Positions 1-64,000 of a stretch of DNA of 64,000 bases are shown piece by piece. A program made the translations under genes and the position numbers. This stretch comes from an uncultured Rickettsiales bacterium (GTDB taxonomy: Bacteria > Pseudomonadota > Alphaproteobacteria > Rickettsiales > UBA8987), in assembly GCA_964445765.1 (NCBI GenBank), contig CAYULD010000002.1, positions 139,505 to 203,504 of the forward strand. Direction: 5' to 3'. Under the pieces are notes generated by a model that ran no database searches, was not told the DNA's origin, and saw only the letters and a list, made by a program, of their open reading frames with translations. How positions within the stretch are numbered: the stretch's first letter is position 1; each line of letters opens with the position of its first letter.

Positions 1-10
1 TTACTGATCT

Positions 11-658
11 ATGAAAAAAATATTTGTAAAAATAATAACTATTATAATTTTGATAAGCATTTCTAATGCGAATGCTGATAATCAAGTTTTGTATAGGAAT
101 TATCAAGATGAAATAAACACCGCACAAATTTACTTAAATAAGTTAAAAACTTTAAGTGCAAATTTTATTCAATTAAACCCTGATAACTCAAGCATTGTAA
201 ATGGTGATTTATATCTTGAAAGGCCGGGCAAATTATTACTTAGATATAATAAACCATTTAAGATGGATTATTTTATCATTCACGATAATTTCGTTCAATA
301 TGATTATGATTTAGACCAAGTTACTAGGGCAGATGCCTCAGGAAATCCGCTTGGTATATTGCTTTATAAAGGCGTTAATTTGAAAAATAATAAATTGCTA
401 GAACTAACAAATGTGTCTTCTGAGCGAGATTTTTTTGAGCTATATTTTGTTAATAAAACAGATGATTTATCTGCAGAAATTATGGGTTTAATTCTTAAAT
501 TTAGTAAATTACCTATGCAACTTGTCTCAATTAAAAGGGTTGATGAAGCTGGCAAAAGCACTGAGTTAATTTTTTCAAATGTAAAACAAGATGAAAAATT
601 TGATAAATCAATTTTCAACTTCAGAAGACCATCTCAAAAATATCCAAAAGTTAAATAA
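11..658 (+). CDS. lolA: outer-membrane lipoprotein carrier protein LolA-like
   Basis: 215-aa ORF with an N-terminal signal peptide (MKKIFVKIITIIILISISNANA) and LolA-type motifs (GDLYLERPGKLLLRYNKPF, FVQYDYDLDQV, NPLGILL). Confidence 0.7.
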   Translation: MKKIFVKIITIIILISISNANADNQVLYRNYQDEINTAQIYLNKLKTLSANFIQLNPDNSSIVNGDLYLERPGKLLLRYNKPFKMDYFIIHDNFVQYDYDLDQVTRADASGNPLGILLYKGVNLKNNKLLELTNVSSERDFFELYFVNKTDDLSAEIMGLILKFSKLPMQLVSIKRVDEAGKSTELIFSNVKQDEKFDKSIFNFRRPSQKYPKVK

Positions 659-695
659 TTTGAAAAACTATATTAAATTAGGTTGAGGTCTGAGA

Positions 696-781
696 TGTCA
701 TCCTGACCCCTAGAGCGAAGTGAAGGGGAAGGATCTTTAGATGTTTCGCTAACTAGATGTTTCGCTTCGCTCAACATGACA
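696..781. repeat. palindromic repeat family A copy (RPE/MITE-like, inverted TGTCATCCTGA...TCAACATGACA termini)
   Basis: Left arm is tgtcatcctgacccctagagcgaagtgaaggggaaggatct. Right arm agatgtttcgcttcgctcaacatgaca is identical to the right arm at 29780-29806. Contains an internal duplication of agatgtttcgct. Lies just 3' of lolA. Confidence 0.7.
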
Positions 782-804
782 AACTTCAAGATAATTTTCT
801 ATAT

Positions 805-1086
805 CTAAGCAAAATAATAAGTTAAGCAATATTGCACAAAGTGAATTGTTATAAGCAATAAAACTGGTGAAATATCAACGCCGTTAATTGGTTTTATATA
901 TCTTCTAATTTTATTTAATATTGGCTCAATAATTCCGGATAAAAAGCCCATAACCCTGCTTACTAATGGTTGAAACTTATTTATAATTTCAAAATAAATT
1001 AGTAACTGCACAACTATATAAACAAAAATTACTAGAGAGAATAATTCTAGAATTAAGTTAATTAAAGCGATTAATGGTGGTAGCAT
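805..1086 (-). CDS. YggT family membrane protein
   Basis: 93-aa ORF with two hydrophobic helices and the YggT-like pattern (LIxLILELFSLVIFVYIVVQLL...PILNKIRRYIKPINGVDISP). Confidence 0.7.
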   Translation of the reverse strand: MLPPLIALINLILELFSLVIFVYIVVQLLIYFEIINKFQPLVSRVMGFLSGIIEPILNKIRRYIKPINGVDISPVLLLITIHFVQYCLTYYFA

Positions 1087-1098
1087 ATAAAACCCTTG

Positions 1099-2082
1099 TT
1101 AGTTAATTTTTTTATCTTCTTGTTTTTCTCTTATTGGCATTTTGAAAACAACAACATTGCCCCTGCCCCAATATTCAATAGAATTTGGATTCATTATATT
1201 AGCCATTGCTATGCCCCTGCCGTTAGGATCTGTCATACGAGATGGTTCAAAATCAAGATATTCTTCCCAATTAAAGCCTTTGCCTTCATCTTTTATAACA
1301 ACGGTATAAATGCCCTCTTTATCTTTTTTGAATAGTTCTACAATAACTTTTTTCTCAGCATTTATGGGGCTTTTTGCACGATTTTCAATTTCTTCATCAT
1401 ATCTATTTTCAAGCAATAATTTTGCTTTTTCTTCAAAGCCTATTTCAAAATTTCCGTGCTCTATTGCGTTAATTAAAAGTGCAGTTAAACCAATTACAAA
1501 CTTACTAGGATCAGCACTAAAACGAGCTAGGTAATTTGCAAGTTTTCTTGCTTCATCAAAGTTTTTAATTTCAAAATTTGCGGATTTTATACTATCAATA
1601 ATAGAATAAATATTTCCAACTTCACTTTTTAAGGTTTCACTATTTTGCTTTTCACGAATAGCAGATTTAACAATAGAAACCAAAACTGCGTGTGCATAAG
1701 GTTTTGTGATATAGTAATATGCACCGCTTTCAATGCCTTCAACATTCTTCTTTTCCTGCGTCATTGCGGTTTGCATTATCACAGGAATATTTTTAGTTTC
1801 AGGGTTAGATTTTAATAGTTTTAGAACTTCTATACCATCAATGCCGGGCATCATTATATCAAGTAAAATAACATCAATTTTCTTTGCGTTGGGTGTTATA
1901 AAATCAAGAGCTTCATTGCCATTAGTAAATGTATGACAATCAAAGCCACCCATTTTTAGATGCTTTTCTAGAATTTCTAGATTAAATTCTTCATCATCAA
2001 CACAAACGGCAACCGGCACTTTTGAGGATATATTACCCTCCTCAGCTGCAAGTTTCACTTGGTTTTCCATTAATTTAGACAT
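1099..2082 (-). CDS. response regulator: REC domain fused to a C-terminal GHKL (RsbW/HATPase_c_2-like) ATPase domain
   Basis: The N-terminus has receiver motifs (VDDEEFN, ILLDIMMPGIDG, MQTA, ITKP). The C-terminus has LINAIEHGN, IKDEGKGF and GRGIAMAN, which are N-box/G-box-like motifs. The start overlaps the upstream kinase stop by 8 nt. Confidence 0.75.
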   Translation of the reverse strand: MSKLMENQVKLAAEEGNISSKVPVAVCVDDEEFNLEILEKHLKMGGFDCHTFTNGNEALDFITPNAKKIDVILLDIMMPGIDGIEVLKLLKSNPETKNIPVIMQTAMTQEKKNVEGIESGAYYYITKPYAHAVLVSIVKSAIREKQNSETLKSEVGNIYSIIDSIKSANFEIKNFDEARKLANYLARFSADPSKFVIGLTALLINAIEHGNFEIGFEEKAKLLLENRYDEEIENRAKSPINAEKKVIVELFKKDKEGIYTVVIKDEGKGFNWEEYLDFEPSRMTDPNGRGIAMANIMNPNSIEYWGRGNVVVFKMPIREKQEDKKIN

Positions 2083-3616
2083 AATTTACCTCATTGCCAA
2101 TATTAGCTAATTTAGATGGTTGCGTTGGAATTGTGAAGGAAAAAATCGCCCCGCCATATTCTGAATTTTTACACCAGATATCACCACCTTGCCCTTGAAT
2201 AATTTCTTTAACAATAGAAAGCCCAAGCCCTGTGCCACCTGCACCTGATTTAGTTTTACTACTTTGCACAAATTTATCAAATATTGTTTCAAGCTCATCT
2301 TGCGGAATACCAACCCCTTGATCAGATACTGAGCAAAGTAAAAAATTGCCACCTTGTGTGAACTTAAAATCAATCTTTATAAAACCACCATTTGGTGAAA
2401 ATTTAATTGCATTAGAAACTAAATTAGAAAAAACCTGCACCATTTTTTGATTATCAAAATAAGCTGTCATTTTTGCTTCTTGCTTATTAACAGATATACG
2501 AAGTTTTTTATTATCTAGTAGTTTTTGAAATTCACTTATTACTGAGCTTAAAGGGGTTTCAATATTATTAGCTTTTATATTAAAATTCATTTTACCAGAT
2601 TCCAGCTTAGATAAATCTAATAAATTATTCAATAAGGTTAGTAATCTTTTGCCGCTTGTTTCTATTTTGTTAAAATAATTTTTAAGCTCATCTCTTTCTA
2701 CTTTATCAAATTCGGTTCTGCCAAATTCAGCAAAACTTAAAATTGCGTGCATTGGCGTTCTTAATTCGTGGCTCATATTAGCTAAAAATTCAGATTTAGC
2801 TTCATTAGCTTTTTCAGCTAAAATTTTTGCTTTTTCAAGCTCTTTAGTTCTTTCAAAAACTTTATTTTCAAGGTTTGCATTTGCTTCACGAACGGCACTA
2901 TCCCTAATTTTAATCTGAAGTAACATTTCATTAAATGCATCAACTAAAACGCCTATTTCATCATTGGTTTTTTTCTTAACAACTATGTTATAATTACCTT
3001 GCTCCGTAACTTCACGAGATGCCAAAAATAAACGATTTATTGGCCTATCAATAACTTTTGAAAAAGCCCTAGAAACTATATAAGCAACTAATAAACCAAC
3101 TATTGAGGCAATAAAGCTATAAATCAAAAATTTTTCTATTGCTTTATCAACATCTTTTAAGTCAGAGGTGATGTTAACATAGCCAATAATTTCTTCTTTA
3201 ATTTTTATTGTATAATAAACATTAAGATAATTCCCCTCAAACTCATAACCTGTATTGAAAACATTTTTACATGAAGCTTTATGTTTGCCTTCAGCTTGAT
3301 ATTGCACAAATAAATCTTGGTTGGGGTGATAAAGACAAGCAGCTTTTACTGACTTTCTAACTGAAAGGGCGTTTAGATTTTCTTTTGCGGTTCGCTCATC
3401 ATAAAATTCTATAGCAACTGTGCTTCTATTGCCAACTAACTCTGCAAGAACTTGCATTTCTTGCACAAGATTTTCTTTAATTCTCTCAGTGGAAAAGAAT
3501 ATAAAAAAGCTTAATACGGTGAGAATAGAAATAAGACCTGAACAAATAACAATAAACAGAATTTTTTTTCTGATTGGTAATTGAAGAAAATATCTTTTTA
3601 GTCTGCTTACTATCAT
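2075..3616 (-). CDS. sensor histidine kinase (TM - periplasmic sensor, possibly CHASE8-like - TM - HAMP - HisKA - HATPase_c)
   Basis: 513-aa ORF with an H-box (SEFLANMSHELRTPMHAI), N-box (SNLVSNAIKFSP), G-boxes (DQGVGIP, GGTGLGLSI) and a HAMP-like segment (IDRPINRL...NDEIGVLVDAFNEM). Confidence 0.85.
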   Translation of the reverse strand: MIVSRLKRYFLQLPIRKKILFIVICSGLISILTVLSFFIFFSTERIKENLVQEMQVLAELVGNRSTVAIEFYDERTAKENLNALSVRKSVKAACLYHPNQDLFVQYQAEGKHKASCKNVFNTGYEFEGNYLNVYYTIKIKEEIIGYVNITSDLKDVDKAIEKFLIYSFIASIVGLLVAYIVSRAFSKVIDRPINRLFLASREVTEQGNYNIVVKKKTNDEIGVLVDAFNEMLLQIKIRDSAVREANANLENKVFERTKELEKAKILAEKANEAKSEFLANMSHELRTPMHAILSFAEFGRTEFDKVERDELKNYFNKIETSGKRLLTLLNNLLDLSKLESGKMNFNIKANNIETPLSSVISEFQKLLDNKKLRISVNKQEAKMTAYFDNQKMVQVFSNLVSNAIKFSPNGGFIKIDFKFTQGGNFLLCSVSDQGVGIPQDELETIFDKFVQSSKTKSGAGGTGLGLSIVKEIIQGQGGDIWCKNSEYGGAIFSFTIPTQPSKLANIGNEVNYV

Positions 3617-3665
3617 TAGTAATGATTAACTTTTATACCTTATTTTATAAGGTTAATAAATTTAA

Positions 3666-4715
3666 TCAAAAATTTTTAAGCTCTAGCAGGCAAGCATCAC
3701 CATAAGAAAAAAATCTGTATTTATTTTGCACCGCAAATTTATATAAATCTTGCATTTCCTGATATCCAATAAATGCACTCACAAGCATTAATAAAGTTGA
3801 TTTTGGCAAGTGAAAATTAGTAATTAAAAAATCTGGAATTTTGAATTTATATGAAGGATAAATAAATATATCAGTATCACCAAAAAATGGCTTTATTTCG
3901 CCATTTTCAAAAGGTGCAGATTCTAAAGCCCTTAGAGAAGTTGTGCCAACTACAATAATTTTATTATTATTCTTTTTTGCTTTATTTATGATATTTGCTG
4001 TTTCTTCAGTAATCTCAAAATATTCCGAATGCATTTTGTGATCTGTTATTTCTTCCACCTTAACTGGTAAGAAAGTTCCAGCACCAACATTAAGCGTTAT
4101 AAAACTTAATATTACGCCTTTTTCTTTAAGTTTTTCTAGTAACTCTTCAGTAAAATGAAGGCCAGCAGTTGGGGCAGCAACTGAGCCTTCTTTTTCCGCA
4201 TAAACGGTTTGATAATTTATTTTATCAGTTTCATCTGCCTTACGCTTTTTGGCAATATAAGGTGGCAAAGGCATAAGCCCATATTTAGAGAGTTTTTGAT
4301 AAAATTCAGTTTCACTAAAATTAAACTCAAGTTGAATTTCATTAAAATTTTTGTTGATAATTTTTGCCTTAAAATTTTCTGCTATTTCAAAAACTTCACC
4401 TATAACAAATTTTTTTGCTGGCTTGCAAAGTGCAGTCCAAACACTTTTATTTTCAATATTTGAAATATTTTTTAGTAAGGTAATTTCGCATTTTTTTTGG
4501 TTTATATTGCCTTCTAGCCTAGCTGGAATAACTTTTGTGTTATTAAAAACAATTACATCGCCTTTGTTAAAAAAATTTATGATATCTTTGAAGATATACT
4601 CAGATAATTGGCTATTTTTATTGCAAAATAATAATTTGCTTTCATCTCTTTTTTCAAGAGGTTTTTCAGCAATCAATTCTTCTGGAAGGTAATAGTCAAA
4701 ATCAGATAATTTCAT
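3666..4715 (-). CDS. queA: S-adenosylmethionine:tRNA ribosyltransferase-isomerase
   Basis: 349-aa ORF with MKLSDFDYYLPEELIAEKPLEKRDESKLL, YQTVYA...GSVAAPTAGLHFT and VGTTSLRALES, typical of QueA. Confidence 0.92.
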   Translation of the reverse strand: MKLSDFDYYLPEELIAEKPLEKRDESKLLFCNKNSQLSEYIFKDIINFFNKGDVIVFNNTKVIPARLEGNINQKKCEITLLKNISNIENKSVWTALCKPAKKFVIGEVFEIAENFKAKIINKNFNEIQLEFNFSETEFYQKLSKYGLMPLPPYIAKKRKADETDKINYQTVYAEKEGSVAAPTAGLHFTEELLEKLKEKGVILSFITLNVGAGTFLPVKVEEITDHKMHSEYFEITEETANIINKAKKNNNKIIVVGTTSLRALESAPFENGEIKPFFGDTDIFIYPSYKFKIPDFLITNFHLPKSTLLMLVSAFIGYQEMQDLYKFAVQNKYRFFSYGDACLLELKNF

Positions 4716-5023
4716 AAACCTAACGCTCTTACCCTTGATTTTGCTTTGCTTCTGCCAACGCGTATGCGACTTCTCATAACACCAAGTTTTTTTGCTCTTT
4801 GATGATAATCTTGCATAATTTCTTGTTTCATTGAGCCAAGTTTCCCTGCTATATCTTGGTCAATCCCTTCATTTGGATCAACATTCATTAAACCTTCTGA
4901 TTCATAGCCTTGCTCTCTTGCTTGCTCAGCTGCTTCAATATGCTGGCGATGAATCATTGCTTTTAAGTCTCGCTTTTGCCTTGCTCTGATTTTTTCTAGC
5001 TTAGTTTCTTCGTGATGAGACAT
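4712..5023 (-). CDS. hypothetical basic protein, translationally coupled to queA
   Basis: 103-aa ORF with a 4-nt overlap with the queA start. Charged/helical with a basic C-terminus (RSRIRVGRSKAKSRVRALGL). No family recognised. Confidence 0.45.
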   Translation of the reverse strand: MSHHEETKLEKIRARQKRDLKAMIHRQHIEAAEQAREQGYESEGLMNVDPNEGIDQDIAGKLGSMKQEIMQDYHQRAKKLGVMRSRIRVGRSKAKSRVRALGL

Positions 5024-5085
5024 TAATTATAACATTTCATAAACTTATTTTTATTCATTTTTTGATAAGAATATTACTAAGGTTT

Positions 5086-5164
5086 TGTCATCTTGAGCGA
5101 AGCGAAAGATCTAATTTACTAAAAAATTAACTTATTAGATTCTTCGCTTACTCTCAGAATGACT
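5086..5164. repeat. palindromic repeat family A copy
   Basis: tgtcatcttgagcgaagcgaaagatct ... agattcttcgcttactctcagaatgact. These are inverted arms around an AT-rich loop. Confidence 0.65.
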
Positions 5165-5177
5165 GAACTATATAAAC

Positions 5178-5294
5178 TTATCTATCATTTTTATCTGAAG
5201 ATTTTCTTCTAAGTAAATTTTCACGCAGAGCTTGTGCCAATTTTTTCTTTTTTACTTTATCAGAATTAACTTCTTTATTTTCTTTTTTGGACAT
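5178..5294 (-). CDS. small basic protein (38 aa), possible conserved alphaproteobacterial micro-ORF
   Basis: ATG-started ORF missing from the track because it is under 60 aa: MSKKENKEVNSDKVKKKKLAQALRENLLRRKSSDKNDR. The LAxALRxNLxRRK motif resembles small proteins I recall from alphaproteobacteria. Confidence 0.35.
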   Translation of the reverse strand: MSKKENKEVNSDKVKKKKLAQALRENLLRRKSSDKNDR

Positions 5295-5415
5295 TCTTAT
5301 TTTATATTGCCAAATTTATTCCAGTTTTTAATAGAATAATGATTATATAGCAATTATGTAAATTTACCACTTTTTTACTTATTTATGGGAGAAATTTTTT
5401 TCTTTTATAGATTTA

Positions 5416-6852
5416 TCACTCCAAAGCCTGTGGGAGTTTTGCTGCCATATAAGTGATAGTTCCTGCACCCATACAAATTACGATATCCCCTTGTTTTATA
5501 ATGTTTTTTAAGGTGCTTGCCAAATCAGAATCTGAATTTAGAGAAATTACCTCCTTGCCAGTTTTTCTAACTTCTTCTGCAAGTTTATGATGATTAATAT
5601 TTTCAATTGGGGCTTCCCCTGCTGAATACATTTCTGTTATAATCACATAATCTGCGGAGCTAAAACTATTCACAAAATCAGAGAATAAATCATTAAGCCT
5701 AGTATATCTGTGAGGTTGCATAACTGCTATAACCTTGCCTTTTTTGCCATATTGAAAATGCTTACCTGCAGAAAGTGTGGCTTTTATTTCTTCTGGGTGG
5801 TGGGCATAATCATCAACTATAGTAATATCATTTACAACACCAGTTATGGTGAATCTTCTTTTTACACCAGAAAATTTAAGCAGAGCCTCAATAATTGTTT
5901 CTATGGGAATATTTATGCTTAAACCAACCGCGATTGCCGCAAGAGAATTTTCAATATTATGCTTACCAAAACAAGGCAGTTTAACTTGGTAAGTTTCTTT
6001 TTTATTAGTGCCTGAAATATTTTCACTAATATCAATATTATATAAACTATAACCCTGTTGAAACTCAAGATTATAGCCATAAATATCAGCATCATTAGTT
6101 TGCATTGAATAATATAAAATTTTTCTATTCTCAGTAGATTTAGCAATTTTATAAGCAAGTTTATGATCTTTATTAACCACCGCAAACCCATAGAATGGAA
6201 GCCTTGCGAGGAAAGCCCTAAAACCTTCTTCAAGCCTTTCAACACTTCCCCAATAATCCATATGCTCAGGGTCAATATTAGTAATTACCCCAACTGTTGC
6301 TGGAATTTTGATGAATGTGCCATCACTTTCATCAGCTTCCGCTACTAGCCAATCACCACTTCCAAGCCTTGCATTTGAGCCAATGCTATTGATAATACCA
6401 CCATTTATAATAGTTGGTGAAAGCCCTGCAAAATCAAGAATATGAGCTATCATTGAAGTGGTAGTTGTTTTCCCGTGCGAGCCAGCAATAGCAATAGTTG
6501 CCTTCAGGCGAGTAAGCTCCGCAAGCATTTCAGAGCGGGCGACAATTGGCAAATTTTCTGCTTTAGATGCGATAATTTCTGGATTATCATTCTGCACCGC
6601 AGTTGATTTTACCACCACTGATGCACCAGAAATATTTTCTTTATTATGTCCAATAAATACTTTGATACCTAAGGCTTGCAATCTTTTAACATTATAATTT
6701 TCAGATATATCTGAGCCCTGAACTTTATAGCCCATATTGTGCAAAATTTCAGCAATTCCGCTCATTCCAATACCACCAATTCCAATCATATGAATAATGC
6801 CAATATCAAATGGTATAAAACGCAGTGATGAATATTTTTTAGAATTTATCAT
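5416..6852 (-). CDS. murC: UDP-N-acetylmuramate--L-alanine ligase
   Basis: 478-aa ORF with IHMIGIGGIGMSGIAEIL, AIAGSHGKTTTTSM and DDYAHHPEEI, the Mur ligase signatures of MurC. Confidence 0.93.
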   Translation of the reverse strand: MINSKKYSSLRFIPFDIGIIHMIGIGGIGMSGIAEILHNMGYKVQGSDISENYNVKRLQALGIKVFIGHNKENISGASVVVKSTAVQNDNPEIIASKAENLPIVARSEMLAELTRLKATIAIAGSHGKTTTTSMIAHILDFAGLSPTIINGGIINSIGSNARLGSGDWLVAEADESDGTFIKIPATVGVITNIDPEHMDYWGSVERLEEGFRAFLARLPFYGFAVVNKDHKLAYKIAKSTENRKILYYSMQTNDADIYGYNLEFQQGYSLYNIDISENISGTNKKETYQVKLPCFGKHNIENSLAAIAVGLSINIPIETIIEALLKFSGVKRRFTITGVVNDITIVDDYAHHPEEIKATLSAGKHFQYGKKGKVIAVMQPHRYTRLNDLFSDFVNSFSSADYVIITEMYSAGEAPIENINHHKLAEEVRKTGKEVISLNSDSDLASTLKNIIKQGDIVICMGAGTITYMAAKLPQALE

Positions 6853-6863
6853 ATTAATATTTG

Positions 6864-7160
6864 TTATAAAATTGAGGTTATATCCCTTCTTGAGCTAACA
6901 ATTCTCATAATATTTATAGGGTCAGAAGTTTCATCATATATAATGTAATAACCATATTTAATTATGATGCAAAATCTATAATTTTTAGAAGTTAAATCTT
7001 CTCTTTTTGGGAAGGACAAGGGGCTTTCTGCAATTCTTAAAATATTATTGTATATAATGTTTTTTAATTTTTCTGCGAAATTTGAGCTATAATCTGAGTG
7101 ATAAAGCCATATATCTTCTAAATCTTTCAAGGCTTTTGTAGTAAATTTAACATCTCTCAT
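6864..7160 (-). CDS. parE: type II toxin, ParE/RelE family
   Basis: 98-aa ORF 5 nt downstream of the antitoxin ORF. Has a ParE-like pattern (KALKDLEDIWLY..., YRFCIIIKYGYYIIY..., IMRIVSSRRD). Confidence 0.75.
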   Translation of the reverse strand: MRDVKFTTKALKDLEDIWLYHSDYSSNFAEKLKNIIYNNILRIAESPLSFPKREDLTSKNYRFCIIIKYGYYIIYDETSDPINIMRIVSSRRDITSIL

Positions 7161-7165
7161 TTAAT

Positions 7166-7447
7166 TTAAGATAGGCTTTTGTTTTTAAGCTCTTCCATTC
7201 TATATTTTACTTCATCAAAACTTAACATATTACCTTTTATAACATCTTCCTCTGCTTCGCTTAAGGCATTATTAATAAATTTAACATATGCTTCTTTTTG
7301 ATTTAGAAGTTTAATTGCTTCTTCCAAAGCATATTCTTTAGAGGGATACAAACCCTCAATAACTTTTTGATTAAGTTGCATTTCAATATCTGGGTTCAAA
7401 AACATAGCAATATTTTTCCATTTGTGGTATTGTAACATAATAATCAA
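7166..7447 (-). CDS. parD: type II antitoxin, ParD-like (ribbon-helix-helix)
   Basis: Small ORF immediately upstream of parE with EGLYPSKEYALEEAIKLLNQKE, similar to the ParD SGRYxSxSEVxRxGLRLLEE motif. The true start may be the internal Met at 7405. Confidence 0.65.
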   Translation of the reverse strand: MIIMLQYHKWKNIAMFLNPDIEMQLNQKVIEGLYPSKEYALEEAIKLLNQKEAYVKFINNALSEAEEDVIKGNMLSFDEVKYRMEELKNKSLS

Positions 7448-7478
7448 AATTTAGCAATATTGGGTGCTTAAGAAAACC

Positions 7479-8435
7479 CTAAATACATCTCAAAACTGAA
7501 TTTAGAATAATAGTTGCACCAACTGCATCAACGGCTTTTTCTTTAGAAATTTTAATAGAATATCTGCCACCCCTAACAATTTCTTCATAATTATCATCTG
7601 AAATGATGCTATAGCAAACGCCAGTGTGATAATGAAAATTTTTTGCCTCAAATAAATTTAGGCTTAGCTTAAAATTACCAATTTTTTTTAGAAGATTTTG
7701 AATAATTTTCTGCAAATTTAGAATAATTACTTGCACATCTTTAGGTAATTTTTTGGCAATATCTGCAAGAATTTTTATTGCTTCTTTTGCATCTGAAGCC
7801 TCATCACATTTTTTAATTAAACTAACAATTTTCTTAGTTTCTGCTTGGCTTTCAAGATAATTAAGGTTTTTATCTTCAATCGCTTTTTGGAATAATTTAT
7901 ATTTTGCACTCTCAACCATTCCAAGATAATTTATAAGCAAAGATGGAATGCAAAAATCTATCGTAAAATTTTTAATTTTTAGGCTTGTTAGAATTTTATA
8001 AATAATTTCTAAAATTTCAGTATCTGCATTTTCTGATTTATCATTAATAAGCTCTAAACCTGTTTGAGTAATTTGCCTTTCTGCAAATTTGCCTCTGCCG
8101 GTTTTTCTAAAAACTTGCCCTGAATATGAAATTTTAATGGGCTTTTTAATATTTTCTGTTTCAAATCTATCTTTAATAATTCTTGAAATTTGAGGGGTAA
8201 TATCATTTCTCAAAACCATCATTTTACTAGAAATTGGATCAGTAACCTTAAAAAACTCTGAGGAGTGGTTTTTATCCAAAGATTGTTCAAACTCCATAAT
8301 TGCAGGGCGAACAAACTGAAAGCCTGCCTTTCTGAAAAACTTAATTATTTGTAAGTTAGCTTCAAGCTCTTTGAATGCAGTTTCAGACATTTGGTCATAA
8401 AAGCCTGAAGGTAAAAGATTTTTCTTATTTATCAC
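7479..8435 (-). CDS. hisZ: HisZ-like protein (histidyl-tRNA synthetase paralogue / ATP phosphoribosyltransferase regulatory subunit family)
   Basis: 318-aa ORF with LPSGFYDQMSETAFK..., VRPAIMEFEQSL, MVLRNDITPQISR and ERQITQTGLELI. This is a class II aaRS core without an anticodon-binding domain. Confidence 0.65.
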   Translation of the reverse strand: MINKKNLLPSGFYDQMSETAFKELEANLQIIKFFRKAGFQFVRPAIMEFEQSLDKNHSSEFFKVTDPISSKMMVLRNDITPQISRIIKDRFETENIKKPIKISYSGQVFRKTGRGKFAERQITQTGLELINDKSENADTEILEIIYKILTSLKIKNFTIDFCIPSLLINYLGMVESAKYKLFQKAIEDKNLNYLESQAETKKIVSLIKKCDEASDAKEAIKILADIAKKLPKDVQVIILNLQKIIQNLLKKIGNFKLSLNLFEAKNFHYHTGVCYSIISDDNYEEIVRGGRYSIKISKEKAVDAVGATIILNSVLRCI

Positions 8436-8535
8436 TGCTGAAATTTTTTATTAATTGTTATAAAGTTTATACCTGTTATTCTTGAAAATGGTATAATTTT
8501 AATATATATTAGTGTCATAACTTAAAAGAGGGAAA

Positions 8536-9240
8536 ATGAAAGATTATACAAATTATTCACAAGCACAAACTTCAACTTCAGTTGATGCAGGCTTGAGAGC
8601 TCATATGATAAAAGTATATAACTATATGGCAGCTGGCCTTGGCGTTAGTGGTGTGGTTGCTTATCTTGCATATTCTAGCCCTGAATTTGCAGCACTTGCA
8701 TTTCAGCTTCGCTGGGTTTGTTTTTTTGCAATTCTTGGTATGGCGTTTTTGGTTATGCCTAGAATGTATTCAATGTCTGAAACTGGTGCAAAATTAACAT
8801 TTTTTGCATATGCTGGCGTTTTATCAATCGCAATCGCCCCGCTTTTTGCAATTTATACTGGTGAGAGTATTGCTAGAACATTCTTTATCACCGCTTCAGT
8901 TTTTGGTGCTTTGAGCCTTGTTGGATATACCACTAAAAAAGATTTAACAAGCTGGGGCACTTTTGGTATGATTGCGGTTATGGGCGTATTTTTCGCAGGC
9001 TTATTAAATTACTTTTTCTTCAAAAGCTCTGGTATGCAAATGGTTACAAGTGCAGTTGCAATAATTGCCGTAATTGCATTAACTGCTTATGATACACAAA
9101 AGGTTAAACAAGCATATTATGTTTGCGGTGGCAACCCTGAAGTTGCTAACAAATCTGCAATAATTGGTGCATTACAATTATATTTTGATTTTGTTTATCT
9201 TTTCATTCACTTAATGCAATTTTTAGGCAATAGAAGATAA
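8536..9240 (+). CDS. Bax inhibitor-1/YccA family membrane protein
   Basis: 234-aa ORF with seven hydrophobic segments, an N-terminus RAHMIKVYNYMAAGLGVSG and a C-terminus GALQLYFDFVYLFIHLMQFLG, typical of the BI-1 family. Confidence 0.85.
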   Translation: MKDYTNYSQAQTSTSVDAGLRAHMIKVYNYMAAGLGVSGVVAYLAYSSPEFAALAFQLRWVCFFAILGMAFLVMPRMYSMSETGAKLTFFAYAGVLSIAIAPLFAIYTGESIARTFFITASVFGALSLVGYTTKKDLTSWGTFGMIAVMGVFFAGLLNYFFFKSSGMQMVTSAVAIIAVIALTAYDTQKVKQAYYVCGGNPEVANKSAIIGALQLYFDFVYLFIHLMQFLGNRR

Positions 9241-9268
9241 TTTAATTATCTATTTGTTAGCATATATT

Positions 9269-9300
9269 AAGCCTTAATTTAGTAAATTGGGGCTTTTTTA
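9269..9300 (+). terminator. putative rho-independent terminator of the BI-1 gene
   Basis: aagccttaattt-agt-aaattggggctt forms a 12-bp stem (including two G-U pairs) followed by tttttatttt. Confidence 0.45.
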
Positions 9301-10635
9301 TTTTGAGAGTAACTCAACTAATTTATACATATTTGAGCTGTGAGAGCCTTTTATCAAAGCAATATCACCATCTTTTAGAAAATTATTAATATTGCTAAAA
9401 CATTCTTGATAATCCGCATAATGAAATAATTCTTTAACCTTTCCCTTAGATTTTTTATGGAGATTTTGCATTGCTTCACCACAAGTAATTAATACATCAA
9501 TATTTTCTAAATAATCTGAGAGAGATTCGTGATATTTTTTTGAATATTTACCAAGCTCTTTCATATCCCCTAGAATAGCAATTCTTCTATTGTAAGAATT
9601 TTTTCCTGACAGATTTTGAAGCGCTTTTTTCATACTCTCAGGGCTTGCATTATATGAATCATCAATAATAATCAGTTTAGATTTAAGCTGAATTTCTGCC
9701 CCCCTGCCCTTGACCGGCTTTAATTCTTTTAGAGATTCAATTGCATCTTCCAAATCAAGCCCAATATATGCAGAAATTGTAAGAACAAAGAGAATATTAT
9801 TTAATACAAAATCTTCGCATAAATTTTTTGGAATATTAACTATTTGATCAACAATATTAGCGGTGATAAAACCGTTTTCCTCCGCACATTCACAAGCGAT
9901 TTTGCCGAATGAAAACAGATTGCTAATGCCGTTTTCTTCGGCTATTTCAGTTAATAAATCAAAAAATTGATTATCAGCAGGTATAACCCCACAACCATCT
10001 GGAACTAAAAATTCTAAAATTTCTGCCTTGGCTTTTGCGATACCAATTAAACCCTCTGAAAAATTTTCTATGTGAGCCTCTGAAACCCAAGTAATTCCAG
10101 AGATATGAGGGTGAGCAATTCTACATAAATCTGAAATTTCACCCGCGTGATTCATACCCATTTCAAGCACTGCATATTGCGTATCTTCAGGCATATTAAC
10201 AATAGTTAGGGGCAAACCAATATGATTATTAAGATTACCTTGAGTAAAATGAACCCTGTAATATGAAGATAAAATTTTTGCTAGAAGCTCTTTAGCGGTA
10301 GTTTTGCCGACACTTCCAGTTATACCAATAAATTTTGCTTTTGAATTACGGCGTTTTTTATAAGCGAGCCTTTGCAGAGCTTTTAGGCCATCTTGCACCA
10401 AGATAGATTTTTCTAAATGAGCATAATTTTTATTATCAATAATAACTGCAACCGCACCTTTTGAAATTGCATCTTCCGCAAATTTATTGCCATCGTGAAT
10501 TTCACCTTTTAGGGCAAGATAAATATCACCTTTGTTAATATTTCTTGAATCAATAGAAATTTTGTTAGAGTTAAATTTGAATTTAACTTTAACTTCTGCA
10601 CCTAAATATTCCGCTATATTCTTTTCATTCCACAT
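9298..10635 (-). CDS. murF: UDP-N-acetylmuramoyl-tripeptide--D-alanyl-D-alanine ligase
   Basis: 445-aa ORF with FIGITGSVGKTTAKELL, LEMGMNHAGEI and IIDDSYNASPESM, which are MurF signatures. Confidence 0.92.
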   Translation of the reverse strand: MWNEKNIAEYLGAEVKVKFKFNSNKISIDSRNINKGDIYLALKGEIHDGNKFAEDAISKGAVAVIIDNKNYAHLEKSILVQDGLKALQRLAYKKRRNSKAKFIGITGSVGKTTAKELLAKILSSYYRVHFTQGNLNNHIGLPLTIVNMPEDTQYAVLEMGMNHAGEISDLCRIAHPHISGITWVSEAHIENFSEGLIGIAKAKAEILEFLVPDGCGVIPADNQFFDLLTEIAEENGISNLFSFGKIACECAEENGFITANIVDQIVNIPKNLCEDFVLNNILFVLTISAYIGLDLEDAIESLKELKPVKGRGAEIQLKSKLIIIDDSYNASPESMKKALQNLSGKNSYNRRIAILGDMKELGKYSKKYHESLSDYLENIDVLITCGEAMQNLHKKSKGKVKELFHYADYQECFSNINNFLKDGDIALIKGSHSSNMYKLVELLSK

Positions 10636-10712
10636 ATTTAATGTATATAATAATATCGTAAATTTATTTATTCTTTGAAATAATTTATATATCAGAGTAA
10701 ATAATTAATTTT

Positions 10713-10748
10713 GCCCTCACCCTAACCCTCACCCGAAGGAAGAGGGAA
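10713..10748. repeat. GC-rich hairpin repeat family B copy
   Basis: gccctcaccctaaccctcacccgaaggaagagggaa is about 80 percent identical to the copy inside valS (57075-57110). It lies in the murE-murF spacer, 3' of murE. Confidence 0.65.
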
Positions 10749-10792
10749 TAATAAAGTTAAAATTCTAATCCCAAACACCTAATACCTAATCC

Positions 10793-12256
10793 CTAAATAT
10801 ATTTTTTTACAATTTCACAATCACTAAAATAATATTTTTCTTTACCGATTATCTGATAATTTTCGTGGCCTTTGCCTGCAATAAGCAAGCAATCTGATGG
10901 TTTTAGCATCTCTAAACCTTTTTTTATAGCTTCCTCACGATTTGGAATTTCAATTGCATTTGGGCAAGCGGAAATAATTTCTGCACGAATATTTTGAGCA
11001 TTTTCAGTGCGTGGGTTATCATCTGTAATGATTGTAATATCTGAAAGCTCCGCCGAAATTTTACCCATTAATGGTCTTTTGGTTTTATCCCTATCACCAC
11101 CACAGCCAAAAATTGTTATTAGCCTACCGCTTGTTTGCAATTTACAAGAATTTATTGCTTTTTCTAGAGCATCTGGGGTATGTGCATAATCTATAACCGC
11201 CTTTGCATTGCGAGTAATAATTGGAATTAATTCCATTCTACCCTTAACTGATTTTATATTCTGTGATGCCTTACAAATTTCAGAAAAATTATAATTATTA
11301 TTAATCAATAACGCAATCGCACAAGCTAAATTATACGCTTGAAAACCCCCAATAAGATTGGTTTTTATAGTTTTAATAATTTCTTTATATTGCAATTCTA
11401 ATTCAATACCGGTTTCATTTAACAAAATATTTTTTATGGTTAAATCATTTGATTTTTTACCAAAAGAAAAGATTTTTTTATTATTTTGAGTGCAGATTTT
11501 TGAAATTTCTTCAAATTCATTTATATCAGAATTAACAACTGCAACGCCATTTTCAGATAAATGCTTAGTAAAAATAAGCATTTTAGCGGCAAAATATTCC
11601 GCCATTGTTTTGTGAAAATCAAGATGGTCTTGGGAAAAATTAGTAAAACCCGCAACTAAAAACTTAATAAAACCAAGCCTTTGAAGAAATAATCCGTGGC
11701 TTGAGGCTTCCATAATTATTTCATTTATATTTTTATCTTTTAAGTTTTTTAGATTTTCAAATAAGGTTAAAATATCTGGCGTTGTCATACCGCTATCAGA
11801 GGATATTTTTTCAAAATCACCATCTATTAAAGTTCCCAAAGTGCCAATTGAGGCAGATTTAACCCCCATTTTTGCTAGAATATTTGCAGAAAAATTAGCA
11901 ACTGAAGTTTTGCCGTTTGTGCCAGTAACACCATAAATATTCTGCGGAATTTTATCTTTATAAAAAACTTCAACCGCACGATAAATAAATTTATTTATAT
12001 CATCAATTTTGATGAATGAGGTTTCTTTATATTTTGCATCAATAATATAATTATGGCTTACAATGATAGCTTTTGCACCTTTTTCAATGGCATCTGGGAT
12101 AAAATCTTCACCATTAAAATTTTGCCCTTTTAGTGCAAAAAATATTGAGTTATCAATAATTTTACGAGAATCAGAAATTAGTGCAGAAATTTCAAAATCT
12201 TTCTTAAAAAGAATTTGTGCATCATCTATAGCATATGTAAATTGAGAAAATTTCAC
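10793..12256 (-). CDS. murE: UDP-N-acetylmuramoyl-L-alanyl-D-glutamate--2,6-diaminopimelate ligase
   Basis: 487-aa ORF with GVTGTNGKTSVANF, EASSHGL, DYAHTPDALEKA and the DNPR motif (TDDNPRTE) diagnostic of DAP-adding MurE. Confidence 0.92.
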   Translation of the reverse strand: MKFSQFTYAIDDAQILFKKDFEISALISDSRKIIDNSIFFALKGQNFNGEDFIPDAIEKGAKAIIVSHNYIIDAKYKETSFIKIDDINKFIYRAVEVFYKDKIPQNIYGVTGTNGKTSVANFSANILAKMGVKSASIGTLGTLIDGDFEKISSDSGMTTPDILTLFENLKNLKDKNINEIIMEASSHGLFLQRLGFIKFLVAGFTNFSQDHLDFHKTMAEYFAAKMLIFTKHLSENGVAVVNSDINEFEEISKICTQNNKKIFSFGKKSNDLTIKNILLNETGIELELQYKEIIKTIKTNLIGGFQAYNLACAIALLINNNYNFSEICKASQNIKSVKGRMELIPIITRNAKAVIDYAHTPDALEKAINSCKLQTSGRLITIFGCGGDRDKTKRPLMGKISAELSDITIITDDNPRTENAQNIRAEIISACPNAIEIPNREEAIKKGLEMLKPSDCLLIAGKGHENYQIIGKEKYYFSDCEIVKKYI

Positions 12257-12310
12257 TTATTAGACTTATTATAGCTATATATTATTTCTAAAAAATTATT
12301 CTTAAAATTT

Positions 12311-12351
12311 ACCCTCACCCCTGCCCTCTCACTACAATTAGATAGAGGGGG
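12311..12351. repeat. GC-rich hairpin repeat family B copy
   Basis: accctcacccctgccctctc-actacaattagata-gaggggg, immediately 3' of the pth stop. Confidence 0.6.
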
Positions 12352-12353
12352 TT

Positions 12354-12914
12354 TTAATTAATTTCAGAATATTTTGTTAAAAACAAACCATCTTTATTAT
12401 CTAAAATCAATGGAAATAATTTTGAAATTATTTTCAATTTATCATCAATAATTTTTTGCTCATCATTGGTAAATTTACTCAAAACATAATCGTGAACTTG
12501 GGCTTTTAGCAAAGGTTTACCAATTCCAAAACGAAGCCTTTTGTAGCCATCACCTGCTAGATTATCTATTGATTTCAAACCATTATGACCACCGCTGCCC
12601 CCCGCAATTTTAATTTTAATTTTTGCAAATTCTAAATCTAAATCATCGTGAATTACAATTACTTTTGAAATATGCTCTTTATAAAAATTGCATATTTCTT
12701 GCACTGCCACACCGCTATTATTCATATAGGTTTGGGGCAGAATAATTTTTACATTCTTATTCTCAATTAACCCTTGCGTGAAAAGACTATGGAATTTTTT
12801 AGTAAAACCCGGCAAATTATAATCACTTATAATCTGCTGGCAGATTTCAAACCCAATATTATGTCTGGTTTGATGGTATTTTTCTCCAAGATTTCCAAGC
12901 CCTACAATTATCAT
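12354..12914 (-). CDS. pth: peptidyl-tRNA hydrolase
   Basis: 186-aa ORF with MIIVGLGNLGEKYHQTRHNIGF, YMNNSG and GGSGGHNGLKSI, the Pth signatures. Confidence 0.93.
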   Translation of the reverse strand: MIIVGLGNLGEKYHQTRHNIGFEICQQIISDYNLPGFTKKFHSLFTQGLIENKNVKIILPQTYMNNSGVAVQEICNFYKEHISKVIVIHDDLDLEFAKIKIKIAGGSGGHNGLKSIDNLAGDGYKRLRFGIGKPLLKAQVHDYVLSKFTNDEQKIIDDKLKIISKLFPLILDNKDGLFLTKYSEIN

Positions 12915-13040
12915 TGTTCAAAATTTATATTCATTTTGCTATAGCTTTAATATAATTTTTTAACTTTAGGAATATTCTTAACTTGATTTGTTTTTGCATA
13001 TGCCTATAGTTGCATATATACAACAATAATTGGTGGTTAT

Positions 13041-14897
13041 ATGAATGATAGATTGGTAAATGCTTGGGCTAATATGGGCATAAATAGCACAATAACAAGG
13101 GAGCAAGCAGAAGAATTAGCACAAAACCCTACGCCAAAAAATATTGAGAGAATCCAAAGATACTACTTAAATCAAGTTAAACCTAAAGAAGCTCCCAAAA
13201 AAGCAGTTTTTGCTGATCCAAATGATGAATTTTTAGCAGGTAGCCCAGCTAATTTAGGTATTGGAAATCCTAATGTTAATCCTCATCCAGTTGTTATTCA
13301 GGCTATATCTGATAGGCTTGATGATTCACAAAAATATGTCGCACCCTTAGGAAGCGATAACACTAGGAAAGTTGTAGCTGAATATTTTAACAGCGTTTAT
13401 GGTTTTAGTGATAGTAATATTCACCCTGACTATCACGAAGGTGAGAAGCCAGAAGGTTTTACTAAAGATGATGCCTTCGTAACCAGAAATAGCACCAATA
13501 TTTTTGATATTGTTCTTGCAGAAGGCAAAGAGAGATTTGAAAAATTAAAAGCTGAAAAAATTGCCGAATTAGAAAAAAATATTAAAAGCAATCCTCAATC
13601 CAAAAAAGAATTAGAAAATGAATTAAAACAATGGCAAAAAGCAAAGCCAATTGTTGCATCTATTGGGTTAATTTATAATGCCACAAAATCAAATGCAGAA
13701 AGAAAAGGTTATGTAGTTAAATCATTTTTAGGTAGTAGTGAAGAGGGCAATTTACCCAGTAAAGATGAGCTTAATGCTCAATATGAAGTATTAACGCCCT
13801 TTGAAAGGGAGTGTATTGTGGTTTTAATTCCACCAACTCATAATCCTAATTCTTTAGTTACTCCAGATGATAAAATCAAAGATTATGCCGAATTTGTAAA
13901 TAAAGTTGATGCGGAACAAAATAAAACTAAATTTCGCTTAAGAACATTTCTTGATTTACCATATACTTTAATTTCAGCATTACCTGAAACTAGTATGGTT
14001 AAATATTTATCTGAAAAAGTAAAATCAACCCTTGTAATTGCTGATTCTTTATCAAAAAAAGGTGGGCTTCCTTCAGATGGTGCAGCTGGTGCTTCAAAAG
14101 ATGAAGGATTTATTCAATATGTTGGAGCTAAAATTCTAGATAGCAATTTGTCAGTTGGCAATTTAGCGGACGCAGCAGTTGGAGCATTTTTTGCACATTT
14201 AACCAATGTTTATGCCAATGTTTTTGAAAATTTCCGAACTAAGTTGGTGAATAAAAATATTGTAAAATTATGGTGTAGCACAGGAATAAATAAACCCGAC
14301 CCAAATTTATTATCTCAAGATCAATTAGTTGAAGCCCATCAGCAATTACCAACTATGGAAACTGCTGAAAAATATGGCTTAAACCAAAAATATTTAGGCA
14401 ATTTGTTATCAGCGGTTTGCAAAGAATTGGGGCTTGATCAAAAAGTTATAAAAACTGGCCATAATATTGGTATGTATGTTAATTTCTTCCTAACGGAATT
14501 AAAAGATAGAGAGCTTTCAGATGCAAAAGTTTTATATGACGGCCTTTTAAGTTTCAAAAATGTTTTAGGAAAAGATAAAATTGAAACAGGTGCTGATTTA
14601 CAAAAAGCTCTTGAGCATTGCGTTGGGCTTGAAAATTGTGGGCCTATAACTTGTCGTGCTTTAGAAATGTTCAATGGAAGAGCAGAAGATGTTGGCGTAA
14701 GGTTTTGTCATACTAACCCTAATCAATTAAATGAGCTTGGTGTAAAATATATCGCTAAAATGCTATCAGCTGCATATAATTTACCAGAAATTCCAGAAGA
14801 AAAATTTGCAGAGTTATCAACCAAAGCGATGAAAAGAGCTATTAATTATAATGACTATTCTTTTAGACATTACATAACAAGCGGAAGAGCAACATAA
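13041..14897 (+). CDS. orphan 618-aa protein with a diverged PLP fold-type-I (class I/II aminotransferase-like) core plus insertions and a C-terminal extension
   Basis: Motifs appear in the canonical order: LGIGNPNVNPHP..., Y.APLGSDNTRKVVAEYF, AFVTRNSTN, IPPTHNPNSLV (compare NPxNPTG), LDLPYT (compare DxAY) and SLSKKGGLPSDGAAGA (compare SxSKxxGxxGxRxG, with the Lys kept and the Arg lost). A coiled-coil insert spans residues about 165-200. Confidence 0.5.
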   Translation: MNDRLVNAWANMGINSTITREQAEELAQNPTPKNIERIQRYYLNQVKPKEAPKKAVFADPNDEFLAGSPANLGIGNPNVNPHPVVIQAISDRLDDSQKYVAPLGSDNTRKVVAEYFNSVYGFSDSNIHPDYHEGEKPEGFTKDDAFVTRNSTNIFDIVLAEGKERFEKLKAEKIAELEKNIKSNPQSKKELENELKQWQKAKPIVASIGLIYNATKSNAERKGYVVKSFLGSSEEGNLPSKDELNAQYEVLTPFERECIVVLIPPTHNPNSLVTPDDKIKDYAEFVNKVDAEQNKTKFRLRTFLDLPYTLISALPETSMVKYLSEKVKSTLVIADSLSKKGGLPSDGAAGASKDEGFIQYVGAKILDSNLSVGNLADAAVGAFFAHLTNVYANVFENFRTKLVNKNIVKLWCSTGINKPDPNLLSQDQLVEAHQQLPTMETAEKYGLNQKYLGNLLSAVCKELGLDQKVIKTGHNIGMYVNFFLTELKDRELSDAKVLYDGLLSFKNVLGKDKIETGADLQKALEHCVGLENCGPITCRALEMFNGRAEDVGVRFCHTNPNQLNELGVKYIAKMLSAAYNLPEIPEEKFAELSTKAMKRAINYNDYSFRHYITSGRAT

Positions 14898-15001
14898 GAA
14901 TCTACACAAAAGGCTTAAACATCTTATCAAGATGTAATGTTGTTTTATCCATTACTGAATGCTATAAATCTTAGACGGTGAAAATCTTATAGCAAATAAC
15001 T

Positions 15002-15840
15002 ATGGAAAAAGAAATCAACAATTTGATAGTTTTTAAGGGTAAAAATATCCGCAGAACTTTACATAATAATGAATGGTTTTTTTCAGTTATTGATGTAGTG
15101 GAAGTTTTAACTGATAGCCAAAATGCAAATCGCTATTGGTCTGACTTAAAAATAAAACTCTCTGAGAATGAGGGTTTTGATGAGTTATACGATAATATCG
15201 TAAGACTGAAACTATTAGCCTCAGATAGTAAAAGTTACGCAACTGATTGTGCAAATACTGAAACTATGTTTCGTATTATTCAGTCTATACCATCACCAAA
15301 GGCTGAGCCTTTCAAGAAATGGCTTGCAAAAGTTGGCTATGAAAGAGTGCAAGAAATTGAAAACCCTGAACTTGCAACCAAAAGAACTAGAGACATTTAC
15401 AAAGCCAAAGGCTATTCAGATGACTGGATAGAAAAAAGAATGCGAGGCATTGCAATCCGTGAAGAATTAACCGACGAATGGCAAAAAAGAGGCGTTAAAC
15501 AAAACAAAGAATTTGAAATCTTAACCGCTGAAATAAGCGAAGCAACTTTTGGTATGAAGCCAAGCGAATATAAAAAATTCAAAGGCCTAAAGCGTGAAAA
15601 TCTGCGAGACCATATGACAGATTTAGAGTTAATTTTCTCAATGCTTGGTGAGGCTTCAACCACTGAAATTGCTAGAAATAAGACGCTCAAGGCTTTGTAG
15701 AAAACAAAAAAGCTGCCAAGGTGGGTGGTAAAATTGCAGGTGATGCAAGAAAAAAACTTGAAATTGAAAGTGGTAGAAAAGTTGTAACAAATAGCAATTA
15801 TATTACTGATAAACAAAGGAATAAAACTATCAAAAACTAA
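15002..15840 (+). pseudogene. Bro-N/DinD-like (phage antirepressor-type) gene, frameshifted near 15680
   Basis: ORF 15002-15700 has a Bro-N-like N-terminus (FKGKNIRRTLHNNEWFFSVIDVVEVLT). The conserved C-terminal continuation (DAQGFVENKKAAKVGGKIAGDARKKLEIESGRKVVTNSNY...) reads on in a different frame from about 15682 to the stop at 15838-15840. Confidence 0.65.
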
Positions 15841-15864
15841 TCCAAGATTATCTAGTTTTTTTAT

Positions 15865-15939
15865 TGGCTGGGGTACTAGGATTCGAACCTAGGGATGTCG
15901 GTACCAAAAACCGATGCCTTACCGCTTGGCTATACCCCA
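15865..15939 (-). tRNA. tRNA-Gln (anticodon UUG), CCA encoded
   Basis: The reverse complement is UGGGGUAUAGCCAAGCGGUAAGGCAUCGGUUUUUGGUACCGACAUCCCUAGGUUCGAAUCCUAGUACCCCAGCCA. It is 75 nt, folds as a cloverleaf, is near-identical in layout to E. coli tRNA-Gln, and has the anticodon loop UUUUGGU. Confidence 0.93.
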
Positions 15940-16133
15940 ATATCATAATCGGATTTTAGCCTTATAATAAATTTATTTTTACTTTCAAGCCTCAAATTAG
16001 CCAAAAAACCGCAAATAAATTTTATATAGCTATTAGTGGTGCTTTCAAAAAATAAATTACTTGATAAGAAAAGCTATTCATTATATCAAACAAAATCAAA
16101 ATAATGGCTTTAATTAGCAATTATTATCCATAA

Positions 16134-17426
<1,293 letters not shown>

Positions 17427-17428
17427 TT

Positions 17429-19498
17429 TTACATCCTGCTAAGAATTGCAGTTTGTTCAAATGTTGTAACTATTAAAGCTGATAGTTTAAGGCGGTTTTC
17501 TCTAATTTTCTTATCAGAAGAATTTATTTGCGTGTTATCATAAAAATTATTTATGTAACCGGTTATATCGCATAAATTCTTTAATGCCTCTGCAAATTTA
17601 TTATGCTTAATTAAACTTTGATTTTTATCTGAAACATCAGATAATATTTCATATAAAAATTTTTCTGAGCCTTCACTTAAAATAGATTTTGAAGGTTTTG
17701 GGGGGTATGAAATTTTATCCTTTTTTTCTTCAATAGAAAGAATATTTTTTGCACGCTTAAAGGCTTCAATGGCTGCAATACCATCACTTGTTTCAGAATA
17801 TTGAGTAAAGATTATAATCTTCTGCTTGATATCAAAAATATTAAATTCATCAAAATTAGAAACAACCACTGGAATAAACTCCGCCTTAAAACCTTCAGCT
17901 TTTAAGTAAAATTTAAGCCTATCTAATAGAAAATTGAAAATTTCTTCATTAAGCTCATCTTTATTAATTTCTTTAAGGGAAGAAGAAGGCAATAATTTTA
18001 TTGCTCGCTTAAAATATGGTATCAAATCAAATGAAAGTTTATTTTCTAGGATAATTCTAATAATTCCAAGTGCAAGCCTTCTAAGTGCGAATGGATCTTT
18101 TGAGCCTGTAGCTCTCTCACCTGCAACAAATAGAGAAATTAAAGTTTCAACTTTATCAGATAATGAAATAATCGCAGAAAGGGAATTTCTTGGCACATTA
18201 TCATTAGGGCCTTGAGGTTTATATTGGTCTCTTATAGCCTCTGCAATTTCTTTATGCTCCCCATTTGCAAGGGCGTAATAATAGCCCATTAAGCCTTGCA
18301 ACTCTGGAAATTCACCCACCATACCACTAGCTAAATCTGCTTTTGCTAGATAAGCAGTTTGGCTTGCAATATCTTTCTTATCTGGTGCTAATTCTTTGGC
18401 TAATTCATAGGCTATTTTAGAAATTCTTTCTACCTTTTCGCCCATCGTGCCGATTTTATTATGAAAAATTATTCCATCAAGTTTAGTTACAAAATGCTTC
18501 AAGCCCTTTTCTTTATCACTACGATGGAAAAACTCAGCATCAGAAAGCCTAGCACGCACAACTTTTTCATTCCCCTCTATAATTTTTATACCGCCATCTT
18601 TAGTTTTATTGTTTGATACTATTATAAAATAAGGTGATAAATTGCCTTCTTTATCTCTGAAATTAAAATATTTTTGATTGGTTTTTATAGTGGTAATTAG
18701 AACTTCTGGCGGAAGAGCCATAAATTTATTTTCAATAGAGCCTAACAAACAAATTGGATATTCAATAAGCCCAGTAACTTCATTCAGCAAATGCTCATCT
18801 TGAATTAAAACAAGGTTATTATCATTTGCAATTTTTTCTAAATTTTCTGCAATATATTTTTTTCTTTTTTGGTGATCAGCAATTACAAATCTTTTTTCAA
18901 GCTCAGAGATAAATTGATCAAAATTTTCAATTTTGAATTGCTCAGGTGCTAAAAATCTATGGCCATAACTAAGATTATTTGCTTCTAAATGCCCAAATTT
19001 TATGGGCAGAATATCACCGCCAAATAAACAAGCAATATTGCGGATAGGCCTAACCCAGCGAATTTTATTTTCACCCCAACGCATTGATTTTTGCCAGTGA
19101 AAATTTTGCAAAATATCTTCAAGAATTTCTTTGAGAATTTCCTTTGTTTGCTTACCTTTACTGCGGATAATCGCAAAATAAAAATCACCTTTTGGGGAAG
19201 ATTTTATAGTTAATTTATCTTTAGATAAGCCCGTTGACCTTAAAAAACCTTGAATTGCATCTTCACTAGCATCAGTGCGGGGGCCCTTTCTTTCAGATAC
19301 AGAATCTTCTTGTGTAAGTGATAAGCCATCAGCGAATAAAATTAATCTTCTAGGGGTTACAAAAGTTTTTGAATGTTGAAAGAAAATATTCTGTGCTTTT
19401 AACTTTTCTTCAAAAGAATTATGCAATGCTTCAGCCGCTTGAAACTGCATTCTTGCTGGAATTTCCTCAGAAAATATTTCTAAAATTAGCTGTGCCAT
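17429..19498 (-). CDS. glyS: glycine--tRNA ligase beta subunit
   Basis: 689-aa ORF with LILEIFSEEIPARMQ, TPRRLILF and DPFALRRLALGIIRI, typical of GlyS. Confidence 0.92.
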   Translation of the reverse strand: MAQLILEIFSEEIPARMQFQAAEALHNSFEEKLKAQNIFFQHSKTFVTPRRLILFADGLSLTQEDSVSERKGPRTDASEDAIQGFLRSTGLSKDKLTIKSSPKGDFYFAIIRSKGKQTKEILKEILEDILQNFHWQKSMRWGENKIRWVRPIRNIACLFGGDILPIKFGHLEANNLSYGHRFLAPEQFKIENFDQFISELEKRFVIADHQKRKKYIAENLEKIANDNNLVLIQDEHLLNEVTGLIEYPICLLGSIENKFMALPPEVLITTIKTNQKYFNFRDKEGNLSPYFIIVSNNKTKDGGIKIIEGNEKVVRARLSDAEFFHRSDKEKGLKHFVTKLDGIIFHNKIGTMGEKVERISKIAYELAKELAPDKKDIASQTAYLAKADLASGMVGEFPELQGLMGYYYALANGEHKEIAEAIRDQYKPQGPNDNVPRNSLSAIISLSDKVETLISLFVAGERATGSKDPFALRRLALGIIRIILENKLSFDLIPYFKRAIKLLPSSSLKEINKDELNEEIFNFLLDRLKFYLKAEGFKAEFIPVVVSNFDEFNIFDIKQKIIIFTQYSETSDGIAAIEAFKRAKNILSIEEKKDKISYPPKPSKSILSEGSEKFLYEILSDVSDKNQSLIKHNKFAEALKNLCDITGYINNFYDNTQINSSDKKIRENRLKLSALIVTTFEQTAILSRM

Positions 19499-19512
19499 TT
19501 TTTAATTAAAAT

Positions 19513-19881
19513 CTAACTTTTTCTTTTTACTTTATTCTTTTCATCAACCAATACAACATTTGGTTTATGTTTAGAAATTTGCAAGCTATCAATGCCACAA
19601 TATGCACAAATTATTATTAAATCGCCAATATTGGCTTTATGTGCCGCTGAGCCACGAATTGAAATAATACCACTGCCTTCTGCCTCTGGGATTGCATATG
19701 TTGTAAGGCGTTCACCATTGGTAATATTATATACATCAACTTGCTCCCAGTGGTGAATACCAACTTCTCTCATTAAACCTTCATCTATGCCTATTGAGCC
19801 TTCATAATGTAAGTTGCAATCAGTAACAGTTGCCCTGTGAATTTTAGATTTAAGAAAATTAACAATCATTGAAAAAGCCAT
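19513..19881 (-). CDS. panD: aspartate 1-decarboxylase (pyruvoyl-dependent)
   Basis: 122-aa ORF with LKSKIHRATVTDCNLHYEGSIGID (self-processing G-S site) and YAIPEAEGSGIISIRGSAAH. Confidence 0.9.
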   Translation of the reverse strand: MAFSMIVNFLKSKIHRATVTDCNLHYEGSIGIDEGLMREVGIHHWEQVDVYNITNGERLTTYAIPEAEGSGIISIRGSAAHKANIGDLIIICAYCGIDSLQISKHKPNVVLVDEKNKVKRKS

Positions 19882-19946
19882 TCATATTCAAAGCAGGCTT
19901 TTAATGGTAAATAGAAAATTATTCAAATGGAAAATTCAGCAGAAAA

Positions 19947-20315
19947 TTATACAAATAAATCAACTAAACTTGAATTACTTGATGCAAAGGGAGTTTTGGC
20001 AAGCAAACTAAGTGCGGGATCAGCATCTGAAAATGAATCTTGACCATTAAGAAGAGTTTTTATTGCCTCAACACTTGCGAGTAATTTTTCAGATTCTTTA
20101 CCGCTAATATTTTCTTTTATATAATTTCTTAAATTGTCTAATGTTTCGTTTTGCCTTGATTGAGCAGGGCTTATGGCCTCAGATTTTATAAATGAATTGG
20201 AAATGGCACTATAAATTGATTGCGAGCCAGTTATCGCATCATAAACGCTTGCTTTGCTGGCACTAGAAACACCACCTCCTAGCAAAAGCGCTGTTTGACT
20301 TGAATTAATATTCAT
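19947..20315 (-). CDS. hypothetical protein (Ser/Ala-rich, no recognised family)
   Basis: 122-aa ORF in its own intergenic slot with no competing ORF. Its composition is consistent with neighbouring genes. Confidence 0.4.
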   Translation of the reverse strand: MNINSSQTALLLGGGVSSASKASVYDAITGSQSIYSAISNSFIKSEAISPAQSRQNETLDNLRNYIKENISGKESEKLLASVEAIKTLLNGQDSFSDADPALSLLAKTPFASSNSSLVDLFV

Positions 20316-20442
20316 AAGTTATTCATTTACACAAGGTTAATCTAGCATAAATTTTGCAATTTTTATAGCAAAAACCTATAATACTTGAAGTTTTCTAAAA
20401 AATTGTTACTAAAGCATCATAGAAATCTAAAATTTTAGTTAA

Positions 20443-20862
20443 ATGCAAGCCTTATTAGTATTACAAATTTTAACCGTTATTGGCTTAGTTGCAGTTATAT
20501 TAGTTCAAAAAACTAGCTCTGATGGTTTTACTGGTGCTTCTTCACCTTCTGCTTTTTTAACAGGCAGGGCTCAAGCTAATTTATTTACAAGAATTACTGC
20601 AATTTTAGCGACAATTTTCATCATAAACAGCCTAGTTTTGGCTTATATTGCATCTCACGAAGAAAGAGGGGTTAGCATCATTGAAAAACTTAAAAATAAA
20701 GAGAAAAAATCTGCTAATAATACTAAAAATGAAGATGAAATAAAAATTTTGGAAAATTTGCAGAAAGAAGAAAAAGTAAAAACTAAAAAAGGTAAGAAAA
20801 ATCCTGAGATTAAAAATGATGGAGAGTTAGAAGAAAATTCTCTAGTGCCTATTTCTGAATAA
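20443..20862 (+). CDS. secG: preprotein translocase subunit SecG with a Lys/Glu-rich C-terminal tail
   Basis: Two TM helices with a SecG-type loop (LVQKTSSDGFTGASSPSAFLTGRAQANLFTRIT). The extra ~65-aa K/E-rich tail makes it 139 aa. Confidence 0.8.
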   Translation: MQALLVLQILTVIGLVAVILVQKTSSDGFTGASSPSAFLTGRAQANLFTRITAILATIFIINSLVLAYIASHEERGVSIIEKLKNKEKKSANNTKNEDEIKILENLQKEEKVKTKKGKKNPEIKNDGELEENSLVPISE

Positions 20863-20871
20863 AATTTTTGA

Positions 20872-22092
20872 ATGAATATTTTATTAATTATCACCGGTAG
20901 CATTGCCGCTATAAAAACTCCAGAATTAGTTCGGGAGCTTAAAAAGCAAAGTCATAATGTAAATTGCGTTCTTACAAAATCTGCGGAATATTTTGTTACC
21001 AAAACTTCTCTTGCTTACCTTTCTGAAAATAAAGTTCATCAGGAGATGTTTGAGGCAAATTCCAGCATAAATTTTGATGATGGCGAAGTTTTAGAGATGG
21101 CTCATATAACATTATCCCGTAAAAATGATTTAATATTAGTAGCCCCCGCCACCGCAGATTTTATCGCAAAATTGGCTAATGGCTTTTGTGATGATTTAGC
21201 TTCAACGATTTGCGCTGCTTCAGATAAAAAAATATTCCTAGCACCTGCAATGAATAGTAAAATGCTTGAATATCCAGCAACACAGGAAAATTTAGCAAAA
21301 CTAAAAAAATGGGGCTTTGAGATTATTGAGCCAATTTCAGGAAAACTCGCTTGCGGTGAAGAGGGCAATGGCAAAATGGCAGAAATTTCTGAAATTATTA
21401 ACAAAATAGCCGCTCAAAAAAAAACTTCAAAAAAATCTAAATTAGTAGGAAAGAAAATTCTAGTTACCGCAGGGGCAACCATTGAAGAGATTGATCCAGT
21501 TCGCTTTATATCAAATTACTCATCTGGCAAACAAGGCTATTTAATTGCTGAAGAGCTTGCAAATGAAGGGGCTTTGGTAACTTTAATTTCAGGCGAGGCA
21601 AAAATTTTGCCACCAAAAAATGTTAATTTCATCAAAGTAAAATCAGCAGAAGAAATGCTAGAAGCCTGCAAAAATTCTCTGCCTTGCGATATTGCTATCT
21701 TCGCAGCAGCAGTAGCAGATTGGCAAATAGCTAGTAAAAACTCACATAAAATAAAAAAAGATAAGCAGAATAATCTTACGCTCAATTTTACCAAAACTCC
21801 AGATATATTAAAAGAAATTGCCCATCTTAAAAAAGCTAGACCTAAAATTGTTATTGGCTTTTGTGCTGAATCTCAAAATTTAGAAAAAAACGCCCTTGAA
21901 AAACTCAAAAATAAAAATTGTGATATTATCATTGCTAATAGCGTAATGCAGGATGATAGAAAAGTTTTTGGCTCAGATTTCAATTCAGTTTTAATTTTAG
22001 ATAAAACTGGTAAAAAGCAAGAAATAAAAAACAAAACTAAAAAACAAATCGCGGAAAAAATCTCTGAGATAATAGAAAAAATCAGTGATTAA
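20872..22092 (+). CDS. coaBC: bifunctional phosphopantothenoylcysteine decarboxylase / phosphopantothenate--cysteine ligase
   Basis: 406-aa ORF with a flavoprotein N-domain (ILLIITGSIAAIKTPELVREL, PAMNSKM) and a DFP C-domain (ILVTAGATIEEIDPVRFISNYSSGKQG, AAAVADW). Confidence 0.92.
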   Translation: MNILLIITGSIAAIKTPELVRELKKQSHNVNCVLTKSAEYFVTKTSLAYLSENKVHQEMFEANSSINFDDGEVLEMAHITLSRKNDLILVAPATADFIAKLANGFCDDLASTICAASDKKIFLAPAMNSKMLEYPATQENLAKLKKWGFEIIEPISGKLACGEEGNGKMAEISEIINKIAAQKKTSKKSKLVGKKILVTAGATIEEIDPVRFISNYSSGKQGYLIAEELANEGALVTLISGEAKILPPKNVNFIKVKSAEEMLEACKNSLPCDIAIFAAAVADWQIASKNSHKIKKDKQNNLTLNFTKTPDILKEIAHLKKARPKIVIGFCAESQNLEKNALEKLKNKNCDIIIANSVMQDDRKVFGSDFNSVLILDKTGKKQEIKNKTKKQIAEKISEIIEKISD

Positions 22093-23665
22093 ACCTAATA
22101 ATCTTATACATAAATGAATCGCAGAGAGCGTTGAAGCTGGCATCTAAAATATTGCCTGATACGCCAATGGTGTTCCATCTATTGCCGTTAGAATCTTTGC
22201 TTTCAATCTGCACCCTAGTTATTGCTTCAGTGCCAAGTTCATTTTTCATTATTCGCACTTTATAATCTGTTAAAAATACATCTTTAACAACTGGATATTT
22301 TTTACGCAGTGCTTTACGAATTGCTTTATAAAGGGCATCTACTGGGCCTTTTGCCTCAGCTATTTCATTGTAAATTTTACCTTGAATACTTAATTTTATG
22401 GTGGCTTCAACATAGTTTTCAAATTCATTTTTAGAATTTGTTTTGCGTTCATCTATAATTCTGAAAGATTTTACCGAAAAATATTCAGGAATATCTTGCG
22501 TTATTTGATGGGCTAGAACTTCAAAACTTGCATCGGCAAAATCATAAGAAAAACCAATGGCTTCGCGTTTTTTAACTTCATTAAATAATTGCTCAATTTT
22601 TTCTTTATCCGCTGGAATTTTAAGATCTTTCAAGCGAGCAGAAATATTGCTTCTGCCTGCTTGATCAGAAATTACAATTATTCTTTTATTGCCGATTTTT
22701 TCAGGCTGAATATGCTCATAAGCGTTAGTATTTTTATTAACCGCAGAAGCATGAATGCCCCCTTTATGAGCAAAGGCGGAATCCCCAACATAAGCGGCGT
22801 GCTTATAGTGAGGTTGGTTTAACCGCTCTTCTAAATTATCAGAAATTTTTTTGAGCTTTTTAAGTTGTGCATCACTAATTGAAATATCCAAACCCATTTT
22901 ATATTTTAAGGTGGGGATTATTGAAATTAAATTAGCATTTCCACATCTTTCACCATAGCCATTTATTGTGCCTTGCACCTGCCTTGCACCTGCACGAACT
23001 GCTTCTAGAGAATTTGCCACCGCGTTTTCAGTATCATTATGGCAGTGAATACCAATATAAGCTCCAGAAATTTCAGAGGTGATTTTTTTGGTGATGTCAT
23101 AAACTTCAAACGGCAATGTGCCACCATTTGTATCACATAAAATAACCCATCTTGCCCCTGCATCATATGCAGATTTTATAACTTTTAAGGCGTATTTTGG
23201 ATTGTTTTTATAGCCATCAAAAAAATGCTCAGCATCAAAAAAAACTTGCTTACCCTTACTTTTTAAGTGTGAAATAGTTTCAGTAACAATTTCAATATTT
23301 TCTTCTAAGGAAATATTAAGAGCTTCCTTTACATGAAAATCCCAAGATTTGCCAACGATACAAATATTTTTTGCTTTACACTTAACCAAATTATTTATGC
23401 CTGCATCTTTCTCAATAGCAATACCTGCCCTTTTTGTCATACCGAAGGCTACGAGTTCAGAATTTTTGAGATTAGGAATATTATTGAAATATGCATCATC
23501 AGTTTTGTTAGAGCCAACAAAGCCAGCCTCAATATAATCAACACCTAGATTATCAATCTCTTGAGTTAGTTCAAATTTATCATTGAGGGAAAAATTTATG
23601 CCTTGCGTTTGTGCGCCGTCCCTCATCAATGTATCATAGAGGTAAATTTTATTTTTATTTTCCAT
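22082..23665 (-). CDS. cimA: citramalate synthase / 2-isopropylmalate synthase family (CimA-type, with LeuA-dimer regulatory domain)
   Basis: 527-aa ORF with LYDTLMRDGAQTQG, IGIHCHNDTENAVANSL and a C-terminal regulatory domain. The DRE-TIM metallolyase motifs are intact. Confidence 0.8.
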   Translation of the reverse strand: MENKNKIYLYDTLMRDGAQTQGINFSLNDKFELTQEIDNLGVDYIEAGFVGSNKTDDAYFNNIPNLKNSELVAFGMTKRAGIAIEKDAGINNLVKCKAKNICIVGKSWDFHVKEALNISLEENIEIVTETISHLKSKGKQVFFDAEHFFDGYKNNPKYALKVIKSAYDAGARWVILCDTNGGTLPFEVYDITKKITSEISGAYIGIHCHNDTENAVANSLEAVRAGARQVQGTINGYGERCGNANLISIIPTLKYKMGLDISISDAQLKKLKKISDNLEERLNQPHYKHAAYVGDSAFAHKGGIHASAVNKNTNAYEHIQPEKIGNKRIIVISDQAGRSNISARLKDLKIPADKEKIEQLFNEVKKREAIGFSYDFADASFEVLAHQITQDIPEYFSVKSFRIIDERKTNSKNEFENYVEATIKLSIQGKIYNEIAEAKGPVDALYKAIRKALRKKYPVVKDVFLTDYKVRIMKNELGTEAITRVQIESKDSNGNRWNTIGVSGNILDASFNALCDSFMYKIIRFNH

Positions 23666-23807
23666 TAATTTGTAAGATGCAATAATTTGTTGGTTTATAT
23701 AAGAAAAATCAATATTTTACAAGTTTGAAAATTAACATATATCCTTACAAAACTTTTGACAAAACTTCTAAATAAGTTTTTATAAGAAAAAAGTTAATAT
23801 TATTTAT

Positions 23808-24365
23808 ATGAAATTACAAAAAATCATTCTTTTAACCTTATGTTTTATTTTAGTTTCTTGTTCTTCTGAGGAAGAAAGGAAAATGGATAAAGTGGGCAGA
23901 AAATCTAATGATTTAGATGTTAAATATCCTATGGCTAACCAAGAGCTTAGAAGAGCAAAAAGGGGTAGGATTTTGCTTGGTGGTGGCAGTATTTTTGGCG
24001 GTGGTGTGTATGATGAGGAAAACAATGCGAACCCAAATGTTAAGGGTGGCGTTAATAAATATCTATGGCAGGCGAGCCTTGAGGTTTTATCTTTTATGCC
24101 CCTTACTTCCGCTGATGCAATTGGTGGCGTTATAATTACAGATTGGTATGAAGATAGCGATAACAAAAATGAGAGAATTAAAGCAAATGTTCTTATTAAC
24201 TCAACTGAGTTAAGGGCTAGTGGCGTTAGTGTTTCATTATTTAGGCAAGTTTACTCTGGCGGAAGATGGGTTAATGCTAAATCTTCTAAAGAGGCTGAAA
24301 CACAACTTGAAGATAAAATTTTAAGCAGAGCGCGTGAAATTCGCCTTCAGGGTGATACAATTTAA
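23808..24365 (+). CDS. DUF3576-family lipoprotein
   Basis: Has a lipobox ([10 protein letters not shown]) and [30 protein letters not shown]...[12 protein letters not shown]. It sits upstream of leuS, which is typical for this family in alphaproteobacteria. Confidence 0.65.
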
Positions 24366-24391
24366 TTGTAATTAATTATATTTCTTCAACC

Positions 24392-24418
24392 AGATTTCTC
24401 GCTACGCTAGAAATTACA
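24392..24418. repeat. solo half-site of repeat family A
   Basis: agatttctcgctacgctagaaattaca is the reverse complement of a TGTAATTTCTAGCGTAGCGAGAAATCT-type arm (compare 50550-50577). No partner arm is nearby. Confidence 0.5.
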
Positions 24419-24436
24419 CTAATTTTACTATCAAAC

Positions 24437-27016
24437 ATGCAGGAATATAACCATACTGAAATTGAGTTAAAATGGCAAAAACTCTGGGAAGAAAACAATG
24501 TTTTCAAAATAGATATTAACGATAATACTAAGCCTAAATTTTACTGCCTTGAGATGTTTCCTTATCCATCTGGAAAAATCCATATGGGGCATTTACGAAA
24601 TTATACACTTGGCGATGTTGCAGCAAGGTTTAAGGCTTCTCTAGGCTATAATATTCTGCACCCTATCGGTTGGGATGCATTCGGTTTGCCCGCAGAAAAT
24701 GCTGCGATAAAAAATAAATCTCACCCTGCAAAATGGACATATGAGAACATAGATTTTATGCGTTCTCAAATCAAAACTATCGGCATTGGCTATGATTGGG
24801 ATAGAGAAATTGCAACTTGTGATCCTCAATATTTTCAGCACGAACAAAAAATGTTTTTGGATTTTCTAGCAAATGGGCTGGCTTATCAGAAAGAGGCAAC
24901 TGTCAACTGGGATCCAGTAGATCAAACCGTTTTAGCTAATGAGCAAGTAATAGATGGCAGGGGCTGGCGAAGCGGTGCTTTGGTTGAAACTAAAAAACTC
25001 AAGCAATGGTTTCTTAAAATTTCTGCCTTTAGTGAAGATTTGTTAAATGATTTAGAAATCTTAAAAGACTGGCCAGAGCGTGTTATTTCAATGCAAAGAA
25101 ATTGGATAGGCAAATCCGAGGGGGCTGCAATAAAATTTAAAATCCAAAACCCCCAGTCCCTAATTCCCAAACCCTACATAGAAGTATTCACCACTCGTCC
25201 AGAAACTATTTTTGGGGCAAGTTTTATTGGCATTTCTTGTGATCACCCACTAGCATTAAAACTTGCGGAAAATAACAATGAAATTGCAAAATTTGCTGAA
25301 GAATGCAGAAAGGTTGCAGTTACCGCAGAAGCGTTAGATAAAGCAGAAAAACTTGGTTTAGACACAGGGCTTAAAGTTCATCACCCATTTTTAGAGGGTG
25401 AATATTTACCAATTTATATCGCAAATTTTGTTTTAATGGGTTATGGCACAGGGGCAATTTTCGCTTGCCCTGCTCACGATCAAAGGGATTTTGATTTTGC
25501 TAAAAAATATAATTTGCCTATTGTGCAGGTTGTGAAGCCACAATCCCAAAATCTCCCCCTTATTGAAGCCTATACAGGTGATGGGGTGATGGTGAACTCA
25601 GAATTTCTAAATGGTTTGAGTGTTGCTGATGCAAAACAAAAAATTCTAAAAACTTTAGAAGAAAAACAAATTGGTAATAGCAAGATCACTTATCGCTTAC
25701 GTGATTGGGGGGTTTCTCGCCAGAGATATTGGGGTTGTCCAATCCCAATAATTTATTGTGATGATTGTGGTGCGGTGCCGGTTCCAGAAGATAAACTGCC
25801 AGTTACTCTGCCGGAAGATGTAGATTTTTCAAAAGAAATTAAAGGTAACCCTCTTGCTTCTCACCCCACTTGGAAGCACACAGATTGCCCAAAATGCGGT
25901 AAGCCAGCAACTCGTGAAACTGATACATTTGATACATTTTTTGAATCTTCTTGGTATTTCTTCCGTTATTTAGATCCGCAGAATAAAAGGGCATTTGATA
26001 AAGAGGTTGCAAATAAATGGCTACCGGTTGATCAATATATCGGTGGTATTGAACACGCTGTTCTGCACTTGTTATATGCAAGGTTTTTCACTAAAGCATT
26101 AAGAAAATGTGGCTATCACGATGTTGCAGAGCCTTTCAAAGCGTTGCTAACACAAGGTATGGTTTGCCACGAAACTTACCAAGATTCTAAAGGAAATTGG
26201 CTCTATCCAGAAGAAGTTGAGAGAATTTCAGAAGGTAAATATAAAATTATTAAAACTGGCGAAGAAATTAAATCTGGTGCTTCTATTAAGATGAGCAAAT
26301 CAAAGCATAATACTGTTGATCCATCTTTTATAATTGAGAAATATGGTGCAGATACCGCACGCCTTTTTATGCTTTCAGATTCCCCACCTGAAAGAGATTT
26401 AGAGTGGAGTTCAACCGGGGTTGAAGGTGCTTATAAATATCTAAAACGCCTCTGGAAACTTGCCTTTTCTGCTGAATATAGTGAGGGGGCAGATGGCAAA
26501 CATTGGTTGCTTGGTGTTGCAGGAGATTTGATAAAAGTTAGAAAATTAACCCACAAAACAATTCATCTTGTTACACAAGATTTAGAAAATTTTCACCTCA
26601 ACAAAGCCGTTGCAAGAATTAGGGAGCTTACAAATGAGCTTGAAAAAATGCCAAAGGGGCAACACGCCGCAAAGGCTGTTTTTAGAGAAGGTTTAGAGGT
26701 TGCAATTAAATTATTTAACCCTCTAATTCCACATATTACTGGGGAAATTTGGCAGAAATTAGGTAACCCTGAGCCTTTATATAAAACAAATTGGCCAAAG
26801 GCAGATACTTCACTTTTAGAAGAAGATGAAGTTATAATTGTTGTGCAAGTAAATGGCAAATTAAGAGCAAATATAAAAATCAGTAAAGATGCCGATCAAA
26901 AATCTATTGAAAAACTTGCTTTTGAAAACAACTCTGTGCAAGCTCAAACAAATGGAAAACAAATTAAGAAAATAATTTATGTTCCAAATAAAATCCTTAA
27001 TATAGTTGTTGTGTAG
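24437..27016 (+). CDS. leuS: leucine--tRNA ligase
   Basis: 859-aa ORF with a HIGH region ([15 protein letters not shown]), KMSKS (IKMSKSKHN) and a TTRPETIFG editing-domain junction. Confidence 0.96.
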
Positions 27017-27043
27017 TTTTAATTAGAATTATGGGCAAATGAA

Positions 27044-27426
27044 ATGCAAGAATTGGCAGAAACAAATTTAGATCTACCTATAAAATCAATCAGAAAGCAA
27101 GATTCTGCAAAACAAGATTATTATTACAAAGATGAAAATTTTTATTTGTATAATGATGATTGTTTAGAAGTTATGAAAAAACTTCCTGATAATTATGTTG
27201 ATATGATCTTTGCGGATCCACCTTATATGCTTTCTAATAATGGTTTTACTTGCCAAGCTGGTAAAATGGTCAGTGTAAATAAAGGTAGGTTTTGATGCAT
27301 TAACTGGCAAAGACGGTAAATGGATACAAGCAAGAACTAAAGGTTCTGGACACGGATCAAAAACTAGGGCATTTTATGCTAAGAAAAATTTAATTAAAAA
27401 AATATTTGAGTTTAAAAATTCTTGAA
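27044..27426 (+). pseudogene. remnant of a beta-class N6-adenine/N4-cytosine DNA methyltransferase (N-terminal fragment plus out-of-frame tail)
   Basis: The 83-aa ORF carries LYNDDCLEVMKKLPDNYVDMIFADPPYML...GKMVSVNKG (motif IV DPPY) and then stops. The SAM-binding motif I region is absent. A second frame runs on from about 27286 to 27426 (FDALTGKDGKWIQARTKGSGHG...). Confidence 0.65.
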
Positions 27427-27431
27427 TAAAA

Positions 27432-27938
27432 ATGAAAAAGTTTTTTACATTCCTTCTTGTTATAAGCCTTGCATCTTGTGGGTTTGAGCCGCTTTATGCT
27501 AATAAAAATAAATCAAAAAATGGCAGCGGCAAATGCTCTAATTTTAAGGTGGGTGATCCTAAAATTAGTTTGCCGGGAAAAAGAATGCAATATCTTATTC
27601 AAGATAAGCTAAACCAAGCCTGTATGAATAGTGATAAAAATTATTTGGTTGATATAAACTCCACCCTTTCAGAAGAGGCTATCTCTATTCAGATTGATAG
27701 ACAAGTTACAAGATTTAATGTTATTTTAGATAGTGATTATACCCTCAGAGATTTAGATGAAAATAAAACATTATTAACTGGCAAAACTAAATCTGTAGGT
27801 GGTTATGATGCAGTTTTATCTGAATATGGCAGATATGCCTTAAGGCAAGATGCAAAAAATAAATTAGCTGAAGAAATGGCTCAAGATATATCATTTAAGA
27901 TATTATATTATCTCAAAAATAAGAATAAAAAATCTTAA
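27432..27938 (+). CDS. lptE: LPS-assembly lipoprotein LptE
   Basis: Has a lipobox (LVISLASCGFEPLYA). The size (168 aa) and position downstream of leuS are characteristic of lptE/rlpB. Confidence 0.7.
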   Translation: MKKFFTFLLVISLASCGFEPLYANKNKSKNGSGKCSNFKVGDPKISLPGKRMQYLIQDKLNQACMNSDKNYLVDINSTLSEEAISIQIDRQVTRFNVILDSDYTLRDLDENKTLLTGKTKSVGGYDAVLSEYGRYALRQDAKNKLAEEMAQDISFKILYYLKNKNKKS

Positions 27939-28297
27939 GTTTCCATTGATTTAATAAGGTTTTTAATTGCCTCTAGCTTGCTTTTATTTTTAATTCTTGA
28001 AGCTAAACCAACAATTTCATTGATAGAATTTATATCAAATTTTTCGCCTTCTTCTCTCAAAACTTTATCTTGGGCAGTTTCAGTAAAAAAGTAATTAACT
28101 GCAATGCCTAGAATATTTGAAATATCTGAAAGCCTAGAAGCACTAATGCGGTTAAAACCCTTTTCATATTTTTGTAATTGCTGATGCGTAACGCCGAGTT
28201 TTTCAGCAAGTGCTTTTCTATTTAAGCCCCTTATCATTCTGGCAGATACAATCTTTTCACCTATTAATTTATCAGTTTCATTTGTGTTTTTCACCAT
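27935..28297 (-). CDS. XRE-family helix-turn-helix transcriptional regulator
   Basis: 120-aa ORF with IGEKIVSARMIRGLNRKALAEKLGVTHQQLQKYEKGFNRISASRLSDISNILGI, a classic HTH_3 motif. Confidence 0.8.
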   Translation of the reverse strand: MVKNTNETDKLIGEKIVSARMIRGLNRKALAEKLGVTHQQLQKYEKGFNRISASRLSDISNILGIAVNYFFTETAQDKVLREEGEKFDINSINEIVGLASRIKNKSKLEAIKNLIKSMET

Positions 28298-28468
28298 AAC
28301 CCCTATCCCCCCTGAGATAATTAGTTATGATGAATATAAAGCTATTATGATGCCAAATATTTAATTACACTAACCCATTGTTTTGTAATGATAGTTAAAA
28401 TCTGAGATTAAAAAGCAATTATTATTTTTGTTCTTTTTTGAGACAGATTACAAATATTTCTGCAAATT

Positions 28469-29689
28469 TTATATATTAGAAAATTTTTGTATTATTTCAG
28501 GAAGGGTTATAGGTGTTTGCTCTCCAGTGTTAAGGTTTTTGAGTTCCAGTTTTTCATTTTCAAAGATGAATAATATATATTTAGCACCAATTTTATCAGC
28601 TTTTTGAATTTTCTTGGCGAATTTTCCTAAAAAGATAATTTCTGTTTTAATATTATTTTTTCTTAAATTTATTGAGGTTTCAAGGGCTTTATCATTGAAA
28701 TCAGAAATTATTGCGATAAGATTTTCTTCTTTATTCACAATATTTGCTGAGAGCATAAGCCTTTCAACCCCTGCGGCAAAGCCTATAGCTGGGGTGGGCT
28801 TTCCGCCCATTTGCTCAATTAAACCATCATATCTGCCACCTGCTAAAATTGTATTTTGTGATCCTAAATTTTCACTTTCTAAAATAAATTCAAAAACCGT
28901 ATGGCTGTAATAATCCAAGCCCCTAACTATTGCTGGGTTTATGTTGATTTTAGCATTAATTTTACCGCTAATTAAATTTATCAAATTATCAAAAAAGCTT
29001 TTTGAATAATCATTTAAGTAATCAGAAATTTTTGGAGCATTTGCGACAATTTTTTTGTCAGTTTCATCTTTAGAATCTAGAATTCTTAAGGGGTTTTTGG
29101 CAAGTCTTCTTTTGCTATCTTCAGATAAATCATTGAAGTATTTTTCTAGATATTCAACTAAATGAGCTTGATAATTTTTGCGAGACTCCGTATCACCTAA
29201 CGAATTTATATTGAGTGATAAATTTTCAGAAATACCTAGTTTTTCAAGTAATTGCGAGGCACAAAAAATCATTTCAGCATCAGCATTTGGCTCGGGATTG
29301 CCAAAATATTCAAAATTGACTTGGTGAAATTGGCGTTGTCTGCCTTTTTGTGGGCGTTCATATCTAAAAGCCGCACCATATGAAAATAATTTTAAGGGTG
29401 TGTGCTGTTGCAAACCATTTGAAATAAAAGCTCTTACAATTCCAGCGGTAAATTCCGGGCGAAGGGTTATATTTTCACCGCCTTTGGTATCAAAAGAATA
29501 CATTTCTTTACTAACTACATCACTTTCCTCCCCCATAGAGCGAGAGAAAACTTGGGTTTCTTCAAAAATTGGCGTGTGAATAGTTTTGAAATTAAAATTT
29601 TTAGCAGTGTTTTTTGCGATATTAATTATTGCTTCAAATTTTTCAGCATCATCAAAAATATAATCTTTTGTTCCTCTAACTGGTTGCAT
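28469..29689 (-). CDS. hisS: histidine--tRNA ligase
   Basis: 406-aa ORF with class II motifs (RPEFTAGIVRA, FRYERPQKGRQRQFHQ, GGRYDGL, GFAAGVERL) and a C-terminal anticodon-binding domain. Confidence 0.92.
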   Translation of the reverse strand: MQPVRGTKDYIFDDAEKFEAIINIAKNTAKNFNFKTIHTPIFEETQVFSRSMGEESDVVSKEMYSFDTKGGENITLRPEFTAGIVRAFISNGLQQHTPLKLFSYGAAFRYERPQKGRQRQFHQVNFEYFGNPEPNADAEMIFCASQLLEKLGISENLSLNINSLGDTESRKNYQAHLVEYLEKYFNDLSEDSKRRLAKNPLRILDSKDETDKKIVANAPKISDYLNDYSKSFFDNLINLISGKINAKININPAIVRGLDYYSHTVFEFILESENLGSQNTILAGGRYDGLIEQMGGKPTPAIGFAAGVERLMLSANIVNKEENLIAIISDFNDKALETSINLRKNNIKTEIIFLGKFAKKIQKADKIGAKYILFIFENEKLELKNLNTGEQTPITLPEIIQKFSNI

Positions 29690-29717
29690 TATATAGTAAA
29701 TTACGTTTTATATGATA

Positions 29718-29806
29718 TGTCATCCTGACCCTAAGCGAAGCTAAGGGGAAGGATCTATAGTAAAATGCATTTTACTATAAGATGTTTCGCTTCGCTCAAC
29801 ATGACA
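29718..29806. repeat. palindromic repeat family A copy carrying the 24-bp perfect palindrome tatagtaaaatgcattttactata in its loop
   Basis: tgtcatcctgaccctaagcgaagctaaggggaaggatc-[tatagtaaaatgcattttactata]-agatgtttcgcttcgctcaacatgaca, located 3' of the virB6-like gene. Confidence 0.75.
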
Positions 29807-29865
29807 GAAATCTCTCTAAAACACTATAGGTTTTTATTTTTTTCTATTACTATAGCTAAGAAAAC

Positions 29866-42144: not shown

Positions 42145-44725
42145 GCTTTTTGAAATTTAGTAAGCCATCAGAAACAGAAACCATAACTACATTGCCTTCT
42201 TTAACCTTACCACTGATAATATCTGAAGCAAGGCGGTTTTGAAGCTCCCTCTGAATAACTCTTTTAAGCGGTCTTGCACCATAAATTGCATCATAGCCAT
42301 TTTGGGCAATCCAATTTTTAGCCTCATCAGAAATATTAAGGGTAATATTTTTCTGTTTGAGTTTAGCCAAGATATTTTTAAGCTGAATATCAACAATTCC
42401 AACCATATTTTCTCGCTTGAGCTTATTGAATAATAATATTTCATCAAGACGATTAATAAATTCTGGCCTGAAATTATTACGAACTTCTTGCATTACTTTA
42501 GGGCGAGCTAAATCAACTGGGTCATTCTCTTTAAGCTCCGCAATATATTGAGAGCCTAAATTTGAGGTGAGAATTATAATTGTATTAGTGAAATCAACTG
42601 TTCTGCCTTGAGAATCAGTAAGCCTTCCTTCATCTAAAACTTGTAATAGAATATTAAAAACATCTGGGTGGGCTTTTTCAACTTCATCAAAAAGCACAAC
42701 TTGATATGGCCTTCTGCGAACGGCTTCAGTTAATACGCCGCCTTCTTCATAGCCAACATAACCGGGAGGTGCACCAATTAAGCGAGATACGGAATGTTTC
42801 TCCATAAATTCACTCATATCAATACGAACCATTGCAGTTTCATCATTAAAGATAAATTCTGCAAGTGCCTTTGTTAGCTCAGTTTTACCAACACCCGTTG
42901 GCCCCAGAAATAAGAATGAGGCGAGTGGCCTTCTTTCATCATTAAGCCCAGCTTTACTTCTGCGAACTGCTTCGCTAACGGCTTTTACGGCTTCATCTTG
43001 TCCAACAACTCTTTTGGCAAGGTTTTTCTCCATCTCTATAAGTTTTAGCCTTTCACCTTCTAGCATTTTTTCTACTGGAATGCCTGTCCATTTTGCAACC
43101 ACACCTGCGATATCATCATCAGTTACTGCATCGTGAACAAAGGTTACATTTGATTCTTCCTCAAGCTGAGAAAGCTTTTTTTGAAGTGATGGAATAATTC
43201 CATAAGCAAGCTCACCAGCCCTTGATAAATCACCTTTTCTTTGTGCTATTTCTAAATCTTTTTTTGCCTCATCAATTTTACTTTTGATATTTTTAATACC
43301 GGTTAATTTTTGTTTTTCTTTATCCCATTGCTCTGTAAGCTCTTTGGCTTTAGCTTCAACTTTTGCAAGCTCCTCTCTTATTTTAAGAAGCCTATCCATT
43401 GATGCTTCATCGGTTTCTTTGCTTAGTGCCTCTTGCTCAATTTTTAGCTGAATAATTTTTCTATCAAGCTCATCAATTTTTTCAGGCTTACTATCAACTT
43501 GCATTTTTAGTTTGCTTGCAGCTTCATCAACTAAATCAATGGCTTTGTCGGGTAAAAACCTATCTGTAATATAACGATTTGATAGGGTTGCAGCCGCAAC
43601 TATTGCACTATCAGAAATTTTAACGCCGTGATGAACTTCATATTTACCCTTAAGCCCCCTTAAAATTGCGATAGTATCTTCAACGCTTGGCTCACCAACA
43701 AAAACTGGCTGGAAACGCCTTGCAAAGGCTGGGTCTTTTTCAATATGCTTACGATATTCATCAAGGGTGGTTGCACCAATACAATGCAATTCACCCCTTG
43801 CTAAAGCGGGCTTTAGAAGGTTAGAGGCATCCATTGCCCCTTCTCCCTTACCAGCACCCATTAGAGTGTGAACTTCATCAATAAATAAAACTATATCACC
43901 TTCTGCTTGGCTGATTTCATTTAGAATAGATTTAAGCCTTTCTTCAAATTCACCCCTGAAAGAAGTGCCTGCAATTAATGAGCCTAAATCAAGTGCCATA
44001 AGCCTTTTACCTTTCAGATTCTCTGGCACATCACCTTGCACAATTCTTTGGGCTAACCCTTCAATGATTGCGGTTTTACCAACACCCGGCTCCCCAATTA
44101 AAATTGGGTTATTTTTTGTTCTTCTGGAAAGAACTTGCATTGCCCTGCGAATTTCTTCATCACGCCCGATAACTGGGTCTAACTTGCCTTCTGCGGCTCT
44201 TTTAGTTAAATCTATTGAGAATTTTTCTAGGGATTGATAAGTGCTTTCAGCATTTGCAGAATCAGCTTTTCTGCCTTTGCGAACTTCTTTAATCCCTTTT
44301 TGCAATTTTGCTTGATTAAAACCACTTGCCTCAAAAATTTTAATTACTTCGCTTGAGCCTTCTTCAAAAATAGCCTCAATAAATCTTTCAGAAGTGCCAA
44401 ACTCATCACCATTCTTCTTAGCAAGCTCTGAGGTTAATTCTAATAATTTTGAAAGTTTTGGATGTAAATAAAGCTCACCCTCGCTTGCACCTGAAACTTT
44501 AGGAAGTTTTTCAACCTCTTTAATGATTTTTGAGTAAATATTATCCGCATCAGCATTATTTATTTGGGCAATTTTGCGAATAACCCCATCTTTCTCAGGG
44601 CTTAAGAGTGATGCCGTAACATGAAGCTCAGTAAGCTGTTGATTTTTATTACGAAGTGCTGATTGCGTTGCATCCTGCACCGCCTCTTGAAAAGCTATGG
44701 TATATTTTTCAGGTTTATAAGACAT
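42140..44725 (-). CDS. clpB: ATP-dependent chaperone ClpB
   Basis: 861-aa ORF with two AAA+ modules ([22 protein letters not shown]), a middle coiled-coil domain and a Clp N-domain. Confidence 0.96.
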
Positions 44726-44925
44726 AATTTTTTCTATTATTTTTTATAAAAATATCTTCTAACTTTAAGATAGTGTTTGATTATTATCATTCAATATCAA
44801 TATTAATTATTATTTTTTGCCTAGAAAACCCTTTACTTTTAGCTAAATTCATATAAAAGCCCCAAACTATTTGATGATAGTAGTTTATTAACACCAGCAA
44901 AAGCTGGCTAACAATGGTAATCAAT

Positions 44926-45624
44926 ATGTCTACAACAAAAAGAGCAGTTCTTAAAGCAGAGCCAAGAAATAACAAAGGCACAGGTGCCGCTAGAGAAGTT
45001 AGGAAAAATGGTAATATTCCAATAACTATTTATGGTAAGAATAAAGAACAATTATTTCTTACAACTAACACAAAAGATCTCAATACTGAATATTTAAGAG
45101 GTAGATTTTTCTCTAAGGTAGTTGAAATTGAAGTTAACGGAAAAAAAATTCTTGCCAACCCTAAGGAAATTCAATTTGATAGGGTTAAAGATATTCCAAT
45201 TCACGCTGATTTCATAGCTGTTGATGAACATTCACAGATTAAAATTTCTGTTCCAGTTGAGTTTCTTAATATTGAAAAATGTCCGGGTCTTAAAAGAGGT
45301 GGTGTTCTTAACGTGGTTAGAAGAACCGTTGATATTTTCTGCAACATTGATAACATTCCAGAAAAACTAACTGCTGATCTCGGAAGCCTTAAAATTGGTG
45401 ATAATATTAAATGGAGTGGCCTTGGCAAACCTGAAGGTGTTACACCTTTCATTAAGAATAGGGATTTCACAATTGCAACTATCGCAGGCAGAAGTGCTGA
45501 TGAAGATAAAGCTGAAGGTGCTGATGCTAATGCTCCAGCTGCACCGGTTGTTACTGGCCAAAAGAATGCTAACGCACAAGCTGATGCTCAAAAAGCACCT
45601 GCAAAACCAGCGACTAAGAAGTAA
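44926..45624 (+). CDS. rplY: 50S ribosomal protein L25/general stress protein Ctc
   Basis: MSTTKRAVLKAEPRNNKGTGAAREVRKNGNIPITIYGK plus a Ctc C-domain and an Ala/Lys-rich tail. An alternative start lies 12 nt upstream at 44914. Confidence 0.85.
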   Translation: MSTTKRAVLKAEPRNNKGTGAAREVRKNGNIPITIYGKNKEQLFLTTNTKDLNTEYLRGRFFSKVVEIEVNGKKILANPKEIQFDRVKDIPIHADFIAVDEHSQIKISVPVEFLNIEKCPGLKRGGVLNVVRRTVDIFCNIDNIPEKLTADLGSLKIGDNIKWSGLGKPEGVTPFIKNRDFTIATIAGRSADEDKAEGADANAPAAPVVTGQKNANAQADAQKAPAKPATKK

Positions 45625-45680
45625 TATTCTTATTGCTAAATCATTCTGGGTTAAGCAAAAAATCTAATAAATAATTTGGC

Positions 45681-47783
45681 TTGCTTAGAATTATTGGCAA
45701 ATATGTTTCTGATTTTTTCTTTCTTGAATATAATTTGGGCAGAATAGCTTTGCTGATTCCAATTATTTTTGCTTCTGGAATTGCAAGTTATTTCTGCTTA
45801 AAATTTGAGCCTAAAATTACCCCTTCAATATATGCGGTGATAATGTTTTTATCACTTGCTCTGCTTGCTTATTATAAAAAACGCTTAGTTTATTTTTATT
45901 TATCAATTTCTTGTTTAATATTTTCAATAGGTTTTTTGCTTGCAAAAATAGAGGCGGATTATAAAAACCACCCAAAAATTCAAGAAAATCTAGGCGTTAT
46001 ATGGCTTAGAGCTAAAATTCATAAAATTGAAGCAGAGGAAAAATTTAATCGCCTTATTCTAAAAGAAAATAATTTATGGCAACCTAAAATTGGTAAATTT
46101 TCAGAGGATAAAACCCCAAAATATATAAGGTTAAATGTAAGAACAAAATTAACCCAAAATGGCAAAATTTTAGATTTTAGCAAACTTAATCAAAATGATT
46201 ATATTCAAGTAAAAGTTATTTTGTCTCCACCTGCTTCACTTCCTGCTTTTCCTAATGCTTATGATTTTGCAAAATATTCTTATTTTGAAGAAATTGGTGC
46301 AGTTGGCTTTGCTATTTCAGAAGTAAAAATTTTAGAAAAAAACCAAGCGGATTTCATTCAAAAATTGCGTAGCAAAATTAATCAAAGAATTGAAAAATCA
46401 TTTGAAGATAAAAAAACTATAACCATTGCGAAAGCCTTAGTAACTGGGGATAGGGCGGCACTTGATAACCAAACTAATGAAAAATTAAGATATAGTGGGC
46501 TTGGGCATATTTTATCTATTTCTGGCTTGCACCTTTCAATTGTAATGGTTTGGGTTTATGGTTTTTTAAGGCTTTTAATTGCATTATTTCCTATATTTGC
46601 CTTAAAATTTGATAGCAAAAAAACCAGTGCAATTCTTGCAATATTATTTGGGCTAATCTATTTATTCATAGCTAACAAGCCAATTCCAGCGGTTCGCTCA
46701 TATTTAATGTTAACCTTATTTTTTGTCGGAATATTATTTAATAGAGAAATTTCACCCTTTCGCCCTTTAGCACTTGCCGCCTTAATAATATTAATTATTG
46801 AGCCAAGCTCTTTAGTAAATGTATCATTTCAACTTTCATTTGCGTCTATTACTGCACTAGCTGGAATCTATGAAATTTACATTCGTTATTTTGGAAAAAA
46901 TAATGAAAATCACAATGAAAATTTTATAAGAAAATTTTTCAAATATTTACTGGGGATTATTTTTTCTTCGCTAATTGTTGGGTTTATAACTGGGCCAATT
47001 ATGGCTTATCATTTCAGTAATGTTTCTAAGTTTTCTGCGGTTTCTAATCTGTTAACTTTGCCGTTTGTAAGTTTTATTACAATGCCATTTTTAGCAATTG
47101 CAACTTTGTTTTCCGCCTTTTCATTTAGTGAGTTTTTATATAAGCCTGCTGAAATTGGTATAAAAATTATGCTTTTTTGTGCAGAAAAATTTGGTGATGC
47201 AAACTCTGGTATTATTAGAATATCTGCACTTCCTGAGTATTTCTTAATATTAATTTCTTGTGCGTGGCTATGGTTTTTTACCTTTTCTAGTAAAATTAGA
47301 TTTTTAGCAATTCCGTTTATTATTTCGGTTTATGCTCTTATTATTTTTGCCCAAAAACAGCCAGATATATTGATAGATGAAAAAGCTAAAACTTTTATAA
47401 TCAAAGCCAATAATGAATATTATATTTATGGCAGAATTGGTGGCTTTAAGCTGAAGCAATATAAAGAAAAACTAGGCGTAAATCAATTTTTGAGGAAAAA
47501 GAAAAATGAAGAAGATAAATTTTGTAATGATAGTTTTTGTGAGATAAAAAATATTTTAATCGCTAGAAATAATATAAAACTTAGAGAAAACCTAAATTGT
47601 AAAAAATATAAGGTTGTTGTTAATTTAACTGATGATAAAATCTGCCAAGCTCCAGCTAAAAACAAAATTATAACCAAAGATAGCCTTAAAAATTATGGCA
47701 CTCATTTAGTTTGGCAAAACGGCAGAATTGAAAACTCAAGAGATTTTTCCGGCTATAGAATTTGGAATTTTTCTAAACTTTAA
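45681..47783 (+). CDS. comEC: ComEC/Rec2 family DNA internalisation channel protein
   Basis: 700-aa polytopic ORF with a TTG start and the competence-domain motif YSGLGHILSISGLHLSIV. Confidence 0.8.
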   Translation: MLRIIGKYVSDFFFLEYNLGRIALLIPIIFASGIASYFCLKFEPKITPSIYAVIMFLSLALLAYYKKRLVYFYLSISCLIFSIGFLLAKIEADYKNHPKIQENLGVIWLRAKIHKIEAEEKFNRLILKENNLWQPKIGKFSEDKTPKYIRLNVRTKLTQNGKILDFSKLNQNDYIQVKVILSPPASLPAFPNAYDFAKYSYFEEIGAVGFAISEVKILEKNQADFIQKLRSKINQRIEKSFEDKKTITIAKALVTGDRAALDNQTNEKLRYSGLGHILSISGLHLSIVMVWVYGFLRLLIALFPIFALKFDSKKTSAILAILFGLIYLFIANKPIPAVRSYLMLTLFFVGILFNREISPFRPLALAALIILIIEPSSLVNVSFQLSFASITALAGIYEIYIRYFGKNNENHNENFIRKFFKYLLGIIFSSLIVGFITGPIMAYHFSNVSKFSAVSNLLTLPFVSFITMPFLAIATLFSAFSFSEFLYKPAEIGIKIMLFCAEKFGDANSGIIRISALPEYFLILISCAWLWFFTFSSKIRFLAIPFIISVYALIIFAQKQPDILIDEKAKTFIIKANNEYYIYGRIGGFKLKQYKEKLGVNQFLRKKKNEEDKFCNDSFCEIKNILIARNNIKLRENLNCKKYKVVVNLTDDKICQAPAKNKIITKDSLKNYGTHLVWQNGRIENSRDFSGYRIWNFSKL

Positions 47784-48552
47784 TAGGGCTGAAATTTTGA
47801 ACTAGTGATCCCGCTTCCATTTTTGCAGGTGCATCTGGCTTGCCATATTCTTTTAATGCTTCAACAATATCTGCCATTTTCTTAAAGCCAATATCTATGT
47901 GGGCGTTTTCTCTACCCTTAAATTTCATAGAAAATTTAACCTTATCGCCATCTTGCAAAAATTCTACCGCGTGTTTAATGCGATATTCTAAATCGTGGGG
48001 ATCAGTATTATAGCGGAGTTTTATCTCTTTTAAGTGAACAATTTTTTGATGTTTTTTTGCTTCTTTCTTTTTCTTTTGTTGCTCATAGAGAAATTTACCT
48101 AAATCCATTATTTTACAAACTGGCGGCTCTGCATTCGGGGAGATTTCCACTAAATCTAAATCTGCATCTTGTGCCATTGAAAGGGCTTCTCTAAGGGCTA
48201 TAATACCTACCATTTCGCCGTTTTCATCTATCAAGCGAACGGGATCAGCTTTAATATATTGATTAACTTTAGGCCCATCATTTTTGGCATTTTTTGCGTA
48301 TTTATCTTCTTTTTGGTTATTGTTATCCCTTTTGAAAGGTGGCCTTGCACCGCTATTAAAAGCAGGCTTAGAGCCTGAGTTAAACGGAGGTTTAGAGCCA
48401 GAATTGAAAGGAGGCTTTGTGCCTGAATTATAAGGTGGCCTTGCACCTGAGTTATTATTTGGGTTTTGCGGTCTATTTCCGAAAGATTGGTTATTCGGTT
48501 TTGGAGATGAAGGCCTATTGAAACCAGAGCCTTGGTTATTATCGTTATTTAT
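47773..48552 (-). CDS. infC: translation initiation factor IF-3, probably with a ~100-aa repetitive N-terminal extension and an AUA start
   Basis: The conserved IF-3 core runs from VNQYIKADPVRLIDENGEMVG...EISPNAEPPVCKIMD to the stop at 47773. The same frame stays open upstream to 48585. ATA at 48550-48552 is preceded by GAGGA (48557-48561). The minimal alternatives are ATT at 48255 or TTG at 48234. Confidence 0.6.
   Translation of the reverse strand: MNNDNNQGSGFNRPSSPKPNNQSFGNRPQNPNNNSGARPPYNSGTKPPFNSGSKPPFNSGSKPAFNSGARPPFKRDNNNQKEDKYAKNAKNDGPKVNQYIKADPVRLIDENGEMVGIIALREALSMAQDADLDLVEISPNAEPPVCKIMDLGKFLYEQQKKKKEAKKHQKIVHLKEIKLRYNTDPHDLEYRIKHAVEFLQDGDKVKFSMKFKGRENAHIDIGFKKMADIVEALKEYGKPDAPAKMEAGSLVQNFSPIKV
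48337..48456. repeat. five tandem 24-bp units encoding G(S/A)(K/R)PP(F/Y)NS octapeptides
   Basis: The units are aggtggccttgcaccgctattaaa / agcaggcttagagcctgagttaaa / cggaggtttagagccagaattgaa / aggaggctttgtgcctgaattata / aggtggccttgcacctgagttatt. They are in frame with infC. Confidence 0.8.
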
Positions 48553-48645
48553 AAAATCCTCACTTTTAGTTGTAAATCTATTGGTTTATAATGTTATAAT
48601 CAAACAATTTTGTCAAGGGCTATAAGTAAACTTGCACTTTACAAA

Positions 48646-49827
48646 CTATCTATCCACCTCACCGAAAACTATATCCATTGAGCCAAGCACCGCAACTACA
48701 TCCGCAAGCATATGGCCACGACATAATTCATCCATTGCAGAAAGATGCACAAAACCGGGTGCTCTTAAACGGCATCTATATGGTTTATTAGTTCCATCAG
48801 CCACTACAAACACGCCAAATTCACCTTTTGGGGCTTCCACTGCGGCATAATATTCACCCTCTGGCACATGATAACCTTCCGTATATAGCTTGAAGTGATG
48901 GATTAATGCCTCCATAGATGTTTTCATCTGGCTTCTAGTTGGCGGGGTAATTTTTTTATCCAGAGATTTAACCGCCCCTTCAGGAATTTGCTCACAAGCC
49001 TGTTTTATAATCTTGATTGATTCATACATTTCAGCAATTCGGCATAAATATCTATCATAACAATCACCATTTTTGCCGATTGGAATATCAAAATCCATTT
49101 TATCATAAACTTCATAAGGCTGAGATTTTCTTAAATCCCAAGCTATTCCAGAGGCACGAATCATTGGCCCTGAGAAACCTAAATCTAGGGCTTTTTCTGC
49201 AGAAACTGGGGCGATATCAACCGTTCTTTGCTTAAAAATGCGGTTTTCAGTAAGTAAATCTTCAACATCAGAGAGATATTTTGGAAATTCATTGGCAAAT
49301 TTCATAATATCTTCAAGCAAGCCTTGCGGTAAATCTCTAGTTACACCTCCGGGGCGAATATAAGCAGAATGCATACGAGAGCCAGAAACCCTTTCATAAA
49401 ATTCTATAATTTTCTCTCTTTCTTCAAACAGCCATAAAAGGGGCGTCATAGCACCAACATCAAGTGCGAAGGTGGTTACATTCATTATATGGTTTAATAT
49501 TCTAGTAAGCTCACTAAATATAACCCTTATATATTGTGCCCTTAATGGAACTTGGCATTTTAGCAATTTCTCAACGGCGAGTGCATAAGCGTGCTCCTGA
49601 CACATTGGGGAAACATAATCCAAGCGATCAAAATAAGGCACTGCTTGCAGATAAGTTTTATGCTCAATTAGTTTTTCAGTTCCCCTATGAAGCAAGCCAA
49701 TGTGTGGATCTGCCCTTTCAACAACTTCCCCATCAAGCTCAAGAATTAGCCTTAAAACCCCGTGTGCCGCTGGGTGCTGCGGGCCAAAATTCAGGGTCAT
49801 ATTTTTCAAAGAAACTTCTTTAGACAT
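48646..49827 (-). CDS. nuoD: NADH-quinone oxidoreductase subunit D
   Basis: 393-aa ORF with [28 protein letters not shown] and [21 protein letters not shown]. Confidence 0.96.
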
Positions 49828-49839
49828 TATGGTTTAAGA

Positions 49840-50430
49840 TTAATTGTTAACCTGCTTGTGATCAGGTGGGGTGGGTTTGCCAGTTGGCTTTCTTTTAATT
49901 ATAGTATTTGTTCTTTTGATTTTATCTTGCAGCTTAAGAACGCCATAAAGCAGGGCTTCTGCGGTTGGTGGGCAACCCGGAACATAAACATCAACCGGCA
50001 CTATTCTATCACAACCTCTAACAACTGAGTATGAATAATGATAATATCCGCCACCATTTGCACAAGAACCCATTGAGATAACATAGCGTGGCTCTGCCAT
50101 TTGGTCATAAACTTTTCTTAAGGCTGGTGCCATTTTATTGGTGAGTGTGCCTGCAACAATCATAACATCTGACTGACGCGGAGATGGGCGGAAAACCATA
50201 CCAAATCTATCTAAATCATAACGGCTTGCGGCGGTTTGCATCATCTCAACTGCACAACAGGCAAGGCCGAATGTCATTGGCCATAGAGAGCCTGATCTTG
50301 CCCAGTTAATAAGGTTATCTAGCTTGGCGATAACAAAGCCTTTATCTGTAATTTCTTCAGTAACAGCGTTTAAGATGTAATCTTGATCCGCACCCGCTGG
50401 AATCACCGGATTAATTAAGTTTTTTGACAT
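49840..50430 (-). CDS. nuoB: NADH-quinone oxidoreductase subunit B
   Basis: 196-aa ORF with [26 protein letters not shown] and YVPGCPP (the N2 cluster cysteines). Confidence 0.96.
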
Positions 50431-50549
50431 AAAATAATTAAATTTACCCCAATTAATACTTAAACTAAATAAAAACTCAAGATTTTATATGTGTGGTTGT
50501 TAGTGGTTGGTGATGGTGGATGGTATCAAGAGGTTAGTAATAGTATTAT

Positions 50550-50860
50550 TGTCATTTCGAGCAAAGCGAGAAATCTAGAAAGAATATATTATCCTCATGG
50601 GCTAGTTATAAACAGAGATTGATAATTTTAACATATTAATCTTGCTCTATATTTCCTCCCCTGCTAGCGGGGGAGGATAAAGGAGGGGGTGTCAGGAAAG
50701 AGCTTAATATTCTGTTTATAAGTTCTCTCACATCACCCTCCCCTTTATCCCCTCCCGCAGGCAGGAGGGGAAATACTACAATTAATCAACGGGTTATAGT
50801 TTTGCCTTAACTAGCCCATAGGGTTTGTATAAAAAATTTCTCACTTCGTTCGCAATTACA
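50550..50860. repeat. ~311-bp composite, three-layer imperfect palindrome (family-A termini enclosing family-B-like hairpins)
   Basis: Outer arms are tgtcatttcgagcaaagcgagaaatcta (50550-50577) and aatttctcacttcgttcgcaattaca (50835-50860). Middle arms are atgggctagtta (50597-50608) and its inverse within 50807-50822. Inner inverted pair is atttcctcccctgctagcgggggaggataaaggaggggg (50651-50689) and catcaccctcccctttatcccctcccgcaggcaggagggg (50731-50770). Confidence 0.75.
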
Positions 50861-51089
50861 CACCTCTATAATTATCTAATAATGCCTTATTCAACCTGAC
50901 TTTCACACCCTTTATATCATTATATTCTAATATTAGAATATGCTTATATATTAATATTATAGTAGAATGATAAACTACTAACCCCCCAAACCCTAGCTCA
51001 CCCTAATCAATCTATTTTTTGGGATATTTTCAAAAACCCTTGCTTTTTCCTGCATTAAAATATATCGTTGCCAAAATGTAACATACAAT

Positions 51090-64000: not shown

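Follow-up and report, generated by a model that had tools for sequence, protein, structure and literature searches.

A hairpin repeat family of a Rickettsiales genome as a probable class of Ssn-related repeats

Ssn proteins, single-domain GIY-YIG endonucleases that act on single-stranded DNA, were described together with the NTS/SRM repeats in Nature Communications in 2025 (PMC11893778). SsnA binds and cuts the NTS, of sequence CGTCAT...ATCYRG, only as single-stranded DNA, RNA not being a substrate; the three nucleotides before the palindrome control cutting and the C after the palindrome controls binding (PMC11893778). The same work described an NTS-ssnA-NTS architecture and placed Rickettsia and Wolbachia among the SRM-rich genera, with no mention of Rickettsia palindromic elements (RPEs). 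According to a published account (PMC3767692), the motif ATGAC marks RPE-4, -6 and -7 as well as the palindromic elements of Wolbachia. Among other short hairpin repeats, the NIMEs, in which dRS3 hairpins enclose RS sequences, have been described as Neisseria-specific. REPs, the repeats associated with RAYT transposases, begin at their 5′ end with a conserved tetranucleotide, GTAG.

The DNA analysed here, a 64-kb stretch of a Rickettsiales genome (the window), had been said in an earlier note to contain a family of palindromic elements (family A) with inverted termini and variable loops, comparable to MITEs and RPEs. The family is real, and every copy was recovered where the note had placed it. 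Read in the orientation 5′-TGTCAT to ATCT-3′, nine family-A units were found at five intergenic sites in the 64 kb scanned, with 0 expected. Allowing up to 3 mismatches, a 27-mer consensus matched the window 3 times against 0.00 expected from 100 shuffles, and the 11-nt core GAGCGAAGCGA, at 2 mismatches or fewer, gave 17 matches against 5.3 expected, nine of the 17 being the units themselves.

Six of these units form three doublets of 79–89 bp with spacers of 18–24 nt. The left arm of the first doublet (U1, 696–736, plus strand) is an extended 41-nt variant, TGTCATCCTGA-CCCCT..AGGGG-AAGGATCT, in whose loop the DNA fold places an extra nested stem, CCCCT/AGGGG, inside the outer stem ATCCT/AGGAT; an extended variant of this type is also present in a locus outside the window (L300). 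Its right arm (U2, 755–781, minus strand) is TGTCATGTTGAGCGAAGCGAAACATCT, and the spacer holds a half-unit duplicate, AGATGTTTCGCT (739–750, minus strand), which copies the 3′ half of a unit at 755–766, so that agatgtttcgct occurs at both 739–750 and 755–766. In the second doublet, the left arm (U3, 5086–5112, plus strand; TGTCATCTTGAGCGAAGCGAAAGATCT) has 0 mismatches to the consensus, and the right arm (U4, 5137–5164, minus strand; AGTCATTCTGAGAGTAAGCGAAGAATCT) is 28 nt long and retains its stem, ATTCT/AGAAT, despite a degenerate loop; the spacer is AT-rich. The third doublet begins with an extended 39-nt variant (U5, 29718–29756, plus strand; DNA fold −7.6 kcal/mol, z = −3.2) and ends with a unit (U6, 29780–29806, minus strand) identical to U2 at 27 of 27 bases, in agreement with the identity of right arms noticed previously. 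The spacer (29756–29779) is a 24-bp perfect palindrome, TATAGTAAAATGCATTTTACTATA. The differences between loops that had been pointed out, namely the duplication, the AT-rich sequence and the palindrome, were thus all seen again. The palindrome is present in the 29718 copy as had been claimed, but it is an independent motif and no part of family A, with a second exact copy at 42121–42144, outside the family-A elements.

The remaining three units comprise a solo copy and the two ends of a 311-bp composite. The solo unit (U7, 24392–24418, minus strand; TGTAATTTCTAGCGTAGCGAGAAATCT) lies between a DUF3576 gene and leuS, has the stem ATTTC/GAAAT and gives a DNA fold with z = −2.8. At the left end of the composite, U8 (50550–50576, plus strand; TGTCATTTCGAGCAAAGCGAGAAATCT) has 1 mismatch, and at the right end, U9 (50834–50860, minus strand; TGTAATTGCGAACGAAGTGAGAAATTT) is degenerate with 4 mismatches, its outer stem broken and A:T in place of G:C at the inner pair, and yields no DNA fold. 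The 257-bp spacer between them (50577–50833) is a nested palindrome with two copies of a second hairpin family, of the CCTCCCC..GGGGAGG type (DNA fold −50.5 kcal/mol, z = −5.8). The composite is flanked by divergent gene starts at 50430 and 51090. A position after a gene end, as stated for the full copies, holds for the three doublets and not for the composite. Short Logan contigs matching window proteins exactly contained no further units and no nuclease.

The earlier note had treated the palindrome of about 85 bp as the element and had not noticed that each arm is a complete hairpin. The repeating unit is a 27-nt hairpin, TGTC-AT[NNN]-GA-GCGAAGC-GA-[NNN]AT-CT, and the full copies are head-to-head (→ ←) pairs of such units with unrelated spacers between them. 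Its parts are the head (T)GTC, which gives it an orientation, a stem of 5 bp, AT-NNN, a tandem G·A/A·G step, a GCGNAGC mini-hairpin and the tail C-T. The NNN positions are free provided that pairing holds; stems in the window are ATCCT/AGGAT, ATGTT/AACAT, ATCTT/AAGAT, ATTCT/AGAAT and ATTTC/GAAAT. By standard DNA parameters, single AT-rich units gained no stability over shuffles (z about 0), and the structure is for that reason argued from covariation. Across 64 distinct units, seven of seven base pairs were changed on both sides; 96.7% of cells were paired compared with 84% in shuffles, and 66 double-change cells were counted where 17 were expected, neither observed value being reached in any of 500 shuffles. 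Sliding the partner column as a control lowered pairing to 14–52%. The frame T-GTC-AT ... AT-C-T reaches at least 90% conservation over the 64 units, the most variable loop base being the N of the mini-hairpin (GCGAAGC, GCGCAGC, GCGGAGC and GCGTAGC). In 143 units from 120 genome loci, among the matches listed, the NNN/NNN stem was perfectly complementary in 131, and outside the unit a single T is conserved on each side (79% before, 82% after). The conserved and selected entity is the single hairpin, rather than the palindrome of about 85 bp.

The unit is not restricted to this lineage. A genome scan with the unit gave at least 120 loci, with Acidobacteriota, Nitrospirales, Planctomycetota, Bacteroidota, Chloroflexota, Patescibacteria, Bacillota, Verrucomicrobiota and others among the genome matches listed, and viral contigs contributed 96 further unit-bearing stretches. 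The 27-nt sequence is nearly invariant across these many bacterial phyla and the viral or phage-like contigs. Among the genome units listed, an inverted partner lies 10–40 nt downstream in about one third, the opposite geometry being rare, and solo units are common among the genome loci listed.

The units are associated with genes for small GIY-YIG nucleases. Clustering of neighbouring genes in 216 motif loci, with ORFs of at least 90 aa, showed no recurrent partner; the GIY-YIG genes were missed there because they are small, and surfaced with shorter ORFs. In three loci (L011, L012 and L205) a GIY-YIG ORF lies directly beside units. We then consider 80 metagenome loci picked solely by similarity to one small GIY-YIG protein. 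Within 300 bp of the GIY-YIG gene these held 101 units (1.49 per kb), compared with 7 (0.045 per kb) at more than 600 bp, a 33-fold higher density near the gene. A correctly oriented flanking unit was present in 39 of the 80 loci, and on both sides of the gene in 19, giving a cassette of the form TGTCAT..ATCT-[gene]-AGAT..ATGACA with unit heads outward in the → ← geometry. The class-A unit, as we call the family-A hairpin beyond the window, is absent from about half of the 80 loci, which may carry another hairpin class or lie on contigs that are too short. The GIY-YIG nuclease gene is the only gene found bracketed by units. A GIY-YIG profile run on the viral contigs recovered only the already known locus.

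The unit-associated protein matches PF01541 and is homologous to SsnA. Against the locus of the SsnA counterpart in N. gonorrhoeae it gave a tblastn E value of 9e-17 with 44.7% identity, and so passes the threshold for SsnA homologues used in the published work (tblastn E < 1e-10; PMC11893778); pairwise BLASTP with the gonococcal counterpart gave 46% identity (E = 2e-26). The gonococcal counterpart ORF is 94 codons long, its Y6, Y17 and E64 line up with the residues that the published work mutated, and it is surrounded by 11 NTS copies in → ← doublets.

The class-A unit shares with the NTS/SRM repeats an oriented hairpin of 20–50 nt with the head (C/T)GTCAT and the tail ATC(Y), an occurrence as solo units and → ← doublets scattered between genes and, in class-A loci outside the window, a GIY-YIG gene of about 94 aa flanked on both sides with heads outward. 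It differs in its interior, AT-NNN + GA + GCGNAGC + GA + NNN-AT, where the NTS has a GC-rich stem, TCCCGCG...CGCGGGA, and in being nearly invariant over so wide a range. The published SRM pattern, HGTCWYN(0-2)YYVSBRHN(0-5)WNVSBRGN(0-2)RNCYNB, has no match anywhere in the window; it fails on U1, U2, U3, U5 and a generic class-A unit and matches an NTS control. The mismatch sits in the stem interior, the head and tail fitting the pattern. The centre of the unit is exactly the GCGNAGC motif of the d(GCGAAGC) mini-hairpin DNA (PMC13037366); that work concerns a physical-chemical motif and not a genomic repeat family, and the role of the motif in the units is putative. Searches of the literature with GAGCGAAGCGA or with peptide translations returned nothing about the repeat itself, and the link to published work was reached through a sister hairpin string, CATTCCCGC.

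The window doublets, which have no gene, are also comparable to the Neisseria dRS3-RS-dRS3 (NIME) units, in which inverted short hairpins likewise bracket unrelated spacer sequences between genes and only the stem ends are conserved while the middle varies. In contrast to dRS3, the window units do not fit ATTCCC-N8-GGGAAT and have 5-bp AT+NNN stems; in contrast to NIMEs, the window has no long arrays, only single doublets and one nested composite. The closest relative contig (L218) does fit the dRS3 consensus: it carries TTCATTCCCGCGAAAGCGGGAATCT at the same intergenic position in unchanged orientation, with an exact ATTCCC-N8-GGGAAT at the syntenic site. That the window copies are palindromic, lack a gene and vary in the middle was confirmed. 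The acquisition of cargo proposed for them is better read, as in the NIMEs, as unrelated spacers lying between two independently conserved units.

Given the terminal repeats TGTCAT...ATGACA and the variable middles, the palindromes of about 85 bp might be taken for lineage-specific mobile units of the MITE or RPE type, whose terminal inverted repeats a conventional transposase recognises. The likeness to RPE-4, -6 and -7 and the Wolbachia elements, drawn from the published descriptions, is genuine in one respect: these are palindromic, belong to Rickettsiales-type genomes and are rich in ATGAC, the reverse complement of the family-A head GTCAT. Outside the window, exact class-A units also stand in frame within genes, as RPEs do; one such case is the ORF for a terminase large subunit in a viral contig (L191). 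Copies within coding sequence, a feature proposed for checking, were however absent from the window, all five sites being intergenic, and where RPEs measure 100–150 bp and often lie in frame in genes, the window copies are 79–89 bp long apart from the one 311-bp composite. Nor is the hairpin family confined to Rickettsiales, so that of the comparison with RPEs the shared ATGAC stands and the lineage specificity does not. The MITE reading itself fails because neither target-site duplications nor a transposase partner were found: duplications did not rise above chance in 62 distinct doublets at offsets 0–2, the three window doublets show none, and no transposase family recurs near units. Spacers are unrelated even between doublets with identical arms (the 696 and 29718 copies), solo units are common, conservation ends one base outside each single unit, and the distribution covers many phyla. 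We regard this explanation as highly improbable. Another alternative takes the units for REPs and the doublets for REPINs, copied by a domesticated IS200-like Y1 transposase (RAYT) whose single gene would lie outside the window. In both systems the hairpins are short, lie between genes and are oriented by a 5′ tetranucleotide, inverted doublets occur, and the gene of an enzyme is bracketed by the repeats that belong to it. Y1 transposases act on single-stranded DNA hairpins with a conserved 5′ tetranucleotide, and action on single-stranded DNA would be a feature of class A too. The three window doublets have the REPIN geometry of two close inverted hairpins that make one long hairpin, the → ← arrangement predominates elsewhere too, and a sister Neisseria repeat, ATTCCCGCGCAGGCGGGAATC, was classed by Bertels and Rainey as a REPIN of a Group 2 RAYT. 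Y1_Tnp-like ORFs are encoded in two unit-carrying viral loci, but these are two of 216 motif-selected loci, neither ORF is flanked by units, and no further RAYT-like loci were found in the collection scanned. The unit head reads GTCA/TGTC(A) and not GTAG; the units cluster at genes for a GIY-YIG nuclease rather than a Y1 HUH enzyme; and RAYT/REPIN pairs are described as passing vertically, as bound to particular lineages and as missing from horizontally mobile elements, whereas near-identical units turn up in different phyla and in viral contigs. Targeted searches of the window for Y1/RAYT transposases and for GIY-YIG nuclease genes were both empty, which for Y1/RAYT enzymes agrees with the earlier statement that no transposase is present there. 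A RAYT origin is accordingly judged unlikely.

It might also be argued that the doublets act in RNA, as transcription terminators or 3′-end stabilisers under host selection, in the manner of some E. coli REPs. All copies are intergenic, three doublets follow a gene end, and the RNA folds of the 5086 and 29718 copies are strong (−30 to −32 kcal/mol, z = −4.3 to −6.5). Neither strand, however, has a T-run after any of the three window doublets, and the composite sits between two gene starts. In a scan of 20001–40000, canonical terminators numbered 16 against 12.9 expected, which is no enrichment, and 29718–29806 was not among the terminator-like sites. The objection that the arms might be a generic terminator motif present at most gene ends does not apply, because units are confined to five intergenic sites, all of them without a T-run after the copy. 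A terminator role would leave unexplained the GTC head, the C tail, the identity of the loop across phyla and the clustering at nuclease genes, and SsnA is inactive on RNA. We consider it very unlikely as the primary function, although a role at the RNA level could exist as a secondary effect. No known RNA family applies to the repeat: Rfam at gathering thresholds returned tRNA only, and the hits of a permissive scan of 29650–29870 were nothing but microRNA-like noise, for which the 24-bp palindrome was responsible. Hammerhead and other ribozymes, CRISPR repeats, integron attC sites and parS were dropped on reading the sequence, their defining bases being absent.

Family A is probably a class of Ssn-related hairpin repeats of the NTS/SRM type (probability about 0.7), a placement made because of the clustering at GIY-YIG genes, the → ← flanking of those genes and their homology to SsnA. 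By analogy with SsnA, the working form would be single-stranded DNA, and the class-A hairpins would be cut by their own cognate nuclease. A small single-domain GIY-YIG protein of the Ssn family would bind the folded hairpin, with single-stranded TGTCATTCTGAGCGAAGCGAAGAATCT as its putative substrate, and nick just 5′ of it. The window elements show the same pair of units with heads outward and would be gene-less, non-autonomous relatives of the cassette in which a short unrelated spacer replaces the gene. We infer that copies arise and are reshuffled after nicking of the hairpin, through recombination or repair among sites that carry units. This would explain why arms can be identical while their spacers differ, why half-units are duplicated and insertions nested, and why target-site duplications are lacking. 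As the window holds no nuclease gene, its copies would either depend on one elsewhere in the genome or be relics. Transcribed palindromes in intergenic DNA may also fold as RNA hairpins, which we treat as a side effect.

A bolder and more tentative proposal, which we hold to be possible though doubtful, is that the hairpin-plus-GIY-YIG cassette is an autonomous mobile element of very wide host range (candidate-phyla bacteria, Acidobacteriota, Rickettsiales and phages) that spreads by nicking of single-stranded DNA hairpins without a transposase. Its non-autonomous offspring would be the doublets that lack the gene, with the ATGAC-rich palindromic elements of Rickettsia and Wolbachia among them. 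If this were true, the cassette would name the enzyme behind RPE-type repeats, a question open since 2000. Separately, a tRNA synthetase gene of the window contains an in-frame DUF559-plus-hairpin cassette; should the proposal hold, this would be a second, parallel nuclease-hairpin system.

For the window alone the result is modest, the copies being intergenic and gene-less, with no demonstrated effect. On the favoured reading the window repeat is an unremarkable representative of a repeat system whose first description dates from 2025, and what had looked like a Rickettsia-like palindromic element moves into a repeat system that spans many phyla and has a candidate enzyme. The published SRM pattern misses class A, and surveys based on it would therefore score the window and class-rich genomes as free of such repeats. 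With its 27 nt, its covarying pairs and its GCGNAGC core, class A offers a well-defined substrate for the question of how Ssn-type nucleases read hairpins, and the shared GTCAT/ATGAC head connects these nucleases, in a way open to testing, with RPE-4, -6 and -7 and with the palindromic elements of Wolbachia.

Re-reading of the window sequence bore out every family A position given in the earlier note, and direct comparison likewise bore out the identity of the right arms at 755–781 and 29780–29806. The 27-nt consensus, allowing up to three mismatches, matched three times in the window as against 0.00 in shuffled sequence. A looser search gave nine units (single hairpins with head TGTCAT and tail ATCT) at five sites, all intergenic: short pairs at 696–781, 5086–5164 and 29718–29806, a wide pair with 257 bp between its units (the 311-bp composite, 50550–50860) and a solo unit at 24392–24418. 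The last unit in the window (50834–50860) is decayed. The composite does not follow a gene end but is placed between the starts of two genes. One short-read contig from this organism (Logan SRR12997672) ends at window position 751, inside the 696–781 doublet (head-to-head pair) and just ahead of its duplicated right arm, which would fit an assembly break from a multi-copy repeat.

Each arm is a full hairpin by itself, TGTC / AT-NNN / GA / GC-GAA-GC / GA / NNN-AT / CT, and the free stem triplet takes five forms in the window, all paired (ATCCT/AGGAT, ATGTT/AACAT, ATCTT/AAGAT, ATTCT/AGAAT and ATTTC/GAAAT). Covariation was analysed in 64 distinct units, five from the window and the others from metagenome loci picked for another reason. 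All 7 stem pairs had changed on both sides, the two inner ones among them, where A:T or C:G replaces G:C. Paired cells amounted to 96.7%, compared with 84% in shuffles and 14–52% with the partners slid, and 66 double-change cells were counted against 17 expected, values reached by none of 500 shuffles. By standard energy parameters the AT-rich window units score no better than shuffles, and the evidence for structure is therefore the covariation rather than the energy. The centre of the unit is a GCGNAGC mini-hairpin, which is unusually stable as DNA (PMC13037366) and whose N is the loop base that varies most. The units at 696 and 29718 have an additional stem nested in the loop, a variant also present in a locus outside the window (L300).

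When GTCATNNNGAGCGAAGCGANNNATC was scanned against one genome per species, at least 120 genome loci carried it, and the taxa among the matches listed include Acidobacteriota, Nitrospirales, Planctomycetota, Bacteroidota, Chloroflexota, Patescibacteria/Gracilibacteria, Bacillota, Verrucomicrobiota, Gemmatimonadota and others. By our arithmetic, 19 fixed bases over ∼1.2e12 positions would give a mere handful of matches by chance. Viral contigs contributed 96 more stretches with the unit, and at one locus (L191) an exact unit lies in frame within a terminase large-subunit ORF. The free stem was perfectly complementary in 131 of 143 units from the genome loci, with at least 12 different triplets, and their flanks conserve one T on each side and nothing else, indicating that the conserved entity is the 27-nt hairpin and not an 85-bp element. 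About one third of the genome units have an inverted partner 10–40 nt downstream, the reverse arrangement being rare, and the spacers of these doublets are unrelated. A Bacteroidaceae MAG (L006, 3563–4217) contains seven exact units that all point the same way and recur every 105 bp, a tandem array that differs from the doublets at other loci.

No protein family recurred among ORFs of at least 90 aa around units at the motif-selected loci. Lowering the length limit brought out three single-domain GIY-YIG genes that directly adjoin units, in Gracilibacteria (L011), an alphaproteobacterium (L012) and a viral locus (L205). An independent set of 80 metagenome loci was assembled with the sole criterion of encoding a relative of this GIY-YIG protein. 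Here, 101 units lay no more than 300 bp from the gene (1.49 per kb), as against 7 beyond 600 bp (0.045 per kb). Units upstream mostly run with the gene direction and those downstream oppose it, giving a cassette TGTCAT..ATCT-[gene]-AGAT..ATGACA with the outward-headed geometry of the window doublets. A correctly oriented flanking unit was present in 39/80 loci, and on both sides in 19/80; half of the loci lack a unit of this hairpin class (class A), perhaps owing to short contigs and to the presence of other hairpin classes.

The GIY-YIG protein also matches (E = 9e-17, 46% pairwise identity) a 94-codon ORF on two N. gonorrhoeae chromosomes, with Y6, Y17 and E64 exactly at the residues mutated in the SsnA paper. 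Eleven NTS copies surround this ORF, with → ← doublets ∼53 nt apart. The records concerned (NZ_CP119142.1, 1878719–1885000; also NZ_CP119140.1) are listed as plasmids in PLSDB and are whole 2.17 Mb chromosomes. In the copy inspected, the ssnA counterpart lacks an in-frame ATG, a neighbouring ATG being out of frame; translation may begin at a different codon, or the gene may be disrupted in this strain.

The GIY-YIG protein SsnA of Neisseria (94 aa) requires the 28-nt NTS hairpin CGTCATTCCCGCGMAVGCGGGAATCYRG to be ssDNA for both binding and cutting (Nat Commun 2025, PMC11893778). Cutting is governed by the three bases preceding the palindrome and binding by the C following it; related hairpins (SRM) flank SsnA homologues across bacteria, with Rickettsia and Wolbachia among the genera rich in SRM (PMC11893778). 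NTS includes the older dRS3 repeat, inverted copies of which enclose variable RS sequences in NIMEs (PMC1797815). Family A shares the doublet architecture with NIMEs and, with NTS/SRM, the NTS head and tail, a covarying stem and clustering around an SsnA homologue; it differs in the stem interior, and the published SRM pattern, which family A fails, gave 0 matches in the window. We consider family A to be a class of Ssn-related hairpin repeats, with a probability of roughly 70%.

A REPIN/RAYT system, in which the repeats would depend on a Y1 transposase, fits the geometry and has a precedent in the sister Neisseria repeat of NTS/dRS3 type, classed by Bertels and Rainey as a REPIN of a RAYT. 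We regard it as unlikely, given that it found no support in any locus examined and is at odds with the cross-phylum and viral distribution. A RAYT-like gene was not found in the window and occurred in only two unit-bearing loci, both viral, where units do not flank it. A primary role as RNA appears still less probable: the doublets fold strongly as RNA, so that some effect on transcripts is possible, but they lack T-runs, and the conserved head, the tail and the nuclease link would be left unexplained. The RPE/MITE-like reading of the earlier note, whether as a transposase-driven MITE or a lineage-specific RPE, is highly improbable in view of the single-hairpin boundaries, the distribution across phyla and the target-site duplications it had proposed to check, none of which was found in 62 distinct doublets. 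That interpretation is supported in part, and the underlying observation is confirmed.

As Ssn-related repeats, the units would act in single-stranded form, as DNA hairpins that a cognate nuclease nicks. Recombination or repair provoked by such nicks between unit-bearing sites could explain why the spacers vary, why half a unit is duplicated at 739–750 and how the nested composite arose. No GIY-YIG nuclease gene was found in the window, suggesting that the window copies are dependants or relics. The gap separating the virB6-like gene from hisS also holds a hairpin in the closest relative contig, labelled as a Rickettsiales MAG (HisRS 81% identical). That hairpin is of dRS3 type and agrees with the window unit site in position and orientation; this site seems to keep such hairpins over time while the hairpin class changes. 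Upstream of the 29718 doublet, the gene at 29866–34854 (minus strand) encodes a 1662-aa protein with a TrbL/VirB6 domain (residues 491–577) as its sole Pfam match. VirB6-like proteins of this unusually large kind occur in Rickettsiales.

The 24-bp perfect palindrome TATAGTAAAATGCATTTTACTATA is present in the 29718 copy (29756–29779), as the earlier note described, but is not element-specific, its second exact copy (42121–42144) lying outside any element and overlapping the stop codon of a clpB-like gene. These copies sit 49–67 nt upstream of minus-strand gene starts, hisS (29689) and a dihydrouridine synthase gene (42072), and a weaker copy (83%) lies within a gene at 2576–2599. Since it contains TATAGT, the palindrome possibly serves as an operator or as part of a promoter.

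A second hairpin family, family B, is of the type TTTGCCCTCACCC..CCCTCNCCCGAAGGNAGAGGGA; CCCTCTCCC...GGGAGAGGG-like hairpins are widespread in bacteria. Copies of this type are intergenic at 10704–10750 and 12302–12345, occupy the spacer of the family A composite at 50647–50690 and 50732–50775, and lie inside a class I tRNA synthetase ORF at 57066–57110. This ORF (55448–58810, minus strand, 1120 aa, Val/Ile type, motifs DVMDTWATSS and KMSKS) has an in-frame insertion of ∼190 aa at about 56540–57110. The insertion comprises a family-B hairpin (57072–57109, translated SLSLREREGVRA), a C-rich hairpin (56976–57025), a DUF559/Vsr-like endonuclease domain (residues 640–744, PF04480, E = 1.4e-40) and an inverted family-B-like hairpin (56544–56562). 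By analogy with NTS-ssnA-NTS it looks like a hairpin-nuclease-hairpin cassette, within an essential gene whose reading frame is intact. Only one other DUF559 ORF occurred in the loci collected.

Matsutani and co-workers identified ATGAC, the reverse complement of GTCAT in the family A head, as the hallmark shared by RPE-4, -6 and -7 and the Wolbachia elements (PMC3767692); the Ssn paper (PMC11893778) makes no mention of RPEs. Family A is best read as a further member of the known Ssn/NTS-type hairpin repeats. Class A spans many phyla, is missed by the published SRM search pattern and provides a concrete lead on RPE-type palindromes.

Follow-up and report, generated by a model that had tools for sequence, protein, structure and literature searches.

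The window analysed here, a 64-kb stretch of DNA from an uncultured Rickettsiales bacterium, carries on its minus strand the gene infC, which codes for the initiation factor IF-3. The gene follows nuoB and nuoD and converges on comEC. The thrS-infC-rpmI-rplT neighbourhood, an arrangement that is typical of the family and not defining for it, is not found in the window. In related loci, thrS lies upstream of infC in L001, L004, L005 and L009, and nuoB-nuoD in L090. The nearest homologues of the infC product come from alphaproteobacterial or Rickettsiales MAGs. All of the conclusions on this gene are drawn from computational sequence analysis and the comparison of loci, together with structure prediction for the disorder and folding of regions of the protein.

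The core of the protein comprises the two domains of IF-3. The IF3_N domain (PF05198) occupies residues 96-165 (48058-48267, minus strand) and matches the profile over its entire length (1-70 of 70, E=3.2e-33), while the IF3_C domain (PF00707, E=1.1e-25) occupies residues 172-252 (47797-48039, minus strand). The two are joined by a lysine-rich linker, EQQKKKKEAKKHQK. The product scores 206.5 bits against the TIGR00168 infC model, for which the curated equivalog cut-off is 60. AlphaFold2 predicts both domains to be confidently folded, with a pLDDT of >90 in the core, IF3_N included. The closest solved structure is that of E. coli IF-3 (8jsg_A, E=2.5e-44), with an alignment that covers its residues 14-177 of 180. 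In its core, the protein is thus a conventional IF-3. Its C-terminus is not extended, with only 7 residues following the Pfam IF3_C match and 2 following the alignment with E. coli.

Reading frame and gene model of infC

The infC frame runs without interruption on the minus strand from a TAA at 48586-48588, which closes the frame upstream and overlaps the end of a predicted -10 hexamer, down to the stop codon at 47773-47775. An earlier reading made from the sequence alone (the sequence-only reading) had described this frame as open for 110 codons back to the TAA and as free of ATG, GTG and TTG upstream of the core. Both statements hold, the first such codon being the TTG at 48232-48234 (minus strand) that is chosen by gene callers. 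When CTG and ATH codons are counted as well, the in-frame candidates upstream of the conserved core are limited to an ATA at 48552-48550, an ATT at 48255-48253 and this TTG at 48234-48232. Over the 100 upstream codons, no near-cognate codon other than this ATA is found in frame.

The TTG gives a product of 153 aa, which is the version of the ORF track, as had been pointed out earlier, and also that of a public gene call (P0001). It lies within the IF3_N domain. As the Pfam match to this domain starts 11 codons upstream, the call cuts 11 codons into the N-domain, and the TTG is judged to be a false start. Standard gene callers thus shorten a gene that is essential. The ATT at 48253-48255 (minus strand), considered earlier as an alternative start, encodes Ile100, a core residue that is invariant in an alignment of 24 sequences. 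The 20 nt preceding it (GGCCTAAAGTTAATCAATAT) hold no Shine–Dalgarno (SD) sequence, in agreement with the sequence-only reading.

A revised infC coding sequence is proposed at 47773-48552 (minus strand), consisting of 259 codons from the ATA and the stop codon TAG at 47773-47775. The evidence for it comes from the open frame, the Pfam and TIGR00168 matches, and the conservation of frame and start in five relatives. On this evidence, it is likely that infC encodes an IF-3 of 259 aa, with its frame starting at the conserved ATA at 48552-48550 and not at the TTG of the callers. The N-terminal extension had been estimated at approximately 100 codons. The extension itself is upheld, and its length can be given more precisely. 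Between the ATA and the point where the core begins there are 95 codons (48268-48552, minus strand), or 110 codons when counted from the stop.

The earlier argument that an accidental open frame of this length is unlikely stands only in part. Among 20,000 dinucleotide-preserving shuffles of 48256-48585, 20 were without an in-frame stop, and the stop-trinucleotide frequency of the 64-kb window gives the open frame a chance of P ~5e-4. However, the +1 frame over the extension has just one stop. Composition by itself thus helps to keep the infC frame open, and the open frame is weaker evidence than the comparative data.

Proposed initiation codon, leader and predicted promoter

The initiation codon that is proposed, ATA (AUA) at 48550-48552 (minus strand), is preceded at a distance of 4 nt by the SD sequence GAGGA at 48557-48561 (minus strand), which is present where the sequence-only reading had placed it. 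Five related loci with a core identity of 52-95% (L090, L001, L003, L004 and L091) were compared with the window. When approximately 100 nt around the start are aligned across the six loci, the sole invariant block is GAGG-N-T-NN-T-AT(A/T), which consists of the SD, a 4-nt spacer and ATA or ATT. The GAGG is found in all six loci and the SD reads GGAGG in L001, L003 and L091. The aligned start codon is ATA in the window, L090, L001, L003 and L091, and ATT in L004. Immediately 5′ of the SD, the window and L090 differ by a 2-nt indel. This breaks the frame, which is thus not conserved upstream of the SD.

It is the conservation of this block, and not the motif, that carries the argument for the start, since pairs of an SD and an ATH codon are common by chance in the window. 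An SD-like 5-mer followed by an in-frame ATH occurs approximately 30 times inside the long ORFs of the 64-kb window, and for this reason the SD and ATA were rejected as strong stand-alone evidence. The conserved SD and ATA/ATT block of the six loci supports the AUA initiation at 48550-48552 that had been proposed earlier, and this comparison makes it very likely that translation of infC starts at this codon (48552-48550).

A 4-mer SD was found upstream of the first start codon in only 3 of the 43 other long ORFs of the window, a rough count in which the true starts may differ. This suggests that infC, which keeps a strong SD, is one of the few SD-led genes in an SD-poor genome. Of the loci sampled from the clade, six have an SD-ATH start and three start at GTG. 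In the latter (L005, L007 and L009), the extensions begin at GTG without an SD, so neither the combination of AUA with an SD nor any start-codon autoregulation is shared by all members of the wider clade.

IF-3 and its non-canonical start codon are textbook knowledge. A survey of starts covered 64 other infC loci from a genome scan, mostly alphaproteobacterial, in which the best SD-associated in-frame candidate was selected heuristically. This candidate was ATA at 35 of the 64 loci, ATT at 13 and ATC at 7. The same is seen in genomes with a GC content of ~66%, in which N-termini such as IARPAQQ result. From these sequences, AUA appears to be common among alphaproteobacterial infC starts, in contrast to the statement that infC uses AUU or AUC (PMC5499595).

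A sigma-70-like promoter is predicted at 48588-48616 (minus strand), with TTGACA at 48616-48611, a spacing of 17 nt and CATTAT at 48593-48588 (scan score of 10 of 12). L090 conserves TTGACA as well as CATTATAA, and a TTGACA at a comparable distance occurs in L001, L003 and L004. The infC leader of ~30 nt shows no significant folding (z=0.0) and a search of the infC upstream region against Rfam matched no family. A structured 5′-UTR element was rejected on the strength of these two results.

It is proposed that transcription would proceed from the TTGACA-17-CATTAT promoter ~30 nt upstream, and that the short unstructured leader with its strong SD would recruit the 30S subunit to the AUA and so make up for the weakness of this codon. 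IF-3 would then discriminate against the AUA and repress its own translation when abundant. Autoregulation of IF-3 through a non-canonical start has been described (PMC5499595 and references therein), and the non-canonical AUN start that marks infC-type autoregulation is seen in the window gene at the level of sequence. The E. coli gene, which has an AUU, belongs to the same family (TIGR00168, IF3_N and IF3_C) and likewise has a non-canonical AUN start after an SD, an arrangement against which IF-3 discriminates (PMC5499595). It differs from the window gene in having AUU in place of AUA and in lacking the 95 extra N-terminal residues. The window gene also lies outside the thrS-infC-rpmI-rplT operon. 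By homology with E. coli infC, autoregulation through the AUA is somewhat probable.

Repeats and conservation of the N-terminal extension

The 95-codon extension is rich in asparagine (21), proline (15), serine (11), lysine (10) and glycine (9), has a net charge of approximately +10, and is predicted to be disordered. For residues 1-90, AlphaFold2 returns a pLDDT of 47-57 and no secondary structure. A Pfam search with the extension matched no family, and a PDB search with the extension alone returned low-complexity tails only, those of eS21 and the nucleoporin Nsp1.

Within the extension, five tandem 24-bp units at 48328-48447 (minus strand) encode the octapeptides GARPPYNS, GTKPPFNS, GSKPPFNS, GSKPAFNS and GARPPFKR. 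The sequence-only reading had recognised these five octapeptides, all of which are real, but had placed them at 48337-48456, a shift of 9 nt from their correct position. With Tandem Repeats Finder, a period of 24 bp was obtained over 48355-48455, at 75-77% matches. The consensus of the octapeptides is G[AS][RK]PP[FY]NS, and all five units of the window score above composition-shuffled controls. Differences between the units fall mostly at the third codon position (18/16/48 by position). In L090, three units are an identical GSKPPFNS that is encoded by differing codons, including TCN/AGC serine switches. Since the units are only ~75% identical as DNA and near-identical as peptides, they are old copies that are held by selection on the peptide, and not the result of recent slippage. 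The KPPY/RPPF portion resembles proline-rich antimicrobial peptides such as oncocin, a likeness that spans only four residues.

The number of units varies between relatives. Units above the composition-shuffled controls number five in the window and in L090, four in L004, three to four in L003, two in L001 and one in L091, and homologues with a core identity of 60-75% carry anything between 0 and 5 of them. With such variation in unit number, a precise structural role of the repeats is unlikely.

When measured from the conserved isoleucine codon, the extensions of the six proteins are 95, 95, 66, 90, 65 and 91 codons long. No stop is found in the extension frame of any of the six loci, compared with 4-19 in the +2 frame, and the frame stays open through indels and changes of length in six independent genomes. 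Between the window and L090, the differences by codon position are 9/5/39 in the extension (dN/dS 0.055) and 9/3/59 in the core (dN/dS 0.026). Between L001 and L004, they are 5/8/27 in the extension (dN/dS 0.08) and 18/6/76 in the core (dN/dS 0.03). Synonymous sites are near saturation in both pairs, with a pS of ~0.6-0.7.

The comparisons that the sequence-only reading had put forward, namely of stops in relatives, of coding periodicity and of aligned orthologues, have all come out in its favour. L090, L001, L003, L004 and L091 are open for 65-95 upstream codons, the third-position bias and low dN/dS are those given above for the two pairs, and the relatives share a similar extension sequence with RPPF-type units in varying numbers. 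Upstream of the truncated calls among the homologues, and of P0002, the DNA was likewise found in every case to have an open frame and to encode like sequence. Judged by these comparisons, the extension is a lineage-specific feature that is kept by purifying selection and is built on a G-[AS]-[RK]-P-P-[FY] unit, of which there are two to five copies according to the species. It is almost certainly translated and under selection.

Two other accounts of the start must be set beside this. One holds that a short IF-3 is made from the ATT at 48255 or the TTG at 48234, and that the upstream 300 nt are an untranslated leader or non-coding repeats. ATT is a classical infC start codon, automatic callers pick the TTG at 48234, and the composition leaves two of the three frames nearly stop-free. 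However, the dN/dS values of 0.055 and 0.08 come from two independent pairs and are joined by the third-position bias, and the frame is kept through indels in six genomes. The substitution patterns, along with the third-position differences among the units, rule out a non-coding leader, and the region has neither an Rfam match nor a leader with a stable fold. In addition, the ATT has no SD, and both codons lie inside Pfam IF3_N, with each of them dropping the conserved DGPKxN segment. A short IF-3 of this kind is hardly credible. The other account is that two isoforms are produced, of which the long one would start at the AUA and the short one at the ATT at 48255, the TTG at 48234 or the conserved ATG in ENGEM. 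IF-2 isoforms are a precedent for an initiation factor of two forms, and in-frame candidate starts do lie at the domain boundary. The presence of these codons is uninformative, as the core residues that they specify are invariant or conserved throughout the IF-3s. Moreover, an SD is missing from every internal candidate, and a product from an internal start would lose the first strand region of IF3_N, all of which makes a second isoform very unlikely.

An IF-3 with the extension also agrees with part of the public annotation. The NCBI protein MDX1949161.1 (“Rickettsiales bacterium”, 274 aa) is nearly identical to the product of the window's gene, clusters with it at 90% identity and is annotated with the extension. 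Its locus is L090, where the gene order is nuoB-nuoD-infC as in the window. The protein is the orthologue from a closely related organism, and its extension likewise has five units. The annotated start is a TTG between the predicted -35 and -10 boxes, and in the window an in-frame TAA lies downstream of the matching position. The sequences indicate that the annotation probably places the start inside the promoter. Two close homologues (P0006 and P0008) are also truncated by callers, both starting MVGV. More distant homologues (P0004, P0005, P0010, P0017 and P0107) have RPPF/RPPY-rich extensions that are called from GTG or ATG.

IF-3 N-termini rich in proline, glycine and serine are found in other uncultured lineages as well, e.g., P0166 (388 aa) and P0158 (278 aa). 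In the Ignavibacteria cluster of P0185, the start calls disagree, giving 244, 203 and 186 aa, and similar inconsistencies in start calls affect the IF-3 of other uncultured lineages. Together with the distant homologues above, this cluster shows that RPPF/RPPY or PRP-rich IF-3 tails recur in uncultured bacteria. Extended IF-3s are present without comment in public databases, including JGI gene calls. A scan of species-representative genomes gave a single close relative, L010, on a contig identical to that of L001. A metagenome scan also gave one, L092, whose product is the P0004 protein. Matches of the extension by tblastn in GC-rich Reyranella/Rhodospirillales were rejected as out of frame or compositional, and the genes there have short IARP... 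N-termini.

Among the ATA candidates of the 64-locus survey, some short IF-3s start with IARPPF, ISRPPF, IARPPL or IARPPM. The last unit of the window, GARPPFKRD, occupies the place of the ancestral tail, before a charged spacer and the GP[KR]xN core. As the unit matches the I-[AS]-R-P-P-F of some of the short IF-3s, the tail may have grown by tandem amplification of an ancestral N-terminal motif. On this likeness, which spans five residues, the extension probably arose by amplifying the N-terminal motif of an ancestral IF-3. In bacterial IF-3, the short N-terminal tail tends to receive no attention, and structures show it as disordered.

Possible roles of the tail and comparison with known systems

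IF-3, its non-canonical start and the annotation of MDX1949161.1 with the extension are already known, and the re-annotation of infC is sound. The present comparison shows that an N-terminal tail which is under selection, built from repeats and predicted to be disordered can be part of a bacterial IF-3. No description of a repeat-built N-terminal extension of bacterial IF-3 was found in the literature searched, which treats extensions of this sort for organellar IF-3 alone. It is proposed that the disordered basic tail would act as a multivalent tether of low specificity to 16S rRNA, mRNA or platform proteins, tuning the residence of IF-3 on the 30S subunit. This is the weakest step of the scheme. 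It draws on composition and analogy, and a tether function may be regarded as possible and still doubtful.

The tail might also be translated from the AUA and have no function, being low-complexity growth by replication slippage that is tolerated at the 5′ end of the gene. The wide variation between species in unit number (0 to 5) and in spacers would agree with this, as would the predicted disorder and the fact that the IF-3s of most bacteria work without such a tail. Yet the dN/dS of the extension is merely 2-3 times that of a highly conserved core, and values as low as these make a purely neutral expansion unlikely. The ~75% DNA identity of units with near-identical peptides points instead to old, selected copies, and the [RK]PP[FY] core is retained across lineages despite the saturated synonymous divergence. 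The absence of any function is accordingly given a low probability.

A different role has a model in the organelles. Work on mitochondrial IF-3 shows that its terminal extensions reduce large-subunit affinity or serve as adaptors (PMC6321546). By analogy, the window's extension could be a regulatory or auto-inhibitory module that lowers large-subunit affinity or adapts IF-3 to a diverged ribosome, and the ribosome may indeed have diverged in a reduced, SD-poor and AT-rich genome. Against this, the extension has no sequence similarity to organellar extensions and is not accompanied by a C-terminal one. Its basic nature (~+10 net) would suit the binding of nucleic acid better than masking. A regulatory module of this type has a fairly low probability. 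The present data fit the regulatory-module and tether models alike.

The resemblance to the organellar proteins is one of architecture. Human IF3mt, yeast Aim23p and chloroplast IF-3 also combine an IF-3 core with a lineage-specific and probably disordered extension of tens of residues, for which a role in adapting or tuning the contact with the ribosome has been proposed (PMC6321546). Their extensions, in contrast, are N- and C-terminal and non-repetitive, whereas the window protein is extended at the N-terminus only, by tandem octapeptides, and is encoded by a free-standing bacterial gene. No similarity of the extension to those of organellar IF-3 was detected with Pfam or PDB. Of the features of the organellar type, the N-terminal extension is found in the window protein; a C-terminal extension and a relatedness of the extensions or an organellar or eukaryotic origin are not. 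The window IF-3 is an analogue of the organellar-type extended IF-3 and not a member of that group.

Disordered and variable terminal tails are also known from another bacterial initiation factor. The N-terminal extensions of IF-2 are variable and disordered, and show an enrichment of residues favouring phase separation (bioRxiv 10.64898/2026.02.08.704698). They differ in belonging to another factor and in not being derived from octapeptides. The functional data on growth under stress are those of IF-2, while the IF-3 tail is known from sequence.

The closest likeness in sequence pattern is to the C-terminal tail of kinetoplastid eS21, (GARPPAQK)n, which has an eight-residue period and a GARPP core and belongs to a small-subunit protein (8a3w_SY, E=2.6e-5). 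It differs in being eukaryotic, C-terminal and without an aromatic residue. As the match is one of low complexity with a high bias score, the eS21 tail is almost certainly convergent and not homologous.

A broader and rather improbable proposal is that the IF-3 N-terminal tail ([AS]-R-P-P-[FY] or ARP) is a contact motif for ribosome or RNA, which has been amplified to five copies in an SD-poor, Rickettsiales-like lineage. If this were true, a multivalent IF-3 would stay on the 30S subunit differently or help to position the mRNA, and the convergent GARPP tail of kinetoplastid eS21 would hint that small-subunit proteins generally exploit such repeats. The range of 0 to 5 units among the homologues offers a natural series for probing the role of the IF-3 N-terminus.

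Start-codon assignment of infC

The start codons of infC have been given as AUU or AUC (PMC5499595). Among 64 other infC loci taken from the genome scan (L011-L089), the Shine–Dalgarno (SD)-associated candidate start that ranked highest was ATA in 35, the choice of start being made by an in-house heuristic. The loci for which ATA scored best include Reyranella and Rhodospirillales genomes of ~66% GC, with N-termini that read IARP....

The annotation of infC starts in public records can be compared with the conserved SD-ATA arrangement. The close relative L090 encodes the orthologue MDX1949161.1, for which NCBI annotates a TTG start (L090 3001-3045). This TTG falls within the predicted promoter, after the −35 box and before the −10 box, and precedes the conserved SD-ATA by 15 codons; it has probably been mis-set. 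For the IF-3 prediction P0010, from the related locus L091, the ATG called by JGI (L091 2001-2015, ATGGAGGCTTTTATA) overlaps the SD itself. The conserved ATA is located four codons downstream, and is more likely to be the start than the called ATG. The P0185 cluster of Ignavibacteria/Chlorobiota IF-3 proteins is given as 244, 203 or 186 aa depending on the annotation pipeline, the 244-aa form having a P/G/S-rich N-terminus. In further phyla too, the infC start seems to be unsettled.

Across the whole window, 43 ORFs are 120 aa or longer, and just 3 of them carry an SD-like 4-mer no more than 20 nt from the first start codon. This count is rough, since the first start codon of an ORF need not be its true start. 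The genome thus appears SD-poor, and infC is a conspicuous exception to this scarcity in the window.

Likeness of the IF-3 repeats to a ribosomal protein tail

The C-terminal tail of the Leishmania ribosomal protein eS21 (PDB 8a3w_SY, 6az1_Y) is composed of GARPPAQK octapeptide repeats. Its period and GARPP core are identical to those of the IF-3 extension (window 48328-48447), with an E-value of 2.6e-5 that is subject to a high low-complexity bias. The resemblance is probably convergent.

The infC neighbourhood

The order nuoB-nuoD-infC is common to the window (nuoB and nuoD at 48646-50430, minus strand) and L090 (1156-2946), unlike other relatives, in which thrS is upstream of infC. In the window, nuoD is a stand-alone gene of 393 aa directly after nuoB, with neither nuoC between the two nor a NuoCD fusion at this locus. 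It is followed by infC, where the remaining nuo operon would stand.

A 1007-aa ORF (window 51090-54113, plus strand) gave no profile match in either Pfam or NCBIfam. The 1120-aa valine-tRNA ligase (window 55448-58810, minus strand; NF009687, 995 bits) has an insertion of ~200 aa separating its catalytic and anticodon-binding parts. Within this insertion, residues 640-744 match a DUF559/Vsr-like endonuclease domain (Pfam E=1.4e-40; NCBIfam PRK09767, 105.8 bits). It is unusual for an essential aminoacyl-tRNA synthetase to contain an in-frame endonuclease domain, and the insertion may be that of a mobile element.

What the first reader, a model, noticed from the sequence alone, without database searches (positions are those of the whole stretch)
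50550..50860. ~311-bp three-layer nested palindrome in the 660-bp spacer between nuoB and the 1007-aa orphan gene
Three concentric inverted-repeat layers share a centre near 50705-50715:
- Outer: family-A termini tgtcatttcgagcaaagcgagaaatcta (50550-50577) against aatttctcacttcgttcgcaattaca (50835-50860).
- Middle: atgggctagtta (50597-50608) against its reverse complement within 50807-50822.
- Inner: two GC-rich hairpin units in inverted orientation (50651-50689 and 50731-50770), each itself a hairpin.

The whole could extrude as a long cruciform or fold as a roughly 150-bp RNA hairpin.

It looks like a long member of the family-A element, whose short members are 79-89 bp, carrying family-B-like cargo. 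It lies where nuoA would normally sit, in the divergent promoter region of nuoB and the orphan gene.
Basis: seen in the sequence. Interest (0 to 1): 0.6.

Follow-up and report, generated by a model that had tools for sequence, protein, structure and literature searches.

The report
Nested selfish hairpin repeats between genes
The 311-bp palindrome is real, but it is most likely a pile-up of mobile hairpin repeats that a close relative lacks, and its core is a gene-less miniature of a small, widespread element that encodes a DUF559 (Vsr-like) endonuclease.

Summary
Window 50550-50860 is one long imperfect palindrome: arms 75% identical, alignment score 88 against -16±10 for shuffles, fold z = -5.8 as DNA and -10 as RNA.

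The host is an uncultured Rickettsiales bacterium. A close relative (L084; nuoB 98.5%, nuoD 97% aa) has the same nuoD-nuoB | orf-murA order. Its spacer is only 186 bp and holds no palindrome, so the structure is lineage-specific and is not conserved regulatory DNA. That relative also lacks nuoA and nuoC, so nothing "replaced nuoA".

- **Outer layer:** two 27-nt hairpin units (TGTCAT-stem-GAGCGAAGCGA-stem'-ATCT) of a dispersed, REPIN-like doublet family that also occurs far outside this lineage.
- **Inner layer:** a ~125-bp "B doublet". It is ~80% identical to a copy inside valS in this window and to a copy at a different spacer in the relative.
- **Origin of B units:** they are the terminal inverted repeats of DUF559 endonuclease genes in 80 diverse metagenome loci (22-fold enrichment). 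One Rickettsiales ValS site occurs empty, with a doublet only, or with doublet-DUF559-doublet.
- **Middle layer:** no sibling was found.

Best reading: a composite of selfish hairpin elements, with no evidence of a host function. Interest is moderate, mainly because of the DUF559 link.

The parts
50550..50576 (+). Outer layer, left A unit: TGTCATTTCGAGCAAAGCGAGAAATCT, a 27-nt hairpin with a GCAAAGC variant of the GCGAAGC tip
   Evidence: R1 covariance model 41.9 bits, E = 1e-6. Stem covaries among window copies.
50834..50860 (-). Outer layer, right A unit (degenerate stem): TGTAATTGCGAACGAAGTGAGAAATTT on the minus strand
   Evidence: R1 37.3 bits. 80% complementary to the left unit (I3).
50577..50648 (.). 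Left 'middle' arm. Its best block is 50585-50608, with the exact 12-mer ATGGGCTAGTTA at 50597-50608.
   Evidence: IR I4, 79%. No other copy in the window or in metagenome contigs together with A and B. Origin unresolved.
50777..50833 (.). Right 'middle' arm. Its best block is 50808-50831, with TAACTAGCCCAT at 50808-50819.
   Evidence: IR I4. Arm-to-arm identity in this stretch is only about 50-75% per 20 columns.
50649..50776 (.). Inner layer: B doublet, a miniature gene-less DUF559-type element. It consists of the F unit (hairpin 50654-50677 plus G-rich tail 50682-50691), a spacer (50692-50733) and the R unit (C-rich tail 50734-50743 plus hairpin 50749-50770).
   Evidence: A strict detector finds exactly these two units plus the two in valS in the 64 kb. 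About 80% identical over its whole length to the valS doublet and to the L084 doublet, z about 7-10.
56984..57113 (.). Sibling B doublet, in frame inside valS (ORF 55448-58810, minus strand)
56579..56893 (-). DUF559 (Vsr-like endonuclease) domain, in frame inside valS next to the sibling doublet. A further B-like hairpin at about 56545-56575 closes the insert.
   Evidence: Pfam PF04480 E = 1.4e-40, covering 4-108 of 109. PDB 3HRL E = 1.9e-28. Insert limits come from the empty-site orthologues.
696..781 (.). Short A doublet (86 bp), sibling of 29718-29806
5086..5164 (.). Short A doublet (79 bp)
29718..29806 (.). Short A doublet (89 bp). Its spacer is a 24-nt perfect palindrome that also stands alone at 42121-42144.
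   Evidence: (D10, I25).
24392..24418 (-). Solo A unit with the same ATTTC/GAAAT stem subtype as the units of the finding
51040..51089 (+). Block conserved with relatives just upstream of the 1007-aa gene, likely its promoter or 5' leader. It lies outside the palindrome.
   Evidence: Alignment with L084. Partly also present in L083.

Best explanation
The 311-bp palindrome is a composite of selfish hairpin repeats that accumulated in the nuoB-orf spacer after this lineage split from its closest sequenced relative. It is not a host regulatory device.

**Shown**
1. The outer ends are two units of a dispersed doublet family. The units are REP-like (27-nt covarying hairpins) and the doublets are REPIN-like.
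2. The core is a ~125-bp doublet of GC hairpin units arranged F -> spacer <- R. This is the same arrangement, with the same kind of units, that brackets DUF559 endonuclease genes. It is a gene-less miniature of such an element.
3. Copies of this doublet sit at non-orthologous places in this genome and in the relative.
4. The orthologous spacer of the relative lacks the palindrome.

**Inferred**
- The doublet is, or was, mobilised in trans by a DUF559 endonuclease such as the one encoded inside valS 6 kb away, by cleavage and repair-mediated copying.
- The layers became concentric because one palindromic element landed in the short central spacer of another. Spacers of A doublets in this window demonstrably hold unrelated palindromes.
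- Alternatively or in addition, hairpin-templated repair symmetrised the arms.

The middle arms are either the long outer parts of the inner element's terminal repeats or a third element.

Consequences are side effects: a cruciform- or hairpin-prone spacer that breaks short-read assemblies. Both promoters most likely lie in the flanks outside it.
For: **Palindrome and sequence**
- The palindrome is real and far beyond chance. The sequence is confirmed by independent contigs.

**Absent from a close relative**
- L084 (nuoB 98.5%, nuoD 96.9%, infC 96%, murA 92% aa; same gene order) has a 186-bp spacer against 659 bp here.
- Only the two gene-proximal ends align.

**Outer layer (A)**
- A units score 41.9 and 37.3 bits. 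Stem pairs covary: 96% paired, 0 of 500 shuffles reach the score.
- Doublets 696-781 and 29718-29806 share near-identical arms but have unrelated flanks and different spacers. One spacer holds a 24-nt palindrome that also occurs alone at 42121.
- A units and doublets occur in unrelated contigs: L021, L087, L096 and at least 120 IMG/VR contigs.

**Inner layer (B)**
- About 80% identity over the whole length, spacer included, to the valS doublet and to the L084 doublet at the orf-murA spacer. The window has only 70 bp at that spacer.

**Link to DUF559**
- In 80 metagenome loci with GC content 32-66%, strict B hairpins lie within 200 nt upstream in 50 of 79 and downstream in 47 of 75.
- Density is 3.93 per kb near the gene against 0.18 per kb elsewhere.
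- Orientation is specific: 38 F against 10 R upstream, 30 R against 5 F downstream.
- 35 of 68 loci have significant terminal inverted repeats, median 40 nt and up to 128 nt.

**Full, miniature and empty states**
- One ValS site occurs empty, with a doublet only, or with the full element in different Rickettsiales.
- In L286 one valS gene carries a doublet at that site and a full B-DUF559-B element at a second site. The two have near-identical terminal units.

**A second example**
- L084 12978-13294 is also a whole-length imperfect palindrome (77% over 145 nt) with a B doublet at its exact centre and different outer arms.
Against: - No second copy of the whole 311-bp arrangement, nor of the middle arms, was found. 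The search covered the 64-kb window and JGI metagenome contigs. The rest of the source genome could not be read.
- No target-site duplication is visible at any layer.
- No mobilising enzyme for the A family was identified.
- Movement of B doublets is inferred from presence/absence patterns. It has not been observed, and DUF559 activity on these hairpins is untested.
- The arms are similar along their whole length, including stretches that belong to no known family, both here and in L084. In L084 the two centres coincide within 1 nt. Simple nested insertion does not predict this; it fits symmetrisation or long terminal repeats better.
- The enrichment of B units near A units in viral contigs is weak (8 against 22 units, about 3-fold).
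Confidence: 0.62

Rival explanations
1. The 311 bp is one long non-autonomous transposable element (a 'long family-A member') that moves as a unit, with ~150-nt terminal inverted repeats.
For: - The ends are family-A units in the canonical orientation.
- The arms align along their whole length.
- An unrelated contig (L259 5063-5454) also has A units bracketing 341 nt that contains B-type hairpins.
Against: - There are no siblings with A, M and B together in the window or in metagenome contigs.
- The core exists and spreads without A ends: in valS, in L084 and in L286.
- 20 of 22 A doublets in viral contigs have spacers of about 41 nt or less.
- No target-site duplication is present.
Confidence: 0.12
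2. The palindrome grew in place. A B doublet, or a short inverted repeat, seeded hairpin-templated repair or strand switching during replication. That copied one flank onto the other, so the outer 'layers' are symmetrised local sequence rather than separate insertions.
For: - Arm similarity extends through stretches that belong to no repeat family, here (10-15 of 20 per block) and in L084 (77%).
- In L084 the outer and inner centres coincide within 1 nt.
- Partial duplications of A-unit halves next to A units, at window 737-752 and L021 6890-6930, show slippage-type events at these hairpins.
Against: - A units already occur as inverted pairs in short elements with unrelated flanks, so their pairing needs no local symmetrisation.
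- The arms are only 75% identical, so any such event is old or was never exact.
- No direct evidence of the process was obtained.
Confidence: 0.18
3. It is a host regulatory or structural element of the divergent nuoB/orf promoter region. Possible roles include a cruciform or long RNA hairpin acting as insulator, attenuator, terminator or protein-binding site.
For: - It lies between divergent genes and has very strong folding potential.
- REP-, BIME- and MITE-type repeats are known to be co-opted for such roles (Nunvar et al. 2010, PMC2817692; MITE review PMC10969869).
Against: - It is absent from the same spacer in a relative with near-identical flanking genes.
- The conserved blocks lie outside it.
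- Promoter-like sites are at chance level and no terminator-like sites were found.
- No Rfam family reaches its threshold. Only generic hairpin (miRNA precursor) models match, far below their cut-offs.
Confidence: 0.05
4. It marks a replication origin or another chromosomal landmark.
For: A long palindrome next to AT-rich palindromes (50913-50972), plus one DnaA-box-like 9-mer at 50589.
Against: - DnaA-box matches are at chance level: 18 found, 18.2±4.5 expected.
- There is no sustained sign change of GC skew here in the 2-kb profile. The local values track the orientation of the genes.
- The structure is absent from the relative.
Confidence: 0.01

Closest known systems
REP / REPIN / BIME repeats of proteobacteria (mobilised by RAYT tyrosine transposases; Nunvar et al. 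2010, PMC2817692)
   Same: - The outer units are short imperfect-palindrome hairpins with an invariant 5' head and a covarying stem.
- They occur as inverted doublets with a short spacer, like REPINs.
- The whole locus is a mosaic of different palindromic units in alternating orientation, like a BIME.
- They are intergenic.
   Different: - The head is TGTCAT, not GTAG.
- No RAYT gene was seen in the 64 kb; the rest of the genome was not available.
- The family spans very different organisms, including contigs classed as viral.
- The mosaic here is concentric rather than tandem.
Rickettsia palindromic elements (RPEs; Ogata et al. 2000 and 2002, as summarised in PMC10969869)
   Same: - The host is a Rickettsiales bacterium.
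- These are palindromic repeats of about 100-150 bp with no known transposase.
- They sit in spacers and also in frame inside essential protein genes. Here the B doublet is in valS.
   Different: - Sequence similarity to the RPE consensus families could not be tested.
- The B doublets here are GC-rich hairpin pairs with a demonstrable endonuclease-carrying full-length form. As far as I know, this has not been reported for RPEs.
MITE / autonomous-element pairs
   Same: The B doublet and the B-DUF559-B element share their terminal inverted repeats and occupy the same kinds of site. This is the classic relation of a miniature to its full-length element.
   Different: - The encoded protein is a Vsr-like PD-(D/E)XK endonuclease, not a DDE, HUH or serine transposase.
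- No target-site duplication is present.
- The mode of spread is more likely cleavage plus repair copying than transposition.
Homing endonuclease genes and inteins, including the Vsr-fold homing endonuclease I-Bth0305I. It is grouped with VSR/DUF559 in the PD-(D/E)XK survey (PMC3424549).
   Same: - A small endonuclease gene is repeatedly found at one conserved site of an essential gene (valS).
- That site occurs in empty, full and degenerate (miniature) states.
   Different: - There is no intron and no intein splicing domain. The insert is simply translated as part of ValS.
- It carries hairpin terminal repeats.
- It also lives in intergenic DNA.

Membership tests
REP / REPIN (RAYT-associated) | Short imperfect palindromic unit with a conserved 5' head and a covarying stem | tested here: met
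   27-nt unit. 96% of stem cells are paired and 11 cells show changes on both sides; 0 of 500 shuffles reach the score. Same result on 64 distinct units from other contigs: 99.3% paired (that alignment was fitted to the model).
REP / REPIN (RAYT-associated) | GTAG-type head tetranucleotide, as in the REPs tabulated by Nunvar et al. (PMC2817692) | tested here: not met
   The head is TGTCAT (TGTAAT in degenerate copies).
REP / REPIN (RAYT-associated) | Units arranged as inverted doublets with a short spacer | tested here: met
   Three short doublets of 79-89 bp in the window. 20 of 22 pairs in viral contigs have spacers of about 41 nt or less.
REP / REPIN (RAYT-associated) | A RAYT (IS200/IS605-like Y1 transposase) gene in the same genome, flanked by the same units | not testable with these tools
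   Only 64 kb of the genome could be read. No recurrent ORF family lies next to A units in 120 viral contigs.
MITE | Terminal inverted repeats | tested here: met
   The outer ends are 80% complementary. The inner doublet has F and R units.
MITE | Target-site duplication flanking the element | tested here: not met
   The flanks ...AGTATTAT | element | CACCTCTA... share no direct repeat. The same holds for the short A doublets and the B doublets.
MITE | Multiple dispersed copies of the same element | tested here: inconclusive
   The whole 311 bp has no other copy. Its A and B parts each have dispersed copies. The full genome was not available.
MITE | A full-length partner sharing the terminal repeats | tested here: met
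   This holds for the B doublet. B-DUF559-B is found in valS of this window and, with near-identical ends, in L286. The partner is an endonuclease, not a transposase.
Rickettsia palindromic elements (RPE) | Palindromic repeat inserted in frame in protein-coding genes of Rickettsiales | tested here: met
   The B doublet at 56984-57113 is read through in valS. Doublet-only inserts are seen in the ValS proteins P0022, P0029, P0042 and P0082.
Rickettsia palindromic elements (RPE) | Sequence similarity to the published RPE consensus families | not testable with these tools
   No RPE consensus sequences were available. The Ogata 2002 paper is not held.
Miniature of a DUF559-endonuclease element | GC hairpin plus G-rich tail units in F -> ... 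<- R orientation, as around DUF559 genes | tested here: met
   Window 50654-50691 is F and 50734-50770 is R. Orientation around DUF559 genes: 38 F against 10 R upstream, 30 R against 5 F downstream.
Miniature of a DUF559-endonuclease element | Homology to a doublet adjoining a DUF559 gene in the same genome | tested here: met
   80% identity (90 of 113), score 54 against -24±10 for shuffles.
Miniature of a DUF559-endonuclease element | Mobilisation by the endonuclease | not testable with these tools
   Only presence/absence patterns are available. The motifs conserved in DUF559 (IVDF, IIELDG..H) are present in the valS copy.
Chromosomal replication origin | Cluster of DnaA boxes and a GC-skew switch | tested here: not met
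Any curated RNA family (Rfam 15) | Match at the family's gathering score | tested here: not met
   Only a tRNA in the whole window. In the spacer, only sub-threshold generic hairpin matches.

The most novel reading that the evidence does not exclude
GC-rich 'B' hairpin doublets are the non-autonomous form of a very widespread, so far undescribed class of miniature selfish elements. Each is a DUF559 (Vsr-like) endonuclease gene bracketed by ~40-nt hairpin terminal repeats.

These elements can live in frame inside essential genes. ValS of Rickettsiales shows empty, miniature and full states at one site, which would offer a candidate mobilisation mechanism for RPE-like 'protein-coding palindromes'.

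Concentric 'Russian-doll' palindromes such as 50550-50860 and L084 12978-13294 would then arise because these elements preferentially enter, or symmetrise, the tips of existing hairpins or cruciforms.
Probability: 0.3. Interest if true: 0.7.

Novelty: new variant of a known kind. Interest (0 to 1): 0.42.

Why it matters
The palindrome itself matters little. It is selfish repeat DNA in a spacer, though it explains why short-read assemblies break here, and it should not be read as a regulatory element or a remnant of nuoA.

Its core matters more.
- It ties a common class of GC-rich hairpin repeats to DUF559 endonuclease genes across a wide range of organisms.
- It shows full, miniature and empty states at one site of an essential gene.

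If confirmed, this would give DUF559, a large family without an assigned role, a function as the nuclease of a compact mobile element. It would also offer a testable mechanism for in-frame palindromic insertions in Rickettsiales proteins.

Tried and rejected
**Origin of replication.** Rejected: DnaA boxes are at chance level and there is no sustained GC-skew switch.

**Known RNA family.** None at gathering score. Only generic hairpin hits below threshold.

**Siblings of the whole element.**
- blastn-short of the spacer against the window found only self matches.
- An exact gapped pattern joining the A, M and B blocks found 0 hits in metagenome contigs.

**Empty site in GTDB species representatives, via nuoD.**
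- The relatives found were too distant (86% aa or less) and lack synteny.
- The useful relative came instead from homologues of the 1007-aa protein.

**A fourth, outermost layer (GT-rich 50488-50525 against CA-rich 50965-51010).** A local alignment is not above shuffles. The minimum-energy fold pairs a short stretch of about 14 nt there. Treated as not significant.

**My recollection that A units flank GIY-YIG nuclease genes.**
- A crude motif scan found none.
- Clustering of ORFs next to A units in 120 viral contigs gave no recurrent nuclease, only phage proteins and spurious ORFs across repeats.
- The idea is left as unsupported.

**Co-occurrence of A and B units in viral contigs.** Only about 3-fold, on 8 against 22 units. 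Too weak to use.

**Literature.**
- A search for the A-unit sequence found nothing relevant.
- A search for DUF559 as a mobile element found nothing relevant.
- The Ogata 2002 RPE paper is not held.

**Accession of the source assembly.** Not returned.

Full report
**1. The observation**

The spacer between nuoB (49840-50430, minus strand) and the 1007-aa gene (51090-54113, plus strand) is 659 bp.
- 50550-50574 with 50836-50860 (25 nt, 80% complementary);
- 50585-50608 with 50808-50831 (24 nt, 79%, including an exact 12-mer);
- 50650-50706 with 50719-50775 (57 nt, 75%).

Their centres are 50705, 50708 and 50712.5. These blocks are the best-preserved parts of one whole-length palindrome. The left arm aligned to the reverse complement of the right arm gives 108/144 identities (75%), score 88 against -16.5±10.4 for 500 shuffles.

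Positions 50545-50865 fold into one long hairpin: -50.5 kcal/mol as DNA (z = -5.8) and -125.4 kcal/mol as RNA (z = -10).

Two independent short-read (Logan) contigs are identical to the window on either side. Both end inside the element: L001 covers 40921-50579 and L082 covers 50665-59572. The sequence is therefore real, and it is the kind that breaks assemblies.

**2. Organism and the comparison that matters most**

The window has 33% GC. Its NuoD is at most 86% identical to those of uncultured Rickettsiales genomes in the GTDB species set. Those genomes keep nuoC between nuoB and nuoD and share no synteny around the spacer.

The 1007-aa protein is not an orphan. It has homologues at 100%, 71%, 69% and 43% identity.

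The 69% homologue lies on a Rickettsiales genome (L084, GCA_033762595.1) that is a close relative. NuoB is 98.5% identical, NuoD 96.9%, InfC 96% and MurA 92%, with the same order infC-nuoD-nuoB | orf-murA.
- There the nuoB-orf spacer is 186 bp.
- Only about 30 nt next to nuoB and about 60 nt next to the orf (window ~51040-51100) align with the window. The latter block is partly kept even in the 71% homologue's locus.
- The palindrome, and about 160 further bases around it, are therefore specific to the window's lineage.
- The relative also has nuoB directly followed by nuoD, with no nuoA upstream. The idea that the palindrome sits 'where nuoA would be' has no basis.

Other checks:
- Promoter-like hits in the spacer are at chance level and there are no terminator-like sites.
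- DnaA boxes are at chance level and the GC-skew profile shows no sustained switch here.
- No Rfam family matches at threshold.

**3. The outer layer**

The two ends are 27-nt units of the form TGTCAT-stem-GAGCGAAGCGA-stem'-ATCT. The tip contains GCGAAGC, the sequence of the unusually stable DNA mini-hairpin (PMC13037366).

A covariance model built from the nine window units finds only those nine in 64 kb. The two units of the finding score 41.9 and 37.3 bits. The three variable stem pairs covary (ATGTT/AACAT, ATCTT/AAGAT, ATTTC/GAAAT, ATCCT/AGGAT): 96% of cells are paired and 0 of 500 shuffles reach the score.

The units normally occur as inward-facing doublets of 79-89 bp: 696-781, 5086-5164 and 29718-29806. 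Doublets 696-781 and 29718-29806 have nearly identical arms, unrelated flanks and different spacers. The spacer of the second is a 24-nt perfect palindrome that also stands alone at 42121-42144. The centre of an A doublet is therefore a place where other palindromes are found.

The family is not confined to this lineage:
- a doublet occurs in a distant alphaproteobacterial genome (L021);
- doublets occur in unrelated metagenome contigs (L087, L096);
- of 22 inverted pairs there, 20 have spacers of about 41 nt or less and two have long cargo;
- one long cargo (L259 5063-5454, 341 nt) contains several B-type hairpins;
- pairing in 64 distinct units from those contigs is 99.3%, with 54 changes on both sides. 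That alignment was fitted to the model.

No protein family recurs next to these units.

In form the units are REP-like and the doublets REPIN-like (PMC2817692). The head differs from GTAG, and a RAYT gene could not be looked for in the rest of the genome.

**4. The inner layer**

Each inner unit is a C/T-rich GC hairpin followed by a G-rich tail (GGAGGGGGTG). The two units face each other, tails inward, across a 42-nt spacer.

A strict detector (perfect 7-bp stem, C/T-rich arm, tail) finds exactly four such units in the window. Two are in the finding and two are at 56990-57109. The second pair lies inside the 1120-aa valS ORF (55448-58810, minus strand) and is read through in frame. It is followed by an in-frame DUF559 domain (Pfam E = 1.4e-40; PDB 3HRL E = 1.9e-28) and a closing B-like hairpin.

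Three doublets are about 80% identical over their whole length, spacer included, with scores 52-73 against about -25±10 for shuffles:
- the inner layer (50649-50776);
- the valS doublet (56984-57113);
- a doublet in the relative (L084 13083-13192).

The L084 doublet lies in the orf-murA spacer, which is 353 bp there and 70 bp in the window. So the doublet is present here and absent there at one spacer, and the reverse holds at the next spacer.

**5. What B units are**

Eighty metagenome loci encoding DUF559 homologues (44-59% identical, GC 32-66%) were fetched. By eye, nearly all of the 30 loci printed carry such hairpin units on one or both sides.

With the strict detector:
- 50 of 79 loci have a hairpin within 200 nt upstream and 47 of 75 downstream;
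- density is 3.93 per kb near the gene against 0.18 per kb elsewhere (22-fold);
- upstream units are F-oriented (38 against 10) and downstream units R-oriented (30 against 5).

35 of 68 loci have significant inverted repeats between the two flanks, median 40 nt and up to 128 nt. DUF559 genes therefore sit between hairpin terminal inverted repeats, and the inner layer has exactly that architecture without the gene.

**6. Full, miniature and empty states**

Among the 120 best ValS homologues, about 20 carry DUF559 in frame. In the alignment, the site between SPQxSSKGI and RHxKLFPADLRPQAHE occurs in four states:
- empty, a 52-aa segment (P0006, P0009, P0010, P0070 and others);
- with 33-43 extra residues encoded by a doublet (P0022, P0029, P0042, P0082);
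- with a single unit (P0051);
- with the full doublet-DUF559-hairpin insert (this window, P0007, P0008, P0036, P0037, P0041, P0048, P0058, P0073, P0081, P0085).

Other ValS proteins have DUF559 elsewhere in the protein.

At the DNA level, L286 carries a gene-less doublet at this site and a full B-DUF559-B element at a second site of the same gene. Their terminal units are nearly identical. This is the relation of a miniature element to its full-length form.

I found no paper describing it. DUF559 is grouped with Vsr and with a Vsr-fold homing endonuclease in the PD-(D/E)XK survey (PMC3424549).

**7. The middle layer and how the layers became concentric**

No other copy of the middle arms was found.

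Two facts argue for stepwise nesting:
- A doublets have short spacers that hold unrelated palindromes (section 3);
- the B doublet moves on its own (sections 4-6).

An element that lands anywhere in a spacer of about 25 nt is automatically near-concentric. The observed offsets are 3-8 nt.

Two facts argue for symmetrisation, or for long terminal repeats of the inner element:
- the arms are similar through stretches that belong to no family;
- the relative has a second example, L084 12978-13294. It is a whole-length imperfect palindrome (77% over 145 nt, fold z = -5.5) with different outer arms and a B doublet whose centre coincides with the outer centre within 1 nt.

Some DUF559 elements do have terminal repeats of 100 nt or more. 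I cannot decide between these routes with the data available.

**8. Verdict**

The palindrome is real and statistically striking. It is best explained as a lineage-specific composite of selfish hairpin repeats: REPIN-like ends and a miniature DUF559-type element at the core. No evidence for a host function was found.

The nuoA, promoter and orphan-gene framing is not.

The more interesting result is the side finding that B hairpins are the terminal repeats of DUF559 endonuclease genes and that these elements, with their miniatures, occupy essential genes in frame.

Noticed in passing
window 55448-58810 (minus strand), insert about 56545-57115: valS carries an in-frame insert of about 188 aa: a B doublet, a complete DUF559 (Vsr-like endonuclease) domain and a closing hairpin. 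About 20 of the 120 best ValS homologues also carry DUF559 in frame, at this or another site; others have only the doublet or nothing.
   Followed up: yes
window 48646-50430; L084 8024-9814: nuoB is followed directly by nuoD (12-nt gap), with no nuoC between and no nuoA upstream, then infC. The close relative L084 has the same arrangement. More distant Rickettsiales have about 620 bp (a nuoC-sized gap) between the two. It is unknown whether nuoA and nuoC lie elsewhere.
   Followed up: partly
window 29756-29779 and 42121-42144: A 24-nt perfect palindrome, TATAGTAAAATGCATTTTACTATA, occurs twice. One copy fills the spacer of an A doublet. The other stands alone, overlapping the stop codon of the clpB-like ORF (42140-44725) and upstream of the dus gene. 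It could be an operator or another tiny mobile palindrome.
   Followed up: partly
window 51090-54113: The '1007-aa orphan' has homologues in related Rickettsiales (71%, 69% and 43% identity) but no Pfam domain. It evolves much faster than its neighbours: 69% identity against 92-98% for them in L084.
   Followed up: partly
window 50913-50972: An AT-rich palindrome cluster lies next to the big palindrome, including a perfect 20-nt palindrome at 50922-50941 (TATTCTAATATTAGAATA). L084 has a different short palindrome (AAGAATTCTT) at a comparable place in its spacer. Possibly an operator.
   Followed up: no
window 10710-10800 and 12302-12350: Single, imperfect B units lie in two short spacers. The first is followed by heptamer-like CTAATNC repeats (10766-10800). 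GT-rich and CA-rich heptamer repeats also form the outer arms of the L084 palindrome (12978-12999 and 13273-13294).
   Followed up: no
window 737-752; L021 6890-6930: Partial tandem duplications of half an A unit lie right next to complete A units: AGATGTTTCGCTAACT in the window, and two copies of TTGTCATCCTGAGCCCTTGTA in L021. This suggests slippage or abortive copying at these hairpins.
   Followed up: no
L259 5063-5454 (IMG/VR contig): An unrelated contig has two A units bracketing 341 nt that holds several B-type hairpins and an extended A-like hairpin. It is an independent example of A ends with B-type cargo.
   Followed up: partly
window 58807-59190 and upstream small ORF (L082 8143-8768): A PIN-domain gene (127 aa) and an 81-aa ORF overlap the start of valS. 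This is probably a toxin-antitoxin pair.
   Followed up: no
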